A stretch of DNA of 64,000 nucleotides, from assembly GCA_031547085.1 (NCBI GenBank), contig JAVBSH010000085.1, positions 21,579 through 85,578 of the forward strand, given 5' to 3'. A program made the translations under genes and the position numbers. This DNA is from Bacteroidales bacterium. Its GTDB lineage: Bacteria > Bacteroidota > Bacteroidia > Bacteroidales > UBA4181. The notes below the pieces were generated by a model. That model searched no databases, was not told where the DNA came from, and saw only the letters and a list, made by a program, of their open reading frames with translations. This document shows positions 1 through 64,000 of the stretch, in pieces (the first letter of the stretch is position 1; every line of letters begins with the position of its first letter).

Positions 1-13
1 TACCTGAAATAAT

Positions 14-364
14 ATGGATACGACCAGGGTATACAAAATATCTTTTGCAAGCGTCTATCCGCTGTATATTCAGAAAGCGGAGAGAAAGGGACGCACCAAA
101 GACGAAGTGGATGCTGTTATCTGCTGGTTGACAGGCTACGACAAGCAGGCATTGCAACGGCAAATTGATACAAACAGCGATCTTGAAACCTTTTTTACCC
201 AGGCACCCCAAATGAATCCGAATGCCTCGAAAATAACCGGTGTCATTTGTGGTTATCGCATAGAAGAAATAGAAGATTCGTTGATGCAAAAAATCCGTTA
301 TATGGACAAACTGGTCGATGAATTGGCGAAAGGTAGGATCATGGATAAAATACAGAGGAAATGA
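14..364 (+). CDS. DUF2200 family protein
   Basis: SFASVYPLY..KAERKGRT..EVD.VICWLTGY and ITGVICGYRIEEIED..IRYMDKLVDELAKG motifs. Confidence 0.85.
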   Translation: MDTTRVYKISFASVYPLYIQKAERKGRTKDEVDAVICWLTGYDKQALQRQIDTNSDLETFFTQAPQMNPNASKITGVICGYRIEEIEDSLMQKIRYMDKLVDELAKGRIMDKIQRK

Positions 365-400
365 ACTGAAATAAGTTGTGAATCGATAAATTTCAAACAA

Positions 401-886
401 ATGAGAAAGATTAAAATCGAAATCAAATGGGCGTTGGTTTTCGCTACTTTGGGACTTTTGTGGATGCTTGGTGAAAAGTTGGCAGGACTACATAACCAAC
501 ATATTGATAAACACGAAACATACACCCTGTTTTTTGCGATTCCGGCTATTGCCGTATATGTATTCGCTTTGTTGGACAAGCGCAGGAATTACTACAAGGG
601 AACGATGACCTATATGCAGGGATTTGTTTCCGGGTTGATTATTTCGATAGTTGTTACCGTACTTAGTCCGTTGACACAATTCATTACATCGTATGTTATT
701 ACGCCCGAGTTTTTCCAGAACGCCATCAACTATGTGGTGGAGCACGGACGAATGACACAGGCAGAAGCGGAAAGTTATTTCAGCATGAAGAATTATATTA
801 TTCAAGGATTGATGTGGGGAATAGGCATGGGTGTGGTTACATCAGCTGTGGTTGCCATTTTTACAAGAAAGAAAAAATTGAAATAA
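401..886 (+). CDS. DUF4199 family membrane protein
   Basis: 161 aa, four hydrophobic segments, typical Bacteroidetes family. Confidence 0.75.
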   Translation: MRKIKIEIKWALVFATLGLLWMLGEKLAGLHNQHIDKHETYTLFFAIPAIAVYVFALLDKRRNYYKGTMTYMQGFVSGLIISIVVTVLSPLTQFITSYVITPEFFQNAINYVVEHGRMTQAEAESYFSMKNYIIQGLMWGIGMGVVTSAVVAIFTRKKKLK

Positions 887-1356
887 TGAATGCAGAATAT
901 TCTTTCCGTTCCGCAACATCCGACGATGCGCAAGCCATCAAGAACATGGCACGGCAAGTTATAATATCCAATTACACATCGTTTCTGGGGGCAGAAGCCG
1001 TCCGGAATTTTATTGAAAGCGGTTTGTCAGATAGAGAAATCGACAACGGCATGAAACATTGTACATTGATGATTTGTAATGAGAAGATTATCGGGTTTTC
1101 CATAACAAATGATTCCCTGCTGCATTTGATTATGATCGACCCCAGTTGTCAGAACAAAGGATGCGGTTCGAAATTGCTGGCTTACATTGAAAATATTTTG
1201 TTTGATAAATATGATACGATTCATTTGCAATCATTCAAAGAAAATACGCAAACCGTTCGATTTTACCTTAAAAACAACTGGAAGATCATGGAAGAAAAAG
1301 TTGTTCCGGAAATCGGAAAAACCATGTTGTTGTTCAAAAAAACGAGAAATGGATAA
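886..1356 (+). CDS. GNAT N-acetyltransferase
   Basis: ATG at 886 overlaps the previous stop; IDPSCQNKGCGSKLL motif A and RFYLKNNW. Confidence 0.8.
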   Translation: MNAEYSFRSATSDDAQAIKNMARQVIISNYTSFLGAEAVRNFIESGLSDREIDNGMKHCTLMICNEKIIGFSITNDSLLHLIMIDPSCQNKGCGSKLLAYIENILFDKYDTIHLQSFKENTQTVRFYLKNNWKIMEEKVVPEIGKTMLLFKKTRNG

Positions 1357-2152
1357 CGTTTTGAAATATTATCAAGGCAGAATTCCCGCATGTGGTGTAT
1401 TCTGTGGCGGTTGTCCTGTCTATACAAGACCGAAAAAGCCATGCCCGGGCGCTGAAATAAATTTCCAACGATGCGAAAACTGTAAAACTTTCCATTTGTG
1501 CTGCAAGGAAAGGAATATCACAAACTGCTTTCAATGTAAGATTTTCCCTTGCTACAAATTCAAACGCTTTGCCAAAAGCTGGCTGAAATACGGACAAGAC
1601 CTCATTGGTAACCAACAGCTATTAAGCAAAGTCGGAATGGATGAGTTCCTGAAATATTATAATTTAAAAATAAACTGTATGTACTCTATCCGTCAAGCAA
1701 CCCTTTCTGATGTTTCTGAAATGAAGGAACTATATCAGAATACCATTTTGACTGTTAACCGGAAGGATTATTCTGTCGAAGAAGTCGAAGACTGGGCTTC
1801 ATGCGGTGACAATATAGACCATTGGGATGAATTGTTTGCCGAACAATATTATATTGTGGCTGAAGATAATCGAGGGAAAATAGTTGGCTTCGCTTCCATA
1901 AACGATACAGGTTATATGCACACTTTATTTGTACATAAAGATTTCCAACATCAGGGAATCGCCACTTTGCTTTATCAAACGCTTGAAAAATATGCCAAAG
2001 AAAAAGGTGTTGAAAGAATAACATCGGAAATCAGCATCACTGCACGGTCATTCTTTGAGAAGCAAGGCTTTGTAGTCGATGAGGAACAAAAAAGGAAGGC
2101 AAACAAACTGTGCCTTACCAATTACAAGATGAGCAAAATATTGAAACGATGA
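1349..2152 (+). CDS. DUF3795 Cys-rich domain fused to a YafP-like GNAT
   Basis: CGVFCGGC..CENC..CC..CFQC..FPC, then VHKDFQHQGIATLL and ARSFFEKQGF. Confidence 0.75.
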   Translation: MDNVLKYYQGRIPACGVFCGGCPVYTRPKKPCPGAEINFQRCENCKTFHLCCKERNITNCFQCKIFPCYKFKRFAKSWLKYGQDLIGNQQLLSKVGMDEFLKYYNLKINCMYSIRQATLSDVSEMKELYQNTILTVNRKDYSVEEVEDWASCGDNIDHWDELFAEQYYIVAEDNRGKIVGFASINDTGYMHTLFVHKDFQHQGIATLLYQTLEKYAKEKGVERITSEISITARSFFEKQGFVVDEEQKRKANKLCLTNYKMSKILKR

Positions 2153-2168
2153 AAATAGTACATACAGC

Positions 2169-2606
2169 ATGGTAGTAACCGGCATATCAACGTCAGAATA
2201 TACCGAACTTATGCAGGTTTGGGAAGCATCGGTCAGGGCAACGCATCATTTTCTGAAGGAAGAAGATATTTTGTTTTTCAAGAAAATCATTCCCGAAAAA
2301 TATCTCGGCATGGTGCAACTATACGCTGTCCGTGATGCTGAAAACAAAATACTCGGATTCCTGGGCACTTCGGATGACGCTATCGAAATGCTGTTTATCC
2401 ATCCCGATGTCCGAGGAAAAAGAATCGGTTCCGCTTTGTTGGCTTATGCTGTGAATGAATTGCATTTATACAAAGTTGATGTGAACGAACAGAACGAACA
2501 AGCTGTCGGTTTTTATCTTCACAAAGGGTTTTCCATTGTTGGTCGTTCGGAATTGGACGGAACAGGAAAGCCATATCCGTTAATGCATTTGGAAATAAAA
2601 TCGTAA
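2169..2606 (+). CDS. GNAT acetyltransferase (YjaB-like)
   Basis: VWEASVRATHHFL, MLFIHP..RGK.IG, VDVNEQNEQAVGFY. Confidence 0.88.
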   Translation: MVVTGISTSEYTELMQVWEASVRATHHFLKEEDILFFKKIIPEKYLGMVQLYAVRDAENKILGFLGTSDDAIEMLFIHPDVRGKRIGSALLAYAVNELHLYKVDVNEQNEQAVGFYLHKGFSIVGRSELDGTGKPYPLMHLEIKS

Positions 2607-2621
2607 AAAGAGAAAAAAGAG

Positions 2622-2888
2622 ATGAATGCAAAATTTGAATTTGATGCTGAAATCAAAAAAGTGCCGGACATTGACGGGGCTTATGTGGAAATACCATTTG
2701 ATGTAAAAGCCACATTCGGCAAAGGCCGCGTTCCGGTCAATGCTACGTTTGACAGTGTTCTCTATCAGGGCAGTTTGGTAAAAATGGGAACACCTTGCCA
2801 CATTATCGGCATACGGAAAGACATCCGTCAACAAATCGGGAAACAACCGGGTGACATGGTTCATGTGGTAATTGAGGAAAGGACATAA
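2622..2888 (+). CDS. DUF1905 domain protein
   Basis: [38 protein letters not shown]. Confidence 0.8.
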
Positions 2889-2914
2889 CGTTTTGAGACC
2901 AATCATGTATCTGT

Positions 2915-3559
2915 ATGAAAGAGCTTTTGATTGAAAAAATACGATATTCAGAAATAAATGAGGTCGCCCATATCCTGACTGATTCCTTTCTGACAAATCC
3001 GGCTTACGCTCTTATCTTCAAAAAGGAAAACCAGCGAAGGGACGGATTGCTATGGGTATTCAAAGCAAGCCTCATCCTTAATAATCAGGAGCAGGCATTA
3101 ACGCATGTCATAAAAGAAAAGGATACACATAAAATAATCGGCACATTTACGTTAGTGCCGCCACGGGGAGTTAAAAACAGCCTTTCTACCTATTTGAAGA
3201 TAGGACTCCCCGGTTTTATCGCAAAATTTGGGGTGGCCTCCTTGATACGGATGCTCAGTTTGGATGATTGCAATAAGAAATCGTTGGGAAAGTCGATAAA
3301 AGCTCTTGAATACTATTACTTGTCTATGGTTGTAATCCAGAAGGAATTCAGAGGAACAGGAATTGGCTCCTATGCTATAAAACAAGCAATTCAGGAACTT
3401 GAATCTTCTAATCCTGTGTGTCACTTAATGGGGTTAACCACTCAACTGCCGGAGAATGTCACTTTCTATTCCCGGTTAGGTTTTGAAAAACTGGATGAAG
3501 GCAATATCGGTTTCAAAGGAGACAAATACTATAATTACAATATGAAACGGCACTTATAG
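2915..3559 (+). CDS. GNAT N-acetyltransferase
   Basis: YYLSMVVIQKEFRGTGIGS; NVTFYSRLGF. Confidence 0.8.
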   Translation: MKELLIEKIRYSEINEVAHILTDSFLTNPAYALIFKKENQRRDGLLWVFKASLILNNQEQALTHVIKEKDTHKIIGTFTLVPPRGVKNSLSTYLKIGLPGFIAKFGVASLIRMLSLDDCNKKSLGKSIKALEYYYLSMVVIQKEFRGTGIGSYAIKQAIQELESSNPVCHLMGLTTQLPENVTFYSRLGFEKLDEGNIGFKGDKYYNYNMKRHL

Positions 3560-3568
3560 ACTAAAAAT

Positions 3569-3934
3569 ATGAATATTGAAGAATTTCGTAACCATTGCCT
3601 GTCTGTAAAAGGGGCTGTCGAATCGATTTCCTTACAGAATCGCAATGTATTGGTCTGTAAAGTAATGGAAAAGGTGTTTGTCTATCTTCCGTTGGAAAGC
3701 GAAGACGGCAAATTTAGAGCATACCTTAAATGCCATCCGAAAAGGTCGGTCGAATTACGTGAAAAGTACAATGGAATAAACCCCGACACTTTTAAAACCC
3801 TTTTGTGGAATTGGGTTACGTTAGAAAGCGATGTACCTGACGAGTTGATTAAAGAATTAATCCGGCATTCGGCAGAGGAAGTAATCAGTAAACTACCGAA
3901 AAAGAAACAGGAAGAATATAGACTAAGCAAATGA
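3569..3934 (+). CDS. MmcQ/YjbR family DNA-binding protein
   Basis: MNIEEFR..CLS.KG, LKC.P..S.ELRE.Y, SDVPDELIKELI.HS. Confidence 0.8.
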   Translation: MNIEEFRNHCLSVKGAVESISLQNRNVLVCKVMEKVFVYLPLESEDGKFRAYLKCHPKRSVELREKYNGINPDTFKTLLWNWVTLESDVPDELIKELIRHSAEEVISKLPKKKQEEYRLSK

Positions 3935-4269
3935 TGAAACAATTAATTGCCTGTTGCGGATTAGATTGCGAAAGTTGCGATGCCCGCATAGCCACTGTTC
4001 AAAATGACAATGAGTTAAGAGAAAAAACAGCTCAAAAGTGGAGTGTAATGAATAATGCACCGGAGATTACAGCAGCAACCATCAATTGTATGGGTTGTCG
4101 CGCAGACGGAGTAAAATTTGCGTATTGCAGCGATTATTGCGAAATCCGCAAATGTGTGCATGACAAAGGATTTAATACCTGCGGCGACTGTAAGGAATTG
4201 GATGATTGTCCGATAGTTGGTGCTGTTTTTCAGCATGCTCCAAGCGCAAAAAAAAATCTTACCTTTTAA
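3931..4269 (+). CDS. DUF3795 domain protein
   Basis: IACCGLDCESC..CMGCR..CEIRKC..TCGDC. Confidence 0.8.
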   Translation: MMKQLIACCGLDCESCDARIATVQNDNELREKTAQKWSVMNNAPEITAATINCMGCRADGVKFAYCSDYCEIRKCVHDKGFNTCGDCKELDDCPIVGAVFQHAPSAKKNLTF

Positions 4270-4285
4270 TTATTACATACTATAT

Positions 4286-4465
4286 ATGGCAGAACATAAT
4301 TGCGAAAATTGCCCGATAAGGGCTAAATATGATAGAAATCCGAAATCGATAATAGGGCGGTTTTGGCGGTGGCATATCAACTTCTGTCCCGGATGGAAAA
4401 ACTATATCCGCTGCGTCGATGAAGATACAAGGACTGCTTTGAATACAAAATACAGGTTGAAATGA
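4286..4465 (+). CDS. small hypothetical protein
   Basis: MAEHNCENCPIRAKYD..RFWRWHINFCPGW; overlaps the next start. Confidence 0.6.
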   Translation: MAEHNCENCPIRAKYDRNPKSIIGRFWRWHINFCPGWKNYIRCVDEDTRTALNTKYRLK

Positions 4466-4749
4466 AAAACGGAATAAAATATGAGTTTTCTGCCATCCCT
4501 TGGCAACAGTGCTGGTATTTCGTTTCCCTCCCCGAAGATATGGCAAACGAAATCAGGGAAAACCTGAAATTTCAGGAAGAAGGTTGGGGACGGATGAAAG
4601 CAATAGCAAAAATTGGCAACACCCAGTGGGAAACCGCTATTTGGTTTGATACGAAACGTAAAACATATCTGCTTCCAGTCAAAACAGACATAAGGAAAAA
4701 AGAAAATATCGGGGTTGACAGAGAGGTAAAAGTTTGTATCTGGATTTAG
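4462..4749 (+). CDS. DUF1905 domain protein
   Basis: WYFVSLP..GWGR..A.IG.T.W.TAIWFD..YLLPVK..IRKKE. Confidence 0.75.
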   Translation: MKNGIKYEFSAIPWQQCWYFVSLPEDMANEIRENLKFQEEGWGRMKAIAKIGNTQWETAIWFDTKRKTYLLPVKTDIRKKENIGVDREVKVCIWI

Positions 4750-4765
4750 TAAATACAGGAACAAC

Positions 4766-5137
4766 TTAATTTGCAATCGACTTCTTATTCGCAACAATGA
4801 TAATCAATGCTTGCGGAAGAACAAGCCAAAAGCCGGATACAGGTTCTATCAGACAGCCGAAAATGCCCAACATTAAAAGTGCATATCCTACATGTACCGG
4901 GGACGGTCTTTGCTCTCTTTTGATATTATACTGCAAAGTATAGCCATAAAGAACCAGCAATATCCCAAAGAGAAAGAACCAAAAAGCAAATTCACGGGTA
5001 AAATCATTTTTCGTTGAATTGACCAATCCGTCGCACAGCATATCGGCATAAATATCCTTCCCCATGATAAAGCCGACAACAATATGGATGATTCCCGTAA
5101 TCCATAGGAATGTTCCACTATATTTCCAGAGTTTCAT
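4766..5137 (-). CDS. DUF6463-like membrane protein
   Basis: Hydrophobic 123 aa with GIIH, AFWF and PVSGFWL motifs. Confidence 0.6.
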   Translation of the reverse strand: MKLWKYSGTFLWITGIIHIVVGFIMGKDIYADMLCDGLVNSTKNDFTREFAFWFFLFGILLVLYGYTLQYNIKREQRPSPVHVGYALLMLGIFGCLIEPVSGFWLVLPQALIIIVANKKSIAN

Positions 5138-5149
5138 ATTGGTATGTTT

Positions 5150-6001
5150 TTAGTTTGTTTCATTTTTTATAATGAACCTTATTATTCCTTCAATAACTGT
5201 ATCCCAATCCAACCGGTGGATTTCATGCCCTGCACCATTTAGCGGCATCAGTTCTGAATGAGGAATGGTGTGATGTAACGCTTCGGCATGGGCAAAGGGT
5301 AATACAATATCTTCCGTTCCATGAATAATCAATGTTGGTATTGTAATCTCTTTCGATTTCCCGTATAAACTTTCGCCACCCTGTATCAACGAATGATTCA
5401 GCATACAGTGCAGATTATTGGCTCTTTCCACTTCCGTAGTCGCCAGTTTTCTTGCTTGTTTCTCTTCAAACGGATGTCGGGAACCGTTCAGCAGTTGCCA
5501 TCCATCCACCATGTAGCTGATGATTGCTTCCTTATCTTCCCAATCCAAACCGGCAACGGAAGAATGGTATTCGATAACAAGTTTATCAATCTGTGGTAAG
5601 TAGGGCAAATCATCCCAAACACTTGATGAAATAAGAGTCAGGCTTGATACCCGTTCCGGATTCCGGATGGCGGTAATTTGCGCCAGCATTCCACCAAGCG
5701 ACATTCCTGCCAAATGGGCTTTCTCAATCTGGTACGCATCCAGGATATTCAGTACATCATCGGCCATATTCAATACATCATAATCTGGCTGAAACGGCAC
5801 GGAGCAAGAGGATTGTCCCATATCCCTGTTATCGTACCGGATGACATGGAAGCCCTTATCTGCCAATTTCTGACAGAATTCTGTATCCCACCATACCATG
5901 GATGCACCGGCTCCCATCATCAATAACAATGAAGGATTCCGGGTATCTCCAAAACTCTCGGTGCAAATTTCTATCTTATTTTTCTTCACTCTCTTTTCCA
6001 C
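5150..6001 (-). CDS. alpha/beta hydrolase, EstT/EstX/RdmC-like esterase
   Basis: TESFG, W..EFC..L..KG..VIRYDNRD.G.S, GMSLGG nucleophile elbow, IHGTED, GAGHE. Confidence 0.85.
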   Translation of the reverse strand: MEKRVKKNKIEICTESFGDTRNPSLLLMMGAGASMVWWDTEFCQKLADKGFHVIRYDNRDMGQSSCSVPFQPDYDVLNMADDVLNILDAYQIEKAHLAGMSLGGMLAQITAIRNPERVSSLTLISSSVWDDLPYLPQIDKLVIEYHSSVAGLDWEDKEAIISYMVDGWQLLNGSRHPFEEKQARKLATTEVERANNLHCMLNHSLIQGGESLYGKSKEITIPTLIIHGTEDIVLPFAHAEALHHTIPHSELMPLNGAGHEIHRLDWDTVIEGIIRFIIKNETN

Positions 6002-6051
6002 TGTTACTTAAACTTTATCTGTGAATACCGCAATATATCCTCGTTCCCATT

Positions 6052-7113
6052 TTAGTCGTAAATAGACTCCCTCATTTTCACTAATAGCTCGTTTATCCGA
6101 TTTTCGTCCGGCATATCCGGCAAATCGCTTGTGGCATACAACTGTTCTATTCCGGCTATTTTTTCATTAGCCATTTTTACCAGTTCATCGTATAAAAATT
6201 CACCGTTCTTGATTTTGAGAAGAAAATCCCTGTCCTTCCGGAACACATGAATTTGTTTTTCAACAGCAATTTCTTCCGCCATGTTCAGCAGACGGAATGT
6301 ATGCATCATATTTTTTGCATCGTAGTTTTTACCATGCTCTAACGTATTCTGAAAACGGATATCATTCCGGTTGCCTACCCAATCCCAATATTGAGCATAT
6401 TCTTTACAATAGATAGAATATCCATCTTTATTAAAACTCATCATTGCCTTTGGCTCCAACTTTTCAGGGATTGAACTCAATTGAATATCATTGGCATTAT
6501 CTCCGGAACAAACTCCCGATAGCTTTTCTTTTGTCTGACTTTGATGAAAAATAGCGTACATATCTTTTGAATGTGGGATGTTGATTAATCCGCAATCTTC
6601 TTGTTGATAATCATTTCTGTTAAGCCAAACTTGTAGGGGAACAGAAGTATGCCCCTCAATGATGTAACAAAAGTCCAATATGCTTTTTCGTTTTTCATCT
6701 ACCGGGTTGAAAATCTTTTTGTTAAGACCTTTAGCCTTCTTTATTTGCGATTGTGCATATCCTGCAAATGTTTGCAAACAAAGTTTTGAAAGAAACATCT
6801 CCGGCTGAATTAAATCCATAACCGGATGTTTATATAGAACTTTGTCAGAAGGTGTATTCAGCAGTTCCAAGATATTGGGATTGTTCCGGGCAAGTAATTC
6901 CATAAACCGTTTCAACTCATAATATACAATATCATTAGTCGGATTGGCTACCTGTTCAGTATAATAAAGTCCATAAAACTCCTCTTTGCCAAGAGCATAG
7001 ACTCCTTTGATATCCGTATCTGATTGTGGGGTATCTAAACCATAAGCCTTACTGCCACTTATACATTGTAGCAGTAGAACCTGTTGATTGTTATGTACTT
7101 GTTCGAATGTCAT
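6052..7113 (-). CDS. Pol-beta superfamily nucleotidyltransferase (RlaP/PF10127-like)
   Basis: ISGSKAYGLDTPQSDTDIKG (GS..DxD), NPNILELL, YDAKNMMHTFRLL. Confidence 0.85.
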   Translation of the reverse strand: MTFEQVHNNQQVLLLQCISGSKAYGLDTPQSDTDIKGVYALGKEEFYGLYYTEQVANPTNDIVYYELKRFMELLARNNPNILELLNTPSDKVLYKHPVMDLIQPEMFLSKLCLQTFAGYAQSQIKKAKGLNKKIFNPVDEKRKSILDFCYIIEGHTSVPLQVWLNRNDYQQEDCGLINIPHSKDMYAIFHQSQTKEKLSGVCSGDNANDIQLSSIPEKLEPKAMMSFNKDGYSIYCKEYAQYWDWVGNRNDIRFQNTLEHGKNYDAKNMMHTFRLLNMAEEIAVEKQIHVFRKDRDFLLKIKNGEFLYDELVKMANEKIAGIEQLYATSDLPDMPDENRINELLVKMRESIYD

Positions 7114-7859
7114 GAAATAAAATTTCTGAATAAAACATTTAACGGTTCGATATCTATATTCTCTTTATTGGTCAAAGGAACCTGTTGTTCACAAAACTCC
7201 ATTTGTTCTTCAATAAATGCATTCAGAACCGCAACCGGTTGAATGGTCGTTTTTTCAGTAGCCTGGGCTTTTATCGTTAGTAATTCATCAATCGCTTTCT
7301 GCCAGGCTTCATCTTTAATCTGATTCCTGAGTAAAGCAAACTCCATTGGTGGAAGTTCTTGTTTATCAACAATCCAGCGAGCAGCTAATAATGGACGAAG
7401 GCAATAAAAATATTTTTTTATTCTGACTTCATCTCCCTGCAACTCACTCCATGCGTTTTTTGCCATACCTAAGTAGTGGTGCATGCCTTTCCGCAATGAA
7501 AAATACTCAGGCATTAAACCCTTTAAGTCTTTCAGGAAAGAATCATCTTGCTTGTAAATAATCGGAGATTGCAGCCATTCATAGAGTGGCGCATTGGAAT
7601 TACAAAATAAACGAAGTGATTTCCTGAAATCCCAACCGTTGATATCCAGTACTTCATTGACAGGAATATCAATGGTGTCCTTTTTCTCTTCAATACTCAA
7701 ATATTGCTCTTTTGATAAACTGTAAATAAAGCGCACATCATAATCGCTGTCTGTGGATGGGAAACCCCACGCGCGGCTCCCCGACTCACAGGCATACAAT
7801 ATCCGGACATTATATTTTTCTTCTATCCCGATTAATTTATCTTGTATCTCTTGAAACAT
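7110..7859 (-). CDS. Pol-beta superfamily nucleotidyltransferase (YcgL/RlaP-like)
   Basis: ACESGSRAWGFPSTDSDYDVRFIY, DINGWD.RK, EWLQSPIIY, KKYFY.LRP; start placed at ATG 7859. Confidence 0.88.
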   Translation of the reverse strand: MFQEIQDKLIGIEEKYNVRILYACESGSRAWGFPSTDSDYDVRFIYSLSKEQYLSIEEKKDTIDIPVNEVLDINGWDFRKSLRLFCNSNAPLYEWLQSPIIYKQDDSFLKDLKGLMPEYFSLRKGMHHYLGMAKNAWSELQGDEVRIKKYFYCLRPLLAARWIVDKQELPPMEFALLRNQIKDEAWQKAIDELLTIKAQATEKTTIQPVAVLNAFIEEQMEFCEQQVPLTNKENIDIEPLNVLFRNFIS

Positions 7860-7867
7860 AACTCTCC

Positions 7868-7955
7868 TATTTTCTGTAAATATAGTGAAAGGTGAGCGGC
7901 AAATCAAGCTTGCTTGAATTTGTCCGAACCGCATCCTATATAATGCAAATATATG
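7868..7955 (-). repeat. small palindromic intergenic element with internal TAnnTTTG promoter box
   Basis: Minus strand TATATTTG followed by hairpin CAAATTCAAGCAAGCTTGATTTG, between rtcB and the first nucleotidyltransferase. Confidence 0.45.
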
Positions 7956-7958
7956 CAT

Positions 7959-9131
7959 TTACCCTTTAATCACAGCCAACGGACTCAATTCAGTTCTGAT
8001 TTTCACCAAATCCGATTGAAAGGCCATTACTTGAGAAATATCTTTATAAGCTGAAGAAGCTTCTTCCAAATCCGATTGGCTTCTCACGGAATGAATAATT
8101 CCCAATTCATCTAATTTGCGTTTTTCAGCTTCTAAATCCAGCGTTTTAATAGCAGCACTTCTGCTTAATGCCCGTCCGGCACCATGTGAACAACTCATAA
8201 AACTTTCCGGATTTCCCAAACCTTCCACAATATAGGATTTTGTTCCCTGTGAACCCGGAATAATTCCGGTTTCTCCTGCTTTGGCTGAAGTTGCCCCTTT
8301 TCGGTGAATTATCACTTTCTCTCCGAAATGTTCTTCGAAAGCAGCATAATTATGGGCAATATTGATAATTGGCTCGTATTCCACATTCGTTACAACTGAA
8401 GAAATTGCTTCTTGAATCCGTTCCATCATCAATCGGCGGTTGGCAAATGCGAATTCGGTACAGTAACGCATTTCTTTGTAATACTTATGTGCTTCATCTG
8501 TCTGGAAAGGCAGGAATGCCAAATCTGCTTTGGGGTTGACTGAAGAAAACCAGAGTTCATTCATTTTCTTTGCTGCTCTGTTGTAATGGTCTGCCACCTG
8601 CTTTCCTAGATTACGGCTTCCTGAATGTATCATAATCCACAAGTAACCATCATTACATCGTTGTAATTCGATGAAGTGATTTCCTCCTCCCAGCGTTCCG
8701 AGCTGCTTCAAAGCCCCTAAATATTGGTTTTTGATGACGTGAAGTTCATCAATATTAAAATCCTGTGGCATCAGGCTTTCGTCCTGACGTTCTTTCTGAT
8801 GCTCGAAACCCAGCGGGACCGATTCACGGATACCACTCATTATTTTTTTGATGTCTTCTTTGGATAAGGAATCGGCAATAGTGTTCGTTTTTACAGCGCA
8901 CATTCCGCAACCGATATCTACACCGACAGCATTCGGAATAATCACTCCTTGGGTTGCCAATACTCCTCCTATAGGCATTCCATAACCCTGATGAGTATCC
9001 GGCATCAAACAAATTTGTTTGAAAGCAAATGGCAGATTCGCTAAATTCTTAGCTTGTACAATAGAACCTTCTTCCGGTTCATCCAACCAGATTTTGATTG
9101 GAATTCTTTCTGTTGAAATTACTTTTTGCAT
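7959..9131 (-). CDS. rtcB: RtcB family RNA 3'-phosphate/5'-OH ligase
   Basis: MPDTHQGYGMPIG, VGVDIGCG, LGTLGGGNHFIE, HSGSR, HNY, HRKGA, SCSHGAGR, AYKD. Confidence 0.96.
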   Translation of the reverse strand: MQKVISTERIPIKIWLDEPEEGSIVQAKNLANLPFAFKQICLMPDTHQGYGMPIGGVLATQGVIIPNAVGVDIGCGMCAVKTNTIADSLSKEDIKKIMSGIRESVPLGFEHQKERQDESLMPQDFNIDELHVIKNQYLGALKQLGTLGGGNHFIELQRCNDGYLWIMIHSGSRNLGKQVADHYNRAAKKMNELWFSSVNPKADLAFLPFQTDEAHKYYKEMRYCTEFAFANRRLMMERIQEAISSVVTNVEYEPIINIAHNYAAFEEHFGEKVIIHRKGATSAKAGETGIIPGSQGTKSYIVEGLGNPESFMSCSHGAGRALSRSAAIKTLDLEAEKRKLDELGIIHSVRSQSDLEEASSAYKDISQVMAFQSDLVKIRTELSPLAVIKG

Positions 9132-9157
9132 AATAGACTACAAATTAAACATTAAAA

Positions 9158-9263
9158 ATGAGAGCAACTGGCATAAAGGGATTCATAACATTACTGTTAT
9201 GGCAAGATTTGAACTTGCACGCTGAAAAGCTAACCGATGGAGCCCTTTACTACGGCATCTCAT
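9158..9263 (-). ncRNA. Y-RNA-like unit 5 (basal stem + T arm + acceptor-like hairpin)
   Basis: ATGAGA-TGCCGTAG-TAAAGGG...CCCTTTA-TGCCAGTTGC-TCTCAT; T arm GCAAG-TTCAAAT-CTTGC; CATAACA-GTAA-TGTTATG. Confidence 0.75.
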
Positions 9264-9271
9264 ATCACTAA

Positions 9272-9407
9272 AAACAGAAGTAACAAGCGAAAAGGGAAAC
9301 GGGGCCTGACGTGCCGGAGTCGAACCGGATAGTCTCGTCGGTTTTACGACCTCACTATTCCTCCCCTAAATTGAGTCGAAGTAACCCTTCTCTACGACAT
9401 TCTGTTT
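9272..9407 (-). ncRNA. Y-RNA-like unit 4 (basal stem + extra hairpin + T arm)
   Basis: AAACAGAA-TGTCGTAG-AGAAGGG-TTACTTCG...CCCTTTT-CGCTTGTTAC-TTCTGTTT; T arm CCGG-TTCGACT-CCGG. Confidence 0.75.
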
Positions 9408-9422
9408 GTGAATTAAAATCAA

Positions 9423-9512
9423 AAATGAGAGCAATATTCATGAAGAGACATGGCCGGATTCGAACCGGCGGTGGCCACTTACGAAGTACTTCTTCATTAC
9501 GGCATCTCATTT
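9423..9512 (-). ncRNA. Y-RNA-like unit 3 (minimal: basal stem + T arm)
   Basis: AAATGAGA-TGCCGTAA-TGAAGA-AGTACTTCG...GCCGG-TTCGAAT-CCGGC...TCTTCA-TGAATATTGC-TCTCATTT. Confidence 0.75.
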
Positions 9513-9520
9513 GTTCAGTA

Positions 9521-9650
9521 AAATAGAGGTAATGAGCGAATAGGCTCTATATCGGTATTTTGATTAAACTACGATAAGTTATCGGCAACATTGGTTAGTT
9601 GCATCTCCGGCGTTACAAGCGAAGAAATCCTATTCTACGACACTCTATTT
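9521..9650 (-). ncRNA. Y-RNA-like unit 2 (basal stem, no tRNA module)
   Basis: AAATAGAG-TGTCGTAG-AATAGG-ATTTCTTCG...CCTATT-CGCTCATTAC-CTCTATTT; internal hairpins GCAAC/GTTGC and CGATA/TATCG. Confidence 0.7.
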
Positions 9651-9677
9651 ATATTCTTTCATATTTCAAATAACTGT

Positions 9678-9874
9678 TGGTCCCTCCAGTGAGATTCGAA
9701 CTCACATTCCCTCTCAGGCAGTATGGCTGTAAATACGCTTCCCTACTTCCGTGCTACCGATTTCGGTGCATCTGTAAACTCTACCCATTAGTCCGCACAG
9801 GTCTAACCGGAATTTCCACACACGCTGCGATAAGTCAATTTTTCCGCAGGCTTTTCCTTTTAAGCTATGGAGGG
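9678..9874 (-). ncRNA. 197-nt tRNA-like RNA with ~143-nt insert replacing the anticodon/variable region
   Basis: Acceptor CCCTCCA/TGGAGGG-A-CCA; TA; D arm GCTT-AAAAGGAA-AAGC; T arm GTGAG-TTCGAAT-CTCAC. Confidence 0.75.
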
Positions 9875-9880
9875 GATTAT

Positions 9881-10002
9881 AAAAAGCAAGGCGACAGGTC
9901 AACAAGAGACTATATACTGCTCTACCCGCTGAGCTACATCTTGCGATGGCCGGAATCGAACCGGCGGCCCGAAGGAACCCTTATTTACGGCACTTGCTTT
10001 TT
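9881..10002 (-). ncRNA. YrlA-type Y RNA (unit 1; permuted tRNA-like domain)
   Basis: Basal stem AAAAAGCAAG/CTTGCTTTTT with TGCCGTAA; T arm GCCGG-TTCGATT-CCGGC, capped acceptor CATC-GCAA-GATG, TA, D arm GCTC-AGCGGGTA-GAGC; begins 6 nt after the TROVE stop. Confidence 0.85.
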
Positions 10003-10008
10003 CTTTCC

Positions 10009-11526
10009 TTACAATTCGATGGCTTTAATCTCTTTCAAAGCATCGCTTCCATTATCGATGGCTGACAATATGTCGAATACTTTATCCGACCATCCGGCTA
10101 TCAAATGTACATCCTCCTGGGTGATATCCAACGGAACCTGTCCGTATCCCGCCAAATCGAACAAATACAATTTGGCACCCGGAGCGATAATTTTATACTT
10201 TTTCCAAACATCTTTCAGCTGGGTATCACCACCGTTGCTGTTCCACAACTGACAGTCGGTGAATATCATGATTTTATCCATCACCTTTTTCCGGTCGATC
10301 AAATCCTGGATCACCAAATGTCCGTTGGTAGAATATCCCACTTCGCCTTCCCGTTTGTAGAAAGCATCAACGTTGGATAGAACCCCGCTGTCCGGTAGAT
10401 TAACAACCTTCCATGTATCCCCGAATATCCCGGAAACCACATTCTTGCAACGGGATTTCAACAACATGCCAAGCATCAACCCGATATCGTAGCTCATCAC
10501 TTTGCTTTTCGGAGAAATAGCCCGTTGCATGGAACCTGATACGTCACAGGCCACCAATACCTTGGTCGATTCATCGAAACCGGCTATGTTTCCGGCAGCA
10601 ACTTTCACCGCCTCCTCCAACGCGTTCATGACTTTGGAAGCATAACCGGAACTGATTTGCGACAATTCCCTGAACGCAGCCAGAAAACGGAACGGCAATT
10701 GTTTGGACCGAAGCACTTTCTCCCGGGAATGGATCGTTTCACAAACCCGGTTGATGTGATTCAAAGAAACTTCCGCTTCCAGTATATTGCGAAGATTCCG
10801 CAACAAAGCCATATAACCTACTTTCCCGCTATCGATCAGTTCTTCCCATTTCTGAGTGAAAGCTGCTTTTTTAGCTTCTTCCGATTCAAATTTGTTCTGT
10901 CCCACGGCCGACAATTCTGTTTCCCACGTATAGGGAGTTTGCAAGGTACCTTCAACGATTTTATTGAAAACTATCTGCTGCTCGTCGTCTTTTGCTTTCG
11001 GGTGAACGAGAAACAAAGCATCCTTCAATTTGATTTCCGCATCGCGGTTATACTTGGCAAACTGGTATTCGTCGAACTTGTTGAACGCATTCTGTAGTCC
11101 GGACTGCAATTGTTTGGACAGACGGTTCAGCTTTTTAGTCCCTTTCCGCTCGTTTGCCAGTTGGTAATACGCCAGCAATTCGGTGATTTCATCCGCACGT
11201 TGAACGATCCGTGTTGTCATTTGGCACAACAAGGAATCTCCTGTATGAACTTTGGCCAACTCAACAGCCAATACCAACGGTATGGAACGAAGATTCATTT
11301 GCTCTCTTGCGTACACCGCCAAACGAGCCACAAATTGCGGATCGTTCTCACCAATCAGTTTGCGAAGGGATTCCAATCGCTCGGAAGCTGTTTCGTAAAA
11401 TTTATCGCTCAAAGAAGAAGTTACCACAGCGGTATACAAGTTCCACTCCGGAGATAATTGGTAAGCAGGTGCATTCTCATGGTTCAAAACCTGATTTTTT
11501 CCTTTGTTGATAAGATTGAATTTCAT
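10009..11526 (-). CDS. rsr: TROVE/vWA domain protein (Ro60/Rsr ortholog)
   Basis: LAVYARE.MNLRS, FDEYQFAKY, YMALLRNLRN, SKQLPFRF, vWA MIDAS DVSGSM and FTD. Confidence 0.93.
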   Translation of the reverse strand: MKFNLINKGKNQVLNHENAPAYQLSPEWNLYTAVVTSSLSDKFYETASERLESLRKLIGENDPQFVARLAVYAREQMNLRSIPLVLAVELAKVHTGDSLLCQMTTRIVQRADEITELLAYYQLANERKGTKKLNRLSKQLQSGLQNAFNKFDEYQFAKYNRDAEIKLKDALFLVHPKAKDDEQQIVFNKIVEGTLQTPYTWETELSAVGQNKFESEEAKKAAFTQKWEELIDSGKVGYMALLRNLRNILEAEVSLNHINRVCETIHSREKVLRSKQLPFRFLAAFRELSQISSGYASKVMNALEEAVKVAAGNIAGFDESTKVLVACDVSGSMQRAISPKSKVMSYDIGLMLGMLLKSRCKNVVSGIFGDTWKVVNLPDSGVLSNVDAFYKREGEVGYSTNGHLVIQDLIDRKKVMDKIMIFTDCQLWNSNGGDTQLKDVWKKYKIIAPGAKLYLFDLAGYGQVPLDITQEDVHLIAGWSDKVFDILSAIDNGSDALKEIKAIEL

Positions 11527-11554
11527 AACTTTTTGTTTTTATCGTTTGACTTTG

Positions 11555-11562
11555 CAAAGATA
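11555..11562 (-). promoter_or_regulatory. Bacteroidetes -7 promoter box for the rsr-Y RNA-rtcB operon
   Basis: TATCTTTG on the minus strand ~30 nt upstream of the rsr ATG. Confidence 0.7.
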
Positions 11563-11572
11563 TCCTCATAGG

Positions 11573-11591
11573 TGCGCAATCTTTTTGCGTA
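11573..11591. promoter_or_regulatory. palindromic operator, candidate WYL-regulator site
   Basis: TGCGCAA-TCTTT-TTGCGTA between two divergent -7 boxes. Confidence 0.6.
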
Positions 11592-11606
11592 ATAAAAATT
11601 ATTTTC

Positions 11607-11614
11607 TACTTTTG
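11607..11614 (+). promoter_or_regulatory. Bacteroidetes -7 promoter box for the M23-WYL unit
   Basis: TACTTTTG ~45 nt upstream of ATG 11658. Confidence 0.55.
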
Positions 11615-11657
11615 CAGAAAATAATTTGTAATCTGCTGGATATTAGATGATTTTTTT

Positions 11658-12185
11658 ATGAAAAAAATAAAAAGAAAAGTTGGTTGGAGTGTTCTTGTTA
11701 TTATTATAATCGGAATTCTCCTTCCTCAACAGTTTGCCATGCCTGTAGAAGGAGCCGACAGCAAGAGCTATAATGCGAATACATTCTGGTACTATCCCTG
11801 GGGAAAATCAATCATACATAAAGGTATTGATATTTTCGCTAAAGAAGGTACGAATATCTGTTCATCAACGCCCGGGCTGGTCATTGCTTCCGGTGAAAAC
11901 GGCAGGGGAGGAAATTTTGTGCTTGTTTTAGGAGCTAAATGGAGAGTGCATTATTTTGCACATCTAAAAGACATATACGCCAAACCTTTTACATGGGTTA
12001 ATAAAAGCAGACCAATCGGAACCGTCGGAAAAACCGGGAATGCAGCAACAACTCCGGCACATCTTCATTATGCAATTGTCACTCTGATACCATATCCCTG
12101 GTGCATTGACAGTGATAAACAAGGATGGAAGAAAATGTTCTATTTGAATCCGATTGATTATTTGAAAAAAGAAGAATCAAGATAA
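11658..12185 (+). CDS. M23 family metallopeptidase
   Basis: HKGID, HYFAHL, VGKTGNA, HLHY motifs; N-terminal anchor. Confidence 0.9.
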   Translation: MKKIKRKVGWSVLVIIIIGILLPQQFAMPVEGADSKSYNANTFWYYPWGKSIIHKGIDIFAKEGTNICSSTPGLVIASGENGRGGNFVLVLGAKWRVHYFAHLKDIYAKPFTWVNKSRPIGTVGKTGNAATTPAHLHYAIVTLIPYPWCIDSDKQGWKKMFYLNPIDYLKKEESR

Positions 12186-12197
12186 AGCCAAATCATT

Positions 12198-13208
12198 ATG
12201 CCTGCCAATAGAAATGCCCTCATCCGTTATAAAACCATTGATACGTGCCTGAGAAATCGTTATCGTCAGTGGACATTGGAGGATTTGATAGACGCTTGTT
12301 CCGATGCCCTTTACGAGTTCGAAGGAATCGAAAAAGGCATCAGCAAACGCACCATTCAGATGGACATCCAGTTGATGCGCAGTGAAAAACTGGGTTATAA
12401 CGCCCCGATTATCGTTTATGATAATAGGTATTATACGTATGAGGACCCAAACTACAGTATTACCAATACTCCACTTTCCGAACAAGATTTGAAAGTCATG
12501 TCGGAAGCTGTGGAAGTTCTGCGTCAATTCAAGGGATTTGATTATTTCACCGGAATGACGGATATTGTCAGTCGCTTGGAAGACCATGTGACTTCTGCCA
12601 GACAGCATACGATTCCGGTTATTGATTTTGAGAAGAATGAAAACCTGAAAGGATTGGAGCATCTGGATACGGTTTACCATGCCATTGTCAACAAGCAAAC
12701 GCTAAGTATCAAGTACCGTTCATTCAAAGCCCGCTCTGCCGGAACAATTATCTTTTATCCTTATTTATTGAAAGAATACCGCAACCGTTGGTTTGTTTTC
12801 GGATTGGAGAGAAAAAGCCGGACCTTACGCAATCTTGCCCTCGACCGCATTCATGGATTGGAAATTGCAACCGAAGAACGATTTATTGAAAACTCACTTT
12901 TCGACCCTGCTACTTTTTTCAATGATTTGGTAGGTGTTACCAAAAGTCTCAACTCCCAAGCGGAAAAGGTTCGTTTTTGGGCTGGCAGTGGAGATGCTCC
13001 TTATATTCTGACCAAACCGATTCACCGGAGTCAACAATTGATGGAACGGAATAATGACGGCAGTATGGTTTTTGAAATTGAAGTGGTAATCAACCAGGAA
13101 TTACAGCGGGAATTTTTGGGGTTTGCCAATGGTATCAAAATATTGGAGCCGCAACACCTGGTCGATTTTATAAAGACAAAACTGAAAAGGGCCAGTGAAA
13201 ACTATTAA
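12198..13208 (+). CDS. WYL domain transcriptional regulator (HTH-WYL-WCX)
   Basis: N-terminal wHTH (ISKRTIQMDI..MR), PYLLKEYRNRWF, LALDRI, C-terminal KILEP..L. Confidence 0.92.
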   Translation: MPANRNALIRYKTIDTCLRNRYRQWTLEDLIDACSDALYEFEGIEKGISKRTIQMDIQLMRSEKLGYNAPIIVYDNRYYTYEDPNYSITNTPLSEQDLKVMSEAVEVLRQFKGFDYFTGMTDIVSRLEDHVTSARQHTIPVIDFEKNENLKGLEHLDTVYHAIVNKQTLSIKYRSFKARSAGTIIFYPYLLKEYRNRWFVFGLERKSRTLRNLALDRIHGLEIATEERFIENSLFDPATFFNDLVGVTKSLNSQAEKVRFWAGSGDAPYILTKPIHRSQQLMERNNDGSMVFEIEVVINQELQREFLGFANGIKILEPQHLVDFIKTKLKRASENY

Positions 13209-13273
13209 GTTTCCAAAGTAAACCTATTGTGCTACGTCTTTGTTGTTATGTTTTAATTTGTAAATCAAAAAAC

Positions 13274-14029
13274 ATGTTTGAATCCGCACTATTAGGATTT
13301 ATATCCGGCTCGGCTGTTTTGATAGGAGCTTTACTGGGGTTATACCTCAAATTGAATAATAAGTTGATTGCCACTATCATGGCTTTTGGTGCAGGCGTAT
13401 TAATTTCGGCGTTGTCAATAGATTTGATGGATGACGCATTCGATAAAAGCCATGACCAGATAGTTATCGGTTTGAGCTTTTTAGCAGGTGCGGTTGTTTT
13501 TGTGGGAGGTGATTATCTTATTGATAAACAAGGAGGGCAATTCAGGAAAAGAGGGCATGGAATTTCCGAAAAGGCGAAAAGCGACAACCCGGAAGATAAC
13601 TCAGGTACAGCCATATTGCTGGGAACATTACTTGACGGAATTCCGGAATCCTTTGTTGTAGGCGCTTCGATTGCTGTGGGAGGAAATACCGGACTTGTAT
13701 TTATGGCCGCAGTTTTTTTAAGTAATCTGCCGGAAGGAATGTCCGGCACATTGGGAATGAAAATGGCAGGTTTGTCTACCAAGTACATCCTGATACTTTG
13801 GGGGATTACCCTTATTGTTACTGTTTTATCATCGATGGGCGGGTATGCCTTTCTCGGGGACAGTTCTCCTTCCATTCATGCCGGAACGATGGCTTTTGCT
13901 TCGGGCGCCATTTTGGCCATGTTATGTGACACCATGATTCCTGAAGCATTTAAATATGGAGGCCGGAGTGTAGCGTTAGTCACTGTTTTCGGATTCCTTG
14001 TTGCTTTTTTATTGAGCAAATCATTTTAA
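13274..14029 (+). CDS. ZIP family (GufA-like) metal transporter
   Basis: MAFGAGVLI, LDGIPES, VFLSNLPEG, DTMIPEAF. Confidence 0.88.
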   Translation: MFESALLGFISGSAVLIGALLGLYLKLNNKLIATIMAFGAGVLISALSIDLMDDAFDKSHDQIVIGLSFLAGAVVFVGGDYLIDKQGGQFRKRGHGISEKAKSDNPEDNSGTAILLGTLLDGIPESFVVGASIAVGGNTGLVFMAAVFLSNLPEGMSGTLGMKMAGLSTKYILILWGITLIVTVLSSMGGYAFLGDSSPSIHAGTMAFASGAILAMLCDTMIPEAFKYGGRSVALVTVFGFLVAFLLSKSF

Positions 14030-14135
14030 TCAGATAAAAGGGTTTTGCATTTTCCAGTATGAGAAAGCGACATACCTGTCTACCTCTGAAAATACCGACA
14101 AAGGTAAGACTGTCGCGGATAGAGTACTACTCCGG

Positions 14136-14417
14136 CTATTTCCGGTATGTCAACTCCAAAGCCTTGAATTTACATACAGCCACACAATCTCCGCAGGCAG
14201 TACATTTTTCGGGATGCTTCAATGCAACATGCAGTCCCGATTTGTCATTTGTTATATCCAATGCCTTACGGCGACACCTCTTTACACATCGCTGACACCC
14301 GGTACAGTTGTTGTCGATAACATAGACAACTTTGTTTTTCGCCCGTTTATTTCTACTGAAATGCACAGGAATAATAATAAGCAAGAGTAGGCTTGCCACA
14401 ATTAAAAATAGATTCAT
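14136..14417 (-). CDS. membrane-anchored 2x[4Fe-4S] ferredoxin
   Basis: CTGCQRCVKRC and CTACGDCVAVC. Confidence 0.85.
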   Translation of the reverse strand: MNLFLIVASLLLLIIIPVHFSRNKRAKNKVVYVIDNNCTGCQRCVKRCRRKALDITNDKSGLHVALKHPEKCTACGDCVAVCKFKALELTYRK

Positions 14418-15016
14418 CTTAAGGCTCCTTCTTTCTTTCTGACCAACCAGTACCAATGCGACGCGATTATTCTTCTCCGGCTGGATTGTGCTTTCTGCAA
14501 TTGAAAATCATCTCCAAAGACTCTTGCTATGTAGTCAGGTGTCAGTTTCATATTGCTTGGCGACTCATCCAGTGCCCAAATCAAATGGGTAGCCCCGGGT
14601 TTCAACAGGCGATAAACTTCCGAAACATAGTTAAGTTGGGCTTCTTCGTTCAGGCAGTGGAAACAACCGATATCAAAAGAAACGTCAAATGGTTTGGCAA
14701 GCATTTCCAGATTGGTTACGTCACCCACCATATAGGTTGGTTTATATTCGTCGCCGGATACCCGTTTTATCGCTTTCCCGATAGCAACGGCTGAGAAATC
14801 TACGCCGGTTGCCTGTATTTTTTGTCCGGCCATAAACCGTGAAAAGCGACCAAGGCCGCAACCTAATTCTAAAGAAGTCTGAGGTTTATGAACAGATACC
14901 ATTTCTTTCAGTTCTTTGGGAATACGGACATCTGTCCACACCCAATGAAAAGGGGTGTTATATACTTTGTCGAATGCAGCATTTGTAGAAGGTGCATCTG
15001 AAGGATTTGTAATCAT
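14414..15016 (-). CDS. class I SAM-dependent methyltransferase
   Basis: LELGCGLG, GVDFS, FDIGCFH, LLKPG. Confidence 0.9.
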   Translation of the reverse strand: MITNPSDAPSTNAAFDKVYNTPFHWVWTDVRIPKELKEMVSVHKPQTSLELGCGLGRFSRFMAGQKIQATGVDFSAVAIGKAIKRVSGDEYKPTYMVGDVTNLEMLAKPFDVSFDIGCFHCLNEEAQLNYVSEVYRLLKPGATHLIWALDESPSNMKLTPDYIARVFGDDFQLQKAQSSRRRIIASHWYWLVRKKEGALR

Positions 15017-15050
15017 CGTGATGTTTATTGGATTTTATTAGAATGGAATA

Positions 15051-15091
15051 AGTAAAACCGACTGCGACACTAATCAACAGTCAGTTTTACT
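15051..15091. terminator. hairpin/terminator
   Basis: AGTAAAACCGACTG...CAGTCAGTTTTACT inverted repeat. Confidence 0.5.
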
Positions 15092-15115
15092 AAGTATTGC
15101 GGTGTGTTCATCGCA

Positions 15116-15511
15116 TCACTTTCTTTCTGTATGAGCTTCTGAACCTGCAAAACAATAGTCGTCGCCACCGGGTCCAAAGCCCCTGCCATGTCCGAAGAAA
15201 TGAGCATGGTCGTGAAAATGATTATGGAATTTTTCCATCATCTCATTCTTTTCTTTAATAAATGCTTCCTTTTCTTCAGGGGTCTTTTTCATCCATTCTT
15301 CACAACGTTTGTCGATGGCTTCCACTGTAAATTTGCGTTTGCCGCAATGGTCTTCATGTTCGCCGTTGTTCATAGCTTCCATGCGCTTGTTCATGCATTC
15401 AAGCTTTTCTTCGTCGGTCATTTTTGACCATTTTTCGAACATTACTTTTCTTTCGTCTGTACCGAAGGGCATTCTTCCAAAGAATCCCATTCCAAAACCT
15501 CTTGTCATCAT
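15116..15511 (-). CDS. hypothetical protein with two W..MT.EEK-type repeats
   Basis: 131 aa; WSKMTDEEK and WMKKTPEEK; His/Gly-rich tail. Confidence 0.65.
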   Translation of the reverse strand: MMTRGFGMGFFGRMPFGTDERKVMFEKWSKMTDEEKLECMNKRMEAMNNGEHEDHCGKRKFTVEAIDKRCEEWMKKTPEEKEAFIKEKNEMMEKFHNHFHDHAHFFGHGRGFGPGGDDYCFAGSEAHTERK

Positions 15512-15634
15512 ACTATTTTAATTTTATTTGTTTTTAGTTTGTTTTAGAGTGCGCGCTCTACTTATGATGACAAACGAGAAGGGAAAATATTTTAGAAGTG
15601 ATGAAAAAATATATTTTGCTTCATAACAGAAAAG

Positions 15635-15964
15635 TCAAGTTCGTGGGGCATAATATATGATACATACACCCAATAACGCTATTAATGCCCCGATTATATC
15701 ATACTTGTCGGGTGAGTAATTATCAAACTTCATTGCCCATAAAATAGACATTACAATAAAAAATCCGCCGTAAGTCGCATAAACTCTTGCAAAATTCGAA
15801 GTTTGCCACGTTGCGACAACCCCGTAAAAGGCAAGTATTAATCCTCCTAAAAGCCCGTACCACCAAGGTTTGCCTTCTTTCAAACAAAGCCAGACAAGAT
15901 ATCCCCCGCCGATTTCACATAGTCCGGCTAGAATAAAAATGGGTATTGATTTCAATAGTGCCAT
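15635..15964 (-). CDS. YnfA family (UPF0060) small membrane protein
   Basis: LAGLCEIGGGYLVW, FARVYATYGG. Confidence 0.9.
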   Translation of the reverse strand: MALLKSIPIFILAGLCEIGGGYLVWLCLKEGKPWWYGLLGGLILAFYGVVATWQTSNFARVYATYGGFFIVMSILWAMKFDNYSPDKYDIIGALIALLGVCIIYYAPRT

Positions 15965-15974
15965 TACATATAAG

Positions 15975-16507
15975 TTATTTCTTTACCCAAACATGGGTGA
16001 TATCGCCGAAGACATATTTGCGGTATTCTCGTGGGTCTTTGTACATCTCGTTCACATAGCCTTTGGCTTCCTGCGAACAAAAATCATCGGGATTTGGGGT
16101 GGTGATTTGTGTCAACTTACATTCGATAATCAATTTGGCTTCTTGGAAAGACATATTGCCGGAAGGGGTTTGAATGGCTATCAGTTTCACTTCTTTCATT
16201 TTATCGCTGTCCCGTCCTGATTTACTTCCCAAAAGAGTACCTGTTTCTTGTATTCATCCGAAAAGTAAGACAGCGTATAGGTTTGCTCTTTCAGCATCAA
16301 TTCGAGCGTATAGCGGGCTGATTGAAGGATACACCAAGTAGCAGGTCTCCTGAAAAGAACTCCAAAGCCGCCCCCACTGGCCGTCATGGAATTATAATGG
16401 TCTGCCTTACCCGCAGTAATAACCGGAAAAACTTTCCCTGCCAACGTAAATGCATCATCAGAAATCTCTTCCGGTGAAATTTGTGTGAATAATTGGTCAA
16501 AACTCAT
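15975..16507 (-). pseudogene. flavin reductase family protein, frameshifted
   Basis: NSMTASGGG..RYTLE..YTLSYF in one frame and LGSKSGRDSDK in another; restored by one extra T in the run at 16231-16234. Confidence 0.75.
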
Positions 16508-16794
16508 TTGTTTGATAGTTACATGATTTGTGCGGCAAAGGTAATTAGAAAATAAGGAAACATTAGAAAAACCGGAAATTTCCTTTCTATCTTGCTAAGT
16601 TTATAACCGTTCGTTTCAATAAGTTTTTTACAACCAAACTATGAAAAGGGCGGACAAAGAAAAAGTAAACGTGTCCGAGCTTATTTTTGAGATGAACTAC
16701 AGTATACCACATAGTATGGCTTTTACAGAATGAATGAAGGAGCAACGGCAAACCATTGCCTAAGCGTTAAACGCTTGCCTGTATTCCATTGGTG

Positions 16795-16875
16795 TCTGAC
16801 GGGTCTTACTTTTGACTGCGGATACTCAAAGCCTAATTGATACGCGATTTCACTCACAGAAAGTTCCGTAGTTGC
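16795..16875 (-). pseudogene. AraC HTH remnant
   Basis: TELSVSEIAYQLGFEYPQS with no flanking domain. Confidence 0.6.
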
Positions 16876-17148
16876 ACTCATTGCGATAAAAATTACTATT
16901 TTTCTCATTGCAATTTTAATTTTTCATTTTCTTGTTACTCATTTATTTCTCAAGTTTCGTTTTGCTATATTTCCAAAGTTTCATGGTTGTAAATCTCTAT
17001 CTTATTTATCTTTACAATTTTCATCTATGTCATTTTGCATGCAAATGTACTATTTTAAAATCAGCGGTAATTATAAAGGGAGACATATCACCCGCAACAT
17101 CAATTAATACCTCACATTTGGCTCCCCATGCACGTCCCTTTTCAAGAT

Positions 17149-17263
17149 AACTTAAATACCGTTTCATCCACGTTCAGGCCCTCCGGGTTTTAGGGGAAAA
17201 TTTACGGGCGCTCCGCTGGTAATTTTTCCCCGTAAAAAACGTTCCTGAAACGGTATTTAAGTT
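17149..17263. repeat. large branched palindrome (copy 1)
   Basis: 18-bp perfect arms AACTTAAATACCGTTTCA/TGAAACGGTATTTAAGTT enclosing GGGGAAAAT...CGCTCCGCT...ATTTTTCCCC. Confidence 0.75.
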
Positions 17264-17722
17264 GGCCCGGATTTTGGGACTTAGCATGTGAAGCCGAAAC
17301 GATGACGCATAACAGATCGAATGCCGGGGATACTGTGGCAATATTCCCTCTCTGAAAGTCTCCAATGCTTTACATCATCAATATTTAAAACAAAGTCTTC
17401 CCGCATCCTATTGCATAAAGGATGAGAGGTGGGGGACTAAAGCTGTTCTCCTCTCAAATCTGCATAGTATTGTTCAAGGCTTTGCGGGTTCCCCTCTCTT
17501 TCATCTACTTTTCCTTTTTCACTTCGGCGACTCTTCCTTCTTTTTCTTCCCGAATTCCTTTGTTTTTCCATTTCTTCCCTCTCTCTTTTAACCCCCACCG
17601 GTGAAACACGATGACATCCGGTGTAACAGGTCGTCAGTCGCTTGTAAATCAGCGTTTTATATAAATCTACTGCCTATTTTTGACCCGGTATTTTTTAATT
17701 CACTATTCAAAAATCAAAAATT

Positions 17723-19501
17723 ATGGCAGAAAAAAACATCCGGGGTGACACCCCCAAACAACCCGTTCAGGAGAATGAGCAGTTAAGCGACATCATCCTT
17801 ATCCTGGACAAAATGGAACTGCTGATCCAGGCGGTCTCCAAGCTGGACAAAGACGGTAATCATGAAACCGTACCAGCGGACAAAAAGCACAGGAACTCCT
17901 TCCTGAAAGTGGACAAGTATTCCAGTATTGTGGAGAACTTCTTCAAGAACTTCTGGAGCCAACTCAAAGACCCGACACGTTTCGGCATTCTTTCGATGAA
18001 GCTGAAGGAACTGGACAAACCGGAAAACAAGCAGGCGATGAAAGACCTCATGGAGGGGAAGAAAACCGATGCCGTGGCTGAATTCTTAAAGAAATACGAG
18101 ATAAAGCCGCGCGATGTCGCAAAAGAGCAAAGTAATAACAATAAAAAAGAAGAAACGATGGCAAAAGAAACAGCTCAACAACAGGCTCCGGCGGCTCCGG
18201 CCACCGGTGGCGACCAACCTAAATACCGCTACAATGAAGCGATGATCGATTGGGAACAATTGAAAAACTTCGGGTTATCCAAAGAATACCTTCAGGAGAA
18301 AGGACTTCTTGACCAGATGCTCCGGGGGTATAAGACCAACCAGACCGTACCCATTACCATGAACTTCGGTTCTGCCGTACTACGGACCGATGCAAGGCTT
18401 TCCTTCCAGCAATCCGTGGCAGGTCCGGTAGTACTCGGCATACACGGCATCCGCCAGCAACCCGAACTGGACAAACCTTATTTCGGGCACATCTTTTCGG
18501 AAGAGGACAAGAAAAACCTCCGCGAAACGGGAAATATGGGTAGGACTGTGGAACTCAAAATGCGTTCGGGGGAATTAGTACCTTCCTTTGTCAGCCTGGA
18601 CAAACTTACGAATGAAATCGTAGCCATGAAGGTGGAGAATGCTTTTATCCCTAATGAGATTAAGAATGTCAAACTAACCGAACAGGAAAAAAACGACCTG
18701 AAGGAAGGAAAGTCCATTTATCTTGAAGGAATGACCGCCGCCAGCGGCAACGAATTCAATGCCCACGTACAGTTCAATGCGGATCGCAGGGGGATAGAAT
18801 ACCAGTTTGATACGGACAGGATTTTCAATCGGCAGTCGCTTGGAGGAGTGGAACTCTCGCCCAAACAGGTGGAAGACCTCAATGGCGGGAAAGCAATCTT
18901 TGTCGAAGATATGGAACGCAAAGACGGTGAGAAATTCTCCGCCTTCGTCAAACTCGACGAGGCCAGCGGACGGCCCGCCTATACCCGCTACAATCCCGAC
19001 TCTCCGGAAGGTGCCAGGGAAATCTACATCCCCAAAGAAATGAACGGAGTAATTTTAACCCCGCAGGACAGGGAGGAATTAAGCAAGGGGAAAGCCGTAT
19101 TCCTTGAAAACATGACAAACCGCAAAGGGGAGGAATTCTCTTCATTTGTCAAACTCGACCTGGAAACAGGACGCCCCAGTTATTCCAGGACACCCGATGG
19201 GTTTGAAGAAAGGCAGGATTTCAAAATCCCGGCTGAAATCTGGGGAGTGACGCTCTCAGCTACCCAGCGGGGACACTTGCAGGATGGTAAGGCAGTCCTG
19301 GTGGAAGGAATGAAAGGCTATGACGGGAAACAGTTCTCCCAATACGTCAAAGCCAATTTCAATCAGGGGAAACTCAATTATTACAATGAGAATCCGGATC
19401 GTAAGAAAGACGCTTCCCAGCGGAATGTGGTAGACCGGGGGCAAAACAGGCAGCAGGCGGACAAGCCGGAAAACAAGAAACGGGGCAGAAGCGTCGGCTA
19501 A
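17723..19501 (+). CDS. DUF4099/DUF3945 domain protein
   Basis: NFFKNFWSQLKDPTRF, IDWEQL..FGLSKE.L, repeated GV.L..Q..L..GKAV..E.M..GE.F modules. Confidence 0.88.
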   Translation: MAEKNIRGDTPKQPVQENEQLSDIILILDKMELLIQAVSKLDKDGNHETVPADKKHRNSFLKVDKYSSIVENFFKNFWSQLKDPTRFGILSMKLKELDKPENKQAMKDLMEGKKTDAVAEFLKKYEIKPRDVAKEQSNNNKKEETMAKETAQQQAPAAPATGGDQPKYRYNEAMIDWEQLKNFGLSKEYLQEKGLLDQMLRGYKTNQTVPITMNFGSAVLRTDARLSFQQSVAGPVVLGIHGIRQQPELDKPYFGHIFSEEDKKNLRETGNMGRTVELKMRSGELVPSFVSLDKLTNEIVAMKVENAFIPNEIKNVKLTEQEKNDLKEGKSIYLEGMTAASGNEFNAHVQFNADRRGIEYQFDTDRIFNRQSLGGVELSPKQVEDLNGGKAIFVEDMERKDGEKFSAFVKLDEASGRPAYTRYNPDSPEGAREIYIPKEMNGVILTPQDREELSKGKAVFLENMTNRKGEEFSSFVKLDLETGRPSYSRTPDGFEERQDFKIPAEIWGVTLSATQRGHLQDGKAVLVEGMKGYDGKQFSQYVKANFNQGKLNYYNENPDRKKDASQRNVVDRGQNRQQADKPENKKRGRSVG

Positions 19502-19566
19502 ACCGCTGGCATACGGCCGGAATACGTCGTAAGAATTCATTCATTAAACATTTCAAAAATTCATTT

Positions 19567-19830
19567 ATGGAAACAAAAAATAATAGTCATGTACCTTTCA
19601 AGGTGGAAGACGTGGACTGGGATGAACTTTCCTCCATCGGTATCCTGAAAGATGAACTGGAACTCGCGGGGGAACTCGATACCCTGCTGGAAGGCGAAAA
19701 AACGTCTGTCATACCCCTGAGCCTCGTATTGCTTGGCGTGGATGTCATCATGGACGCGACCCTGCAACTGGTACGCAAGGGTGATTCCCCGTTACTGGAA
19801 ATCGTAGGGATTCAACCCGTAGGCAACTAA
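19567..19830 (+). CDS. DUF4099 domain protein
   Basis: FKVEDVDWDEL..IGI.KDELE..G.LD.LL.G.KT..DATLQL. Confidence 0.75.
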   Translation: METKNNSHVPFKVEDVDWDELSSIGILKDELELAGELDTLLEGEKTSVIPLSLVLLGVDVIMDATLQLVRKGDSPLLEIVGIQPVGN

Positions 19831-19900
19831 CTTTTCATTCACCGGCCGTTTCCCTGTAGTCAATGGACGAAGGGGGAATGGCTTTTAATTCCGATCAATC

Positions 19901-22056
19901 ATGATAGCGATTATAACAGAACAATCCAATGTAGGAATGGATATCGCCCGCATCGTGGGGGCAACAGAGAAACTGGACGGGTATATGGCCGGAAACGGGT
20001 ATCTGGTGACATGGACCCTGGGAAATCTCGTTTCGCTCGCTTTGCCGGGATTTTACGGGTACGAAAGACCGTCGGCAGACACTCTGCCGGTTATACCGGA
20101 CCCATTCCGGTTGACCATCCGGCAGATGAAAACGCCAAAAGGAACAATCAACGACCGTGGCGCAGTAAAGCAACTGGATATTATTGACCGGGTATTCAGC
20201 CAGTGCGACAGCATTATCGTTGACACCGGCACCGATTACGAAGGGGAGCTCACATTCAGGTATGTATATGACTATCTGGGTTATACCAAACCGTTCAAGA
20301 GGTTGTGGATATCTTCGCTCACGGACGAAGCCATACAAAAAGGGATGGCAAACCTGAAAGAAGGAAAAGAATATGACAGTCTCTATCAGGCTGCCGACTG
20401 CCAGACAAAAACCGACTGGCTCATCGGGAATAATGCAAGCCGGGCGCTGGCTATAGTCTCGGGAATGGAGGAGAATTCCCTGGGCAGGGTACAGACCCCG
20501 GTGCTGGCCATGATCTGTTCCCGTTTCCGGGAGAACAGGAACTTTGTTTCCTCCGCTTACTGGCAATTGCATGTCACGCTTGAAAAAGACGGGATGCTCC
20601 GCAGGTTCCGGCATACGGAGGAACCCAAAGATATGGAAGGAGCCGAAAACCTGTTCGCTTATATAAAGGCATGCCCTACGGCTGTCATTACGAAGGTGGA
20701 ACGAAGAAATACCTTCCAGTCACAACCCTTACTCTATGACCTTACCACGCTTCAGAAAGATTGCAACATACACCTCGACCTGCCCGCCGAAAAGACATTG
20801 GAAATCGCACAAGCCCTGTACGAAAAGAAACTGATCTCCTATCCGGTAACAGCCAGCCGTTATATCCCGGAGGACGTGTTCCGGGAAATCCCGTCCCTGC
20901 TGCGGATGGTACTACGGATGGACAGGTTCAAACACCTGTCGGAAGCGATGGATACAATGGATACGCTCCGGCCGGAGAAAAAATCCGTCAATGATAAGAA
21001 TCTGGCCAACCACCATGCTTTGATACTAACAGGCGATTATGCACGGGATTTAACGGAGCCGGAAGAGAAAGTCTACTATATGATCGCTGGACGGATGCTG
21101 GAAGCTTTTTCTCCCCGTTGTGAAAAAGAGTCGCTCGTAATGGAAGCTTCGGTGGGTGACCTGCTTTCCGTTCCCAATCCCGGAAAATACTTTCTTCCGG
21201 GTGGAGAGGCGTTTTTGACCGCCCGGAGGATAAGGAAGAGGATGAAAACGTACCGAACGAAGGATTAGCAGAATTTGAAGAAGGGGATCATATCCAAGTC
21301 AGCGGGCAGTCACTCGCCCAGAAGAAAACAATGCCCCAACCACTCTATACCGAGGCAACCCTGTTAGCTGCCATGGAAACCGCCGGGAAAGATATAGCCG
21401 AAGAAGCATTGCGGGAAGCGATCAAAGACCAGGGACTGGGAACGCCCGCGACCCGTGCCGCAATCATCTCAACACTGCTGAAAAGGGAGTATGTGGAACG
21501 TTCCGGGAAAGCTCTGGTACCAACCGAAAAAGGGCTTTACATCTACGATGTGGTAAAAGACATGCAGATTGCGGATGTGGAAATGACGGCCAGCTGGGAG
21601 GAAATGCTTTCCGGTATAGAAAAGCGGAAAGTGGCTCCCGGAACATTCATAAGCGCGGTAGAAATCTATACCCGGCAGGTAACGGAAGAGATTCTGTCTA
21701 TAAAATTCCCTAAAAGCCAGACGGCTACCATCACCTGTCCCAGATGTGGAACCGGAAATATCATCATGCGCTTCAAACTCGCCAAATGCGATAACGACGC
21801 CTGCGGGTTGCTGGTATTCCGCAAATTCCTGAACAAGGAACTAACAGACCAGCATATGCAGCAGCTCTTTTCTTCCGGTTCAACGAAACTGATCAAGGGA
21901 TTCAAGGGAAAGAAGGGAAATACGTTCGACGCAAAGCTGGTTTTTGACAAGAATTACAACCTTACCTTTTCGTTTCCGAAAACCAAAGGGAAAGGACAAA
22001 AGAAAACCGCTTCTACCAAGCCCCGTGCAGGGGAGAAACCGAAAAAGAAGAAATAA
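19901..22056 (+). pseudogene. topB: type IA DNA topoisomerase III (ICE TopB-like), split by a frameshift
   Basis: GNGYLVTW, SLGRVQTPVL, LYDLTTLQ, AQALYEKKLISYP; GLGTPATRAAII in the second ORF; frame break near 21165. Confidence 0.8.
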
Positions 22057-22159
22057 GGGGTTATTCCTGGCATCCCATTTTTCATTCAAAAAGGCACAGT
22101 CCATCCGGCTGTGCTTTTTTAATTGGAAGAAACAAAACAAAGGAGGGGAAGAAAAACCC

Positions 22160-22337
22160 CTTGTCATCCCGATTCATTGGCAAATGTAGTTCCGTGTTCT
22201 TATCCACAGGCAAGGTCAGGCCCCTAAAGGGGTTTCCATGGAAAAATCATCCTCGCTTCGCTCCGGTATTTTTCCACGCAAAACCTTGCCTGTGGGAACA
22301 CTCCACTCTCCATTGCCCCTGAATCGGGAACGACAAG
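22160..22337. repeat. large branched palindrome (copy 2)
   Basis: CTTGTC-ATCCCGATTCA..CCACAGGCAAGGT..TGGAAAAAT..CGCTTCGCT..ATTTTTCCA..ACCTTGCCTGTGG..TGAATCGGGA..GACAAG. Confidence 0.75.
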
Positions 22338-22360
22338 AAGTTCCCATAATAAAAATAGGT

Positions 22361-22591
22361 ATGAAAACAATGAATATCACATCCGGCAGTAAGAAATGGT
22401 TAAAGACCATCGCAATACTGATAGTAGCGGCCATAGGTTTCAGCTACCTCTACTCTCGTGGAATATCTCCGGTTTGGACAGCCGTAGCCATCGTTGTATT
22501 TCCGGGATTCTTCCGGTTTATCTATAAAATAGCCTGTTTCCTCGTAGCGGCAGCTATCGTGATCGCCATCCTGAGTTTTCTAATCTTCTAA
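22361..22591 (+). CDS. small membrane protein
   Basis: Hydrophobic 76 aa after an A-rich translation start region. Confidence 0.6.
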   Translation: MKTMNITSGSKKWLKTIAILIVAAIGFSYLYSRGISPVWTAVAIVVFPGFFRFIYKIACFLVAAAIVIAILSFLIF

Positions 22592-22602
22592 TAAAAATAA
22601 TC

Positions 22603-22809
22603 ATGGAAACAGTGAATGTAACAAAAACAATGAACACACCTCCGGTGCAAAAAAGGGTGCGGTCAAAAGGATTTCCGACAAAGTACATCCGGAGGTCAGG
22701 AAGACGTATGGGGCTGGTCAGAATAGGATATCTATTGGAACCGTTGCGGCAGATTATCAATCATCCTGACCGGGACAGGCTGATAGCCCGGTTCTTTGAG
22801 GATGACTGA
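22603..22809 (+). CDS. hypothetical protein
   Basis: 68 aa, operon-like spacing. Confidence 0.5.
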   Translation: METVNVTKTMNTPPVQKRVRSKGFPTKYIRRSGRRMGLVRIGYLLEPLRQIINHPDRDRLIARFFEDD

Positions 22810-22912
22810 TGGATATGAAAAGAATAGCTTTTGTAATCAGGGCCGGGTATGGGAACATATCCGGCTTTGGCTTTTAATAAACTTCAATATAAATCATTTA
22901 AATCAAAAGATT

Positions 22913-23770
22913 ATGTTTTTTACTCAGATCAATTCAATGATGAACCAGGGTGTGGATATAACCCTGGTCATCCGTAAAAAAGAAGGGCAGTTAATGGTAT
23001 CGTTAATGCCTAAAGCGAACGGGCTCAAGGATGAGGCCCAAAACCACATCGTACCCCTGACCATAACAGGGACACCTGAGGAACTGGACATGGGATTTCT
23101 TCCTACCATCTGCCAACCGGTACAGAAAACGACCGGATTGCTCCTGAATATGAGCCAATTTGAAAAGCAGGCTGATAAAGCGGCGGAGCATTCCAAAGCA
23201 GCCAAAGAGCTGAAAGACAAGGAGGCAAAGGATGCGAAGGAGAAGAAAGAGAAATTCGACTCCCTGATGAAGAAGGTGGCGGAACTGGAAACCGGACAGA
23301 AGCTGGCCGAAGCCATGACCTGTCTCCAGCAGGCAAAACTTCTGGCAACTCCGCAGGCCTTGCAATCAGTGGACCAAAAGATCAATGGTTTAAGATTGAA
23401 ACTAAGCCAGGGAAATCTTTTCGGAATGGAACCGGCACCACAACCGGTACAGGTACCTGTAGCCAACCGGCAACAGCCGGTCATGCAGCCACAGCCGGCA
23501 GTCCAACAACCCATTCCGCAACCTGTACAAGGTTATGTTCCACAAAACGGACAGCAGGTGTATAGACCGCAAACTCAACCCGGATATAATAATGCTACGG
23601 GTAATAACGGCTGGCAGGCGACCGGACAACAAGTGATGGATTATCCCCCGGAGCCGGAACCGGAAATGGTAATAAATACCGGTTATCCGGCACACAGGGA
23701 AGGGGAATACGACCAGTATCCTGACTTCCCATACCAAAGTAACCATATGTATAACCCTCAAAACAGATAA
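22913..23770 (+). CDS. PRTRC system protein E
   Basis: MFFTQI..L.VS.MP..PLTITGTPEELD.GF; Q/P-rich tail. Confidence 0.85.
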   Translation: MFFTQINSMMNQGVDITLVIRKKEGQLMVSLMPKANGLKDEAQNHIVPLTITGTPEELDMGFLPTICQPVQKTTGLLLNMSQFEKQADKAAEHSKAAKELKDKEAKDAKEKKEKFDSLMKKVAELETGQKLAEAMTCLQQAKLLATPQALQSVDQKINGLRLKLSQGNLFGMEPAPQPVQVPVANRQQPVMQPQPAVQQPIPQPVQGYVPQNGQQVYRPQTQPGYNNATGNNGWQATGQQVMDYPPEPEPEMVINTGYPAHREGEYDQYPDFPYQSNHMYNPQNR

Positions 23771-23773
23771 GCT

Positions 23774-23995
23774 ATGCCACTTGTAGTAAATGGAATGGAA
23801 CGTTCGTTCACCTTTAAGAAAGGTACGGAGATGATCACACTAAGTGACCCCAACCCTTCCGACACGCCGGAAGCAACCATGAGTTATTATGCCAATATCT
23901 ATCCGGAACTGACCACCGCGACGGTTCATGGACCGGAAATACGGGAAGACAAAGCGGTTTACGAATTCAAAACCACCATAGGGACTAAAGGATAA
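23774..23995 (+). CDS. PRTRC system protein C (ubiquitin-like)
   Basis: LSDPNPS..Y.NIYPELTTATVHGP..YEF.TTIGTKG C-terminus. Confidence 0.9.
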   Translation: MPLVVNGMERSFTFKKGTEMITLSDPNPSDTPEATMSYYANIYPELTTATVHGPEIREDKAVYEFKTTIGTKG

Positions 23996-24024
23996 GGTAT
24001 GAAAACCAATAAAAAGCAAAAGAA

Positions 24025-25107
24025 ATGCAACAAACAGTTGGAATCTTACCAGTTGCAGAAACTGGCGCAGCTTATCGTAAACCAGACGGCACGCAGCGTG
24101 CAAAGCGGAGTAAACAAAAGAAAACGGATTACGGCGCCCAGCGGCGCTGTAATTCTTTTCTGAAAACGACCATCGTTCCCATCGCGCCACAGGTTGTCAC
24201 AAGCCACTGGCAGGAAGAAGGGCATAATTATGTAACGGTGGAGAGTTACCGGTATCTGCATCAATCCGCCACGAAATATGCTTCGCTGCTGGGAACCACG
24301 CTGAAACATCATCCTGGAAAAAGCATAGGGGAAGGCATTTCCAACCTGTATGATGAACTGGATGGTATCATAGGAGACATAAACCTCAATATGGAACCCA
24401 ATGGCGAATTATTGGAATTTGTCTTATGGAAATACCATACCTGGAGCGAGTATACATTTTACTGGCTACCCGTAAAATTTACGGAATCACTGAATCCCCG
24501 ACTGAGAAAAATCGCCCTTTCGTTTATTAGCCGGTTCAAGCGTAGTAATGGCATGGATACGACCAACGCCGCCTCAGATGTCGGGTGGATGCTGGAGTTG
24601 ATTAAAAACGAATTGGATGAGTGTAGCTCATGTGACAGGAAAGAATACAAAAGCCTGATCAAATCGTATGAATCAGGCAAAATTCACCGGTTGATGAAAC
24701 GGATCGATTCCGTCACTTACTATAAGAACCTGCCGGCCGTTCTGGAAAGGTATGTTCCGAACAATGAATTTGAACGGAACCTGACAAACCTGTTTAAGGA
24801 AGGACTTCAGTTTATCGGTAAGGACAAACCTTCCATCATGTCATACGCTTATGACCCTTTATCTGATATGGACAGGGACTATCCACCGGTAGATATGGAC
24901 AGGTTGATCCGGATTATTTACGATGTGGACGATAAGGTAAGCGAATGGATGACCGATTGGACTAACAATGAACTCAGGGAATCTTATGATATCTCCCCCG
25001 TTACCCGGTATGCCCTGTCGCCGGATACCGGTATATTATTCTCAATGGATGACTATCCGGAGAGATTCTCCGTATGGTTCGACAAATTATGCACATTAAT
25101 AAGCTAA
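24025..25107 (+). CDS. PRTRC-associated protein (protein F position)
   Basis: 360 aa between proteins C and B; assigned mainly by synteny. Confidence 0.55.
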   Translation: MQQTVGILPVAETGAAYRKPDGTQRAKRSKQKKTDYGAQRRCNSFLKTTIVPIAPQVVTSHWQEEGHNYVTVESYRYLHQSATKYASLLGTTLKHHPGKSIGEGISNLYDELDGIIGDINLNMEPNGELLEFVLWKYHTWSEYTFYWLPVKFTESLNPRLRKIALSFISRFKRSNGMDTTNAASDVGWMLELIKNELDECSSCDRKEYKSLIKSYESGKIHRLMKRIDSVTYYKNLPAVLERYVPNNEFERNLTNLFKEGLQFIGKDKPSIMSYAYDPLSDMDRDYPPVDMDRLIRIIYDVDDKVSEWMTDWTNNELRESYDISPVTRYALSPDTGILFSMDDYPERFSVWFDKLCTLIS

Positions 25108-25111
25108 GAAT

Positions 25112-25807
25112 ATGAATAAGCTGACAGAAGAACTGAAATCCATTTTACGGCCAAAGGCCGCCCTGATCGCGTATCAGGGAGAAGATCATACCCGCAACGA
25201 TTATTTTCTGGAACTAAGGGAAATAAAAGACAAAGGGATAATGGGCGAAGCAATACCCGTCACATACGGTTTTATGAATGAAATAGCCGCCAATTATTCC
25301 CAGGCGCACAACGGTATCCCCTCCGGTAAAATTCCGGGGAACCTGCTGTTTGCCGATACACGCAAAGGGTCTGAAAAATATGTCTGGTCGAATCCGCCGG
25401 GAAAAAGGGTGATGTATTTCGTTCCCGGTCTGGGAATTGAAAACGGGCAATATCATATACCGGGTATCCTGTATGTTGTGAAAGAACACACGCTGGCGGT
25501 ATATGCTTATAAAGACGGGAAACTGTCGGATGACACGGAATTGTTCGCGGCGCCCTTTTTCAATGTATCAAAAGAAAGCGTATGCCTGGGCAGTTCCAAA
25601 CTGAAAAAGCCGGCCAACCCTACCTATGCGGAACTACTGGAATATTGGGAAAAGAGATTCTGGCTGACGGAGTTCTCGCATCTGGGCAGTCATGGCAATC
25701 CGACAAGGAGTAACCTGGTACTGGTCACCAAAGCCGCCAGGGATGAAGGGTTCAACCCCGATGAATTAAAACCTGTCCATAAAAAACTAAAAGAAATACT
25801 GAAATGA
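25112..25807 (+). CDS. PRTRC system protein B (prokaryotic E2-like)
   Basis: LFAAPFFNVS..VCLGS..WEKRFWLTEFSH. Confidence 0.88.
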   Translation: MNKLTEELKSILRPKAALIAYQGEDHTRNDYFLELREIKDKGIMGEAIPVTYGFMNEIAANYSQAHNGIPSGKIPGNLLFADTRKGSEKYVWSNPPGKRVMYFVPGLGIENGQYHIPGILYVVKEHTLAVYAYKDGKLSDDTELFAAPFFNVSKESVCLGSSKLKKPANPTYAELLEYWEKRFWLTEFSHLGSHGNPTRSNLVLVTKAARDEGFNPDELKPVHKKLKEILK

Positions 25808-26595
25808 AACGGGTACACTATACGGACAAATACCTGATGAATCCCCAACATCCGGTAACGGTCAACCTGGTTGGGGCGGGAGGCACAGGTTCGCAGGTGT
25901 TAACCTGCCTGGCGAGATTGGATGTGACACTTCGGGCACTCGACCATCCCGGATTGTTTGTTACACTGTATGACCCGGACGAAGTGACGGAAGCCAACAT
26001 TGGCAGGCAATTATTCAGCGATTCCGATTTCGGGCTGAACAAAGCCGTTTGCCTCGTTTCCCGTATAAACAACTTCTTCGGGAACGACTGGAAAGCGGTG
26101 CCGGAGTTATTCCCGTCTTCAGCCAAAGCGAGTCGGGAGGAAAACAGGGCGAATATCACCATTACCTGCACCGACAATGTAAAATCCCGGTTGGATATGT
26201 GGAATTTCCTGAAAGCCGTCCGTAATATTGGGCAACATACGGATTACGGCACTCCGCTGTACTGGATGGATTTCGGTAATGCACAGACGACCGGACAGGT
26301 TATTATGGGTACGGTACAGAAAAAGATACCGCAACCCAAATCCAAGCTGTACAAAACGGTGGAATCCCTGAAAGTGATTACGGAATATGTGAAGTACTCC
26401 GCTGTGAAGGTGGAAGAATCCAGTCCGAGCTGTTCGCTGGCGGAAGCCTTGCAGAAGCAGGATTTGTTTATAAACTCGACACTGGCGCAACTGGGATGCA
26501 ATATCCTGTGGAAGATGTTCAGGCAAGGGATGATAGAATATCAGGGATTGTATATGAACCTTGATACGATGAAGGTGAACCCGGTACCCGTGTGA
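25804..26595 (+). CDS. PRTRC system ThiF family protein (E1-like)
   Basis: VGAGGTGS, YDPD.V..ANIGRQLF, TCTDN..SR, YWMDFGN, PSCSLAEAL..QDLFIN. Confidence 0.93.
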   Translation: MKRVHYTDKYLMNPQHPVTVNLVGAGGTGSQVLTCLARLDVTLRALDHPGLFVTLYDPDEVTEANIGRQLFSDSDFGLNKAVCLVSRINNFFGNDWKAVPELFPSSAKASREENRANITITCTDNVKSRLDMWNFLKAVRNIGQHTDYGTPLYWMDFGNAQTTGQVIMGTVQKKIPQPKSKLYKTVESLKVITEYVKYSAVKVEESSPSCSLAEALQKQDLFINSTLAQLGCNILWKMFRQGMIEYQGLYMNLDTMKVNPVPV

Positions 26596-26598
26596 TAC
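26277..26598 (+). repeat. direct repeat copy 1 (thiF 3' third)
   Basis: About 90% identical to 29803-30125 by manual codon alignment. Confidence 0.9.
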
Positions 26599-26746
26599 TC
26601 AATACTTAAAATTCAGGAGGCAGTACCGATTGCTTCCAGAACCCTGCTGGAAGTGATCGGTTACCTTATAAAACTATATTTATCAGGGTGGAGCCAAAGC
26701 AATAAAAACAATTCAAAAGGATTTTTTGATATCATTTTTTAGTTTA

Positions 26747-26803
26747 AAGTAAACGAGTTGACGAGTTTTATTCTTACCTATTTACTCGTCAACTCGTTTA
26801 CTT
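26747..26803. repeat. 20-bp-arm inverted repeat (REP-like/terminator)
   Basis: AAGTAAACGAGTTGACGAGT...ACTCGTCAACTCGTTTACTT right after the DUF1254 stop. Confidence 0.8.
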
Positions 26804-26806
26804 ATT

Positions 26807-28249
26807 TTATTTTACTTCCTCAAAATCACCGATTTTCCACGTTTTGTCGATAATCGGTTTTTCTACTCCATAAAAACGCAGGATGATTTCCGTATTTACC
26901 CCCTCTTTCGTTGGTATCCAGTTCGATTCTTTACCTGTAGGAGGCTTAGGGGCGAGGTAAAGGTCGACCGAACCATCGGCATTTTTTGCCAAATCCGTTG
27001 CTAACGAAGATCGGTTGGATGTTGCGACGTCGCGGATAAGTCCGTGTGTACTCCGGTCGTAGGCCGTTACCGACCAGTATTGGGATACGGGAACATTGGC
27101 GGGAACGTGTAGCTGGTATGTTTTTGCACCATCAAGCGATTTTCCGTCTTTATCAAGCGTAGCAAATATGTAAATCTGGTGTTGGCCTGCGCCGGTTCGT
27201 TTCAGGCTACTGAATCCCCAATAGTAATTCACCCCGCGTTGGTCAACCGGATAGCTGTTTTCGGTGGTAAAACCGTTGCCCCACGACTGGAATAGCTCGG
27301 GGCTGGCGGGTAAGAACCATTGTGTGCCTTCGTAGTATCGCGGAAAAGATTCATATTGGATGCCTATCCATTGATGAGCATCGGACAAGGCTGTCAGTAA
27401 TTGTTTTTCGCCTTCGGCAGACGGTGCAAAAGGTTTTCCCTTTTCTATGCCAATTGTTTTCAGTTCATCTATCATCACGCGGTCACGTTCTATCCAAGGT
27501 TCTGTCTGGACTATGCGGTCGAGCGAACGATAGAATTCCATGTCATAAGGAATCGTAGCATCAAACACCTGGTCAGTCACATCCGTAAAAACAGTTTGTT
27601 CGGTCGGCTCCGATAGCGGATACAGCTTGATTTTCTTCGCATATTCCACTGCTTTTGCCACATCGGCTTCGCTGTTTGTGGCAGGCATGGAACGCAGCAA
27701 TGCATAACCTTTGTAATTATCGGAAGGCAGAACAATATATCCCGAAGGATTTTTTTCTTTATATCCCGGAGGCAGGATCAGGTATTTCCCCCCTTTACCG
27801 CCATCGGCTCCGGCAGGGCCAACGTCTTCTAACGCCTTTTGCCAGCAATCCATGATGGAACCTACAATGGTTCCGCCGGTAGCTGCGGGGATTTCAAGTA
27901 CTACGGGGCCTGTTTCTTTTGTATTGAAGAAAGGCATGAAGTAAATGGCATCCGTATTGGGGGTCAGTAACTGGTTCTTCCAATCGGACGGGCGCGACCA
28001 ATGCACCAGTTGGTTGTCTTTGGCTCCGGCTTTCAGGAAAGCCTGATACATGCGGTCGTAATTCACAGCGGGCATACCCCAGACGACAGCTTCCATAGCA
28101 CGGGCATGCAGCATTTGATCCTGCACGTTGCCGGTTGATACCGATTTTTCCACCTGTTTGCTTTGTGGTTGATTACAGGAAGCAAATGTAGCCGTCACAA
28201 CTACAACGAGCAGGAAGGCAACGGATTTTATGTTTTTAAACGATTTCAT
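26807..28249 (-). CDS. DUF1254/DUF1214 lipoprotein
   Basis: Lipobox FASC; WGMPAVN, TPNTDAIY, G.DGGKGGKYL.LPP, QYWSVTAYD, NADGSVDLY, NWIPT, LRFYG. Confidence 0.9.
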   Translation of the reverse strand: MKSFKNIKSVAFLLVVVVTATFASCNQPQSKQVEKSVSTGNVQDQMLHARAMEAVVWGMPAVNYDRMYQAFLKAGAKDNQLVHWSRPSDWKNQLLTPNTDAIYFMPFFNTKETGPVVLEIPAATGGTIVGSIMDCWQKALEDVGPAGADGGKGGKYLILPPGYKEKNPSGYIVLPSDNYKGYALLRSMPATNSEADVAKAVEYAKKIKLYPLSEPTEQTVFTDVTDQVFDATIPYDMEFYRSLDRIVQTEPWIERDRVMIDELKTIGIEKGKPFAPSAEGEKQLLTALSDAHQWIGIQYESFPRYYEGTQWFLPASPELFQSWGNGFTTENSYPVDQRGVNYYWGFSSLKRTGAGQHQIYIFATLDKDGKSLDGAKTYQLHVPANVPVSQYWSVTAYDRSTHGLIRDVATSNRSSLATDLAKNADGSVDLYLAPKPPTGKESNWIPTKEGVNTEIILRFYGVEKPIIDKTWKIGDFEEVK

Positions 28250-28262
28250 TTGGTTTGATAAT

Positions 28263-29624
28263 TTATTTTACTTTTTGTACTCCGGGTAAATGATAAGTTC
28301 CGTTCAGAATCGGCGATTCTGCCCCGTAGAGGCGCATGGTGAGATTGAAACTGCCCTTGGGCGACGGCAACCAGTTGGATTGCTTGTCCTTGCCAGGGTT
28401 CTCATTCTGGATGTAAATATCGACAGAGCCGTCCTTGTTATATTTCAATCCGTCGGTACTACTGCCGATACTATAACGTTTCATATCGTTTTCCACAAAG
28501 AACATATCGTCGCCAAACATGTTCAGATTCCAGAATACAGTAACCGGGGGAATTTGGTCTTTGGCCAAATGAAGTACATATTTATTGGTACCATTGAGTT
28601 TATTGCCGTCGGCATCAATAGTTGTGTTGGGATAAAGCACTTCCGTAGATAATTCTGCGCCGGTAACGCCTCTTGCCAACGCCGCGCGTAACACCAAATC
28701 ATGCCCCGAACGTCCGCCTGCAAAGGTATATTTCCAGCCATCGACCATTGTCCCAATGTTCGCCCATTTATAATCAATCATATCGCTTGCTGCTTTGATA
28801 CCGCGTACAACGCCACGTCGGGTAGCTTCATCGAGCGTTTGCCATTGGAATCCGTTGGCAGCGCTCAATCCGATAACATGAAACGAAGCCACCAGCGGAT
28901 CGTTTTGGTCAGCCGAAGCAGGAAGCGCCTGTGTCATCCAAAAACCGATCATGTCAAGTGCTTGAAATTCCTCGGGGGCAGTACTCTTGAAGGTGGCGAA
29001 TGCCGAAGTTACGGGAGGTTTTTCCGAACCGATCCCTTTATTGAGGTATTGCGACAGGGGCATCAGCATAAAACCTTTCTGGAAATCAACTGCCTTTACC
29101 AAATCATTGCCACCGGTCGTAAAAATACGTACGGCCGACATTCCAATATTGGTGCGGCTTTTAATCTGCATCATGTCGCCCGGAACGGGGCCTTGATAGT
29201 CCGGCCCGGTAACAATATAGGTTCCCGGCTGCGCACCTTTTGTCCCGGCCACATTATATATCACTTCATCGAAACTGTCGCCGATTTGTACGACATACCA
29301 GCGCTTTTCGGTTGATGCAGGAACGAAAATTACTACCGGTTCTTTGGTCAAATCGGTGTAAGCATAAGCATCGATGGTCACGTTATTGGGGGTTACCACA
29401 AAGCGGTCTTCGGCGGTTTTTAGCTTCGTGTGTTTTATATAAAAATTCACACCCATCGAATTGCCTTTGACCGCCACGGGGGCATACTTCGCATACATGC
29501 GGAACGGTTCGCCCCACAGGCATGCTTGAATGGCGGTAGCATACGCCTGCTCTTCCTTGGCTTGATCGGGCGTTAATTTTTGTGTGGAAATCTGTGCTGA
29601 AGCACTGCTTCCAAGAGCTATCAA
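28263..29624 (-). CDS. DUF1254/DUF1214 protein (start codon appears damaged)
   Basis: VTPNNVT, LNG..KYVLH..PPV..FW, NKDGSVDIYIQ..NWLPSP..MRLYG; a signal-peptide-like frame extends upstream to an in-frame TAA with no ATG. Confidence 0.8.
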   Translation of the reverse strand: MIALGSSASAQISTQKLTPDQAKEEQAYATAIQACLWGEPFRMYAKYAPVAVKGNSMGVNFYIKHTKLKTAEDRFVVTPNNVTIDAYAYTDLTKEPVVIFVPASTEKRWYVVQIGDSFDEVIYNVAGTKGAQPGTYIVTGPDYQGPVPGDMMQIKSRTNIGMSAVRIFTTGGNDLVKAVDFQKGFMLMPLSQYLNKGIGSEKPPVTSAFATFKSTAPEEFQALDMIGFWMTQALPASADQNDPLVASFHVIGLSAANGFQWQTLDEATRRGVVRGIKAASDMIDYKWANIGTMVDGWKYTFAGGRSGHDLVLRAALARGVTGAELSTEVLYPNTTIDADGNKLNGTNKYVLHLAKDQIPPVTVFWNLNMFGDDMFFVENDMKRYSIGSSTDGLKYNKDGSVDIYIQNENPGKDKQSNWLPSPKGSFNLTMRLYGAESPILNGTYHLPGVQKVK

Positions 29625-29802
29625 TAACAGGATAGCGACTGTAATTAGATTTAATTGTTATGCAGTTTAAAAATTCTTATTACAACCTGACCCTAATTTC
29701 AAAATTTTAGAATTAATCCTTAATATAAACAACGATCATCCCGGAAAGGTTTCGTATAAATGTGAATAGAGTTGTATTAAAACGGATACAACATTATCTA
29801 AA

Positions 29803-30125
29803 TAATGCCCAGACAACCGGGCAGGTTATCATGGGGTACGGTACAGAAAAAGATACCGCAACCTAAGTCCGGGCTATACAAAACAGTGGAATCCCTGAAA
29901 GTGATTACGGAATATGTGAAGTATTCCGCTGTCAAAGTGGAAGAATCCAGTCCGAGCTGTTCGCTGGCGGAGGCTTTACAGAAGCAGGATTTGTTTATAA
30001 ACTCGACACTGGCGCAACTGGGATGCAATATATTATGGAAAATGTTCCGGCAGGGGAAGATTGAATATCAGGGATTGTATATGAACCTTGATACGATGAA
30101 GGTAAATCCAATACCGGTGTGATAC
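29803..30125 (+). pseudogene. 5'-truncated second copy of PRTRC thiF (direct repeat copy 2)
   Basis: Encodes the last ~105 aa of ThiF with 3 amino-acid changes and a +1 G. Confidence 0.88.
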
Positions 30126-30182
30126 AATATCACCCTTTCCTTTTTTATTGATCCCGGTTCAGCTTTTTTCAGTGGGAATAAT

Positions 30183-30190
30183 TATCTTTG
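30183..30190 (+). promoter_or_regulatory. Bacteroidetes -7 promoter box
   Basis: TATCTTTG upstream of the structured leader and the DHFR-like gene. Confidence 0.6.
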
Positions 30191-30263
30191 CGGAAGATAA
30201 TAGGAAATTATACGGCTTTAGAGCCGTTTTGATATATATAACATAACGTTCGCTGAACGTCTC

Positions 30264-30409
30264 GACGCAGAAAACTGGTAACTTTCAAGAAAGACGAGAC
30301 GAAAGGTGTAATGTTCATGCTATACTTTGGTATGGCGTGGGCTTGCAAATTTCGTCTTTCGGGTATACCAGTACCTCTGTGTCGGAATGAGTGGGTTCAC
30401 GCTTTTTTT
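30264..30409 (+). promoter_or_regulatory. structured leader RNA candidate (copy 1)
   Basis: Nested stems GACGCAGA/TCTGTGTC, ACTGGTA/TACCAGT, AGACGAAA/TTTCGTCT; apical GTTCATGCTATAC/GTATGGCGTGGGC; then GGTTCACGC-T7. Confidence 0.6.
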
Positions 30410-30451
30410 GACGTGGCGGACGTGAGTATAAACATTTTAATTTTAAACGCC

Positions 30452-30979
30452 ATGAAGAAAATTATCCTCTACATCGCCGTGTCGATAGACGGACGCATTG
30501 CCGAGCCGGACGGCGGCACAGACTTCCTGTCCGAATATCCGGTAACAGAAGAAATGAATTACGGCTATAAAGAATTTATGGACTCTATCGACACTATTAT
30601 CATGGGTGGGCGTACTTACCGCGAACTGGATACGATGGACGCTATGGGAGCGTATAAAGACAAATCGGTCTATGTGGTTTCACACTACGACTGGCATGGG
30701 GAAGATAACGTACATTTCATCATGGGTAATATAGCTGACCGCATCACCTCCCTGCGCAATGAATCCGGAAAAGATATCTGGCTTTTTGGTGGCGGTGAAC
30801 TGGTGTCGATGTTGCTTGCTGCCGGGCTGGTGGACGAAATGCGCCTGTTTTTTGTTCCTACAATCCTTGGCAAAGGGATTCCATTGTTCCCCGAACAACC
30901 CACCGGCTCAAAATGGACGCTTACCGGTAGCGCTTCTTATCCCAATGGGGTCTTAGGCGTGACTTACACCAGACAATAG
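30452..30979 (+). CDS. dihydrofolate reductase family (RibD C-terminal) protein
   Basis: YIAVSIDGRIA..DG, IMGGRTY, KDIWLFGGGEL, LVDEM..P.ILGKGIPLF. Confidence 0.9.
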   Translation: MKKIILYIAVSIDGRIAEPDGGTDFLSEYPVTEEMNYGYKEFMDSIDTIIMGGRTYRELDTMDAMGAYKDKSVYVVSHYDWHGEDNVHFIMGNIADRITSLRNESGKDIWLFGGGELVSMLLAAGLVDEMRLFFVPTILGKGIPLFPEQPTGSKWTLTGSASYPNGVLGVTYTRQ

Positions 30980-31163
30980 TAAACAATACCTTCCCAAGGT
31001 GAATCCGGTATTGGTATGATATACAAATTCAGGAGGCGCTATTGATTGCCTCCTGAAGGTGATCGATTGTCTTCATGAAACGGTAAGCATTGGAACCCCC
31101 TCCCATAGTTACCACAATGAGCCAGTCTTGATACTATTCTTTTGGTCTACTTGTGTATTAAAC

Positions 31164-32606
31164 CTATTTTACTTCTTCAAAATCACCGATTTTCCACGTT
31201 TTGTCGACAATCGGTTTTTCTACTCCGTAGAAACGCAAAATAAGCTCTATGTTTATGCCTGCTTTAGTGGGTATCCAGTTTGATTCTTTACCTGCCGGTG
31301 CTTTGGGTGCGAGGAAAAGATCAACCGAACCATCGGCATTCTTTGCCAAATCCGTCAATAATGAAGAACGGTTGGATGTCGGCACATCGCGGATCAGGGC
31401 ATGTGTGTTGCGGTTGTAAGCCGTTACCGACCAGTATTGTGATACAGGTACGTTTGCCGGTACGGTTAACTTATACGTTTTCGATCCATCCAGCGGATTA
31501 CCGTTTTTATCGGATGTGGAAAAAACGTACAGTTGGTTCCTGTTGGCGCCCAAACGTTTGACGCTACTGAATCCCCAATGGAAAGTAACGCCCCGGTCGT
31601 CTACCGGATAGCTGTTTACGGTAGTAAATCCATTCATTAACGATTGGACAAATTCAGGGGTAACAGCCGAAAACCAGTGTGCGTCGGGATAATACGGTGG
31701 AAGTGCGTCATACCTTTCGCTGATCCACTGATGGGCATCGGATATTCCTGCCAGCAAAAATTTTTCCTTTTGTGCGTTGGCGGCAAAGGATTTGCCTTTC
31801 TCAATGCCAATGGTTTTAAGAATGTCGATCATTCCGCGGTCACGTTCGAGCCAGGGTTCGGATTGCACCACACGGTCAAGCGAACGGAAGAATTCCATGT
31901 CATAGGGAATGGTGGCATCGAACATTTTATCGATAACATCGACAAAAACGGTTTGTTTGGCGGATTCCGAAAGCGGATAGAGCTTGATTTGTCTGGCATA
32001 TTCCACCGCCTTGGCAACATCCGCTTCGCTGTTCGTCTCCGGAAGAGAACGCAAGAGGGCAAAACCGGTATAATTATCCGAAGGCAGGACAATGTAGCCA
32101 GCAGGAATTTTTCCCTTATAGCCCGGGGGCAATAACAGGTATTTTCCACCCTTCCCGGCATCGACCCCGGCAGGGCCTACGTCTTCCAATGCTTTCTGCC
32201 AACAGTCAACAATAGTGCCTACTATGTTTCCTCCTACAGCAGGTGGAACTTCCAACACAACCGGGCCGTTTTTGGTGTCATAAAACGGGATGAAATAGAG
32301 GGCATCGGTATTGGGCGTGAGTAACTGGTTTTTCCAGTCGGACGGGCGCGACCAATAAGCAAATTGATTCTCTTTTCCCCCATTTTGCAAAAAAGCCTGG
32401 TACATGCGGTCGTAGTTCACTGCAGGCATGCCCCAGATAACCGCTTCGACAGCACGGGAATGCAACATTTGTTCCTGCACATTACCGGTCGAAGCCGGTT
32501 TGTCTGCCTGCTTGTTTTGCGGTTGATTGCAGGAAGAAAATGCAACCGTCACGATTGCTGCGAGCAGGACGGTTGCGGTTCTCAGATTCAATTTCATTAT
32601 CTTCAT
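31164..32606 (-). CDS. DUF1254/DUF1214 lipoprotein (close paralog of 26807-28249)
   Basis: Same length (480 aa) with long identical peptides, e.g. WSRPSDWKNQLLTPNTDA and DKTWKIGDFEEVK. Confidence 0.9.
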   Translation of the reverse strand: MKIMKLNLRTATVLLAAIVTVAFSSCNQPQNKQADKPASTGNVQEQMLHSRAVEAVIWGMPAVNYDRMYQAFLQNGGKENQFAYWSRPSDWKNQLLTPNTDALYFIPFYDTKNGPVVLEVPPAVGGNIVGTIVDCWQKALEDVGPAGVDAGKGGKYLLLPPGYKGKIPAGYIVLPSDNYTGFALLRSLPETNSEADVAKAVEYARQIKLYPLSESAKQTVFVDVIDKMFDATIPYDMEFFRSLDRVVQSEPWLERDRGMIDILKTIGIEKGKSFAANAQKEKFLLAGISDAHQWISERYDALPPYYPDAHWFSAVTPEFVQSLMNGFTTVNSYPVDDRGVTFHWGFSSVKRLGANRNQLYVFSTSDKNGNPLDGSKTYKLTVPANVPVSQYWSVTAYNRNTHALIRDVPTSNRSSLLTDLAKNADGSVDLFLAPKAPAGKESNWIPTKAGINIELILRFYGVEKPIVDKTWKIGDFEEVK

Positions 32607-32619
32607 CTTGTTTTGTGAT

Positions 32620-34086
32620 TTATTTTATTTCTTCAAAATCACCCGGTTTCCAGGAACCGTCGAAAGCGGGGCCTTCGGGACCGTAAATGCGGAAGTAAGT
32701 AAACCAACCCTTGTTCGGAAGGGTTTGAATCCAAACGTTTTCTTTACCGGCAGGGGCTTTAGGGCCGAAATACAAATCGATGGTAGCGCCTTTCTGGTCT
32801 TTCAGTTCAAACATCGAACGCAGGGCTGCTTTGTTTTGTTCGGTAGCAATTTCGCTGCGGGTTTCATTATCATAAATGGTTATCGACCAGAATAACTTGC
32901 CCGGAACCGGTTGCGGAACCGTCAATTTATAGGTTTTACTTCCGTCCAGATATTTTCCGGTATTATCCTTTAAACCTAACCAATACAAGGAACCGGCGCC
33001 CGGTGCGCGGTTGAACATGGCAGGCGATTCGATTTGCGCCTGATAGAACCATTTTTCGCGGGCATACAGATCAACATAATTTTCGGTATTGAATTTTCCG
33101 TCGCCGGCATAGCGCAATACAGCCCATTCCCATTGGCGGTCTTTCCACACAATACGGTCAGCGCTGCGGTCGGCGAAGGCTTGTACACGCATAATGGCAT
33201 TAGCGGTCTTAGCCGCTTTTTCCAGAATGGCTTTTATGCGGGCATCGGGATTGAACGGTTTTCCTTTTTCAATACCCAATTGGGCTAATTCGCCGTACCA
33301 GGTGCGGTATTCAGGATTGGCAGGCTCTTCATTGATAAATTTGGCCAGGCGTTCCCAATAGCCGATATTGTTTTCCCAACGGACAGGCGTAAAATCACCT
33401 GGTTTATCGTTTAGCTTTATCCATCTGAGCTCCGGTGCCGGTTTCCCTAAAGGATATACTTTGACAGACCTCATCAGCTTTTCGCCTGTTTCGGGGTTGT
33501 TATCCAACGGAATGGCTCGCAACAATACCAGCACTTGGTTCGTTGTTGATTTTCCTACATAGTAGCCTGAAGGAATAGTGCCGGTATAATTTGGCGGCAG
33601 GATAATGTGTTTACCCCCTTTTCCTTTATCGGGGCCTGGCATGCCAATATCCATCACCCACAGTTGATTCATATCATTCACGGCAGACATAATGGGGCCA
33701 GCCGGGATTTCTATTACTATTGGGCCATTGCTCAGGTCGAGTGGAAGCCCGGCATAACGCGTGTCGGAATTAGGCGTAAATGCCACCTGTGCCGGTGCAC
33801 CGTCCATAATGGCAAAAACTTGGTTAGGTACACATCCAGCGGTTATGTTCCCGTCCCATGTAGCCAATATCGATACAGTTGGATAGAAAAAACGATAAGT
33901 CTGGATAGCACGGTTCAGGTCGGCTTCATCATATGCTTTCTGAATGGTTGCATCTGTCGGGTAACCATTTACAAATTCATACACGGATGTTTCGTCCGTT
34001 TTTTGTACTGCCGATTGTTTTTGTTGATTGTTGCAAGATGTCAATAGTAAGATTGGCAAGGATGCAAATAGCAATATTTTTTTCAT
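32620..34086 (-). CDS. DUF1254/DUF1214 lipoprotein
   Basis: Lipobox LTSC; TPNSDT.Y, GPDKGKGGK, FWSITIYD, DLYFGP.AP, YFRIYGP. Confidence 0.9.
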   Translation of the reverse strand: MKKILLFASLPILLLTSCNNQQKQSAVQKTDETSVYEFVNGYPTDATIQKAYDEADLNRAIQTYRFFYPTVSILATWDGNITAGCVPNQVFAIMDGAPAQVAFTPNSDTRYAGLPLDLSNGPIVIEIPAGPIMSAVNDMNQLWVMDIGMPGPDKGKGGKHIILPPNYTGTIPSGYYVGKSTTNQVLVLLRAIPLDNNPETGEKLMRSVKVYPLGKPAPELRWIKLNDKPGDFTPVRWENNIGYWERLAKFINEEPANPEYRTWYGELAQLGIEKGKPFNPDARIKAILEKAAKTANAIMRVQAFADRSADRIVWKDRQWEWAVLRYAGDGKFNTENYVDLYAREKWFYQAQIESPAMFNRAPGAGSLYWLGLKDNTGKYLDGSKTYKLTVPQPVPGKLFWSITIYDNETRSEIATEQNKAALRSMFELKDQKGATIDLYFGPKAPAGKENVWIQTLPNKGWFTYFRIYGPEGPAFDGSWKPGDFEEIK

Positions 34087-34116
34087 ATTATTTTTAATTT
34101 ATTTGTTGTACTAAAT

Positions 34117-34461
34117 TCACTTCACTTTCACCACATCGTTCAATGTCCATGGCGAAGTATCTTTTAACACTTCAGGCTTTGCCCCGTAAATGCGGTACAT
34201 GAGAAAGAAATCCTGTCCGGCAACGGTGGTAACCCTGTTGTTTTCGTAGCCTTGGCGCATGGCGTCAAAGTTCATGAGCGGCATTCCCCAGATGGCAGCT
34301 TCCAAGGCACGGGAATAGGTTATACTGTTTTTGATTTCGGTAATGTCTTCCGACTGAGTTCCGGTTTGTTCAACCTTATTCTGCGATTGACCATAAGATG
34401 TAAATGCAGTCATCACGAATACTGCGGACAGGGTGGCTGCGGTTTTCAGATTTAATTTCAT
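34117..34461 (-). pseudogene. DUF1254/DUF1214 gene with a large in-frame internal deletion
   Basis: N-terminal RALEAAIWGMPLMNFDAMRQ joined directly to C-terminal FFLMYRIYG..WTLNDVVKVK. Confidence 0.75.
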
Positions 34462-34830
34462 TGTATAAGTTTTTTAGATTCTTGTTTTCTTGATTCCAAT
34501 CCTAAAAAATAGAATTCACCTTTTAATAAACAACAATCATTCCTGAAAGGTTTCGTAAAAATGTGAATAAAACTGTTCCCCAACAGATACAACCTTATAC
34601 CGGTTGACCGATACCCTTATCATGGGCATGACCTATTCCAGGCAATAGCCGATAGTTTCCACCCGTACAGGCAAACCGCTTTCCCATTCCCTTATAACAG
34701 AGGAAAATTAATACCGGAATCCCTTCTTTTGGCTCATTCATCCAAAATCCCGTATTTTTGTTATAGATAAACGCAGACAGACAAAAACCTGCAAATAAAC
34801 ATAGTATGAACATTTTAAAACATTTCAGTC

Positions 34831-36063
34831 ATGAAGACAACTGTGAAACTGAAATTCCGGCCTTCCACCGTCGAGGGCAAAACGGGCAGCCTTTATGTAC
34901 AATTTATTAAAGACCGTAAGACCCGGCTGGTAGTTTTCAAGGAGTGCAAGATCTATCCACACGAATGGGATGAGGAACGGGAAAGTTTCCGGGTAAACAC
35001 CGGAAGCCCCGAACGCAAGGCATACATGGAAAAGCTGTATGAAAGGATGAAGCGTGGCAAAGAGCAACTGCTGGATGTAATTGGTAAACTGGAAAGCCGC
35101 TTTGAGGATTATACCGTCGATGACGTTATCCGGGAGTATGAACAGTACCGCAGCCGCAACAACCTGGCCGCATACGCCGAACAACTGGCTTCCCGGGTGG
35201 AAGAACATAAACCCCGTACCGCCCGAACCTACCGTTCCGTCATCAAGAAAGTGGATGAATTTTACGGTCATGAAATCCGTATGGACAAGATCGATTCCGC
35301 TTTCGTCAAACAATTCGAGGCCGATATCCTGGCGCAGGGCAGGAAAAAGAATACCAGTTCCTACTACCTGCGCAGCCTGCGGGCTATCCTGAACCATGCC
35401 GTGGAGGACAAGGTGATCGAGTTCTCACGTGAGCGGCTTTTCGCGGGCGTATTTACCGGGAACGAAAAAACGGAAAAGCGGGCGGTGAAACAGGAAGTGA
35501 TCGAGACTATGGAAACAATCGATTTCCAGGCTACGGGCAACAAACGGCTGGAACTTGCCTGCCGGGCGTTCCTGCTGAGTTATTACCTGCGGGGCATTTC
35601 TTTCATCGACCTGGCCTACCTGAAAAAAGAAAATATCCGCGACGGTTGCATATTCTACACCCGCCGCAAGACCGGACAGAAGTTTGAAATCGAGATCACC
35701 CCGGAAATACAGGACATCCTCGACTATTACCGTGTGGAAGACAACGACTACCTGCTGCCTTTCCTGCGCCGTGGCGACAGCCATTCGGATTATGCCAACG
35801 CCCTGCGCCGGGAAAACGGTTGCCTGAAAGAACTCTCGGTGCTGATCGGACTGGACAAGCCGCTTACGACCTACGTCGCCCGCCATTCCTGGGCATCGAA
35901 CGCCTACGCGATGGGGGTGAGTATCGACCTGATCAGCCAGGGTCTGGGGCACGAAAATATACGGACTACGATGATCTACCTGAAATCATTCGACTACTCA
36001 CATCTTCATGAAGCCAACCGGAAAGTTATCTGTGGAGGCAAAAAGACGGAAAATGCTGCTTGA
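34831..36063 (+). CDS. tyrosine recombinase (phage integrase family, SAM-like domain)
   Basis: RGISFIDLAYL, RRKTG, TYVARHSWA, LGHENIRTTMIY. Confidence 0.93.
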   Translation: MKTTVKLKFRPSTVEGKTGSLYVQFIKDRKTRLVVFKECKIYPHEWDEERESFRVNTGSPERKAYMEKLYERMKRGKEQLLDVIGKLESRFEDYTVDDVIREYEQYRSRNNLAAYAEQLASRVEEHKPRTARTYRSVIKKVDEFYGHEIRMDKIDSAFVKQFEADILAQGRKKNTSSYYLRSLRAILNHAVEDKVIEFSRERLFAGVFTGNEKTEKRAVKQEVIETMETIDFQATGNKRLELACRAFLLSYYLRGISFIDLAYLKKENIRDGCIFYTRRKTGQKFEIEITPEIQDILDYYRVEDNDYLLPFLRRGDSHSDYANALRRENGCLKELSVLIGLDKPLTTYVARHSWASNAYAMGVSIDLISQGLGHENIRTTMIYLKSFDYSHLHEANRKVICGGKKTENAA

Positions 36064-36078
36064 ACCGGATTATTTTAG

Positions 36079-36086
36079 TAAATTTG
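36079..36086 (+). promoter_or_regulatory. fixed -7 promoter box outside the left inverted repeat
   Basis: TAAATTTG pointing into the candidate invertible segment. Confidence 0.45.
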
Positions 36087-36119
36087 CCTGTGAAAAACAA
36101 TGATGAAAAGACAAATAAA

Positions 36120-37338
36120 TCTCTTTTTAAGAGACAACGAAGACATTGGAAGTTTCTGACTCCGGATGTCTCTGAACCACGCCGCAAAGATAGGGTGTTT
36201 TTTCAAAACAAACATCCATATTCCTACCCAAAACATTCACATTCCCGCCCTCTTGTCCTCAACCGGCTTTTTCCGGTTCCGGCTTTTGTAAAACATCCCC
36301 GCTTACTTTTCCCTGCAACTCTTTGGGTGAAAGCCCGTATTGTTTCCGGCAGAAAGTCCAGAAGTGCGCATAGTTTACAAAATTGTACCTGTCTACAATC
36401 TCCTTCAGCGGGACACCACCGGAATTTATTTCTGCAAGCACACATTCCGCTTTACGACCTGTCATCCATTTATACGGCGGCTCGCCGAAATGCCTCCTGA
36501 ATTTTTTCATAAAGCCGGAAGTGGACATGTTGGCTATCGCCGCCAGTTCATCCACACTACGCGCCTTCATCCAGTTCCCGCTTACAAAGCTGCGGAACCA
36601 GGTTCGTTCGTCCATCACCGGCCGCAGGAAACCTGCCAGTTCCACCTTATTATATATACCCTGCATCAGGCAGAAGAACTCCCTGCATTTGGTTTCCTGC
36701 ATCTGCTCGTTAAACAGACCATTGATCTGGTAATAATCCGACAGCAGGAAGAAGTGCCGGAAAGCCCTCCCCGCCTTTAGTGTGGCGATCCCTCCGGCAT
36801 TCCCCCGGCAATGGCAAACCAGTTCCCGTACCGGAAGGATGCCAGGAAGCATTTCCGGTAAAAAACAACATGCCACGACCTTTACGGCTTCCCGCGCCCG
36901 GTATTCATAGGTGGCTCCCGGTGGCAGCAGGAACATCTCCCCGCTGCCCATGACCCGACTGTACCCGTCCATCTGGACGAGCATACTCCCCCTGGCCACT
37001 GTTACCACAGCAGCCTCTTCGGGCATCCGGCCTTGATACGCCTGTCCGGACTCCATCTCTCCACCCCGCCATGCGCCGGGGTTTCTTTGCCTGTTCATCA
37101 TACTGGTATACCTGTTTGAAAAAAAGTTCTCCTAATCCGTTTGTTGTTTGCTTTTATTATTTCCTGTAAATCGCTAAAAAACAGCATATTGCGTTTTCTT
37201 GCTTTGGAAATCCTAAAAATTCTGTTCTGAAAAACGTTCTTCAAAAACACTTTTCCTGGGGCAGGAATCCTTTTTACAAATCTGTATGCCAGTCTGTTAC
37301 ATCACGCTTCCAACCGTCTGATTTCTCTTAAAAAGAGA
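36120..37338. promoter_or_regulatory. candidate invertible segment bounded by 15-bp inverted repeats
   Basis: TCTCTTTTTAAGAGA (36120-36134) is the exact reverse complement of TCTCTTAAAAAGAGA (37324-37338); contains AraC and a minus-strand TATCTTTG box (36185-36192). Confidence 0.75.
36259..37101 (-). CDS. AraC family transcriptional regulator
   Basis: SVDELA..ANMSTSGF.KKF..FGEPPYKW, LKEI..YNF..HF..FCRKQYG.SP. Confidence 0.88.
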   Translation of the reverse strand: MMNRQRNPGAWRGGEMESGQAYQGRMPEEAAVVTVARGSMLVQMDGYSRVMGSGEMFLLPPGATYEYRAREAVKVVACCFLPEMLPGILPVRELVCHCRGNAGGIATLKAGRAFRHFFLLSDYYQINGLFNEQMQETKCREFFCLMQGIYNKVELAGFLRPVMDERTWFRSFVSGNWMKARSVDELAAIANMSTSGFMKKFRRHFGEPPYKWMTGRKAECVLAEINSGGVPLKEIVDRYNFVNYAHFWTFCRKQYGLSPKELQGKVSGDVLQKPEPEKAG

Positions 37339-37422
37339 CAGGAAAATGAACCCGCAAAAAACGTGTTTTCACCGGCCGGACAGAGAATGTGTAAACCATT
37401 AATATAAAAAAGAACAGGAACC

Positions 37423-37881
37423 ATGTTATCGCCCAAAGTCAAATGCGCCCTGCAAATCCTCTCGGAACTGGAAAAGGCGTCCCGTCAGGGAACCCGCCTT
37501 TCCCTGACTGACCTGCACCAACGCAGCGGCCTGAACAGGAGACTGGTTTCCCGAACGTTGCAACTGCTCCGCAGTAATTACTGGGTGGAGTTTATTGGCG
37601 CCAAACAGGTATTGATCAAAGACCTTGCGCAGTCTACCCTGCTTGAACTGGTAACGGATGTGGATGAAGGGATCTACCTGGGCAGCCCCAACCCGTTGGA
37701 AGGATGGACAGAAGTCTTTCTGGCAGAATGTACCGGGGCAGGCGAGATCGATGGGCGGTTGCAGGAAGAAATGGAGAAACGCTTGTCCGGCATCTTCCTC
37801 CGCGACCTGTTCCCCTGCGGCGGATACAGCCGGGACGTGCGGCTTATGCGGAGGTATGAAAGGAAAGCAAACGGGCAATAA
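37423..37881 (+). CDS. Rrf2-like winged-helix protein
   Basis: ALQIL.EL..LSL.DL..L..L..LLELVT.VDEG pattern. Confidence 0.55.
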   Translation: MLSPKVKCALQILSELEKASRQGTRLSLTDLHQRSGLNRRLVSRTLQLLRSNYWVEFIGAKQVLIKDLAQSTLLELVTDVDEGIYLGSPNPLEGWTEVFLAECTGAGEIDGRLQEEMEKRLSGIFLRDLFPCGGYSRDVRLMRRYERKANGQ

Positions 37882-37926
37882 AGATGTGGAAGAAAAAGAT
37901 CCTTTAAGAACTAACAATAACGGAAT

Positions 37927-38547
37927 ATGAATGTAACAATAACAATTAAGAAAATCATGCCGCTGCTGCTGGCTGTCCTTGCCGGAATATCCTTCCCCCG
38001 GCAGGCTCAAGCGCAACATCAGGACGGCCGGGCAGGGCTTCCGGCCATCGCCGTCAAAACCAACCTGCTTTACGACGCCACCACCACATTGAACCTGGGG
38101 GCGGAATTCCGGCTGGGGCGCAGGCTGACCCTTGATATTCCGGTTAACTACAACCCGTGGACATTCGACAATAACAAAAAGTTAAAGCACGTCCTTGTGC
38201 AACCCGAAGTACGCTGGTGGACGTGTGAAGCCTTCAACGGCCATTTCATCGGGCTGCATGGACATTACGCTTATTATAACATAGGCGGACTGGATAATCC
38301 ACCGTTTTCCGAATATATGAACACCCACCGCTTCGAAGGCTGGCTGGCGGGCGCCGGGGTATCCTACGGTTATCACTGGATGTTGGGCAAACACTGGTCG
38401 CTCGAAGCCACATTGGGAATCGGCTACGCCTATATGGATTACGACAAATACCCTTGCGAAAAATGTGGGGAGAAGCTGGGGAGCGAAACCAAAAACTATT
38501 TCGGCCCCACCAAAGCCGGAATCAGTTTGATTTACATGATTAAATAA
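37927..38547 (+). CDS. DUF3575 outer-membrane protein
   Basis: AVKTNLLYDA..NLGAEF, QPEVRWW, GVSYGY, YFGPTKAGISL. Confidence 0.9.
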   Translation: MNVTITIKKIMPLLLAVLAGISFPRQAQAQHQDGRAGLPAIAVKTNLLYDATTTLNLGAEFRLGRRLTLDIPVNYNPWTFDNNKKLKHVLVQPEVRWWTCEAFNGHFIGLHGHYAYYNIGGLDNPPFSEYMNTHRFEGWLAGAGVSYGYHWMLGKHWSLEATLGIGYAYMDYDKYPCEKCGEKLGSETKNYFGPTKAGISLIYMIK

Positions 38548-38560
38548 AAGAAACAGGAAT

Positions 38561-40015
38561 ATGAAACTATTGATCAAAAAGATAATCATCGGTCTGGTAG
38601 CCACCTTCCTCTTCGTACACCTGTGTTCGGCCACTCCGGGAGCGGGTAACAGGGTGCATGTGAGGCAGGATGTATTTGCTCTCGTTGGTGATTCGGTATA
38701 TATTGAAATGGAAATCGGGCTGAACGATGCCGATGTGGACTCCCGGTCGTATGTGCTGCTTACTCCCGTCCTGCGGGCTGGTGGTACGGAAAAGGAATTG
38801 CCCGCCATACAGATCAACGGGCGCAACCAGCACAAAGCCTACAAACGGCTGGTATCGCTGGGCAAGGAGAACAAGGCGGTCACCACCTTTATCAACGCTT
38901 CCGATAAGAAAGCCCCTCAAACCTATGTATATAAAACGTCCCTACCGTTTGAGGCGTGGATGGAAACAGCGGAGTTCCTGTTACGCGAAGACCAGTGCGA
39001 ATGTTCGGGGACGTTGGTTCCCATGTCCTTTGAACTGCTGGCTAAAAACCTGGACAACCGGAACACCCCGTACGAACCGGTTCTGGCGGTCACGTTCATT
39101 ACCCCCGAAGTGGAAACGATCAAGAACCGCTGCGAAACCGGCAAAGCCTACCTGGATTATCCGGTGGGTGTGTCGGCTATCCGGCCTGAGTTCCGGAACA
39201 ATGCCGTCGAATTGCAGAGGATATACGATTTGATTGAAAACCTGAAAAGCAATACCGATGCCACCATTACCGGCATCTCCATTACCGGTTACGCTTCACC
39301 CGAAGGTATTTATAATTCCAACCTGGCGCTTTCAGGCAACCGAGCCCTTGCCCTGACCAACCATCTGCAAAAGAAGTACGGTTTTCAGAATGACCTGTTC
39401 CAAACCAAAGGACAGGGGGAGGATTGGCAGACATTGGATTCGCTGGTGGAACTCTCGGAAATAAAAGATAAACAGCAAATCCTTTCTATAATCCGTGGAA
39501 CGGGAGTCTTCGACGGACGGGAGAAAAAACTCATGGAGCTTTCCGGTGGATCCCCTTACCGTGAAATGTTCAAAGAGATGTTCCCACAACTTCGCCGGAG
39601 CGACTACGAGTTAAGTTATACCGTGGTTCCCTTTACGGTTGAACAGGGAAAAGAGGTTATCAAAACCCGTCCGTCGAGCCTCTCGCTCAATGAAATGTTC
39701 CTGATAGCGAATACCTACGAATCCGGTTCGGATGCTTTCAACGAAGTGTTTGAAACCGCCGCGCGGATATTCCCGCAGGACAATGTGGCGAACCTGAACG
39801 CTGCCGCCAGCGCATTGGACAGGAAAGATATAAAATCGGCTGAAAAGTATCTGAATAAGATTGCCGTAAGGGATGCCGCCTACTGGAACAATGCGGGCGT
39901 ACTCGCCGCCTTGAAAAATGAATATGGGAAGGCCGCGGAGTATTTCGCCAAAGCCAAAGCCGCAGGCAATGCGCAGGCAGCAGGTAATATGGGTGAAATA
40001 GAAAAAACAGACTAA
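38561..40015 (+). CDS. DUF3868/OmpA-like/TPR protein of pilus loci
   Basis: VLLTPVL, ITGYASPEG..N..LS..RA, GEDW, LSLNEMFLIA, ANLNAA. Confidence 0.88.
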   Translation: MKLLIKKIIIGLVATFLFVHLCSATPGAGNRVHVRQDVFALVGDSVYIEMEIGLNDADVDSRSYVLLTPVLRAGGTEKELPAIQINGRNQHKAYKRLVSLGKENKAVTTFINASDKKAPQTYVYKTSLPFEAWMETAEFLLREDQCECSGTLVPMSFELLAKNLDNRNTPYEPVLAVTFITPEVETIKNRCETGKAYLDYPVGVSAIRPEFRNNAVELQRIYDLIENLKSNTDATITGISITGYASPEGIYNSNLALSGNRALALTNHLQKKYGFQNDLFQTKGQGEDWQTLDSLVELSEIKDKQQILSIIRGTGVFDGREKKLMELSGGSPYREMFKEMFPQLRRSDYELSYTVVPFTVEQGKEVIKTRPSSLSLNEMFLIANTYESGSDAFNEVFETAARIFPQDNVANLNAAASALDRKDIKSAEKYLNKIAVRDAAYWNNAGVLAALKNEYGKAAEYFAKAKAAGNAQAAGNMGEIEKTD

Positions 40016-40082
40016 ACCGGAATAGCAAAGAATTGGCAAATCAATAATAACCAGTTTATTAATTATTTAAATTTTAAAAGAA

Positions 40083-41579
40083 ATGAGAAAAGTTTTTTTT
40101 TCAATGACGCTCGCAGCGGCAATCCTGATGATGGGTTTCACAAGCTGCAACAATGATGACAATCCAGCCGATGGAGGAGAAAAGGCAATCCCCGGCAAGG
40201 ATACGTACATGCAGGTTAGCATCAGCCAGCCTAACGCTCCGGGAACGTATGCAAACGATCCAAACTCAACTACGGACGAATCCCATTTCTCTACTGTGGA
40301 TATATTTGTTTATGACGAAACAGTCAAGGCATTGGAAGCCCACCAACGATTGATGGGCACAGATTTCGATTATAATGCCGGAGCAGGTACGGGTGTGGAA
40401 AAATGGGAAGCGAAATCTACGACCAAGGTTGCCTGTAAGACCGGAACGAAAAAGATTCTGGCGGCATTGAATATCTCTGAAGATCGTGGAAAAGCCATTG
40501 CCGCCAAGGGCTATAACATTTTCACATTGGATGCTGCAACCGGCACCTTTACCGAAACCTTGTTTGATGTAACCAATTATGGTACAACTGATAATGCATT
40601 GGTGGATTTTCCTACGGCGCCACCTGCTACCGGTCGTGGTATCTCCATGTTCAGTGTAGGGCCCATTGCGGCAACCCTGGTAAGTGATGCATCCCAGAAT
40701 ACGGTGACAATCCCCGTGCAACGTTTGGTCTCTAAAGTAACCATGCAGAAAGGCAATCAAATGAATGTGGAAACCGGAGGAGGAAAGATTGTGGGTGATC
40801 TGGAATTTGCCTTGGCGACTACCAACCTAAAAACTTATCTGATGCGCAATTGGAATCCTTCCGGCTCCGGAGCGGTAAAAGACCATAACTGGACGGACAA
40901 CAGTTGGGCTACTACTGATTTTTTTGCTGCTTCTCCCAGTACCACAGCACCGCTTATAACTGAATATAAAACAGTCAATGAATCTGGTGCAGTTCTGGCA
41001 GACCTCAACGCCCGCTATTGTCCGGAAAATACTTCGGAAAAGTTCTATCAGAAAGAAGTGACAACGGCTGTGGTCCGCTGTAAATACATCCCAGGTACAT
41101 ATAAAGAATCGGATGGAGCCGGAGGTTATAACGACGTAGATAATACTGCCGCAACTGATGCTGTAACTTTCTATACGGTTTCCTTGCCGGATGGAACAAA
41201 ACAATACTTTATGGATCCTGCTGTGGCTGATAGCTATATATCAGCGAATGGTGGTCAAAGATTTGATTATGACCAAGGTTACTGCTATTACCGCGTTTAC
41301 CTGAACCCCAAAGGGACAGCAAAAAGAATAGAACTTAATACAACCGGCACTGAACTGGAAACCACTCCCGCTTCTGCTGCGGGAACAGTAGGGGCGTACG
41401 ATGTGATCCGAAATGCTTACTATAAGGTGAATATCACTAAGATAGTAGCGCCGGGTAATCCTACACCGGAACCGAGGAATCCCGATCTGCCTGTTGAAAC
41501 CCCGACTGATATCATAGCCACCATTGATATCGTACACTGGGATGTGGTAGGACAGGATGAAGAACTGACACCGATGTAA
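40083..41579 (+). CDS. Mfa1-type major type V pilin
   Basis: Lipobox FTSC; V.IPVQRLVSKV, YCPENT, CYYRV, VIRNAYYKVNITKI..PG.P.P, I.IVHW. Confidence 0.88.
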   Translation: MRKVFFSMTLAAAILMMGFTSCNNDDNPADGGEKAIPGKDTYMQVSISQPNAPGTYANDPNSTTDESHFSTVDIFVYDETVKALEAHQRLMGTDFDYNAGAGTGVEKWEAKSTTKVACKTGTKKILAALNISEDRGKAIAAKGYNIFTLDAATGTFTETLFDVTNYGTTDNALVDFPTAPPATGRGISMFSVGPIAATLVSDASQNTVTIPVQRLVSKVTMQKGNQMNVETGGGKIVGDLEFALATTNLKTYLMRNWNPSGSGAVKDHNWTDNSWATTDFFAASPSTTAPLITEYKTVNESGAVLADLNARYCPENTSEKFYQKEVTTAVVRCKYIPGTYKESDGAGGYNDVDNTAATDAVTFYTVSLPDGTKQYFMDPAVADSYISANGGQRFDYDQGYCYYRVYLNPKGTAKRIELNTTGTELETTPASAAGTVGAYDVIRNAYYKVNITKIVAPGNPTPEPRNPDLPVETPTDIIATIDIVHWDVVGQDEELTPM

Positions 41580-41717
41580 TGGAATCTGTTTTTCTATTCA
41601 TATAAACTTTAGTATGAAAACAACAACAGGGGAAATGGTGAGTGTTCCTTTCTTTACGGAAGACCGCCTCCCTTTCCCCCTGTTCTTAAAAAACAACCGG
41701 TAATAAAGATTCTGAAA

Positions 41718-42641
41718 ATGAAATATATCCATATTATATCATCTATCCTTGCCACACTTGTTTGCCTGGCAGGTCTTACTGCCTGCATCAAAGAAGACAT
41801 GGAGGATTGCCCTGAAGATTTAAGGATCTACCTGACGTTCACTCCGGCCACGTACGCGCGCACAGGGGTTGACCCGAAGGAAGTGGACAGGATCAGCCTG
41901 TTTGCCTTCGACGTACAGGGGATATTCCGCGGAGTATGGATAGATGAGAATCCTGCACTTGCCCCCGGTTATTACATGACCATCCCCAGGCTGCCCGCAG
42001 GCGATTATCGTTTCGTGGTATGGGGAGGACTGCACGAATGTTATTCCACCCTGCCTGCCACATTCAAAGTAGGCGAAACCTTATATAAAGATGCCCTGTT
42101 AGAACTTGACATTACTTCCGGAGAAATCAGCAAACTACTCCACCCGCTGTTCCATGCCCAAAAGACGGAATATATCCGTGAGGATGTCCGCCAGCAACAT
42201 ATAGATATGCCCATCGTACAGGCATACAATACCATTAACCTCACCACCGAGGGGCTTGCGCCCACAAGTGATGAATTCCGTATGTCCGTCACGGACAACA
42301 ACGGTAAATATACCTTCGATTATTCTTTCGCTCCCTGCAGCGAATTCATATATTCCGCCCTGTGTACTAAAGACGCAGGAGGGCAGCTCCGGTCTTCTCT
42401 CAACATTCTTAAACTGGCCGCCGACAGGCACCCGCAGTTCGGGATTTACAACGTGACCCAACAAAAAACGCTCTACAAGGCCGACCTTGTTGACCTGCTC
42501 AATAAAATGGAAGATGTCGACTATGACAACATCCACACCTACGATGTACATATCACGTTTACAACCGATGGTACCGACCTGTACGCTTCGGTCAGCATCA
42601 ATGGCTGGGAGGTAACCGAAGAAACCGAAATACTGTATTAA
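41718..42641 (+). CDS. FimB/Mfa2 anchor pilin
   Basis: TACIKEDMEDCP, LFAFD..G.F, G.Y.FVVWG, SINGW. Confidence 0.88.
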   Translation: MKYIHIISSILATLVCLAGLTACIKEDMEDCPEDLRIYLTFTPATYARTGVDPKEVDRISLFAFDVQGIFRGVWIDENPALAPGYYMTIPRLPAGDYRFVVWGGLHECYSTLPATFKVGETLYKDALLELDITSGEISKLLHPLFHAQKTEYIREDVRQQHIDMPIVQAYNTINLTTEGLAPTSDEFRMSVTDNNGKYTFDYSFAPCSEFIYSALCTKDAGGQLRSSLNILKLAADRHPQFGIYNVTQQKTLYKADLVDLLNKMEDVDYDNIHTYDVHITFTTDGTDLYASVSINGWEVTEETEILY

Positions 42642-42691
42642 CTGGTGTTTCCAAAGGCATTACAACGGATGGCATTACTAAAAAACAAATT

Positions 42692-44572
42692 ATGGGAATA
42701 GTCAGGATAAAAACCCTTCTCTATATGGCGCTTTTCATAGCGGTAAGCTCAGCCTGCACCGATGAACGCATGGATGGAGAGATACCGGACAAGATAACCG
42801 GAAAGGAAGTCAATGTCAAGGTATTACTCCAGATGCCGGCGTCTACTCCTCCCAAAACATACGCTATCTCGGAAATCGACGAGAATTATATCGAAACGAT
42901 TGATGTGCTGGTATTCAAGCCTGATGAAAGCAACCCTACGAAATGGGGTTACGCTTACCGCGCCGAAGGTACCTCCATAGCCGACCGGACAGACAGCGAT
43001 CCAAGGAAATCAAAAAAACAGTTCAATGTAGAATTAAAAAGGGATAACGACAACGAGCAATGCCTGGTCATACTGGCCAACGCACATCAAGAAGTAGAAA
43101 ATTCAAGCGAGTTGATCGAAGGAAGGGACAAGGACGAACTGCTCGCCTGTCTGGAGTTTGATAATGGCGGAGTGACATGGAATGCCAACAACAACCTGCC
43201 CGAAGATGACCTGAACAAAACCTTTACCCCTTTCCCCATGTGGGGCGAAGTGACTCTCATTGTCGATGACTCCATACAAACCATTCCCAACGTGAACCTG
43301 CTCCGCGCGATAGCCCGCATGGATGTAGCGGTGGCTGACGGGGTTGGTTTTAAACTCAAGGAGATTAATATCTATAACAGCCTGTCGAAAGGGAAACTAG
43401 TTCCGGCAACGGCCAATCTTGACGGAAGCAACCCGAGAGTAATTATGGCGACAATTCCCGATGATAACGATATTAGTATCACATCGCAGTATTCAGTGCC
43501 GCAAAGTATGGAGACGGCATTCCTGCGGAGCATGTATGTACTGGAGACCAAAGCTGCGGCCACTGATAAGCCAGAGGAAGCCACCTGCATAATCGTGGGT
43601 GGAAGCTACGGTGCGGATACTGGCGTTACTTATTACCGCCTGGATTTCTTTAAGAAAGACGCTGACAACAACTTTACGAAAGATTATGCGGATATCCTGC
43701 GCAACCACCGTTACCGGGTAAATATTACCAAGGTTTCAGGCAGAGGGTATGCTTCTGCCGATGAGGCCTTCAATTCAAAACCCATGAATACGATCGATTA
43801 CGAAATCACGCGATGGAATGACAGCGACATGATGGACGTGGTATTCGACAACAATTATATGCTGGCCGTGGGGCCGGGCGAATTTACTTTTCCAAAAGAC
43901 GGAGCATCCGGAAACGGGGAGCAGAACCAGTTGCATATACAAACAGACTATCCCGGCAGGTGGAAAGCGGAAATAGTGGATGCGGACTATGGAACACCTC
44001 TTGCAGATGAGTGGGTGAAATTTGGTTCGCCCGACGACTACTCGGGAGATGCGAATACAAAGGCGACACGCCAACTCATCGTTTCACAGAATAACGGAAG
44101 CGGCGACCGGAGCGCTAAGATTGTGATTACGGCCGGGAAACTGCGTTATGAGGTGATCGTCAAGCAGACTACAGTCGCAGTCGCAATCCCTACTATAAGT
44201 CTACAGATTATAGATAATGCAACTGGGGCGGAAATCACCGAGTTGTCATTTGCTTCCGCCAAAGACATCCTTCCTGCGTCCCGGGTAATTAAATTCATCC
44301 GGACTCCTGAAACAGCCGAAATATTGGTTATGGTATCATCATTAGGGAGTACACCGCTTTTCAAGTTTAAAGATCCTATGTATGGAATTTCTACCGGCAC
44401 CATACCGGGTGGCCCGGGAGAGATGTTCTATAACATTGAACCCGCCGCTTTCACCAATGAGGACTTTGTGGGCAATCCCTCTCCAAAACGGATGAGCAAA
44501 GCGGATTTCAGAATAACAAATGGAACGGAAACCATTACAAAAACTCTCTACTTGAAACATATATCCAATTGA
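42692..44572 (+). CDS. minor/tip pilin paralog 1 (lacks the C-terminal adhesin domain)
   Basis: Lipobox SAC; FPMWGE, LLRAIARMDV, YYRLDF, ILRNHRYRVNI; BACON-like segment. Confidence 0.8.
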   Translation: MGIVRIKTLLYMALFIAVSSACTDERMDGEIPDKITGKEVNVKVLLQMPASTPPKTYAISEIDENYIETIDVLVFKPDESNPTKWGYAYRAEGTSIADRTDSDPRKSKKQFNVELKRDNDNEQCLVILANAHQEVENSSELIEGRDKDELLACLEFDNGGVTWNANNNLPEDDLNKTFTPFPMWGEVTLIVDDSIQTIPNVNLLRAIARMDVAVADGVGFKLKEINIYNSLSKGKLVPATANLDGSNPRVIMATIPDDNDISITSQYSVPQSMETAFLRSMYVLETKAAATDKPEEATCIIVGGSYGADTGVTYYRLDFFKKDADNNFTKDYADILRNHRYRVNITKVSGRGYASADEAFNSKPMNTIDYEITRWNDSDMMDVVFDNNYMLAVGPGEFTFPKDGASGNGEQNQLHIQTDYPGRWKAEIVDADYGTPLADEWVKFGSPDDYSGDANTKATRQLIVSQNNGSGDRSAKIVITAGKLRYEVIVKQTTVAVAIPTISLQIIDNATGAEITELSFASAKDILPASRVIKFIRTPETAEILVMVSSLGSTPLFKFKDPMYGISTGTIPGGPGEMFYNIEPAAFTNEDFVGNPSPKRMSKADFRITNGTETITKTLYLKHISN

Positions 44573-44630
44573 TAGGGACAGGGGATGCATATCCGTTGTG
44601 TAAAAGAATAGTTGATAACAAAAAACATAG

Positions 44631-47600
44631 ATGAATATAAGATATCTGAAATATTACCGGTTCATTTTTCTGTCCATCATCTTATTACCCGCTTGTACGG
44701 ATGAAGGTGATCTGGGGAAGGAAAGCGAAGAGATGGCAGATAAACAAGTACGTGTGAAAATGTGCCTGCAACTGCCGTCTTCGTCTCCCCGGACTTACGC
44801 CATCTCCGAGATAGACGAAAACCATATTGAAACGATCGACGTACTGGCTTTCCGTAAAGTTCCGGCAGATACGCAACACCCTTCGGGCTGGGCTTTCGCC
44901 TACCGGGCAACCGGAACCGCTATCACCGACCGGACAGACAACGACTCACGGAAATCCCAAAAGCAATTCACCGTAACGCTGACCCGGGACAACGATAATG
45001 AGCAATGCCTCGTTGTGTTGGCTAATGTGCGATCACAACTAAATGATTTGGGAGAAATTACCGTTGGACAAGACAAGGATGAACTACTCGCCACTTTGGA
45101 GTACGCTGACTCGTATGCCTGGAATGCCAACAACGGAAAATCCGACAATGATCCGGACAAAACATTTAACCCTTTTCCTATGTGGGGTGAAGTGACCCTC
45201 ACCGTCGATGATATCATAAAAACCATTCCCGGAATAAATATGCTCCGCGCAGTAGCTCGCATGGATGTGGCGCTGGCAGATCATGTTACAAATTTCACTC
45301 TCAAGGAGGTGCATATATACAACTGCCAGTGGGTAGGAAGAATAGTTCCTGCGCCCGGGAACCTTGAAGATGGCGGATTGAGAGTGAATGCGGCAAGTAT
45401 GCCGGTAACTCCCGGTGACTATACTGTTAATTGGAATTATACTGTTCCGACAGGCATGGAAAGGGTGTTCGAGCGAAGCATTTATGTGATGGAAACCAAA
45501 GCCGCAGCGACAGACGAACCCCAAAATGCCACCTGCCTGATAGTAGGCGGAACCTATGGGACTGACAATGCCATCACTTATTACCGCGTGGATTTCTTTA
45601 AGAAAGATGACCAGGATAATTATACCGGCGAATATGCGGATATTCTGCGAAATCACCGTTACCGGCTAAACATTACCAACGTGTCGGACAGAGGATATTC
45701 TAATGCCGGAGAGGCATTTGCCTCGAAGCCTGTCAACTCGATAGATTATGAAATTGCGCGGTGGGACAACAGTTATATGATAGACGTGGTATTCGACGCC
45801 CAATACATGCTGGCCGTAGGCCCGGGTGAATTTACTTTTTCCAAAGACAGTGTAACCGAAGAGGGCGAACAGAACCGGTTGTATATACAGACAGACCATC
45901 CCGATGGGTGGAAAACGGAAATAGTGGATGCGGACTATGAAACACCTCTTGCAGATGAGTGGGTGAAATTTGGTTCGCCCGACAACTACCTGGGAGATGC
46001 AAATGAAGAGGCGATACGCCACCTCATCGTTTCACAGAATAACACGGGAGGCGACCGGAGTGCTAAAATTGTGATTACGGCGGGGAGACTGCGTTATGAA
46101 GTGCTTGTCAGGCAAACTACAGACGTGCCTATTTCGCTTAATCTTATTAATAATGATACAGGCGGGGAGATCACTGAACTATTGTTTTCCTCGCCCAAAG
46201 ACAAGCATCCCCAGCCTCGGATTTTTACAGTCGAATGGACTCCGGTGGATGCCAATCCGACGGTGATGGTAAGCCCGATGGGTTCAATCCCCGCTTTTGT
46301 CTTTTGCTCTTATGGACCCGTCATCAGTACGGGGAAAATTACGGGAGGAGGATACGGTTATGAATCGGTTATGGCCTGGCCCGAAGCCTTTTATGACGCG
46401 GACTTTGTAGATAATCCTTTCCCTGAGCGGATGAGTAAAGTGGATTACAGAGTTTCAAACGAAGTGGAAACCCTTACAAAAACACTATACCTGAAGCATA
46501 TTGCATACAATCTGATACACCAGGAAGCAGAGTCCTATGGCATAGACGGAGGGATACATTCCTTCACCGTGAAATCCAGTTATCCGTGGAGAGCGGAAAT
46601 CATCCAGGGAAGCGATGTGATTACAGAACTGCTGACCACTACCGGCGATGCCAATACCACTACCGGTATCCAGGTAAAGTTCCGCACAACAGATAATGCC
46701 GGTATACCGCAGGGTACGGCGCGGATTAAATTCACCTGCCTGCTTGACGGAAGCGTAACCGAAACGGTGGAGTTGAGGTGCACCTCAACCCAAAAACTGG
46801 AAGAATCGAACTGTTATATGCTGCCACCCGGCGGAGCGCCCGTGATGATTCCCGTGAGCCGCGCCAACGCCGGTGGAATAACCCGGATAGGAGAAAATGA
46901 CACGTTTACAGCGGAGTTGCTTTGGACAGACCATCAGGGTGGGATAAAGGAACTCTCGGGAAAGCCGGCGGCAGCCATCGACCGGATCGCTGTTTCCGGG
47001 GAAGGTTCCGGCGCATATATCCTCATAGCTCCGGGAGCGGAAGAGGGCAATGCCGTCATTGCGGTCAAGGTGAACAACGAAATCAGATGGAGCTGGCACA
47101 TCTGGGTAACAGCTTACGATGGCGCTACGTCGTATGCCAATAACGGTTACACGTTGATGGATCGCCACCTGGGAGCGCTCACCGGTTATGCGACTGCTGA
47201 CATGCAGGAGCTGGACTATTCGAAGACAGGGCTCCTGTACCAATGGGGACGGAAAGACCCGACTCCCACCGGAAAGGATGCTTATGAGAATGGAGAAGTT
47301 GTCCTTTATGATTCCATCGGTAGCGGGTCAGATAAAAGGATTCTGATAGCTTATAATTCGACCAATGTCAACAACCTGAATGAATCCGTTGCCAACCCGA
47401 CAACGGTATATTACAGCAGTGGTTGGTCAAATAACCCCAACGATTGGTACACCATGAGCGGCACCGGAGGAAACAATAACCTCTGGAATGCCGGCGGGGC
47501 GAAAACGGAATACGATCCCTGCCCCAAAGGCTGGAGGGTACCACAGACCTACGCATGGAATGGTATACCCTATGGAAGTACTGTTCAAAATGGTAAAACC

Positions 47601-47807
47601 TGGGCTGGCTGGGGATATTATCCCTTTTCGGGATACCGCAATTCCAACTATACAAATACCCTTCCTTTTTCTGTGGGTTACGAAGGGTATATCTGGACAG
47701 CGGCAGCCTCCGGCAATCAGTCCGTATGCTTGGATTTTACGTATTCCCCAACCACGAAAAACAGTTTCCGTCAACTCGCCCTGCCGGTGCGATGCACTAG
47801 GGAATAA
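44631..47807 (+). CDS. minor/tip pilin paralog 2 with C-terminal lectin-like domain
   Basis: Same N-terminal motifs plus SNCY, WSWHIW, GLLYQWGRKDP, DPCPKGWRVP, PVRC. Confidence 0.85.
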   Translation: MNIRYLKYYRFIFLSIILLPACTDEGDLGKESEEMADKQVRVKMCLQLPSSSPRTYAISEIDENHIETIDVLAFRKVPADTQHPSGWAFAYRATGTAITDRTDNDSRKSQKQFTVTLTRDNDNEQCLVVLANVRSQLNDLGEITVGQDKDELLATLEYADSYAWNANNGKSDNDPDKTFNPFPMWGEVTLTVDDIIKTIPGINMLRAVARMDVALADHVTNFTLKEVHIYNCQWVGRIVPAPGNLEDGGLRVNAASMPVTPGDYTVNWNYTVPTGMERVFERSIYVMETKAAATDEPQNATCLIVGGTYGTDNAITYYRVDFFKKDDQDNYTGEYADILRNHRYRLNITNVSDRGYSNAGEAFASKPVNSIDYEIARWDNSYMIDVVFDAQYMLAVGPGEFTFSKDSVTEEGEQNRLYIQTDHPDGWKTEIVDADYETPLADEWVKFGSPDNYLGDANEEAIRHLIVSQNNTGGDRSAKIVITAGRLRYEVLVRQTTDVPISLNLINNDTGGEITELLFSSPKDKHPQPRIFTVEWTPVDANPTVMVSPMGSIPAFVFCSYGPVISTGKITGGGYGYESVMAWPEAFYDADFVDNPFPERMSKVDYRVSNEVETLTKTLYLKHIAYNLIHQEAESYGIDGGIHSFTVKSSYPWRAEIIQGSDVITELLTTTGDANTTTGIQVKFRTTDNAGIPQGTARIKFTCLLDGSVTETVELRCTSTQKLEESNCYMLPPGGAPVMIPVSRANAGGITRIGENDTFTAELLWTDHQGGIKELSGKPAAAIDRIAVSGEGSGAYILIAPGAEEGNAVIAVKVNNEIRWSWHIWVTAYDGATSYANNGYTLMDRHLGALTGYATADMQELDYSKTGLLYQWGRKDPTPTGKDAYENGEVVLYDSIGSGSDKRILIAYNSTNVNNLNESVANPTTVYYSSGWSNNPNDWYTMSGTGGNNNLWNAGGAKTEYDPCPKGWRVPQTYAWNGIPYGSTVQNGKTWAGWGYYPFSGYRNSNYTNTLPFSVGYEGYIWTAAASGNQSVCLDFTYSPTTKNSFRQLALPVRCTRE

Positions 47808-47831
47808 ATATTAAAATGATAATATAAAGAT

Positions 47832-50800
47832 ATGAATATAATGGGTTATATAACTAAAAATACAATTTTGTCGTTCCTGTTCCTGTTACCTGTTTTGCTG
47901 GTGGCTTGTGTGGATGATGATAACTCCGGAGGAAAAGGAGGTGCAACGGAGACTGACGCCCGGGTGAAAATGATCTTACAGATGCCCTCTTCCTCTTCCC
48001 CTCAAACATATTCCATATCAAAGATCGATGAGAATCAGGTGGAGACCATAGACGTACTGGCGTTCAAACCTGTACCGGTAACCATGCTACACCCTTCAGG
48101 ATGGTCGTATGCATATAGCGCTCCGGGCACTTCCATCACGGAAAATCCAGATATTAATCTTTACGGAAGAGAAAAACAGTTTACCGTTACATTAAAAAAG
48201 GATAATTCCCAGAATCAGAAGCTTGTCATTTTAGCCAATGTGCGTGATCAACTCGAAGGTTTAGGGGATATAGCCATAGGCGCCGACAAGGATGCGCTGC
48301 TGGCCCGCCTGGAGTATTCCAACGCTTCCCCCTGGAATGCCAACAACGACTTGCCCGAAGATGACTCGAACAAAGACTTTACCCTTTTCCCCATGTGGGG
48401 GGAAGCAACTGCGATCATAAACGATGCCCTTCCGGAAATTACGGGTGTACAGATGCTCCGTGGAATCGCCCGGATAGATGTGGTATTGGCCGATGCCGTT
48501 ACCAATTTCACGTTGAATGAGGTACATATCTTCAATCCGAAAACCAAAGGGAGGATCGTTCCCGACCCTAATAACATGGACGAGAACAGTAGTTTGGCCA
48601 AAGTAAAGGCTGCAACCCTCCCTCCCGGGAATCTAAATTTGCCCGAAGTCCAGGGCTTGGAATACCCCCACCTGGAATATCCCGTTCCGGCAGGGATGGA
48701 AAGGGTCTTCGAACGTACCATGTACCTGTTCGAGGCGCAAGGGGCTGCGCCCGGCAAAAGGTTGGAAGCTACTTGTATCGTGGTGGGTGGAACCTACGAT
48801 CAGGACACTTCCCCAAGCTTTTACCGTGTTGATTTCTTCAAAAAGGACGGCAACGGGGCGAATACGAACGAATACCGGGACATCCTGCGTAACCATTGTT
48901 ACCGGGTCAATATCACCAAAGTATCGGGCACCGGTCATCCTACGCCCGAAGACGCTTTTAAGTATGACCCTATCCGCATGGAAGTCGATGTGACGGATTG
49001 GGACGAGGGCGCCATGGGCAATGTAACCTTCGACGGGCAATACCTGCTGTCGGTCACTCCCGGTGAGTTCTCGTTCAGCAAGGAAGCCATTTCTACAGCC
49101 AGGGCACAGAACAGGCTGACCGTTTATACCGACCATCCCGACGGGTGGAGCATTGAGAAAATAGTGGATGCATTGGACAGTCCCGTGGATTGGGTTTCGG
49201 TAAAGGATGTCACCACTGGCGCCAATGTTACCAACGGATCGTCCGGGGAGAAAGCGAACCTCTGGCTGGATGTGGAGGAAAACACCGGAAATCAACGTAT
49301 GGCGCAGATACATATTGCAGCCGGTCGCATGCGCTACATTGTACTGGTTGTGCAAAAAAACACCTTGCCGGATGCAAGCCTGTCCATCATCGACCCGGCT
49401 ACCGGAAAAGAAATTACCGAACTGCTCTTCGCTTCAACCAATGATGTTGTTCCCGCTTCCCACCAGTTTACAGTCAACTGGCTTCCTGCTTCGGCCGGTG
49501 TGACGGTAACCACCTCACCACAGGGGAGTAACCCGGACTTTGAATTCCATACTGGTTCGGATGTTGTCTCTACAGGAACCATTCCGGGAGGAACGGGAAG
49601 CAAAACCTATACCATCCAGCCGCCAGTCATCAACAATGTGTCCAACCCGTTTGTGGAAAGGATCACTAAAGCGGAATATACCGTGTCGGATGGTGTGAAA
49701 TCAGCCACCAGGAGTATCTACCTGCGTCAACTGGTGTATCATCTGAAGGCGACTACGGAGAGTTTTTACTTGATGGACGGCGGAGAACATTCGTTTACAG
49801 TGAAGTCCAATTACCCGTGGAAAGCGGAAATAATTGAAACTGGCAGTGAACCCGGTAAGGATGTAGTTACAGGTCTTATCACCAATTATGGAGATGCCAA
49901 TACCACCACCGGCGTTCAGGTGAGGTTCATGACAACAAACGATTTAAGCAATCAACAAATATACCAAGGTACTGCCAGAATAAAATTCACTAATTTGTAT
50001 GATGAAAGCATCACGGAAACAGTAGATTTGAACTGTATCAACGCAATCGTTATGGGCGAATCGAATTGCTATATGGTCAAACCGGGCGGTTATAAAATCC
50101 TGATCCCTGTTAGCCGTGCCAATGCCGATGGAACGACACGAATAGGAGTCAATGATATATTAACTCCGGAACTGCTTTGGACGGATCATCCGGGTGGTGT
50201 AAAAGCGACTTCCAACAAACCTACATCAGCCATCGACCGGATTGGAACTTTCGGAACTGGTGACAAAAGATATATTTCAGTATACCCCGGAGTGGCAGAA
50301 GGTAATTCGGTTATTGCAGTCAAAGTAAATGGAGGAATCAAATGGAGTTGGCATATCTGGACAACAGCTTTTACCAGTGACCTATATGATTACAAATATG
50401 AGCCATTGGCAACGCCCCAGAAGACTAAATTGTATAATAACTATACTTTTCTGGATCGACATATTGGAGCGCTTACCGGGTTTACCACAAACACGAATAG
50501 TGATTACGGCAAAACCGGTTTGTTTTATCAATGGGGACGTAAAGATCCTTTCCCGTCATCAAATTCTACGACAGAACCCGGGCTTTACGATATGAGTGGT
50601 GTACGGTCAACCAGTAGAATCTCAAAAAAAGTAGCAGGCGGTACGCTGGCGCTTTCTATTGCGAACCCGGCGACTATCTACAACAATAATTGGAATACAA
50701 ATAATGAAATGTGGGGGAATACCGGAGGAAAGACCGTTTACGATCCTTGCCCCCCAGGTTGGCGTGTACCTGCCTGGAGAGGAACTGTTTCTCCCTGGGT

Positions 50801-51050
50801 TGGTTTGGCCGGGAGTGGAAACTATAATAAAGGCCATACATGGGGAAGTGTGGGCTACTATCCCGCTTCGGGATGGAGAAACCAGAATGGTGCTCTTTCT
50901 TCACAAGTTGGAACTGCTGGATTTTCATGGTCAGCAAAAGGTAATAATACAACTGCAAATTATCTGTCTTTTTTTAGTTCCACAGATGTACGTCCAAGTG
51001 ATAGCAATCAAAAAGCATTTTCTTTTCCGGTACGTTGCGTTAAAGAATGA
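47832..51050 (+). CDS. minor/tip pilin paralog 3 with C-terminal lectin-like domain
   Basis: SNCY, WSWHIW, GLFYQWGRKDPF, DPCPPGWRVP, FPVRCVKE. Confidence 0.85.
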   Translation: MNIMGYITKNTILSFLFLLPVLLVACVDDDNSGGKGGATETDARVKMILQMPSSSSPQTYSISKIDENQVETIDVLAFKPVPVTMLHPSGWSYAYSAPGTSITENPDINLYGREKQFTVTLKKDNSQNQKLVILANVRDQLEGLGDIAIGADKDALLARLEYSNASPWNANNDLPEDDSNKDFTLFPMWGEATAIINDALPEITGVQMLRGIARIDVVLADAVTNFTLNEVHIFNPKTKGRIVPDPNNMDENSSLAKVKAATLPPGNLNLPEVQGLEYPHLEYPVPAGMERVFERTMYLFEAQGAAPGKRLEATCIVVGGTYDQDTSPSFYRVDFFKKDGNGANTNEYRDILRNHCYRVNITKVSGTGHPTPEDAFKYDPIRMEVDVTDWDEGAMGNVTFDGQYLLSVTPGEFSFSKEAISTARAQNRLTVYTDHPDGWSIEKIVDALDSPVDWVSVKDVTTGANVTNGSSGEKANLWLDVEENTGNQRMAQIHIAAGRMRYIVLVVQKNTLPDASLSIIDPATGKEITELLFASTNDVVPASHQFTVNWLPASAGVTVTTSPQGSNPDFEFHTGSDVVSTGTIPGGTGSKTYTIQPPVINNVSNPFVERITKAEYTVSDGVKSATRSIYLRQLVYHLKATTESFYLMDGGEHSFTVKSNYPWKAEIIETGSEPGKDVVTGLITNYGDANTTTGVQVRFMTTNDLSNQQIYQGTARIKFTNLYDESITETVDLNCINAIVMGESNCYMVKPGGYKILIPVSRANADGTTRIGVNDILTPELLWTDHPGGVKATSNKPTSAIDRIGTFGTGDKRYISVYPGVAEGNSVIAVKVNGGIKWSWHIWTTAFTSDLYDYKYEPLATPQKTKLYNNYTFLDRHIGALTGFTTNTNSDYGKTGLFYQWGRKDPFPSSNSTTEPGLYDMSGVRSTSRISKKVAGGTLALSIANPATIYNNNWNTNNEMWGNTGGKTVYDPCPPGWRVPAWRGTVSPWVGLAGSGNYNKGHTWGSVGYYPASGWRNQNGALSSQVGTAGFSWSAKGNNTTANYLSFFSSTDVRPSDSNQKAFSFPVRCVKE

Positions 51051-52183
51051 CAATGAGAAATAGAAAATTTCAAATATTATTTTGTCTATCGGCAGTCTTC
51101 GTTTTGACAGCTTGCATCGCCGAAGAGGACTTTGAGGAACCACAGGTTCTTCAAAGAACCCTCCTTTTCTATATGGGCGGCGACAATAACCTTTCGGGAG
51201 AAGTCGCCTACAAGATAGAACAATTGCAGGCGGTGGAACCTCCTCCATGCACCCGTGTACTCGTGTTCAAGGATACACGGAGCGGGAGTCCGCAACTGTT
51301 GGAATGGAAAATGGAGAATGGAGAACGAAGAATGATGCTTGTGCATGATTATCAAGAAAGTAATTCAGCATCACCTGAAGTCTTCGCGGATGTATTGTGC
51401 GAGGTGAGGGAAAATTATCCGGCGCCATCTTTCGGACTATTTGTCTTTAGCCACGCTTCGGGGTGGATGCCGGAAGGGACATACAACAATCTGGCATTAC
51501 GCTCCACTCCCCAACTGCGTTCCATCATCACCGACGGCCGATCGGAAATGGAACTCACCGGCTTTGCCGGAGCTATCCCCGACGGAATATTCGACTTTAT
51601 CGTGTTTGAGACTTGCTACATGGCAGGTATCGAAGTAGCCTGGGAAATGAAGGAGAAGACAAAGCACATCATAGCATCCTCTGCCGAGATTGTCTCACCG
51701 GGATTCTCAACTTGCTATGACAAAGCCCTGCCATTGCTCTACCGCAACGACCTTGAAGGATTTTGCCGGGCGGTCGAAGCTGATTACCGCACCCGTCCGG
51801 GCGACTACGGTTCATTGACCCTGAGTTTGATCAGGACGGAGGGATTGGACGGACTTGCCGCCGCCTTGCGGGGGAAAAAACCGCAGGAGAATGGCGGGGC
51901 TGTCCAGGTATTTGACCGCTACGGCGGTAGCCTGTTCTTCGATTTGGAAGACAGCTACAAGAATGTACTGACCGGACAGGAAACCGTCGCATTGCGGGCG
52001 GCTATTGCCGGGTGTGTCATCTGGAAAACGGCTACGGCGGCATTTATGCCTAACTACGGCGGCTTCAGTATTACTTCGCACAGCGGGCTGACAACCTACG
52101 TCCCGCAGGAGCAATACCCGAAGTTGAATGAAGCATACAAGAATCTGAAATGGTATAAGGAAGTATTGGATCATGAAAGATAA
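51047..52183 (+). CDS. clostripain-related C11 cysteine peptidase lipoprotein
   Basis: YMGGDNNLS, SHASGW, FETCYMAGIEVA, IASSAE. Confidence 0.88.
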   Translation: MTMRNRKFQILFCLSAVFVLTACIAEEDFEEPQVLQRTLLFYMGGDNNLSGEVAYKIEQLQAVEPPPCTRVLVFKDTRSGSPQLLEWKMENGERRMMLVHDYQESNSASPEVFADVLCEVRENYPAPSFGLFVFSHASGWMPEGTYNNLALRSTPQLRSIITDGRSEMELTGFAGAIPDGIFDFIVFETCYMAGIEVAWEMKEKTKHIIASSAEIVSPGFSTCYDKALPLLYRNDLEGFCRAVEADYRTRPGDYGSLTLSLIRTEGLDGLAAALRGKKPQENGGAVQVFDRYGGSLFFDLEDSYKNVLTGQETVALRAAIAGCVIWKTATAAFMPNYGGFSITSHSGLTTYVPQEQYPKLNEAYKNLKWYKEVLDHER

Positions 52184-52412
52184 CAAGAACAAAGAATACA
52201 GGATTACAGAAAAGAACTTTTTCTATGTGACGGTTGAGAACCAGCCGCCGGAACCGCGTTGGCTGAAAAAACTGCGGGACAATGTGCCGCGTTACAGCAG
52301 GTACGCCCTGTTGGCGGCGTTTGCCCTGTATGCTTTCCATACATGCGGGCAACGGATGGAATCCAATGATAAACAACCGGATGCCGTTTTGCGGCAGGAA
52401 AAGGCTGATTGA
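52173..52412 (+). CDS. small hypothetical membrane protein
   Basis: 79 aa, overlaps the previous stop, one hydrophobic segment. Confidence 0.4.
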   Translation: MKDNKNKEYRITEKNFFYVTVENQPPEPRWLKKLRDNVPRYSRYALLAAFALYAFHTCGQRMESNDKQPDAVLRQEKAD

Positions 52413-52566
52413 AATAAATGAAAACGAAAAAGGTAATAAAGGAAATTATGCGCATTACCGTACTATTGGTTATGCTCCCGCTACTGGTCGCGCTTTACCT
52501 CCTGATACAGGTCAGGGGATCACAGGTACTGCCAGGAAGGTGGGATGAATGAAAGGAAGAAAGAAT

Positions 52567-53553
52567 ATGAAACTGAAGCAAATAGATTTCAAGAAAATCC
52601 TTGTATGGATGTCGGTTCCCGTCCTGTTCTGGGGTGGTATCATCATCTTTTGTATGCAGGCGTGTTCGAACAGTCCGGCAACCCCGGCGCAGGGGCAGGA
52701 ACAGGGTTTACACGCTTTTCAAACAAAAGCGCAATCGTTCCGTCTGCCTGACATCCCCGGCAACCTGACCACTACTGAACAACGGGCGGGCTATCTGGCG
52801 CTCCATTATTGGGATCATTACGACTTTACCGACACCATCCGCATACACAGGCCGGAAGAAACGGAACAGATTTTATCCGATTATATCGCCATCCTGCCGC
52901 ATGTGAGCGGTCAAATGGCGCAAGCCTCCCTGTTTGAATTATTCTCCCAGGCGGAGAAAGAAAAGGGCATGTTCCTGTTTTTTGCCGGATTATTGGAGAA
53001 GTATCTGTACGACCCCAATTCCCCATTCAGGAACGAAGAATTTTACCTCCATGCACTGCGGTTCATCGACGTGTCACCCGCGTTGGACGGAATGCAGAAA
53101 ACACGTTTTGCTTACCAGTTAAAGTCCGTATTGAAAAACCGGAAAGGAACAAAGGCCGCCGATTTTACTTATACACTATCCGGTGGTAAGCAGCAACGGA
53201 TGTACGCCGTACAATCCGACTACCTGCTGCTGTACTTCAATAATCCCGGTTGCCATGCCTGTGAAGAAACACAAGCGGGGTTGGAAGCCTCGCCGGTAAT
53301 TTCGGAAGCCATGAAAAGCAACCGGTTGAAAATCCTCGCCCTCTATCCCGATGAAGATCTGACCGAATGGGGAGCTCACCTGTCCCGGATGCCTACGGCA
53401 TGGATTAACGGCTACGATGCCAACCAATCCATTAAAAACAAGGAATTGTATGACCTGCGGGCTATACCATCACTCTACCTGCTGGATAAAGATAAAACTG
53501 TCCTCGTCAAAGACGGTACGGTGGAACAGGTGGAAACTCTACTGGGGAGCTGA
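52567..53553 (+). CDS. DUF5106/thioredoxin-like (TlpA) protein
   Basis: HYWDHYDF, YLYDPNSP.RNEE.Y, PGCHAC, YDLRAIPSLYLLD. Confidence 0.85.
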   Translation: MKLKQIDFKKILVWMSVPVLFWGGIIIFCMQACSNSPATPAQGQEQGLHAFQTKAQSFRLPDIPGNLTTTEQRAGYLALHYWDHYDFTDTIRIHRPEETEQILSDYIAILPHVSGQMAQASLFELFSQAEKEKGMFLFFAGLLEKYLYDPNSPFRNEEFYLHALRFIDVSPALDGMQKTRFAYQLKSVLKNRKGTKAADFTYTLSGGKQQRMYAVQSDYLLLYFNNPGCHACEETQAGLEASPVISEAMKSNRLKILALYPDEDLTEWGAHLSRMPTAWINGYDANQSIKNKELYDLRAIPSLYLLDKDKTVLVKDGTVEQVETLLGS

Positions 53554-53613
53554 ATGCTTCGGATAAAGATGCGAAAAAAGAGAAAAGGAAATTAACAAAG
53601 AAGGAGAAACAAG

Positions 53614-54183
53614 ATGGCAGTAACAGCGTACCCATTTTTACACACCCGCCGGTCGGTGAGGAAGGGTTTTAAGAAAGCCATAGCTTCATACATACAGGCT
53701 TCCCATTATACTGGCCAGGCAAACTTTGTGTTCAGAATACTTGGTCTTGAGGCAAAAAACTGTACGGTAGGCGATTGCATCCGGATCATGATGGTTGACA
53801 GCCGGGAGGAACAGGCCTGGGCAATTGCCCGTGAGCTAAAGAAAATGCAATACTGGAAAGAGTTGTTGGACGGATGCCAGGCGAATATGGAAGAAGAGAG
53901 CGCCTGGGTGAAGGAAGAATACCGGCAACAGATCGATAAATCCCAACAGCGTATCAACCTGCTGCGGGAATCGGATTCAGAGGAAATTATCCGTTATTAC
54001 GAGAGTTGGAACCAGCAGCAGATACTGGCTGTTTATGCCGTGTGCCGCTACGAGATATGCCTGCCGGGAAATAACAGCAGCGAGGTGCGGACAGAAACTT
54101 TCATCCTGGCACCGGACGGGGAAACTGTTATCGGGAAAGAACCTTACGGGAAGTTGAGTCTGGCAAAGAGGAAAGTTAATTGA
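53614..54183 (+). CDS. hypothetical protein (paralog of 62452-62976)
   Basis: Shared CTV.D.I, LAVY..CRY.I..P and F.L.PDG..V.G motifs. Confidence 0.65.
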   Translation: MAVTAYPFLHTRRSVRKGFKKAIASYIQASHYTGQANFVFRILGLEAKNCTVGDCIRIMMVDSREEQAWAIARELKKMQYWKELLDGCQANMEEESAWVKEEYRQQIDKSQQRINLLRESDSEEIIRYYESWNQQQILAVYAVCRYEICLPGNNSSEVRTETFILAPDGETVIGKEPYGKLSLAKRKVN

Positions 54184-54204
54184 AATCATAATCAGGTACA
54201 GCCT

Positions 54205-55059
54205 ATGCTGGTATTTATACGGAAACTGAAAAAAGAATTGGAAGCGGAAATAAACCGCATCGAATCGACAGACGCCAACAGCCTGAAAAAGGCGTTGGAA
54301 GCTTCACATGTGTTGGGTAATGCCTTTGACAGGCTCAAAACCTTTGCCATAACCTACGATTTCCGCGACGAACAGGAAGAGATTTATTTCTTCAAAGAAA
54401 TCAAACCCGGCTTATGTTCCCATCTGATATACTACCGCAAGGTATATAACATCGAAATGAACCGCCCGGTGGGTAGTATTGAAGTGCAGCATGATTACCT
54501 GCTCCGGGAACTGGACAGGATACATGATTTCCAACAAAAGCGACAGGACTTTTACCGTTACATACGCTCTGGTGCCACTAACCTGGACAGTATCTATTTC
54601 CTGAGGGGGAAAACCGACATGGAATTGTATCTGGAGTCGTTTTATTACGAACGTGACCCATTGTTCTCCACCAACTGCGATTTCAAGGTAGCCCGGATAA
54701 AAGCAAATGATATGCTTCAAACTTTCATACAGGATGAACTGAAAGCCCTGAGTGCGGGACAGGCGGACGGCGTGGATTTACGGAATGTGAACCTAAGGTG
54801 GGAAACACAGAAAAATTACCTGATTGAACTCCTGTATGCGCTGGATACAGTGGGTGTTTTCGGCAAAGTTACTTTAACCAGGCTGGTAGCTTTTGCCGAA
54901 CAACTCCTGCGTATCGAATTGGGCAATGTGACAAGTATCTTCTCGAACATGAAAACCCGCGACCAGCCGACCCCTTTTCTGGATATTTTGAAAGAGGGTC
55001 TGCTACGGCGGATGAAACGCAAAGACGATGATAAAAATGATAAGAAACATTCGAAATAA
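54205..55059 (+). CDS. rteC: RteC domain protein
   Basis: EEIYFFKEIKP, FYRY.RSG.T.LD..YFLRG, DP.FST..D..VA.I.AN, LIELLYAL. Confidence 0.88.
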   Translation: MLVFIRKLKKELEAEINRIESTDANSLKKALEASHVLGNAFDRLKTFAITYDFRDEQEEIYFFKEIKPGLCSHLIYYRKVYNIEMNRPVGSIEVQHDYLLRELDRIHDFQQKRQDFYRYIRSGATNLDSIYFLRGKTDMELYLESFYYERDPLFSTNCDFKVARIKANDMLQTFIQDELKALSAGQADGVDLRNVNLRWETQKNYLIELLYALDTVGVFGKVTLTRLVAFAEQLLRIELGNVTSIFSNMKTRDQPTPFLDILKEGLLRRMKRKDDDKNDKKHSK

Positions 55060-55186
55060 CAAGAAGAATGCCTATGGAATAAAATAATCCGGTGGTAAAA
55101 ACATATCTTTTCGGCATACCCGCCCGCGAAGCCTATCCGCCTGTGGCTGCCGACATGACATATTCGCTTTTTTCTCAATTTAGGAA

Positions 55187-55316
55187 TCTGACAAATAAGT
55201 AAATTGGTAAGGGAAATCAGCGCGATGTTCATGCTATTTATAGCGTGGAGTTGCGCCAGCCTTACCAGAGCTTTGTCAGAGCTTCTAAATTGCTGCGTAA
55301 TATCCACGCTTTTTTT
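55187..55316 (+). promoter_or_regulatory. structured leader RNA candidate (copy 2)
   Basis: TCTGACAAA/TTTGTCAGA, TGGTAAGG/CCTTACCA, GCGCG/TGCGC; apical TTCATGCTAT/ATAGCGTGGA; then TCCACGC-T7. Confidence 0.6.
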
Positions 55317-55352
55317 ATTTCAGGTAAGGAAACAATTTAGAAATCTGACAAT

Positions 55353-55877
55353 ATGAACAATCTTCCCCAAATTAAAACCTACTCGTTCATTTCCCTGGAC
55401 GGGTTTGTATCAACAACTGACGGTGACATCGACTGGATGTTGGAATTTCCACGCCCCTCAAAAGGCGATTACGGATACCGCCGGTTCTGTGATTCAGTAA
55501 GCTGCTGTATGTTGAACTCCGTTTATCACAGCACATTATTACCCTACGACATCCGGCTGCTGCCGGATAAACCCTGCCATATCCTGCGGGCGGAGCCACA
55601 GGATGAAGAAGCGCTTCTCTCCGAAATGAAAGAGTTACAACGGCAGGCTGCCGGTGACCTGTGGCTGGCAGGCGACAGCCGTACTATCTCCCTGCTTCTG
55701 GAACACGGCTTGATCGACGAAATGACTATCGGCACTGTTCCGGTAACACTCGGTGGAGGCATGCCGCTATTCGGGTGTAACGGCATGCCGCCGCAGGATT
55801 TTTCGCTCAAAAACTGCCAACAGTACGATAACGGGGTGGTGATGCTGGAATACTGTGTGAACCGCCTGACTATTTAG
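55353..55877 (+). CDS. dihydrofolate reductase family (RibD C-terminal) protein, divergent
   Basis: ISLDGFV..DGDIDW, DYGY..F, GLIDEM..PVTLGGG.PLF. Confidence 0.8.
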   Translation: MNNLPQIKTYSFISLDGFVSTTDGDIDWMLEFPRPSKGDYGYRRFCDSVSCCMLNSVYHSTLLPYDIRLLPDKPCHILRAEPQDEEALLSEMKELQRQAAGDLWLAGDSRTISLLLEHGLIDEMTIGTVPVTLGGGMPLFGCNGMPPQDFSLKNCQQYDNGVVMLEYCVNRLTI

Positions 55878-55959
55878 TTTTTATATCGCTGTAAGACAGA
55901 CAGATACAAAGCATGGACACTCAGCACAGTATAGCTGTTTTTCCTGTCTGAACAGGTCG

Positions 55960-56007
55960 TTTTACCCGCATTTTACCCTTCAAACAAGGCAAAAATGCGG
56001 GTAAAAC
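55960..56007. terminator. hairpin/terminator
   Basis: TTTTACCCGCATTTT...AAAATGCGGGTAAAA followed by a T run. Confidence 0.55.
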
Positions 56008-56267
56008 TTTTTTTTGCACGATTTCATATTATTGAAAAAATCCAACATGACCAAATATTGATTTATATAATTGAATGACAGCATATTAGTCATTGTCTTT
56101 ATCGAGCCTGCACTGTGGTTTTTATATAGTATAACCACAAAACCTCAAAAAATAATTCCCGGAAAACAAATGGATTGCGGCAGGTTTGGATAAAAAGTCG
56201 CAATATGCACACTACCAGATATTTGTAAATGTCCGAACTTTGCACCAGAACATTATTCCCAGACATT

Positions 56268-56564
56268 ATGGATAATAAAGATTTTGAAGATTGGATGCGA
56301 ATTTTACTCGGACGCTTTGACAAGTTAGACAAGACGCTCGACCGGATGAATAAGCTCAAAGAATGCTTTGACGGTGATACACTCCTTGGCAATCATGATT
56401 TATGCAAGTTACTCGGAGTTACCAAGAGAACCATTGCCCGGTACCGGCAAAAGAAGTTACTCCCATATTATACGTATGATGATGGCAGGGTTTACTACAA
56501 AGCTTCAGAGGTTGAAATGTTCATGAAAAGAAAGGGAAGCCCCCCAAAGGAAGATACCACCTGA
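56268..56564 (+). CDS. excisionase-like helix-turn-helix protein
   Basis: LL.NHDLCKLLGVTKRTIARYRQ..LPY..VYYKASEV. Confidence 0.85.
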   Translation: MDNKDFEDWMRILLGRFDKLDKTLDRMNKLKECFDGDTLLGNHDLCKLLGVTKRTIARYRQKKLLPYYTYDDGRVYYKASEVEMFMKRKGSPPKEDTT

Positions 56565-56589
56565 TTAAACTCATGTTCAAGCGAATATC

Positions 56590-56628
56590 AAATAGACCCA
56601 TGCGTGTAGCATCCGGGTCTATTTTTTT
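56590..56628 (+). terminator. intrinsic terminator
   Basis: AAATAGACCC...GGGTCTATTTTTTT. Confidence 0.65.
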
Positions 56629-56683
56629 GATTCATATAGATTTGCATAGTTAGAACATTAGGTTTCAAGAACTGCTATATATA

Positions 56684-57082
56684 AGCATCTCCATCCCGAC
56701 AGTGTTCTGCCCTTTCAAATGGCAAGGCAGGACGCTGACAGGCGGCGGAATGATCAATCCCATCCCGCTGGACCGGGTGGCCCGTATGGAAGGAGACATC
56801 TTGGTGGGAGTCATGGTCAGCATGCTTCCTGCCACCGAAACTCCCCAGCAGCCTACCCGGAGTTTGAATCATTTTCAGTTGCTCACGCAGTCGTCCACAA
56901 TCATGATACAGAAAATAGCCCGACTGTCGATAGAACATCACCGGCCGGACCTGCTGATTACCATTCCATGCAGGAAGTACAGCATCTTCCAGTTCCATCA
57001 ATCAGCACATATCATCGAGGAAGGTGTGCGCATGAGTCGGAAAGCTATTCGGGTGTATTTACAATCGTCTCGTCTTCCATAG
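56684..57082 (+). pseudogene. patatin-like phospholipase C-terminal remnant
   Basis: ASPSRQCS/SIP.VF.P region, degenerate DGG (TGGGMINPIPL), PDLLITIP; no N-terminal GxSxG domain. Confidence 0.6.
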
Positions 57083-57154
57083 GATGCAGTTGAGCTCCGC
57101 TGAGCGTTAGTTCGCATGTGAATATGTATGCGAACCGACGGTAAAACTTTTAAA

Positions 57155-58591
57155 TTACAGTATCGGCGAGAAGAAACGCATAATCGTTTGCAAGACTTTT
57201 TTCCACCACGGGCGGCGGAGCCACGCTTCTGATGAGATTTCCCGGCAACCCGCCATGTCATTCACAAAAATCTCGTGATTGCGAGCGGCCACTTCCGTAT
57301 CGTACATGAATGAGTTGATCTCGAAATTCAACTCCAGGCTACGGTAGTCAAGGTTCGAGGAGCCAATGATTGAAAGATAGTCGTCGATAACCATGCTCTT
57401 GGCATGGCTAAAATAGCCCTGTATCTCGTGAATGTGTATGCCTGCCGCAAGGACTTCTTCATAACCCGCTTGAATAGCCCAATCCATAAACGCGAAATCA
57501 GATTTACGCGAAAGCATCAGCCGTACCTCCACACCACTTAGCGCAGCCGTCTTGAGCGCCCTCATCACCGGATCGGTAGGCAGAAAATAAGGGGTCTGAA
57601 TATAGATGTATTTTTTCGCGTTCTCAATAGCGCTGACCACGGCAAGGGCGTAATAGGGGAAAACCGCGTCGGGCGCTTCGGGCACGATCTGCATCAGGTT
57701 CTCTGAAAATTTCTCCTGCATAGGGAAATAATCCGCGAAACTGCTTTCGGGCAACTTCCCACCCGAATCGCACCACGCCTGGAAAAAGTTCATCTGAAGG
57801 CTATGTACCCCTTGTCCGTGCAGGCGCAGGTGTACGTCGCGCCAGCGCTGCGTCTGCTTAGTGATATTCATTCCCCCGACGTATCCCACCCGGCCGTCAA
57901 TAACCACCAGTTTGCGGTGGTTGCGGTTGTTGAGACTGCGGTGTATGCTAGACAGGGAGAGTTTGAAGAACGGATTGACTTCCACCCCGCTACCGCGCAT
58001 TTTATTGTAATACGCGGGCAAGATGTCAATGTTGGCAATGTTGTCATAAATGAAGCGTACCTTAACCCCTTCGGCGGCTTTACGTATCAGTATCTCGCGG
58101 ATACGGCGGCTGATCTCATCCCGGCGGAACAGGAAATACTCGAAATGGATGTGTTCCTTCGCATTTTCGAGGTCTTCGATCAGCATTTCCAGCTTACAGT
58201 TACCGTCAGTAATAATCTCCACCCGGCTTCCGTAAAGCACCCGCGAGTGGTTGTTGCCCGCTAGCAGCGTCACAAGGCGGTGGTACGAGGGATCAATCCG
58301 GTTGAAATGCTTGTCGAACTCCTTCGTGTAAGCTTCCACATTGTCGGAAAGCAACGGAACCACCCTTTCAAAGAATTTCCGACGGTTTTTCTCCGTGTCA
58401 CCGATACGCCTACGGTCGAAACCGAACACATAATAGAGGATTACTCCCAGGACCGGCAGGAAAACAATCACTGCCAGCCATGCCAGAGAATTACCAGGAT
58501 TCGAGTTAGAACGGTCCGTAATAATGATCAGCAACGTGACCACAAACAGCAGTACGTAGCATCCCGTCAATATCCATTGGAGTATTTCCAT
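57155..58591 (-). CDS. cls: cardiolipin synthase
   Basis: Two HKD motifs (NHRKLVVIDG, HAKSMVID), IQTPYF, N-terminal TM pair. Confidence 0.93.
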   Translation of the reverse strand: MEILQWILTGCYVLLFVVTLLIIITDRSNSNPGNSLAWLAVIVFLPVLGVILYYVFGFDRRRIGDTEKNRRKFFERVVPLLSDNVEAYTKEFDKHFNRIDPSYHRLVTLLAGNNHSRVLYGSRVEIITDGNCKLEMLIEDLENAKEHIHFEYFLFRRDEISRRIREILIRKAAEGVKVRFIYDNIANIDILPAYYNKMRGSGVEVNPFFKLSLSSIHRSLNNRNHRKLVVIDGRVGYVGGMNITKQTQRWRDVHLRLHGQGVHSLQMNFFQAWCDSGGKLPESSFADYFPMQEKFSENLMQIVPEAPDAVFPYYALAVVSAIENAKKYIYIQTPYFLPTDPVMRALKTAALSGVEVRLMLSRKSDFAFMDWAIQAGYEEVLAAGIHIHEIQGYFSHAKSMVIDDYLSIIGSSNLDYRSLELNFEINSFMYDTEVAARNHEIFVNDMAGCREISSEAWLRRPWWKKVLQTIMRFFSPIL

Positions 58592-58597
58592 CAGTAA

Positions 58598-61252
58598 CTA
58601 TTTCTTGGTAACTAACCTTTTGATCCCTTTCAACAGTTCCATGATAGGCAACGGGGCCAGTGACAGGCCCACTACCCACCACCATTGCGTACTGGTTAGC
58701 GTAGTCAGGTGGAACACATCGTGCAAGGAGGGAATTTCGAGTACGGTCAGCATCAGCACGCATACCAACAGGATAGCCCCGAGCAGGTGCTTATTGCTGA
58801 ACATATTAGCAAATGCCGAACGGTAGGTAGAGCGTACATTAAACACATGAGCCATTTGCGAGAAGGCCAGTACAGCGAAAGTCATAGTCTGGGCGGTTTC
58901 AATGCTGGTCTGCATCCCAACGCAGAACGCGGTCAGAGATAAAAGGCCGATCATGGTACCTTGCAGGAACACGCGTATGGAGAATGTACGGTTCATGATG
59001 CTTTGCTTCGAGTTGACCGGACTGCGGCGCATCGTGTCCGGTGCCGCCGGGTCGATGCTCAGGGCCAGGGCGGGGAAGCTGTCAGTCACCAGATTGATCC
59101 ATAGGATGTGAATCGGTAGCAGCGGGGTAGCCCAGTTCGCCAGCACGGCGATGAACAACACCACTACCTCACCAATGTTGGTTGAAAGCATAAATTGAAT
59201 AGCTTTCAGGATGTTGTCATAGATACGGCGACCTTCTTCCACGGCGGTAACTACAGTCGCGAAATTATCATCCGTAAGCACGATGTCGGCAGCTTCTTTC
59301 GACACGTCAGTGCCGGTGATACCCATTGCGCAGCCAATGTCGGCCAGCTTGAGTGCCGGAGCATCGTTCACCCCGTCACCGGTCATGGCTACAATCTCCC
59401 CCTGGCTTTGGAACGCCTTCACAATGCGTACCTTATGCTCGGGCGATACACGGGCGTAGACAGCAATCTTGTGGACGTTCCTTCGCAACTCTTCATCACT
59501 CATTTGTTCCACTTCGGCTCCGGTGTGCGCCTCCTCACCTGGCTTCATGATACCCAGTGCGGAAGCAATGGCGGTAGCGGTAATCTTGTGGTCACCCGTA
59601 ATCATCACCGGCTTAATACCTGCCGTGCGGCACAGCGCCACGGCGGGTTTCACTTCAGGACGTGGCGGGTCTATCATACCCACCATGCCCAGGAACGTAA
59701 GTTCGGTCTCCAGCGTGTCCGGCTCCAGCTTTTCGGGCAGGGTATTCACACTCTTCGAGGCCATTGCCAATACCCGGAGTGCTTTTTGCGCCATTTGCAG
59801 ATTGGCTTGGCGGATCGTTTCCTTATGCGCCTCGGTAATGGGAATTACCGCTCCCTCGTACATGATATGGGTACAGCGGGTCAGCAGTTCGTCCAAGCCT
59901 CCCTTAGTGCAAACTTCCAGCGTGCCGCTACGCCGGTGGACAGTCGTCATCAGCTTGCGTTCCGAATCAAACGGAATTTCAGCCACCCGGTTACGCTGCG
60001 CGTCTATTTCATTCTTATTAATATTGTATTTCAGCCCCAAGTCTACGAGCGCTGTTTCAGTGGGATCCCCTGCTGTTTTGTGGACGCCGTTTTCGAAAGA
60101 AAGCTTGGTGTCATTAGCCAGTGTAGCAACCTCGATGAGCTGTCGTAGTTCGTCACTACCCAGACCGGCTTCGGGTTGCAGATCCTCGGTTCGGCCATTG
60201 GTGAATGTTTTAACTACCGTCATACGGTTCTGGGTGAGCGTCCCCGTCTTGTCCGAACAGATGATGGTAGTACTCCCCAGGGTTTCCACGGCAGGTAACG
60301 TACGTACGATGGCATTTTTCTTTACCAAACGCTGTACACCCACCGCTAGTACGATTGTAGATACGGCGGGTAGTCCTTCGGGAATAGCGGCGGCGGCAAG
60401 GCTCACAGCTGTCATGAACATCTCCAGCAGGGGCTTGCCGTTGAGCAAGCCTACGGCGAAGATCACCACACAGATACCCAGCGCCCCAATGCCGAGGAAT
60501 TTACCCAGTTGGTCGAGTTTCTGTTGCATCGGTGTTTTCATGTCCGGGACGGACTGTATGAGCGAGGCGATCTTCCCCACTTCGGTATTCATACCCGTAC
60601 CGATAACGATTCCTTTCCCACGCCCATAAGTGACAATACTGGACGAAAAACCAAGGTTGTCCCGATCGCCCAGGGGGACGTTACTTTCCGTAATGGCATT
60701 GGTGAATTTCTCTTCGGGCACAGACTCACCCGTAAGTGCGGAATCCTGGACTTTGAGGTTGATAGCCTCGACCAAACGCAGGTCGGCGGGAATAGCATCA
60801 CCCGTATCGAGCAACACGACATCGCCGGGTACCAACTCCCGTGACTCGATCACCTGTACCTGTCCGTCGCGTATGACTTTACATTGCGGTACAGTCATTT
60901 TCTCCAGCGCTTCGAGCGATTGTTCTGCTTTGGCTTCCTGAGCCACGCCTATGATGGCATTGATAATGACGATGGCCAGAATGATGATGGCATCTGTAAA
61001 TCCTTCGCCATGCAGGTAGCCTATCACGCCGGAAATGGCCGCTGCTACCAGCAATACAATGATCATGAAACTCTTGAACTGCTCAAAAAATTTGACTATC
61101 AGGCCTTTCTTTTTCTTTTTCTCGAATTCGTTGTAGCCATATTTTTCAATACGCTTATGGATCTCTTCTGAAGTCAGTCCATGGTTAAGCGAAGTGGAGA
61201 ATTCTCTTTCGACCTCCTGTACGCTCAGGTTGTAAAACATTGCTTTTTCCAT
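58598..61252 (-). CDS. P-type IIA calcium-translocating ATPase
   Basis: LTGES, IPEGL, DKTGTLT, MITGDH, GDGVNDAPAL, WINLVTD. Confidence 0.95.
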   Translation of the reverse strand: MEKAMFYNLSVQEVEREFSTSLNHGLTSEEIHKRIEKYGYNEFEKKKKKGLIVKFFEQFKSFMIIVLLVAAAISGVIGYLHGEGFTDAIIILAIVIINAIIGVAQEAKAEQSLEALEKMTVPQCKVIRDGQVQVIESRELVPGDVVLLDTGDAIPADLRLVEAINLKVQDSALTGESVPEEKFTNAITESNVPLGDRDNLGFSSSIVTYGRGKGIVIGTGMNTEVGKIASLIQSVPDMKTPMQQKLDQLGKFLGIGALGICVVIFAVGLLNGKPLLEMFMTAVSLAAAAIPEGLPAVSTIVLAVGVQRLVKKNAIVRTLPAVETLGSTTIICSDKTGTLTQNRMTVVKTFTNGRTEDLQPEAGLGSDELRQLIEVATLANDTKLSFENGVHKTAGDPTETALVDLGLKYNINKNEIDAQRNRVAEIPFDSERKLMTTVHRRSGTLEVCTKGGLDELLTRCTHIMYEGAVIPITEAHKETIRQANLQMAQKALRVLAMASKSVNTLPEKLEPDTLETELTFLGMVGMIDPPRPEVKPAVALCRTAGIKPVMITGDHKITATAIASALGIMKPGEEAHTGAEVEQMSDEELRRNVHKIAVYARVSPEHKVRIVKAFQSQGEIVAMTGDGVNDAPALKLADIGCAMGITGTDVSKEAADIVLTDDNFATVVTAVEEGRRIYDNILKAIQFMLSTNIGEVVVLFIAVLANWATPLLPIHILWINLVTDSFPALALSIDPAAPDTMRRSPVNSKQSIMNRTFSIRVFLQGTMIGLLSLTAFCVGMQTSIETAQTMTFAVLAFSQMAHVFNVRSTYRSAFANMFSNKHLLGAILLVCVLMLTVLEIPSLHDVFHLTTLTSTQWWWVVGLSLAPLPIMELLKGIKRLVTKK

Positions 61253-61307
61253 TTCGATATGATGTTATGTTATTATTTCGCAATGTTTGCACAGAGCAAA
61301 CGCTCAG

Positions 61308-61315
61308 CAAAGATA
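61308..61315 (-). promoter_or_regulatory. Bacteroidetes -7 promoter box for ATPase-cls
   Basis: TATCTTTG on the minus strand ~55 nt upstream of the ATG. Confidence 0.55.
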
Positions 61316-61721
61316 TATTTTTTTCTTATTATTCACGTTTTCACTCCAAAATTTGATCCGTTATTCGGTGAAAAACAGTTCTCACCGGTTCTGGATGGGT
61401 TGCCAGCAGCCCTCAGCACTCCTACAGTTGAAATAAAAAAATCCAGGTCATTGCTGTCCCATTAAAATCTGAAATAATTCTTTGAAACACTTGAAACGTA
61501 GTTAGTTACAGAGGTTTTCCAAGTAAACGGACTTGAAATCGTAGCTCTGCATCAGATTAATCTGATAACATGTGGCTAAAAACAGGACCCTTATTCTATA
61601 CCTTGTAGCTAACTAATTCTCAAATAACAAAGAACGATTTGGACCCAATGGACCAAGTTTATTCAATTCTTGATAACGTCCTAATTTTAATGGGACACTA
61701 GTGAATCCAGGTAATAGGTAA

Positions 61722-61754
61722 GCGCATCTTGGGCTTTTACAGCCCAAGATGCGC
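61722..61754. terminator. hairpin terminator
   Basis: GCGCATCTTGGGCT-TTTAC-AGCCCAAGATGCGC downstream of the OMP gene. Confidence 0.7.
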
Positions 61755-61814
61755 ATTTCTCAATGAAGACAGAATAAAGGTGTGCCCTGATTACGAAGAA
61801 TTCTATTAACCGGT

Positions 61815-62411
61815 TTAGAATCTGGCAAACAAGCCCGCATTGATGATACCATTATACCCGAATCCGGCTTCAACGTAGAAACCGAATTTGTTTCCCACTT
61901 GAGCACATAGAGGAGAAACCTGGAAGTTAAAAAACGGACTGTTTTCGAACGTAGCTTTGCCATTCTCTTCTAGTTTTTGTCTGTTAACAGTCAAGCCGGC
62001 GCCGGCAAAACCATACAATCTAAAATTTTTCATGTTAAGGTACTTATACTCCACCTCAGGAGCAGCCGTTAAATAATTGTTTGCGACTGTCCCGGATTTC
62101 TTTCCATCAAAATTAACATCCGACTTTAGAAGGCTGTAGGCCAAAGTGCCTCCAATGGACAACCGTGTGTTCAACGCACGCCTGTAGGTCAGGGAGTAAT
62201 TCCCCAGCGACCTGTCGTTTGATACGGAATAGGCCCCTCCTGTCAGGGCAGTGCTGAAAAGATCAGAATAGCTGCTGATGAGATCATTACTACTCCAAAG
62301 GCCCACACCGCCTCTTAGTTCATTCCTTTTGAAATCCGTACCGGATTCCTGTGCACGCATTGTGGTTGTCATAAGAAGCCCAAACACACAATAAAAGATA
62401 AATTTATTCAT
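61815..62411 (-). CDS. outer-membrane beta-barrel protein
   Basis: Signal peptide, amphipathic strands, FYVEAGFGYNG..ARF with terminal Phe. Confidence 0.8.
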   Translation of the reverse strand: MNKFIFYCVFGLLMTTTMRAQESGTDFKRNELRGGVGLWSSNDLISSYSDLFSTALTGGAYSVSNDRSLGNYSLTYRRALNTRLSIGGTLAYSLLKSDVNFDGKKSGTVANNYLTAAPEVEYKYLNMKNFRLYGFAGAGLTVNRQKLEENGKATFENSPFFNFQVSPLCAQVGNKFGFYVEAGFGYNGIINAGLFARF

Positions 62412-62451
62412 ACGATTAAACGTTAGATTGTAAATGAATATTGTTAATTAT

Positions 62452-62976
62452 CTAAACTCTTCCAAGCACTTCTTTCCCATCGGGAGAAAGCACAAATATT
62501 TCTCTTCGTTCCAGCGAAGCATGGGCCCACGGAATGCTGATGCTATACCTGCACGTAACATATACAGCAAGCAGCGTATCAGCGTTCAAATCACCGTAAT
62601 ACCCCTCTTTTACAGGATTTATCTTTTTCAACGATTCAATTCGCTGCTTCGAAAGCCTGATATTTTGTTGATATAGTTCTATCATCATTACATTACTCTT
62701 CATGGAAACCAGTTCGTACTCCAAATGCTTTTTCATGAGTAGTAAAGTAGCCTCTTCAGCGGCAATGGCCTTTCTCTTTTCTTCCTCGGCGTCACTATTG
62801 AGTGCGCAGATACCATCGTTCACAGTACAAATCCTTGTTTCCATCGAAAGAATCTGGAGTTTCAGGTCCGTCCGGATACCCTGCTTTTCTCGCTGGATAA
62901 AGTCGGTTATTATCTGTTCGTACTCTTTTTCTATGGCCGAACAGGATGCTAAAATCGTTAATGCTACTATTGACAT
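62452..62976 (-). CDS. hypothetical lipoprotein (paralog of 53614-54183)
   Basis: Lipobox LASC; shared motifs with 53614-54183. Confidence 0.65.
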   Translation of the reverse strand: MSIVALTILASCSAIEKEYEQIITDFIQREKQGIRTDLKLQILSMETRICTVNDGICALNSDAEEEKRKAIAAEEATLLLMKKHLEYELVSMKSNVMMIELYQQNIRLSKQRIESLKKINPVKEGYYGDLNADTLLAVYVTCRYSISIPWAHASLERREIFVLSPDGKEVLGRV

Positions 62977-63150
62977 AATTTCGATTCATTAAGTTCTGGT
63001 CGCAAAGCTATAGAAAAAGGGTATTTGGATGAATCCCGATAAAACAAGAAAGTATGATAACGTAAAAACGGGAGTCTTTTTCAGAAAATTAAAGTCCGGA
63101 TTTGTCTCCCGGAAAGGATGTATAATGCTATATATCAACGCATAGCACAG

Positions 63151-63927
63151 TTACTCTTCATCCGGTCTGATTTGTGTGGTATATTGATAGGGAGTATACC
63201 CCGTCACTCTCTTAAACTCGGTAAAAAAGACACTTCTTGATTTAAAACCCGATTTATCGGCATAGTATTCCACCACGCGCCCCGGCTTTTTCTTCATCAA
63301 CTCTACCGAATACTGTACACGGTAGGTATTAATAAATGCGTAGAAGTTCGTCTCGAATTCGCGGTTCAGTGTTTGCGAAATGTACGAACGATTGGTGTTC
63401 ATAGCAAAAGCCAAGTCCTGCAATTTCAGGTCTTTATTAAGGTAAGGTTTCCGTTCCTCCACGTATTTCAGAATTCTTTTCTTCAGAATCTCGTTTTTGC
63501 CGAGGCATCCGGTTGTCTCGTTTTCGTTTCCGGTTTCCGTCATTTCATCTTCGGACCCTGTAACTTCGTCTGTGGGTGCAGCATTTTTCGATTCGGCTAG
63601 AGATGAGTAAATTCGAATGTGTTGTAGGCCGAACGAATAGAAATAAAAAAGAAGAACAGGAATGATACACACATAGGTAATAGCAAAAAACTCACTGCTG
63701 GTGACTATCCCCCATATATTGAACACACACAGAAAACAGAGCACACATACAAGTGACAGCATACTTTTACAGTCAATCGGATTTTCCAGCCTGTAACCCG
63801 ACCGGATCAGGTAGCAATAATTACGGTAACCAACCACCAAATGATAAATCACCCTTGTTTGGTAAATGAGCAGGTATATTGTTGTCAAAAGCAAGAGAAT
63901 TATCGAAGGGATATGCAGGTTTTCCAT
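63151..63927 (-). CDS. membrane-anchored AraC family regulator
   Basis: N-terminal TMs; PYLNKDLKL.DLA..TNRSYIS, F..FIN.YRV, SGFKS.S.F..FK..TG.TP. Confidence 0.88.
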   Translation of the reverse strand: MENLHIPSIILLLLTTIYLLIYQTRVIYHLVVGYRNYCYLIRSGYRLENPIDCKSMLSLVCVLCFLCVFNIWGIVTSSEFFAITYVCIIPVLLFYFYSFGLQHIRIYSSLAESKNAAPTDEVTGSEDEMTETGNENETTGCLGKNEILKKRILKYVEERKPYLNKDLKLQDLAFAMNTNRSYISQTLNREFETNFYAFINTYRVQYSVELMKKKPGRVVEYYADKSGFKSRSVFFTEFKRVTGYTPYQYTTQIRPDEE

Positions 63928-64000
63928 GTAAGCGGGAATCGTCCTTATATCCGGCCTCCAGCCATAAGTAAGGTCAACTACGAAAGTGGCAAGCAGAAAG

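Follow-up and report, generated by a model that had tools for sequence, protein, structure and literature searches.

The 64-kb window, the whole stretch of DNA that was analysed, contains a locus that is in all likelihood an RNA-repair operon of the order rsr (Ro60), Y RNA array, rtcB and rlaP, in which separate Y RNAs join a Ro60-module stem to effector tips. The five units of the array are best read as Y RNAs of a Bacteroidota type, unit 1 being YrlA-like. The initial annotation had proposed Y-RNA-like genes with a shared Ro60-type stem and modular tips, and this reading is supported by the position and strand of the units, the match of unit 1 to YrlA, and phylum-wide conservation with covariation. 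The array is a good example of a known RNA kind. The least described element of the locus is a tRNA-framed RNA lying between units 1 and 2.

Organization of the Ro60 locus

The features of the locus are as follows; R1 is a covariance model of the units, described below.

12198..13208, plus strand: WYL/WCX-domain protein, candidate regulator (Pfam WYL 3e-14, WCX 1.1e-10)
11658-12185: small M23-like gene, preceding the WYL/WCX gene
10009..11526, minus strand: Ro60/Rsr orthologue, 505 aa, with TROVE and Ro60-type vWA domains (Pfam TROVE 4.8e-31)
9881..10002, minus strand: putative Y RNA unit 1, YrlA-like, basal stem module with T arm, acceptor-like hairpin and D arm (R1 46.2 bits)
9670..9878, minus strand: tRNA-framed RNA, about 210 nt (nhmmer, RNAalifold, R2 222 bits)
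9521..9650, minus strand: putative Y RNA unit 2, basal stem module and a tip that lacks tRNA parts (R1 53.6 bits)
9423..9512, minus strand: putative Y RNA unit 3, basal stem module with T arm only (R1 63.5 bits, unit 3 itself being part of the R1 seed alignment)
9272..9407, minus strand: putative Y RNA unit 4, basal stem module with extra hairpin and T arm (R1 59.2 bits)
9158..9263, minus strand: putative Y RNA unit 5, basal stem module with T arm and then a 7-bp hairpin (R1 45.4 bits)
7959..9131, minus strand: RtcB RNA ligase (Pfam RtcB 1.3e-115)
7110..7958, minus strand: RlaP, Pol-beta-type nucleotidyltransferase of RNA repair operons (Pfam RlaP 2.8e-85)
6052..7113, minus strand: second RlaP-like gene (Pfam RlaP 6.7e-26, N-terminal half only)

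The gap between the TROVE/Ro60 gene and rtcB is 877 bases long, and the five units and the tRNA-framed RNA occupy about 793 of them. Unit 1 starts 6 nt past the TROVE stop codon, all five units share the TROVE strand, and the spacers between the RNA genes, read from the sequence, are 2–27 nt. The Ro60 orthologue has relatives with 61–95% identity in 80 Bacteroidota records; its vWA_Ro60 match (Pfam 1e-4) is below the cut-off of that model. With 4-kb flanks scanned, 34 of 81 related Ro60 loci have RtcB downstream of TROVE on its strand. The WYL/WCX gene is divergent from the Ro60 operon, and a relative of it is opposite in strand to TROVE in 49 of the 81 loci. Neither rtcA nor RtcR was found among the eight neighbouring genes scanned by Pfam.

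The Salmonella rsr-yrlBA-rtcBA operon, as described by Hughes et al. (2020, PMC7790460), has the same order of rsr, Y RNAs and rtcB on one strand. It carries rtcA, whereas the window locus carries two RlaP genes and the divergent WYL-domain gene, and it has two Y RNAs, compared with five and a tRNA-framed RNA here.

The five putative Y RNA units

The initial annotation had placed five hairpin units on one scaffold, and both direct reading and R1 recover them. R1 places units 1 to 5 at 9884-9999, 9522-9649, 9424-9511, 9273-9406 and 9157-9264, with E values of 1e-10 to 1e-15.

The tips follow the series given in the initial annotation. In unit 1, end-to-end alignment with Rfam YrlA reveals T, acceptor-like and D arms, and no other unit in the window has such a permuted tRNA-like domain. 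Unit 2 gave no T or D arm in a strict arm test. The same test found T arms of 5 base pairs in units 3 and 5, and folding showed the 7-bp hairpin after the T arm of unit 5. In unit 4 the T arm that accompanies the extra hairpin has a 4-bp stem; it was read by eye, having been missed by the strict test. Such tips, ranging from none to a full tRNA mimic on one stem, provide a natural deletion series for partner recruitment tests.

Copies of the units are found in related loci. Those of unit 1 are 90–98% identical (L004, L005, L008, L011), those of unit 4 87–96% (L005, L006, L008, L011, L012, L014) and those of unit 5 95–98% (L005, L008, L011). Unit 3 has copies in L011, L008 and L006, and unit 2 a 90% identical copy in L011 only.

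Covariation in the shared stem

The scaffold common to the five units consists of a closing helix, a bulged U, a G(C/U):(G/A)C step, CGUA(R), a second helix and an apical UUACUUCG-like motif. The DNA motif TGYCGTAR occurs 14 times in the 64-kb window, as compared with 5.25 ± 2.29 in shuffled sequences, and five of the 14 copies fall in the TROVE–rtcB gap on one strand.

Covariation within the locus, as claimed in the initial annotation, is borne out. In an alignment of the five units that was fitted to the R1 model, and is therefore biased towards structure, 96.5% of the cells are paired and 11 of 17 pairs show double-sided change. None of 500 shuffles equalled this covariation, and slid controls paired at 44–62%. 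The GY:RC pair shows a C-G/U-A exchange among the units, 3 versus 2.

A second alignment, A1, was made of units picked by a scanner. In it 18 of 22 pairs changed on both sides, and slid controls paired at 41–59%. Its 97.9% pairing is circular, because the scanner choosing its units required pairing; only the variety of pair types and the following shuffle test of motif and helices are free of this circularity. On the TROVE strand the 8-nt stem motif was counted 278 times, versus 29 on the other strand. With no selection on pairing, both helices were present at 133 of the 278 TROVE-strand motifs, versus 1 of 278 after shuffling of the downstream sequence. Minimum-free-energy folds of single units gave z-scores of only −0.9 to −3.1 and often missed helix 2, and we therefore relied on the comparative evidence.

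Probable Y RNA arrays across Bacteroidota

The first scanners gave chance matches once the motif was relaxed, so the covariance model R1 was used instead. Its seed consists of 22 short units from 19 loci and the window, the latter supplying unit 3 only. R1 matched the five units and nothing else in the 64-kb window, and the same five only in the own genome, where 150 of 1933 first-look candidates were scored.

The scan of Bacteroidota TROVE neighbourhoods suggested in the initial annotation shows that the structure is conserved, with 348 R1 matches in the 81 related Ro60 loci. Among the 300 matches listed of these 348, all are on the TROVE strand. At least one unit is present in 77 of the 81 loci, at least four in at least 52, and five to eight in at least 25. 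Units number one to eight per locus on a constant scaffold (one to six in the close relatives of the window locus), and include minimal units of 65–95 nt. Ro60 loci of Bacteroidota normally hold arrays of three to eight Y RNAs, arrays of four to eight being usual, and the view of the five-member repertoire as an unusual expansion is not supported. No paper describing multi-unit arrays of such Y RNAs was found in a search that lay outside key reviews and supplements.

The Y-stem motif was also sought in viral contigs. At least 117 pattern matches were obtained, yet R1 confirmed units in 5 of 80 loci examined and a TROVE relative was present in 1 of 80, so these matches are mostly due to chance.

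The T arms in four of the five units and the D arm in unit 1 raise the question of whether the units are decayed tRNA genes, the remnants of a tRNA array beside rtcB with no Ro60 role. Real tRNA genes are often interspersed in Bacteroidota Y arrays: tRNA arrays occur at related Ro60 loci, and there genuine tRNA genes alternate with units. Long tRNA arrays adjoining rtcB were published in 2021 (PMC8421152), and one published model has YrlA arise from tRNA transcripts that are dimeric (bioRxiv 10.1101/312249). What is conserved and covaries, however, is the basal stem, a non-tRNA part shared even by units free of tRNA parts. Such units make up 67 of 149 scanner-picked units from other loci and are the largest tip class; 48 of the 149 carry both T and D arms. 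None of the five units was called by ARAGORN, and among the 150 of 1933 candidates scored in the own genome, R1 matches occur only in the gap beside TROVE. Among 80 loci anchored on the tRNA-framed RNA, 13 have Y units and 12 have TROVE (counted separately). Decay of tRNA genes is thus a very improbable account of the units. It concerns their present function only; a descent of the units from tRNA is compatible with their being Y RNAs.

Comparison with known Y RNAs

The Rfam YrlA model RF02553 matched unit 1 with 39 bits (E 2.6e-6), below its gathering score of 69, and units 2 to 5 had no match at E up to 10. The search with this model called for in the initial annotation thus supports unit 1 alone, at a score below the curated one. 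No match in 14 related loci reached the cut-off. The public YrlA model at its curated threshold therefore misses the stem of this lineage and leaves the RNAs unannotated.

YrlA (RF02553) is known from Salmonella Typhimurium and M. smegmatis, and over 250 species have predicted homologues (Chen et al. 2014, PMC4201824). YrlA and unit 1 both adjoin rsr on the same strand, have their 5′ and 3′ ends in a long stem, and carry a permuted tRNA mimic at the tip. The published stem motif of YrlA is GNCGAA (PMC4201824). That of the present units, G-N-C-G-U-A, is one base off, with CGUA in place of the CGAA of characterised Y RNAs. Units 2 to 5, unlike YrlA, are without the full tRNA-like domain.

Additional Y RNAs of the same locus, arising from a common precursor, have been described as YrlB in Salmonella and M. 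smegmatis and as Yrn2 in D. radiodurans. By these descriptions some RNAs of the YrlB/Yrn2 type bear a T arm alone or a plain hairpin, and units 2 and 3 and the minimal units of 65–95 nt are alike in this respect. Two Y RNAs per studied species are described for three species by Chen et al. (2014, PMC4201824), compared with five on one lineage-specific stem module here, the likeness being one of description. The same account mentions three further small RNAs near rsr of D. radiodurans, which it does not count as Y RNAs.

Vertebrate Y RNAs, two to four per species, are likewise paralogues with one Ro60-binding bulged stem and differing loops. They are separate Pol III genes without tRNA-like tips, and are likened to the present units by description. 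The Ro60 of Bacteroides has attracted interest as a commensal look-alike of a human lupus autoantigen, and knowledge of its RNA partners may be of wider use. A TROVE gene is present in Bacteroides thetaiotaomicron.

Transcription of the array

The study behind the probable source sample also produced metatranscriptome contigs, which were placed on the locus. Contigs of one run cover 29 of 30 bins of 7900-11600; RNA ends and strand are not visible in them, and they may stem from carried-over DNA. Another RNA run of that study, X21, gave nothing that could be placed on the stretch, though this does not prove absence.

A sigma-70 promoter scan was uninformative, with 13 sites versus 9.8 ± 3.1 in shuffled sequences. 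A Bacteroidetes-type promoter pattern gave 2 matches versus 2.6 expected, none of them on the operon strand. By eye only, a TAnnTTTG-like element is seen 28 nt ahead of the TROVE start. No convincing terminator was found between the RNA genes, the counts being no higher than in shuffled sequences, and within the array the T arm of unit 3 was the lone terminator-like site. The short spacers and the lack of a convincing terminator fit a single precursor. A common Y RNA precursor has been published for M. smegmatis and D. radiodurans (PMC4201824).

The position of the units within an apparent operon, with short spacers and no internal promoter or terminator detected, would also suit elements acting in cis on one mRNA: they would process, stabilise or attenuate it and so set the expression ratio of rsr to rtcB, and would not be free RNAs. 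Yet the units are found upstream of TROVE in some loci, L061 and L076 among them, and many loci with units have no rtcB in their 4-kb flanks. The number of units changes between loci while the scaffold does not, and mimicry of tRNA parts at the tips would be superfluous for a mere processing site. The characterised homologues in three species are, furthermore, stable RNAs bound by Rsr (PMC4201824). We consider a purely cis-acting role unlikely.

A model for the Y RNA units

Each unit would be a separate small Y RNA whose 5′ and 3′ ends pair into the conserved basal stem. Helix 1, the bulged U, the G(C/U):(G/A)C step, the CGUA(R) loop and helix 2 make up this stem, which would be this lineage's form of the Ro60-binding module. 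The tips would offer different effector modules, namely a full permuted tRNA mimic, a lone T arm, a hairpin with a T arm, a T arm with an acceptor-like hairpin, or none. Most likely a single precursor spans rsr, the units, the tRNA-framed RNA and rtcB; it would then be cut apart, with Ro60 stabilising the released Y RNAs. Judging from Deinococcus and Salmonella, the Y RNAs would act in RNA damage by gating Ro60 or by linking it to partners such as PNPase or tRNA-handling enzymes. They may be interchangeable adaptors or decoys, as the initial annotation had suggested.

A different proposal has the units working mainly without Ro60, which would be just a neighbour: they would serve as tRNA-fragment decoys for, or sensors of, tRNA-cutting toxins, or RtcB and RlaP would use them as guides or substrates. 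[quoted passage not shown] The invariant part of each unit, however, is the Y-type stem and not the tRNA-like tip, and units of the most common class have no tRNA part. This makes a role mainly apart from Ro60 quite improbable, and Y RNAs with a Ro60-type stem are the preferred reading.

The tRNA-framed RNA

The initial annotation had mentioned a tRNA-framed RNA in the gap. This RNA is real, as shown by nhmmer and by RNAalifold covariation, and had been undervalued. Besides a 7-bp acceptor stem and a D arm, it has an anticodon-like arm whose loop, at 13–18 nt, is oversized (7 nt in tRNA). A long-range helix then closes a domain of about 100 nt, which occupies the variable region and is followed by a small hairpin and the T arm. 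An A-C is conserved 3′ of the acceptor stem.

RNAalifold of 15 sequences gave 45 pairs, 35 of them with compensatory changes; a pair count of 15 sequences gave 48 pairs, 97.9% paired, with 36 double changes. All 15 sequences show, with covariation, the acceptor stem, the D arm with its GG and the T arm with its UUCGA-type loop, and the same three covary again in 76 distinct sequences. An all-against-all covariation scan yielded the known helices and wobble noise, with no tertiary pairs or pseudoknot. ARAGORN made no call on the RNA, and Rfam gave no match, including to tRNA at E up to 10.

The tRNA-framed RNA is present in a single copy in the own genome. It is conserved in several classes and is found in long tRNA gene arrays and RNA-repair islands; in 23 of 25 metagenome loci with at least three tRNA genes, it lies inside or at the ends of same-strand tRNA arrays. 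BLAST found it in at least 3 of 400 sampled genomes of the phylum, an undercount with two candidates scored per genome. Its motif gave no match in viral contigs. It is rather likely to represent a real, widespread and undescribed family of structured RNA, and as an element of this locus it appears undescribed.

The arrays of PMC8421152 resemble those that hold the tRNA-framed RNA and those at related Ro60 loci; the terms Ro60, TROVE, Y RNA and tRNA-like are absent from the main text of that paper. The window itself differs from those arrays in having no genuine tRNA gene within 8000-11500 (ARAGORN). The tRNA-framed RNA links Ro60 operons with long tRNA arrays and RtcB repair.

A broader and doubtful possibility is that such loci form a phylum-wide tRNA-damage island. 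A WYL-type sensor would induce Ro60, Y RNAs tipped with graded tRNA pieces, RtcB, RlaP, the tRNA-framed RNA and, in relatives, spare tRNAs. Against tRNA-cutting toxins, the Y RNA tips and the tRNA-framed RNA might then work as decoys, sensors or delivery handles, and the latter RNA might be a new class belonging to long tRNA arrays.

As a minor observation, the Y-unit motif UUACUUCG is complementary over 5–6 nt to the invariant AAGUA of the tRNA-framed RNA, most likely by chance.

Y RNA units between the TROVE and rtcB genes

The stop codon of the TROVE gene and the start of rtcB are separated by an 877-base gap (9132–10008), in which ARAGORN called no tRNA. Its contents and neighbours are as follows.

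Features of the Ro60 locus in the window
11658–13208, plus strand: small M23-like gene and WYL/WCX-domain gene, divergent from the operon
10009–11526, minus strand: TROVE/Ro60 protein, 505 aa
9881–10002, minus strand: unit 1 (R1 match 9884–9999)
9670–9878, minus strand: tRNA-framed RNA, about 210 nt
9521–9650, minus strand: unit 2 (R1 match 9522–9649)
9423–9512, minus strand: unit 3 (R1 match 9424–9511)
9272–9407, minus strand: unit 4 (R1 match 9273–9406)
9158–9263, minus strand: unit 5 (R1 match 9157–9264)
7959–9131, minus strand: RtcB
7110–7958, minus strand: RlaP-type nucleotidyltransferase
6052–7113, minus strand: second RlaP-type nucleotidyltransferase

A common scaffold can be read directly from the sequence of all five units. 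It begins with a closing helix of 6–10 pairs and a bulged U, followed by a two-pair step of G(C/U) opposite (G/A)C and the loop CGUA(A/G). Next come a second helix of 7–8 pairs with a purine-rich 5′ strand, an apical motif near UUACUUCG and a variable tip, and the returning strands carry a loop of 7–9 nt preceding (G/A)C. The only meaningful Rfam match in the gap is YrlA (RF02553) on unit 1 (9885–10000), covering the full model length with a score of 39 bits (E 2.6e-6), which is below the curated threshold of 69 bits. A covariance model, R1, was seeded with 22 short units drawn from 19 related loci and the window, which contributed unit 3 only. R1 gives exactly five matches in the 64 kb window (E 1e-10 to 1e-15), and the same five only in the 5.8-Mb genome, where 150 of 1933 first-look candidates were scored. 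The 8-nt motif TGYCGTAR occurs 14 times in the window, versus 5.25 ± 2.29 in shuffles, with five of these copies inside the gap on one strand. Direct reading and the R1 matches thus confirm the five scaffold-sharing stretches named in the initial annotation.

Covariation within the locus had also been claimed, and it holds in an alignment that is model-fitted and leans towards the R1 structure: 96.5% of the cells pair, and double-sided changes are seen at 11 of 17 pairs. This level was reached by none of 500 shuffles, and slid controls pair 44–62%. The five units are real, and sequence, structure and context give good support for calling them Y RNAs, whose Ro60 binding, processing and function are so far putative. 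The lineage-specific stem module, missed by public models, is new. YrlA carries the motif GNCGAA and has been described close to rsr in more than 250 species, and two or more Y RNAs were reported for each of the three species studied (Chen et al. 2014, PMC4201824); the main text of that paper does not contain the term "Bacteroidetes".

Arrays in related Ro60 loci

TROVE is sporadic in the phylum, being found in 21 of 400 sampled genomes. A one-genome-per-species scan identified 384 stretches encoding relatives of the window Ro60, the best 80 of which were used. Of these, 79 are labelled Bacteroidota (Bacteroidales, Dysgonomonas, Flavobacterium, Chitinophagaceae, Cytophagales, Saprospiraceae and others). 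Together with one locus from a genome of the window's genus they make a set of 81 loci. RtcB lies downstream of TROVE on the same strand, 0.25–3.3 kb away, in 34/81 loci. A WYL relative is found opposite the TROVE strand in 49/81, which suggests that the WYL gene is a candidate regulator of the operon in place of RtcR.

R1 finds 348 matches in the 81 loci (E up to 1e-3). Among the 300 matches listed, all are on the TROVE strand and at least one unit is present in 77 of the 81 loci. The units per locus, counted among these 300 of 348 matches with flanks of 4 kb or less, are lower bounds: one unit in 7 loci, two in 6, three in 12, four in 27, five in 17, six in 6 and eight in 2. With five units the window falls about midway among the counts seen in the phylum, and the expanded repertoire proposed in the initial annotation is no special expansion. 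At Rfam curated thresholds, YrlA was absent from 14 related loci and only tRNAs were found.

Both partners vary at 18 of 22 pairs of the seed alignment, with 41–59% pairing in slid controls; the alignment's 97.9% pairing is circular because the members were picked by a scanner requiring pairing. The result is the same in a test unselected for pairing: of 278 bare 8-nt motifs on the TROVE strand, 133 have both helices in register, compared with 1/278 after downstream shuffling and 1 of the 29 motifs on the other strand. That cassette arrays are general, with tRNA-like tips forming a graded series, is new. Multi-unit Y RNA arrays in Bacteroidota were the subject of no paper in our literature search, and a prior description is possible.

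Two Y-like RNAs adjoin a phage Ro60 (2025 paper, PMC12135203). Two IMG/VR contigs, which may be phage DNA or host flank, carry arrays of R1 units: six in L106, together with a TROVE relative, and five in L167.

Modular tips and interleaved tRNA genes

The tips of the units form the series of tRNA parts described initially, unit by unit. Unit 1 bears T, acceptor-like and D arms, unit 2 is without a tRNA part, and T arms are present in units 3 and 5, with a 7-bp hairpin beyond that of unit 5. The T arm of unit 4 has a 4-bp stem and was read by eye, the strict 5-bp test having missed it. Among 149 scanner-picked units of other loci, 48 have T and D arms, 34 a T arm alone and 67 neither, the strict T-arm test being an undercount. 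The modular series is thus a property of the family, not of the window locus. A model deriving YrlA from dimeric tRNA transcripts is cited by Wang et al. 2018 (bioRxiv 10.1101/312249). In L011, a close relative of the window locus, an ARAGORN tRNA-Thr(cgt) at 4086–4162 overlaps a T-arm-bearing unit (R1 match 4096–4183) and is probably a miscall from the tRNA-like tip.

Several Ro60 loci interleave their Y units with genuine tRNA genes. The order in L061 (2876–3910) is Pro, Y, Phe, Y, His, Y, Gln, Y, Lys, Y, Arg, TROVE, and one-for-one alternation is also seen in L073, L037, L062, L039, L057, L034, L042 and L052. The tRNAs recurring in such arrays are Lys, Phe, Arg, His, Gln, Asn, Asp, Glu, Pro, Trp and Tyr, many of which are targets of anticodon nucleases. 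This interleaving in the relatives is a new point. Polycistronic Y RNA precursors, including one with tRNA-Asp in Deinococcus, have been described (Chen et al. 2014, PMC4201824).

Turnover of the units and possible transcription

Close relatives encode TROVE proteins 84–92% identical to that of the window, yet their unit sets differ. L011 has all five window units and one extra YrlA-like unit; L008 shares the extra unit and is without unit 2; L005 has units 1, 4 and 5. L004 has unit 1, and the first ~50 nt of the tRNA-framed RNA are fused there to the end of unit 5 (5640–5900). A contig from DNA sequencing run X1, the probable source sample, skips 548 bases within 9131–9680, with 23 other letters between, a deletion that truncates the tRNA-framed RNA at its 3′ end and removes units 2 to 5. 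Unit 4 is 90–91% identical to its copies in two Dysgonomonas loci (L012 8155–8291 and L014 6875–7010), where the Ro60 protein is 71% identical; it is either far more conserved than its neighbours or recently exchanged.

Metatranscriptome contigs from one run, belonging to the study that also produced the probable source DNA run, span 29 of 30 bins of 7900–11600. They give no ends, strand or level, and the RNA library may contain DNA, so that they offer only a weak hint of array transcription.

The tRNA-framed RNA

The least expected element is the tRNA-framed RNA, which is undescribed in the literature searched: no paper on it was found, and a prior description is possible. It has no Rfam match in the window or 14 related loci. 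A sequence-only profile identified full-length relatives in Flavobacterium, Ferruginibacter, Chitinophagaceae, Saprospirales, Sporocytophaga and Rapidithrix loci. From 15 sequences aligned with plain MAFFT, RNAalifold predicts an acceptor stem of 7 bp, a D arm whose loop has GG, and an anticodon-like arm whose loop of 13–18 nt starts G-N-AAAA. A long-range helix is predicted to close a domain of ~100 nt with invariant single strands, followed by a small hairpin, a canonical T arm and a conserved A-C past the acceptor stem. The 48 pairs, including one 3-bp helix added by hand after an A-U/G-C swap was seen, are 97.9% paired with 36 double-changed, and slid controls pair 37–42%. The same helices are kept in 76 distinct sequences.

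A model of this RNA, R2, exceeds 170 bits in 17 of 82 Ro60 sources. A motif scan of metagenome contigs gave at least 120 matches; all 80 loci examined were confirmed, 76 of them full length. Among these 80, TROVE is encoded in 12, RtcB in 15, RlaP in 12 and WYL in 22, and 25 have three or more tRNA genes, which lie on the strand of the tRNA-framed RNA in 23 of the 25. A TROVE match is absent from 2 of the 3 sampled phylum genomes carrying the RNA, and in one TROVE-less genome it adjoins a 14-tRNA array. It is commoner in same-strand tRNA arrays and RtcB/WYL islands than in Ro60 operons. From this metagenome context and the carrier genomes without TROVE, the tRNA-framed RNA belongs to long tRNA arrays and RNA-repair islands and occurs in Ro60 operons only in some cases. 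It may act as a decoy, sensor or substrate in tRNA damage. Long tRNA arrays have been linked to rtcB (Santamaria-Gomez et al. 2021, PMC8421152), in a paper whose main text does not contain the terms Ro60, TROVE, Y RNA or tRNA-like.

Other loci carrying the tRNA-framed RNA
L003, L005, L008, L011, L015, L016, L018, L022, L040, L047, L048
L051, L052, L055, L057, L063, L093–L095, L213–L292

Immunity-protein-type genes of the SUKH (SMI1/KNR4) family were seen at L095 6655–7188 (G183) and L093 7303–8235 (G246). One context is within the Ro60-rtcB operon of a Flavobacterium-like genome, and the second is beside the tRNA-framed RNA in a TROVE-less genome.
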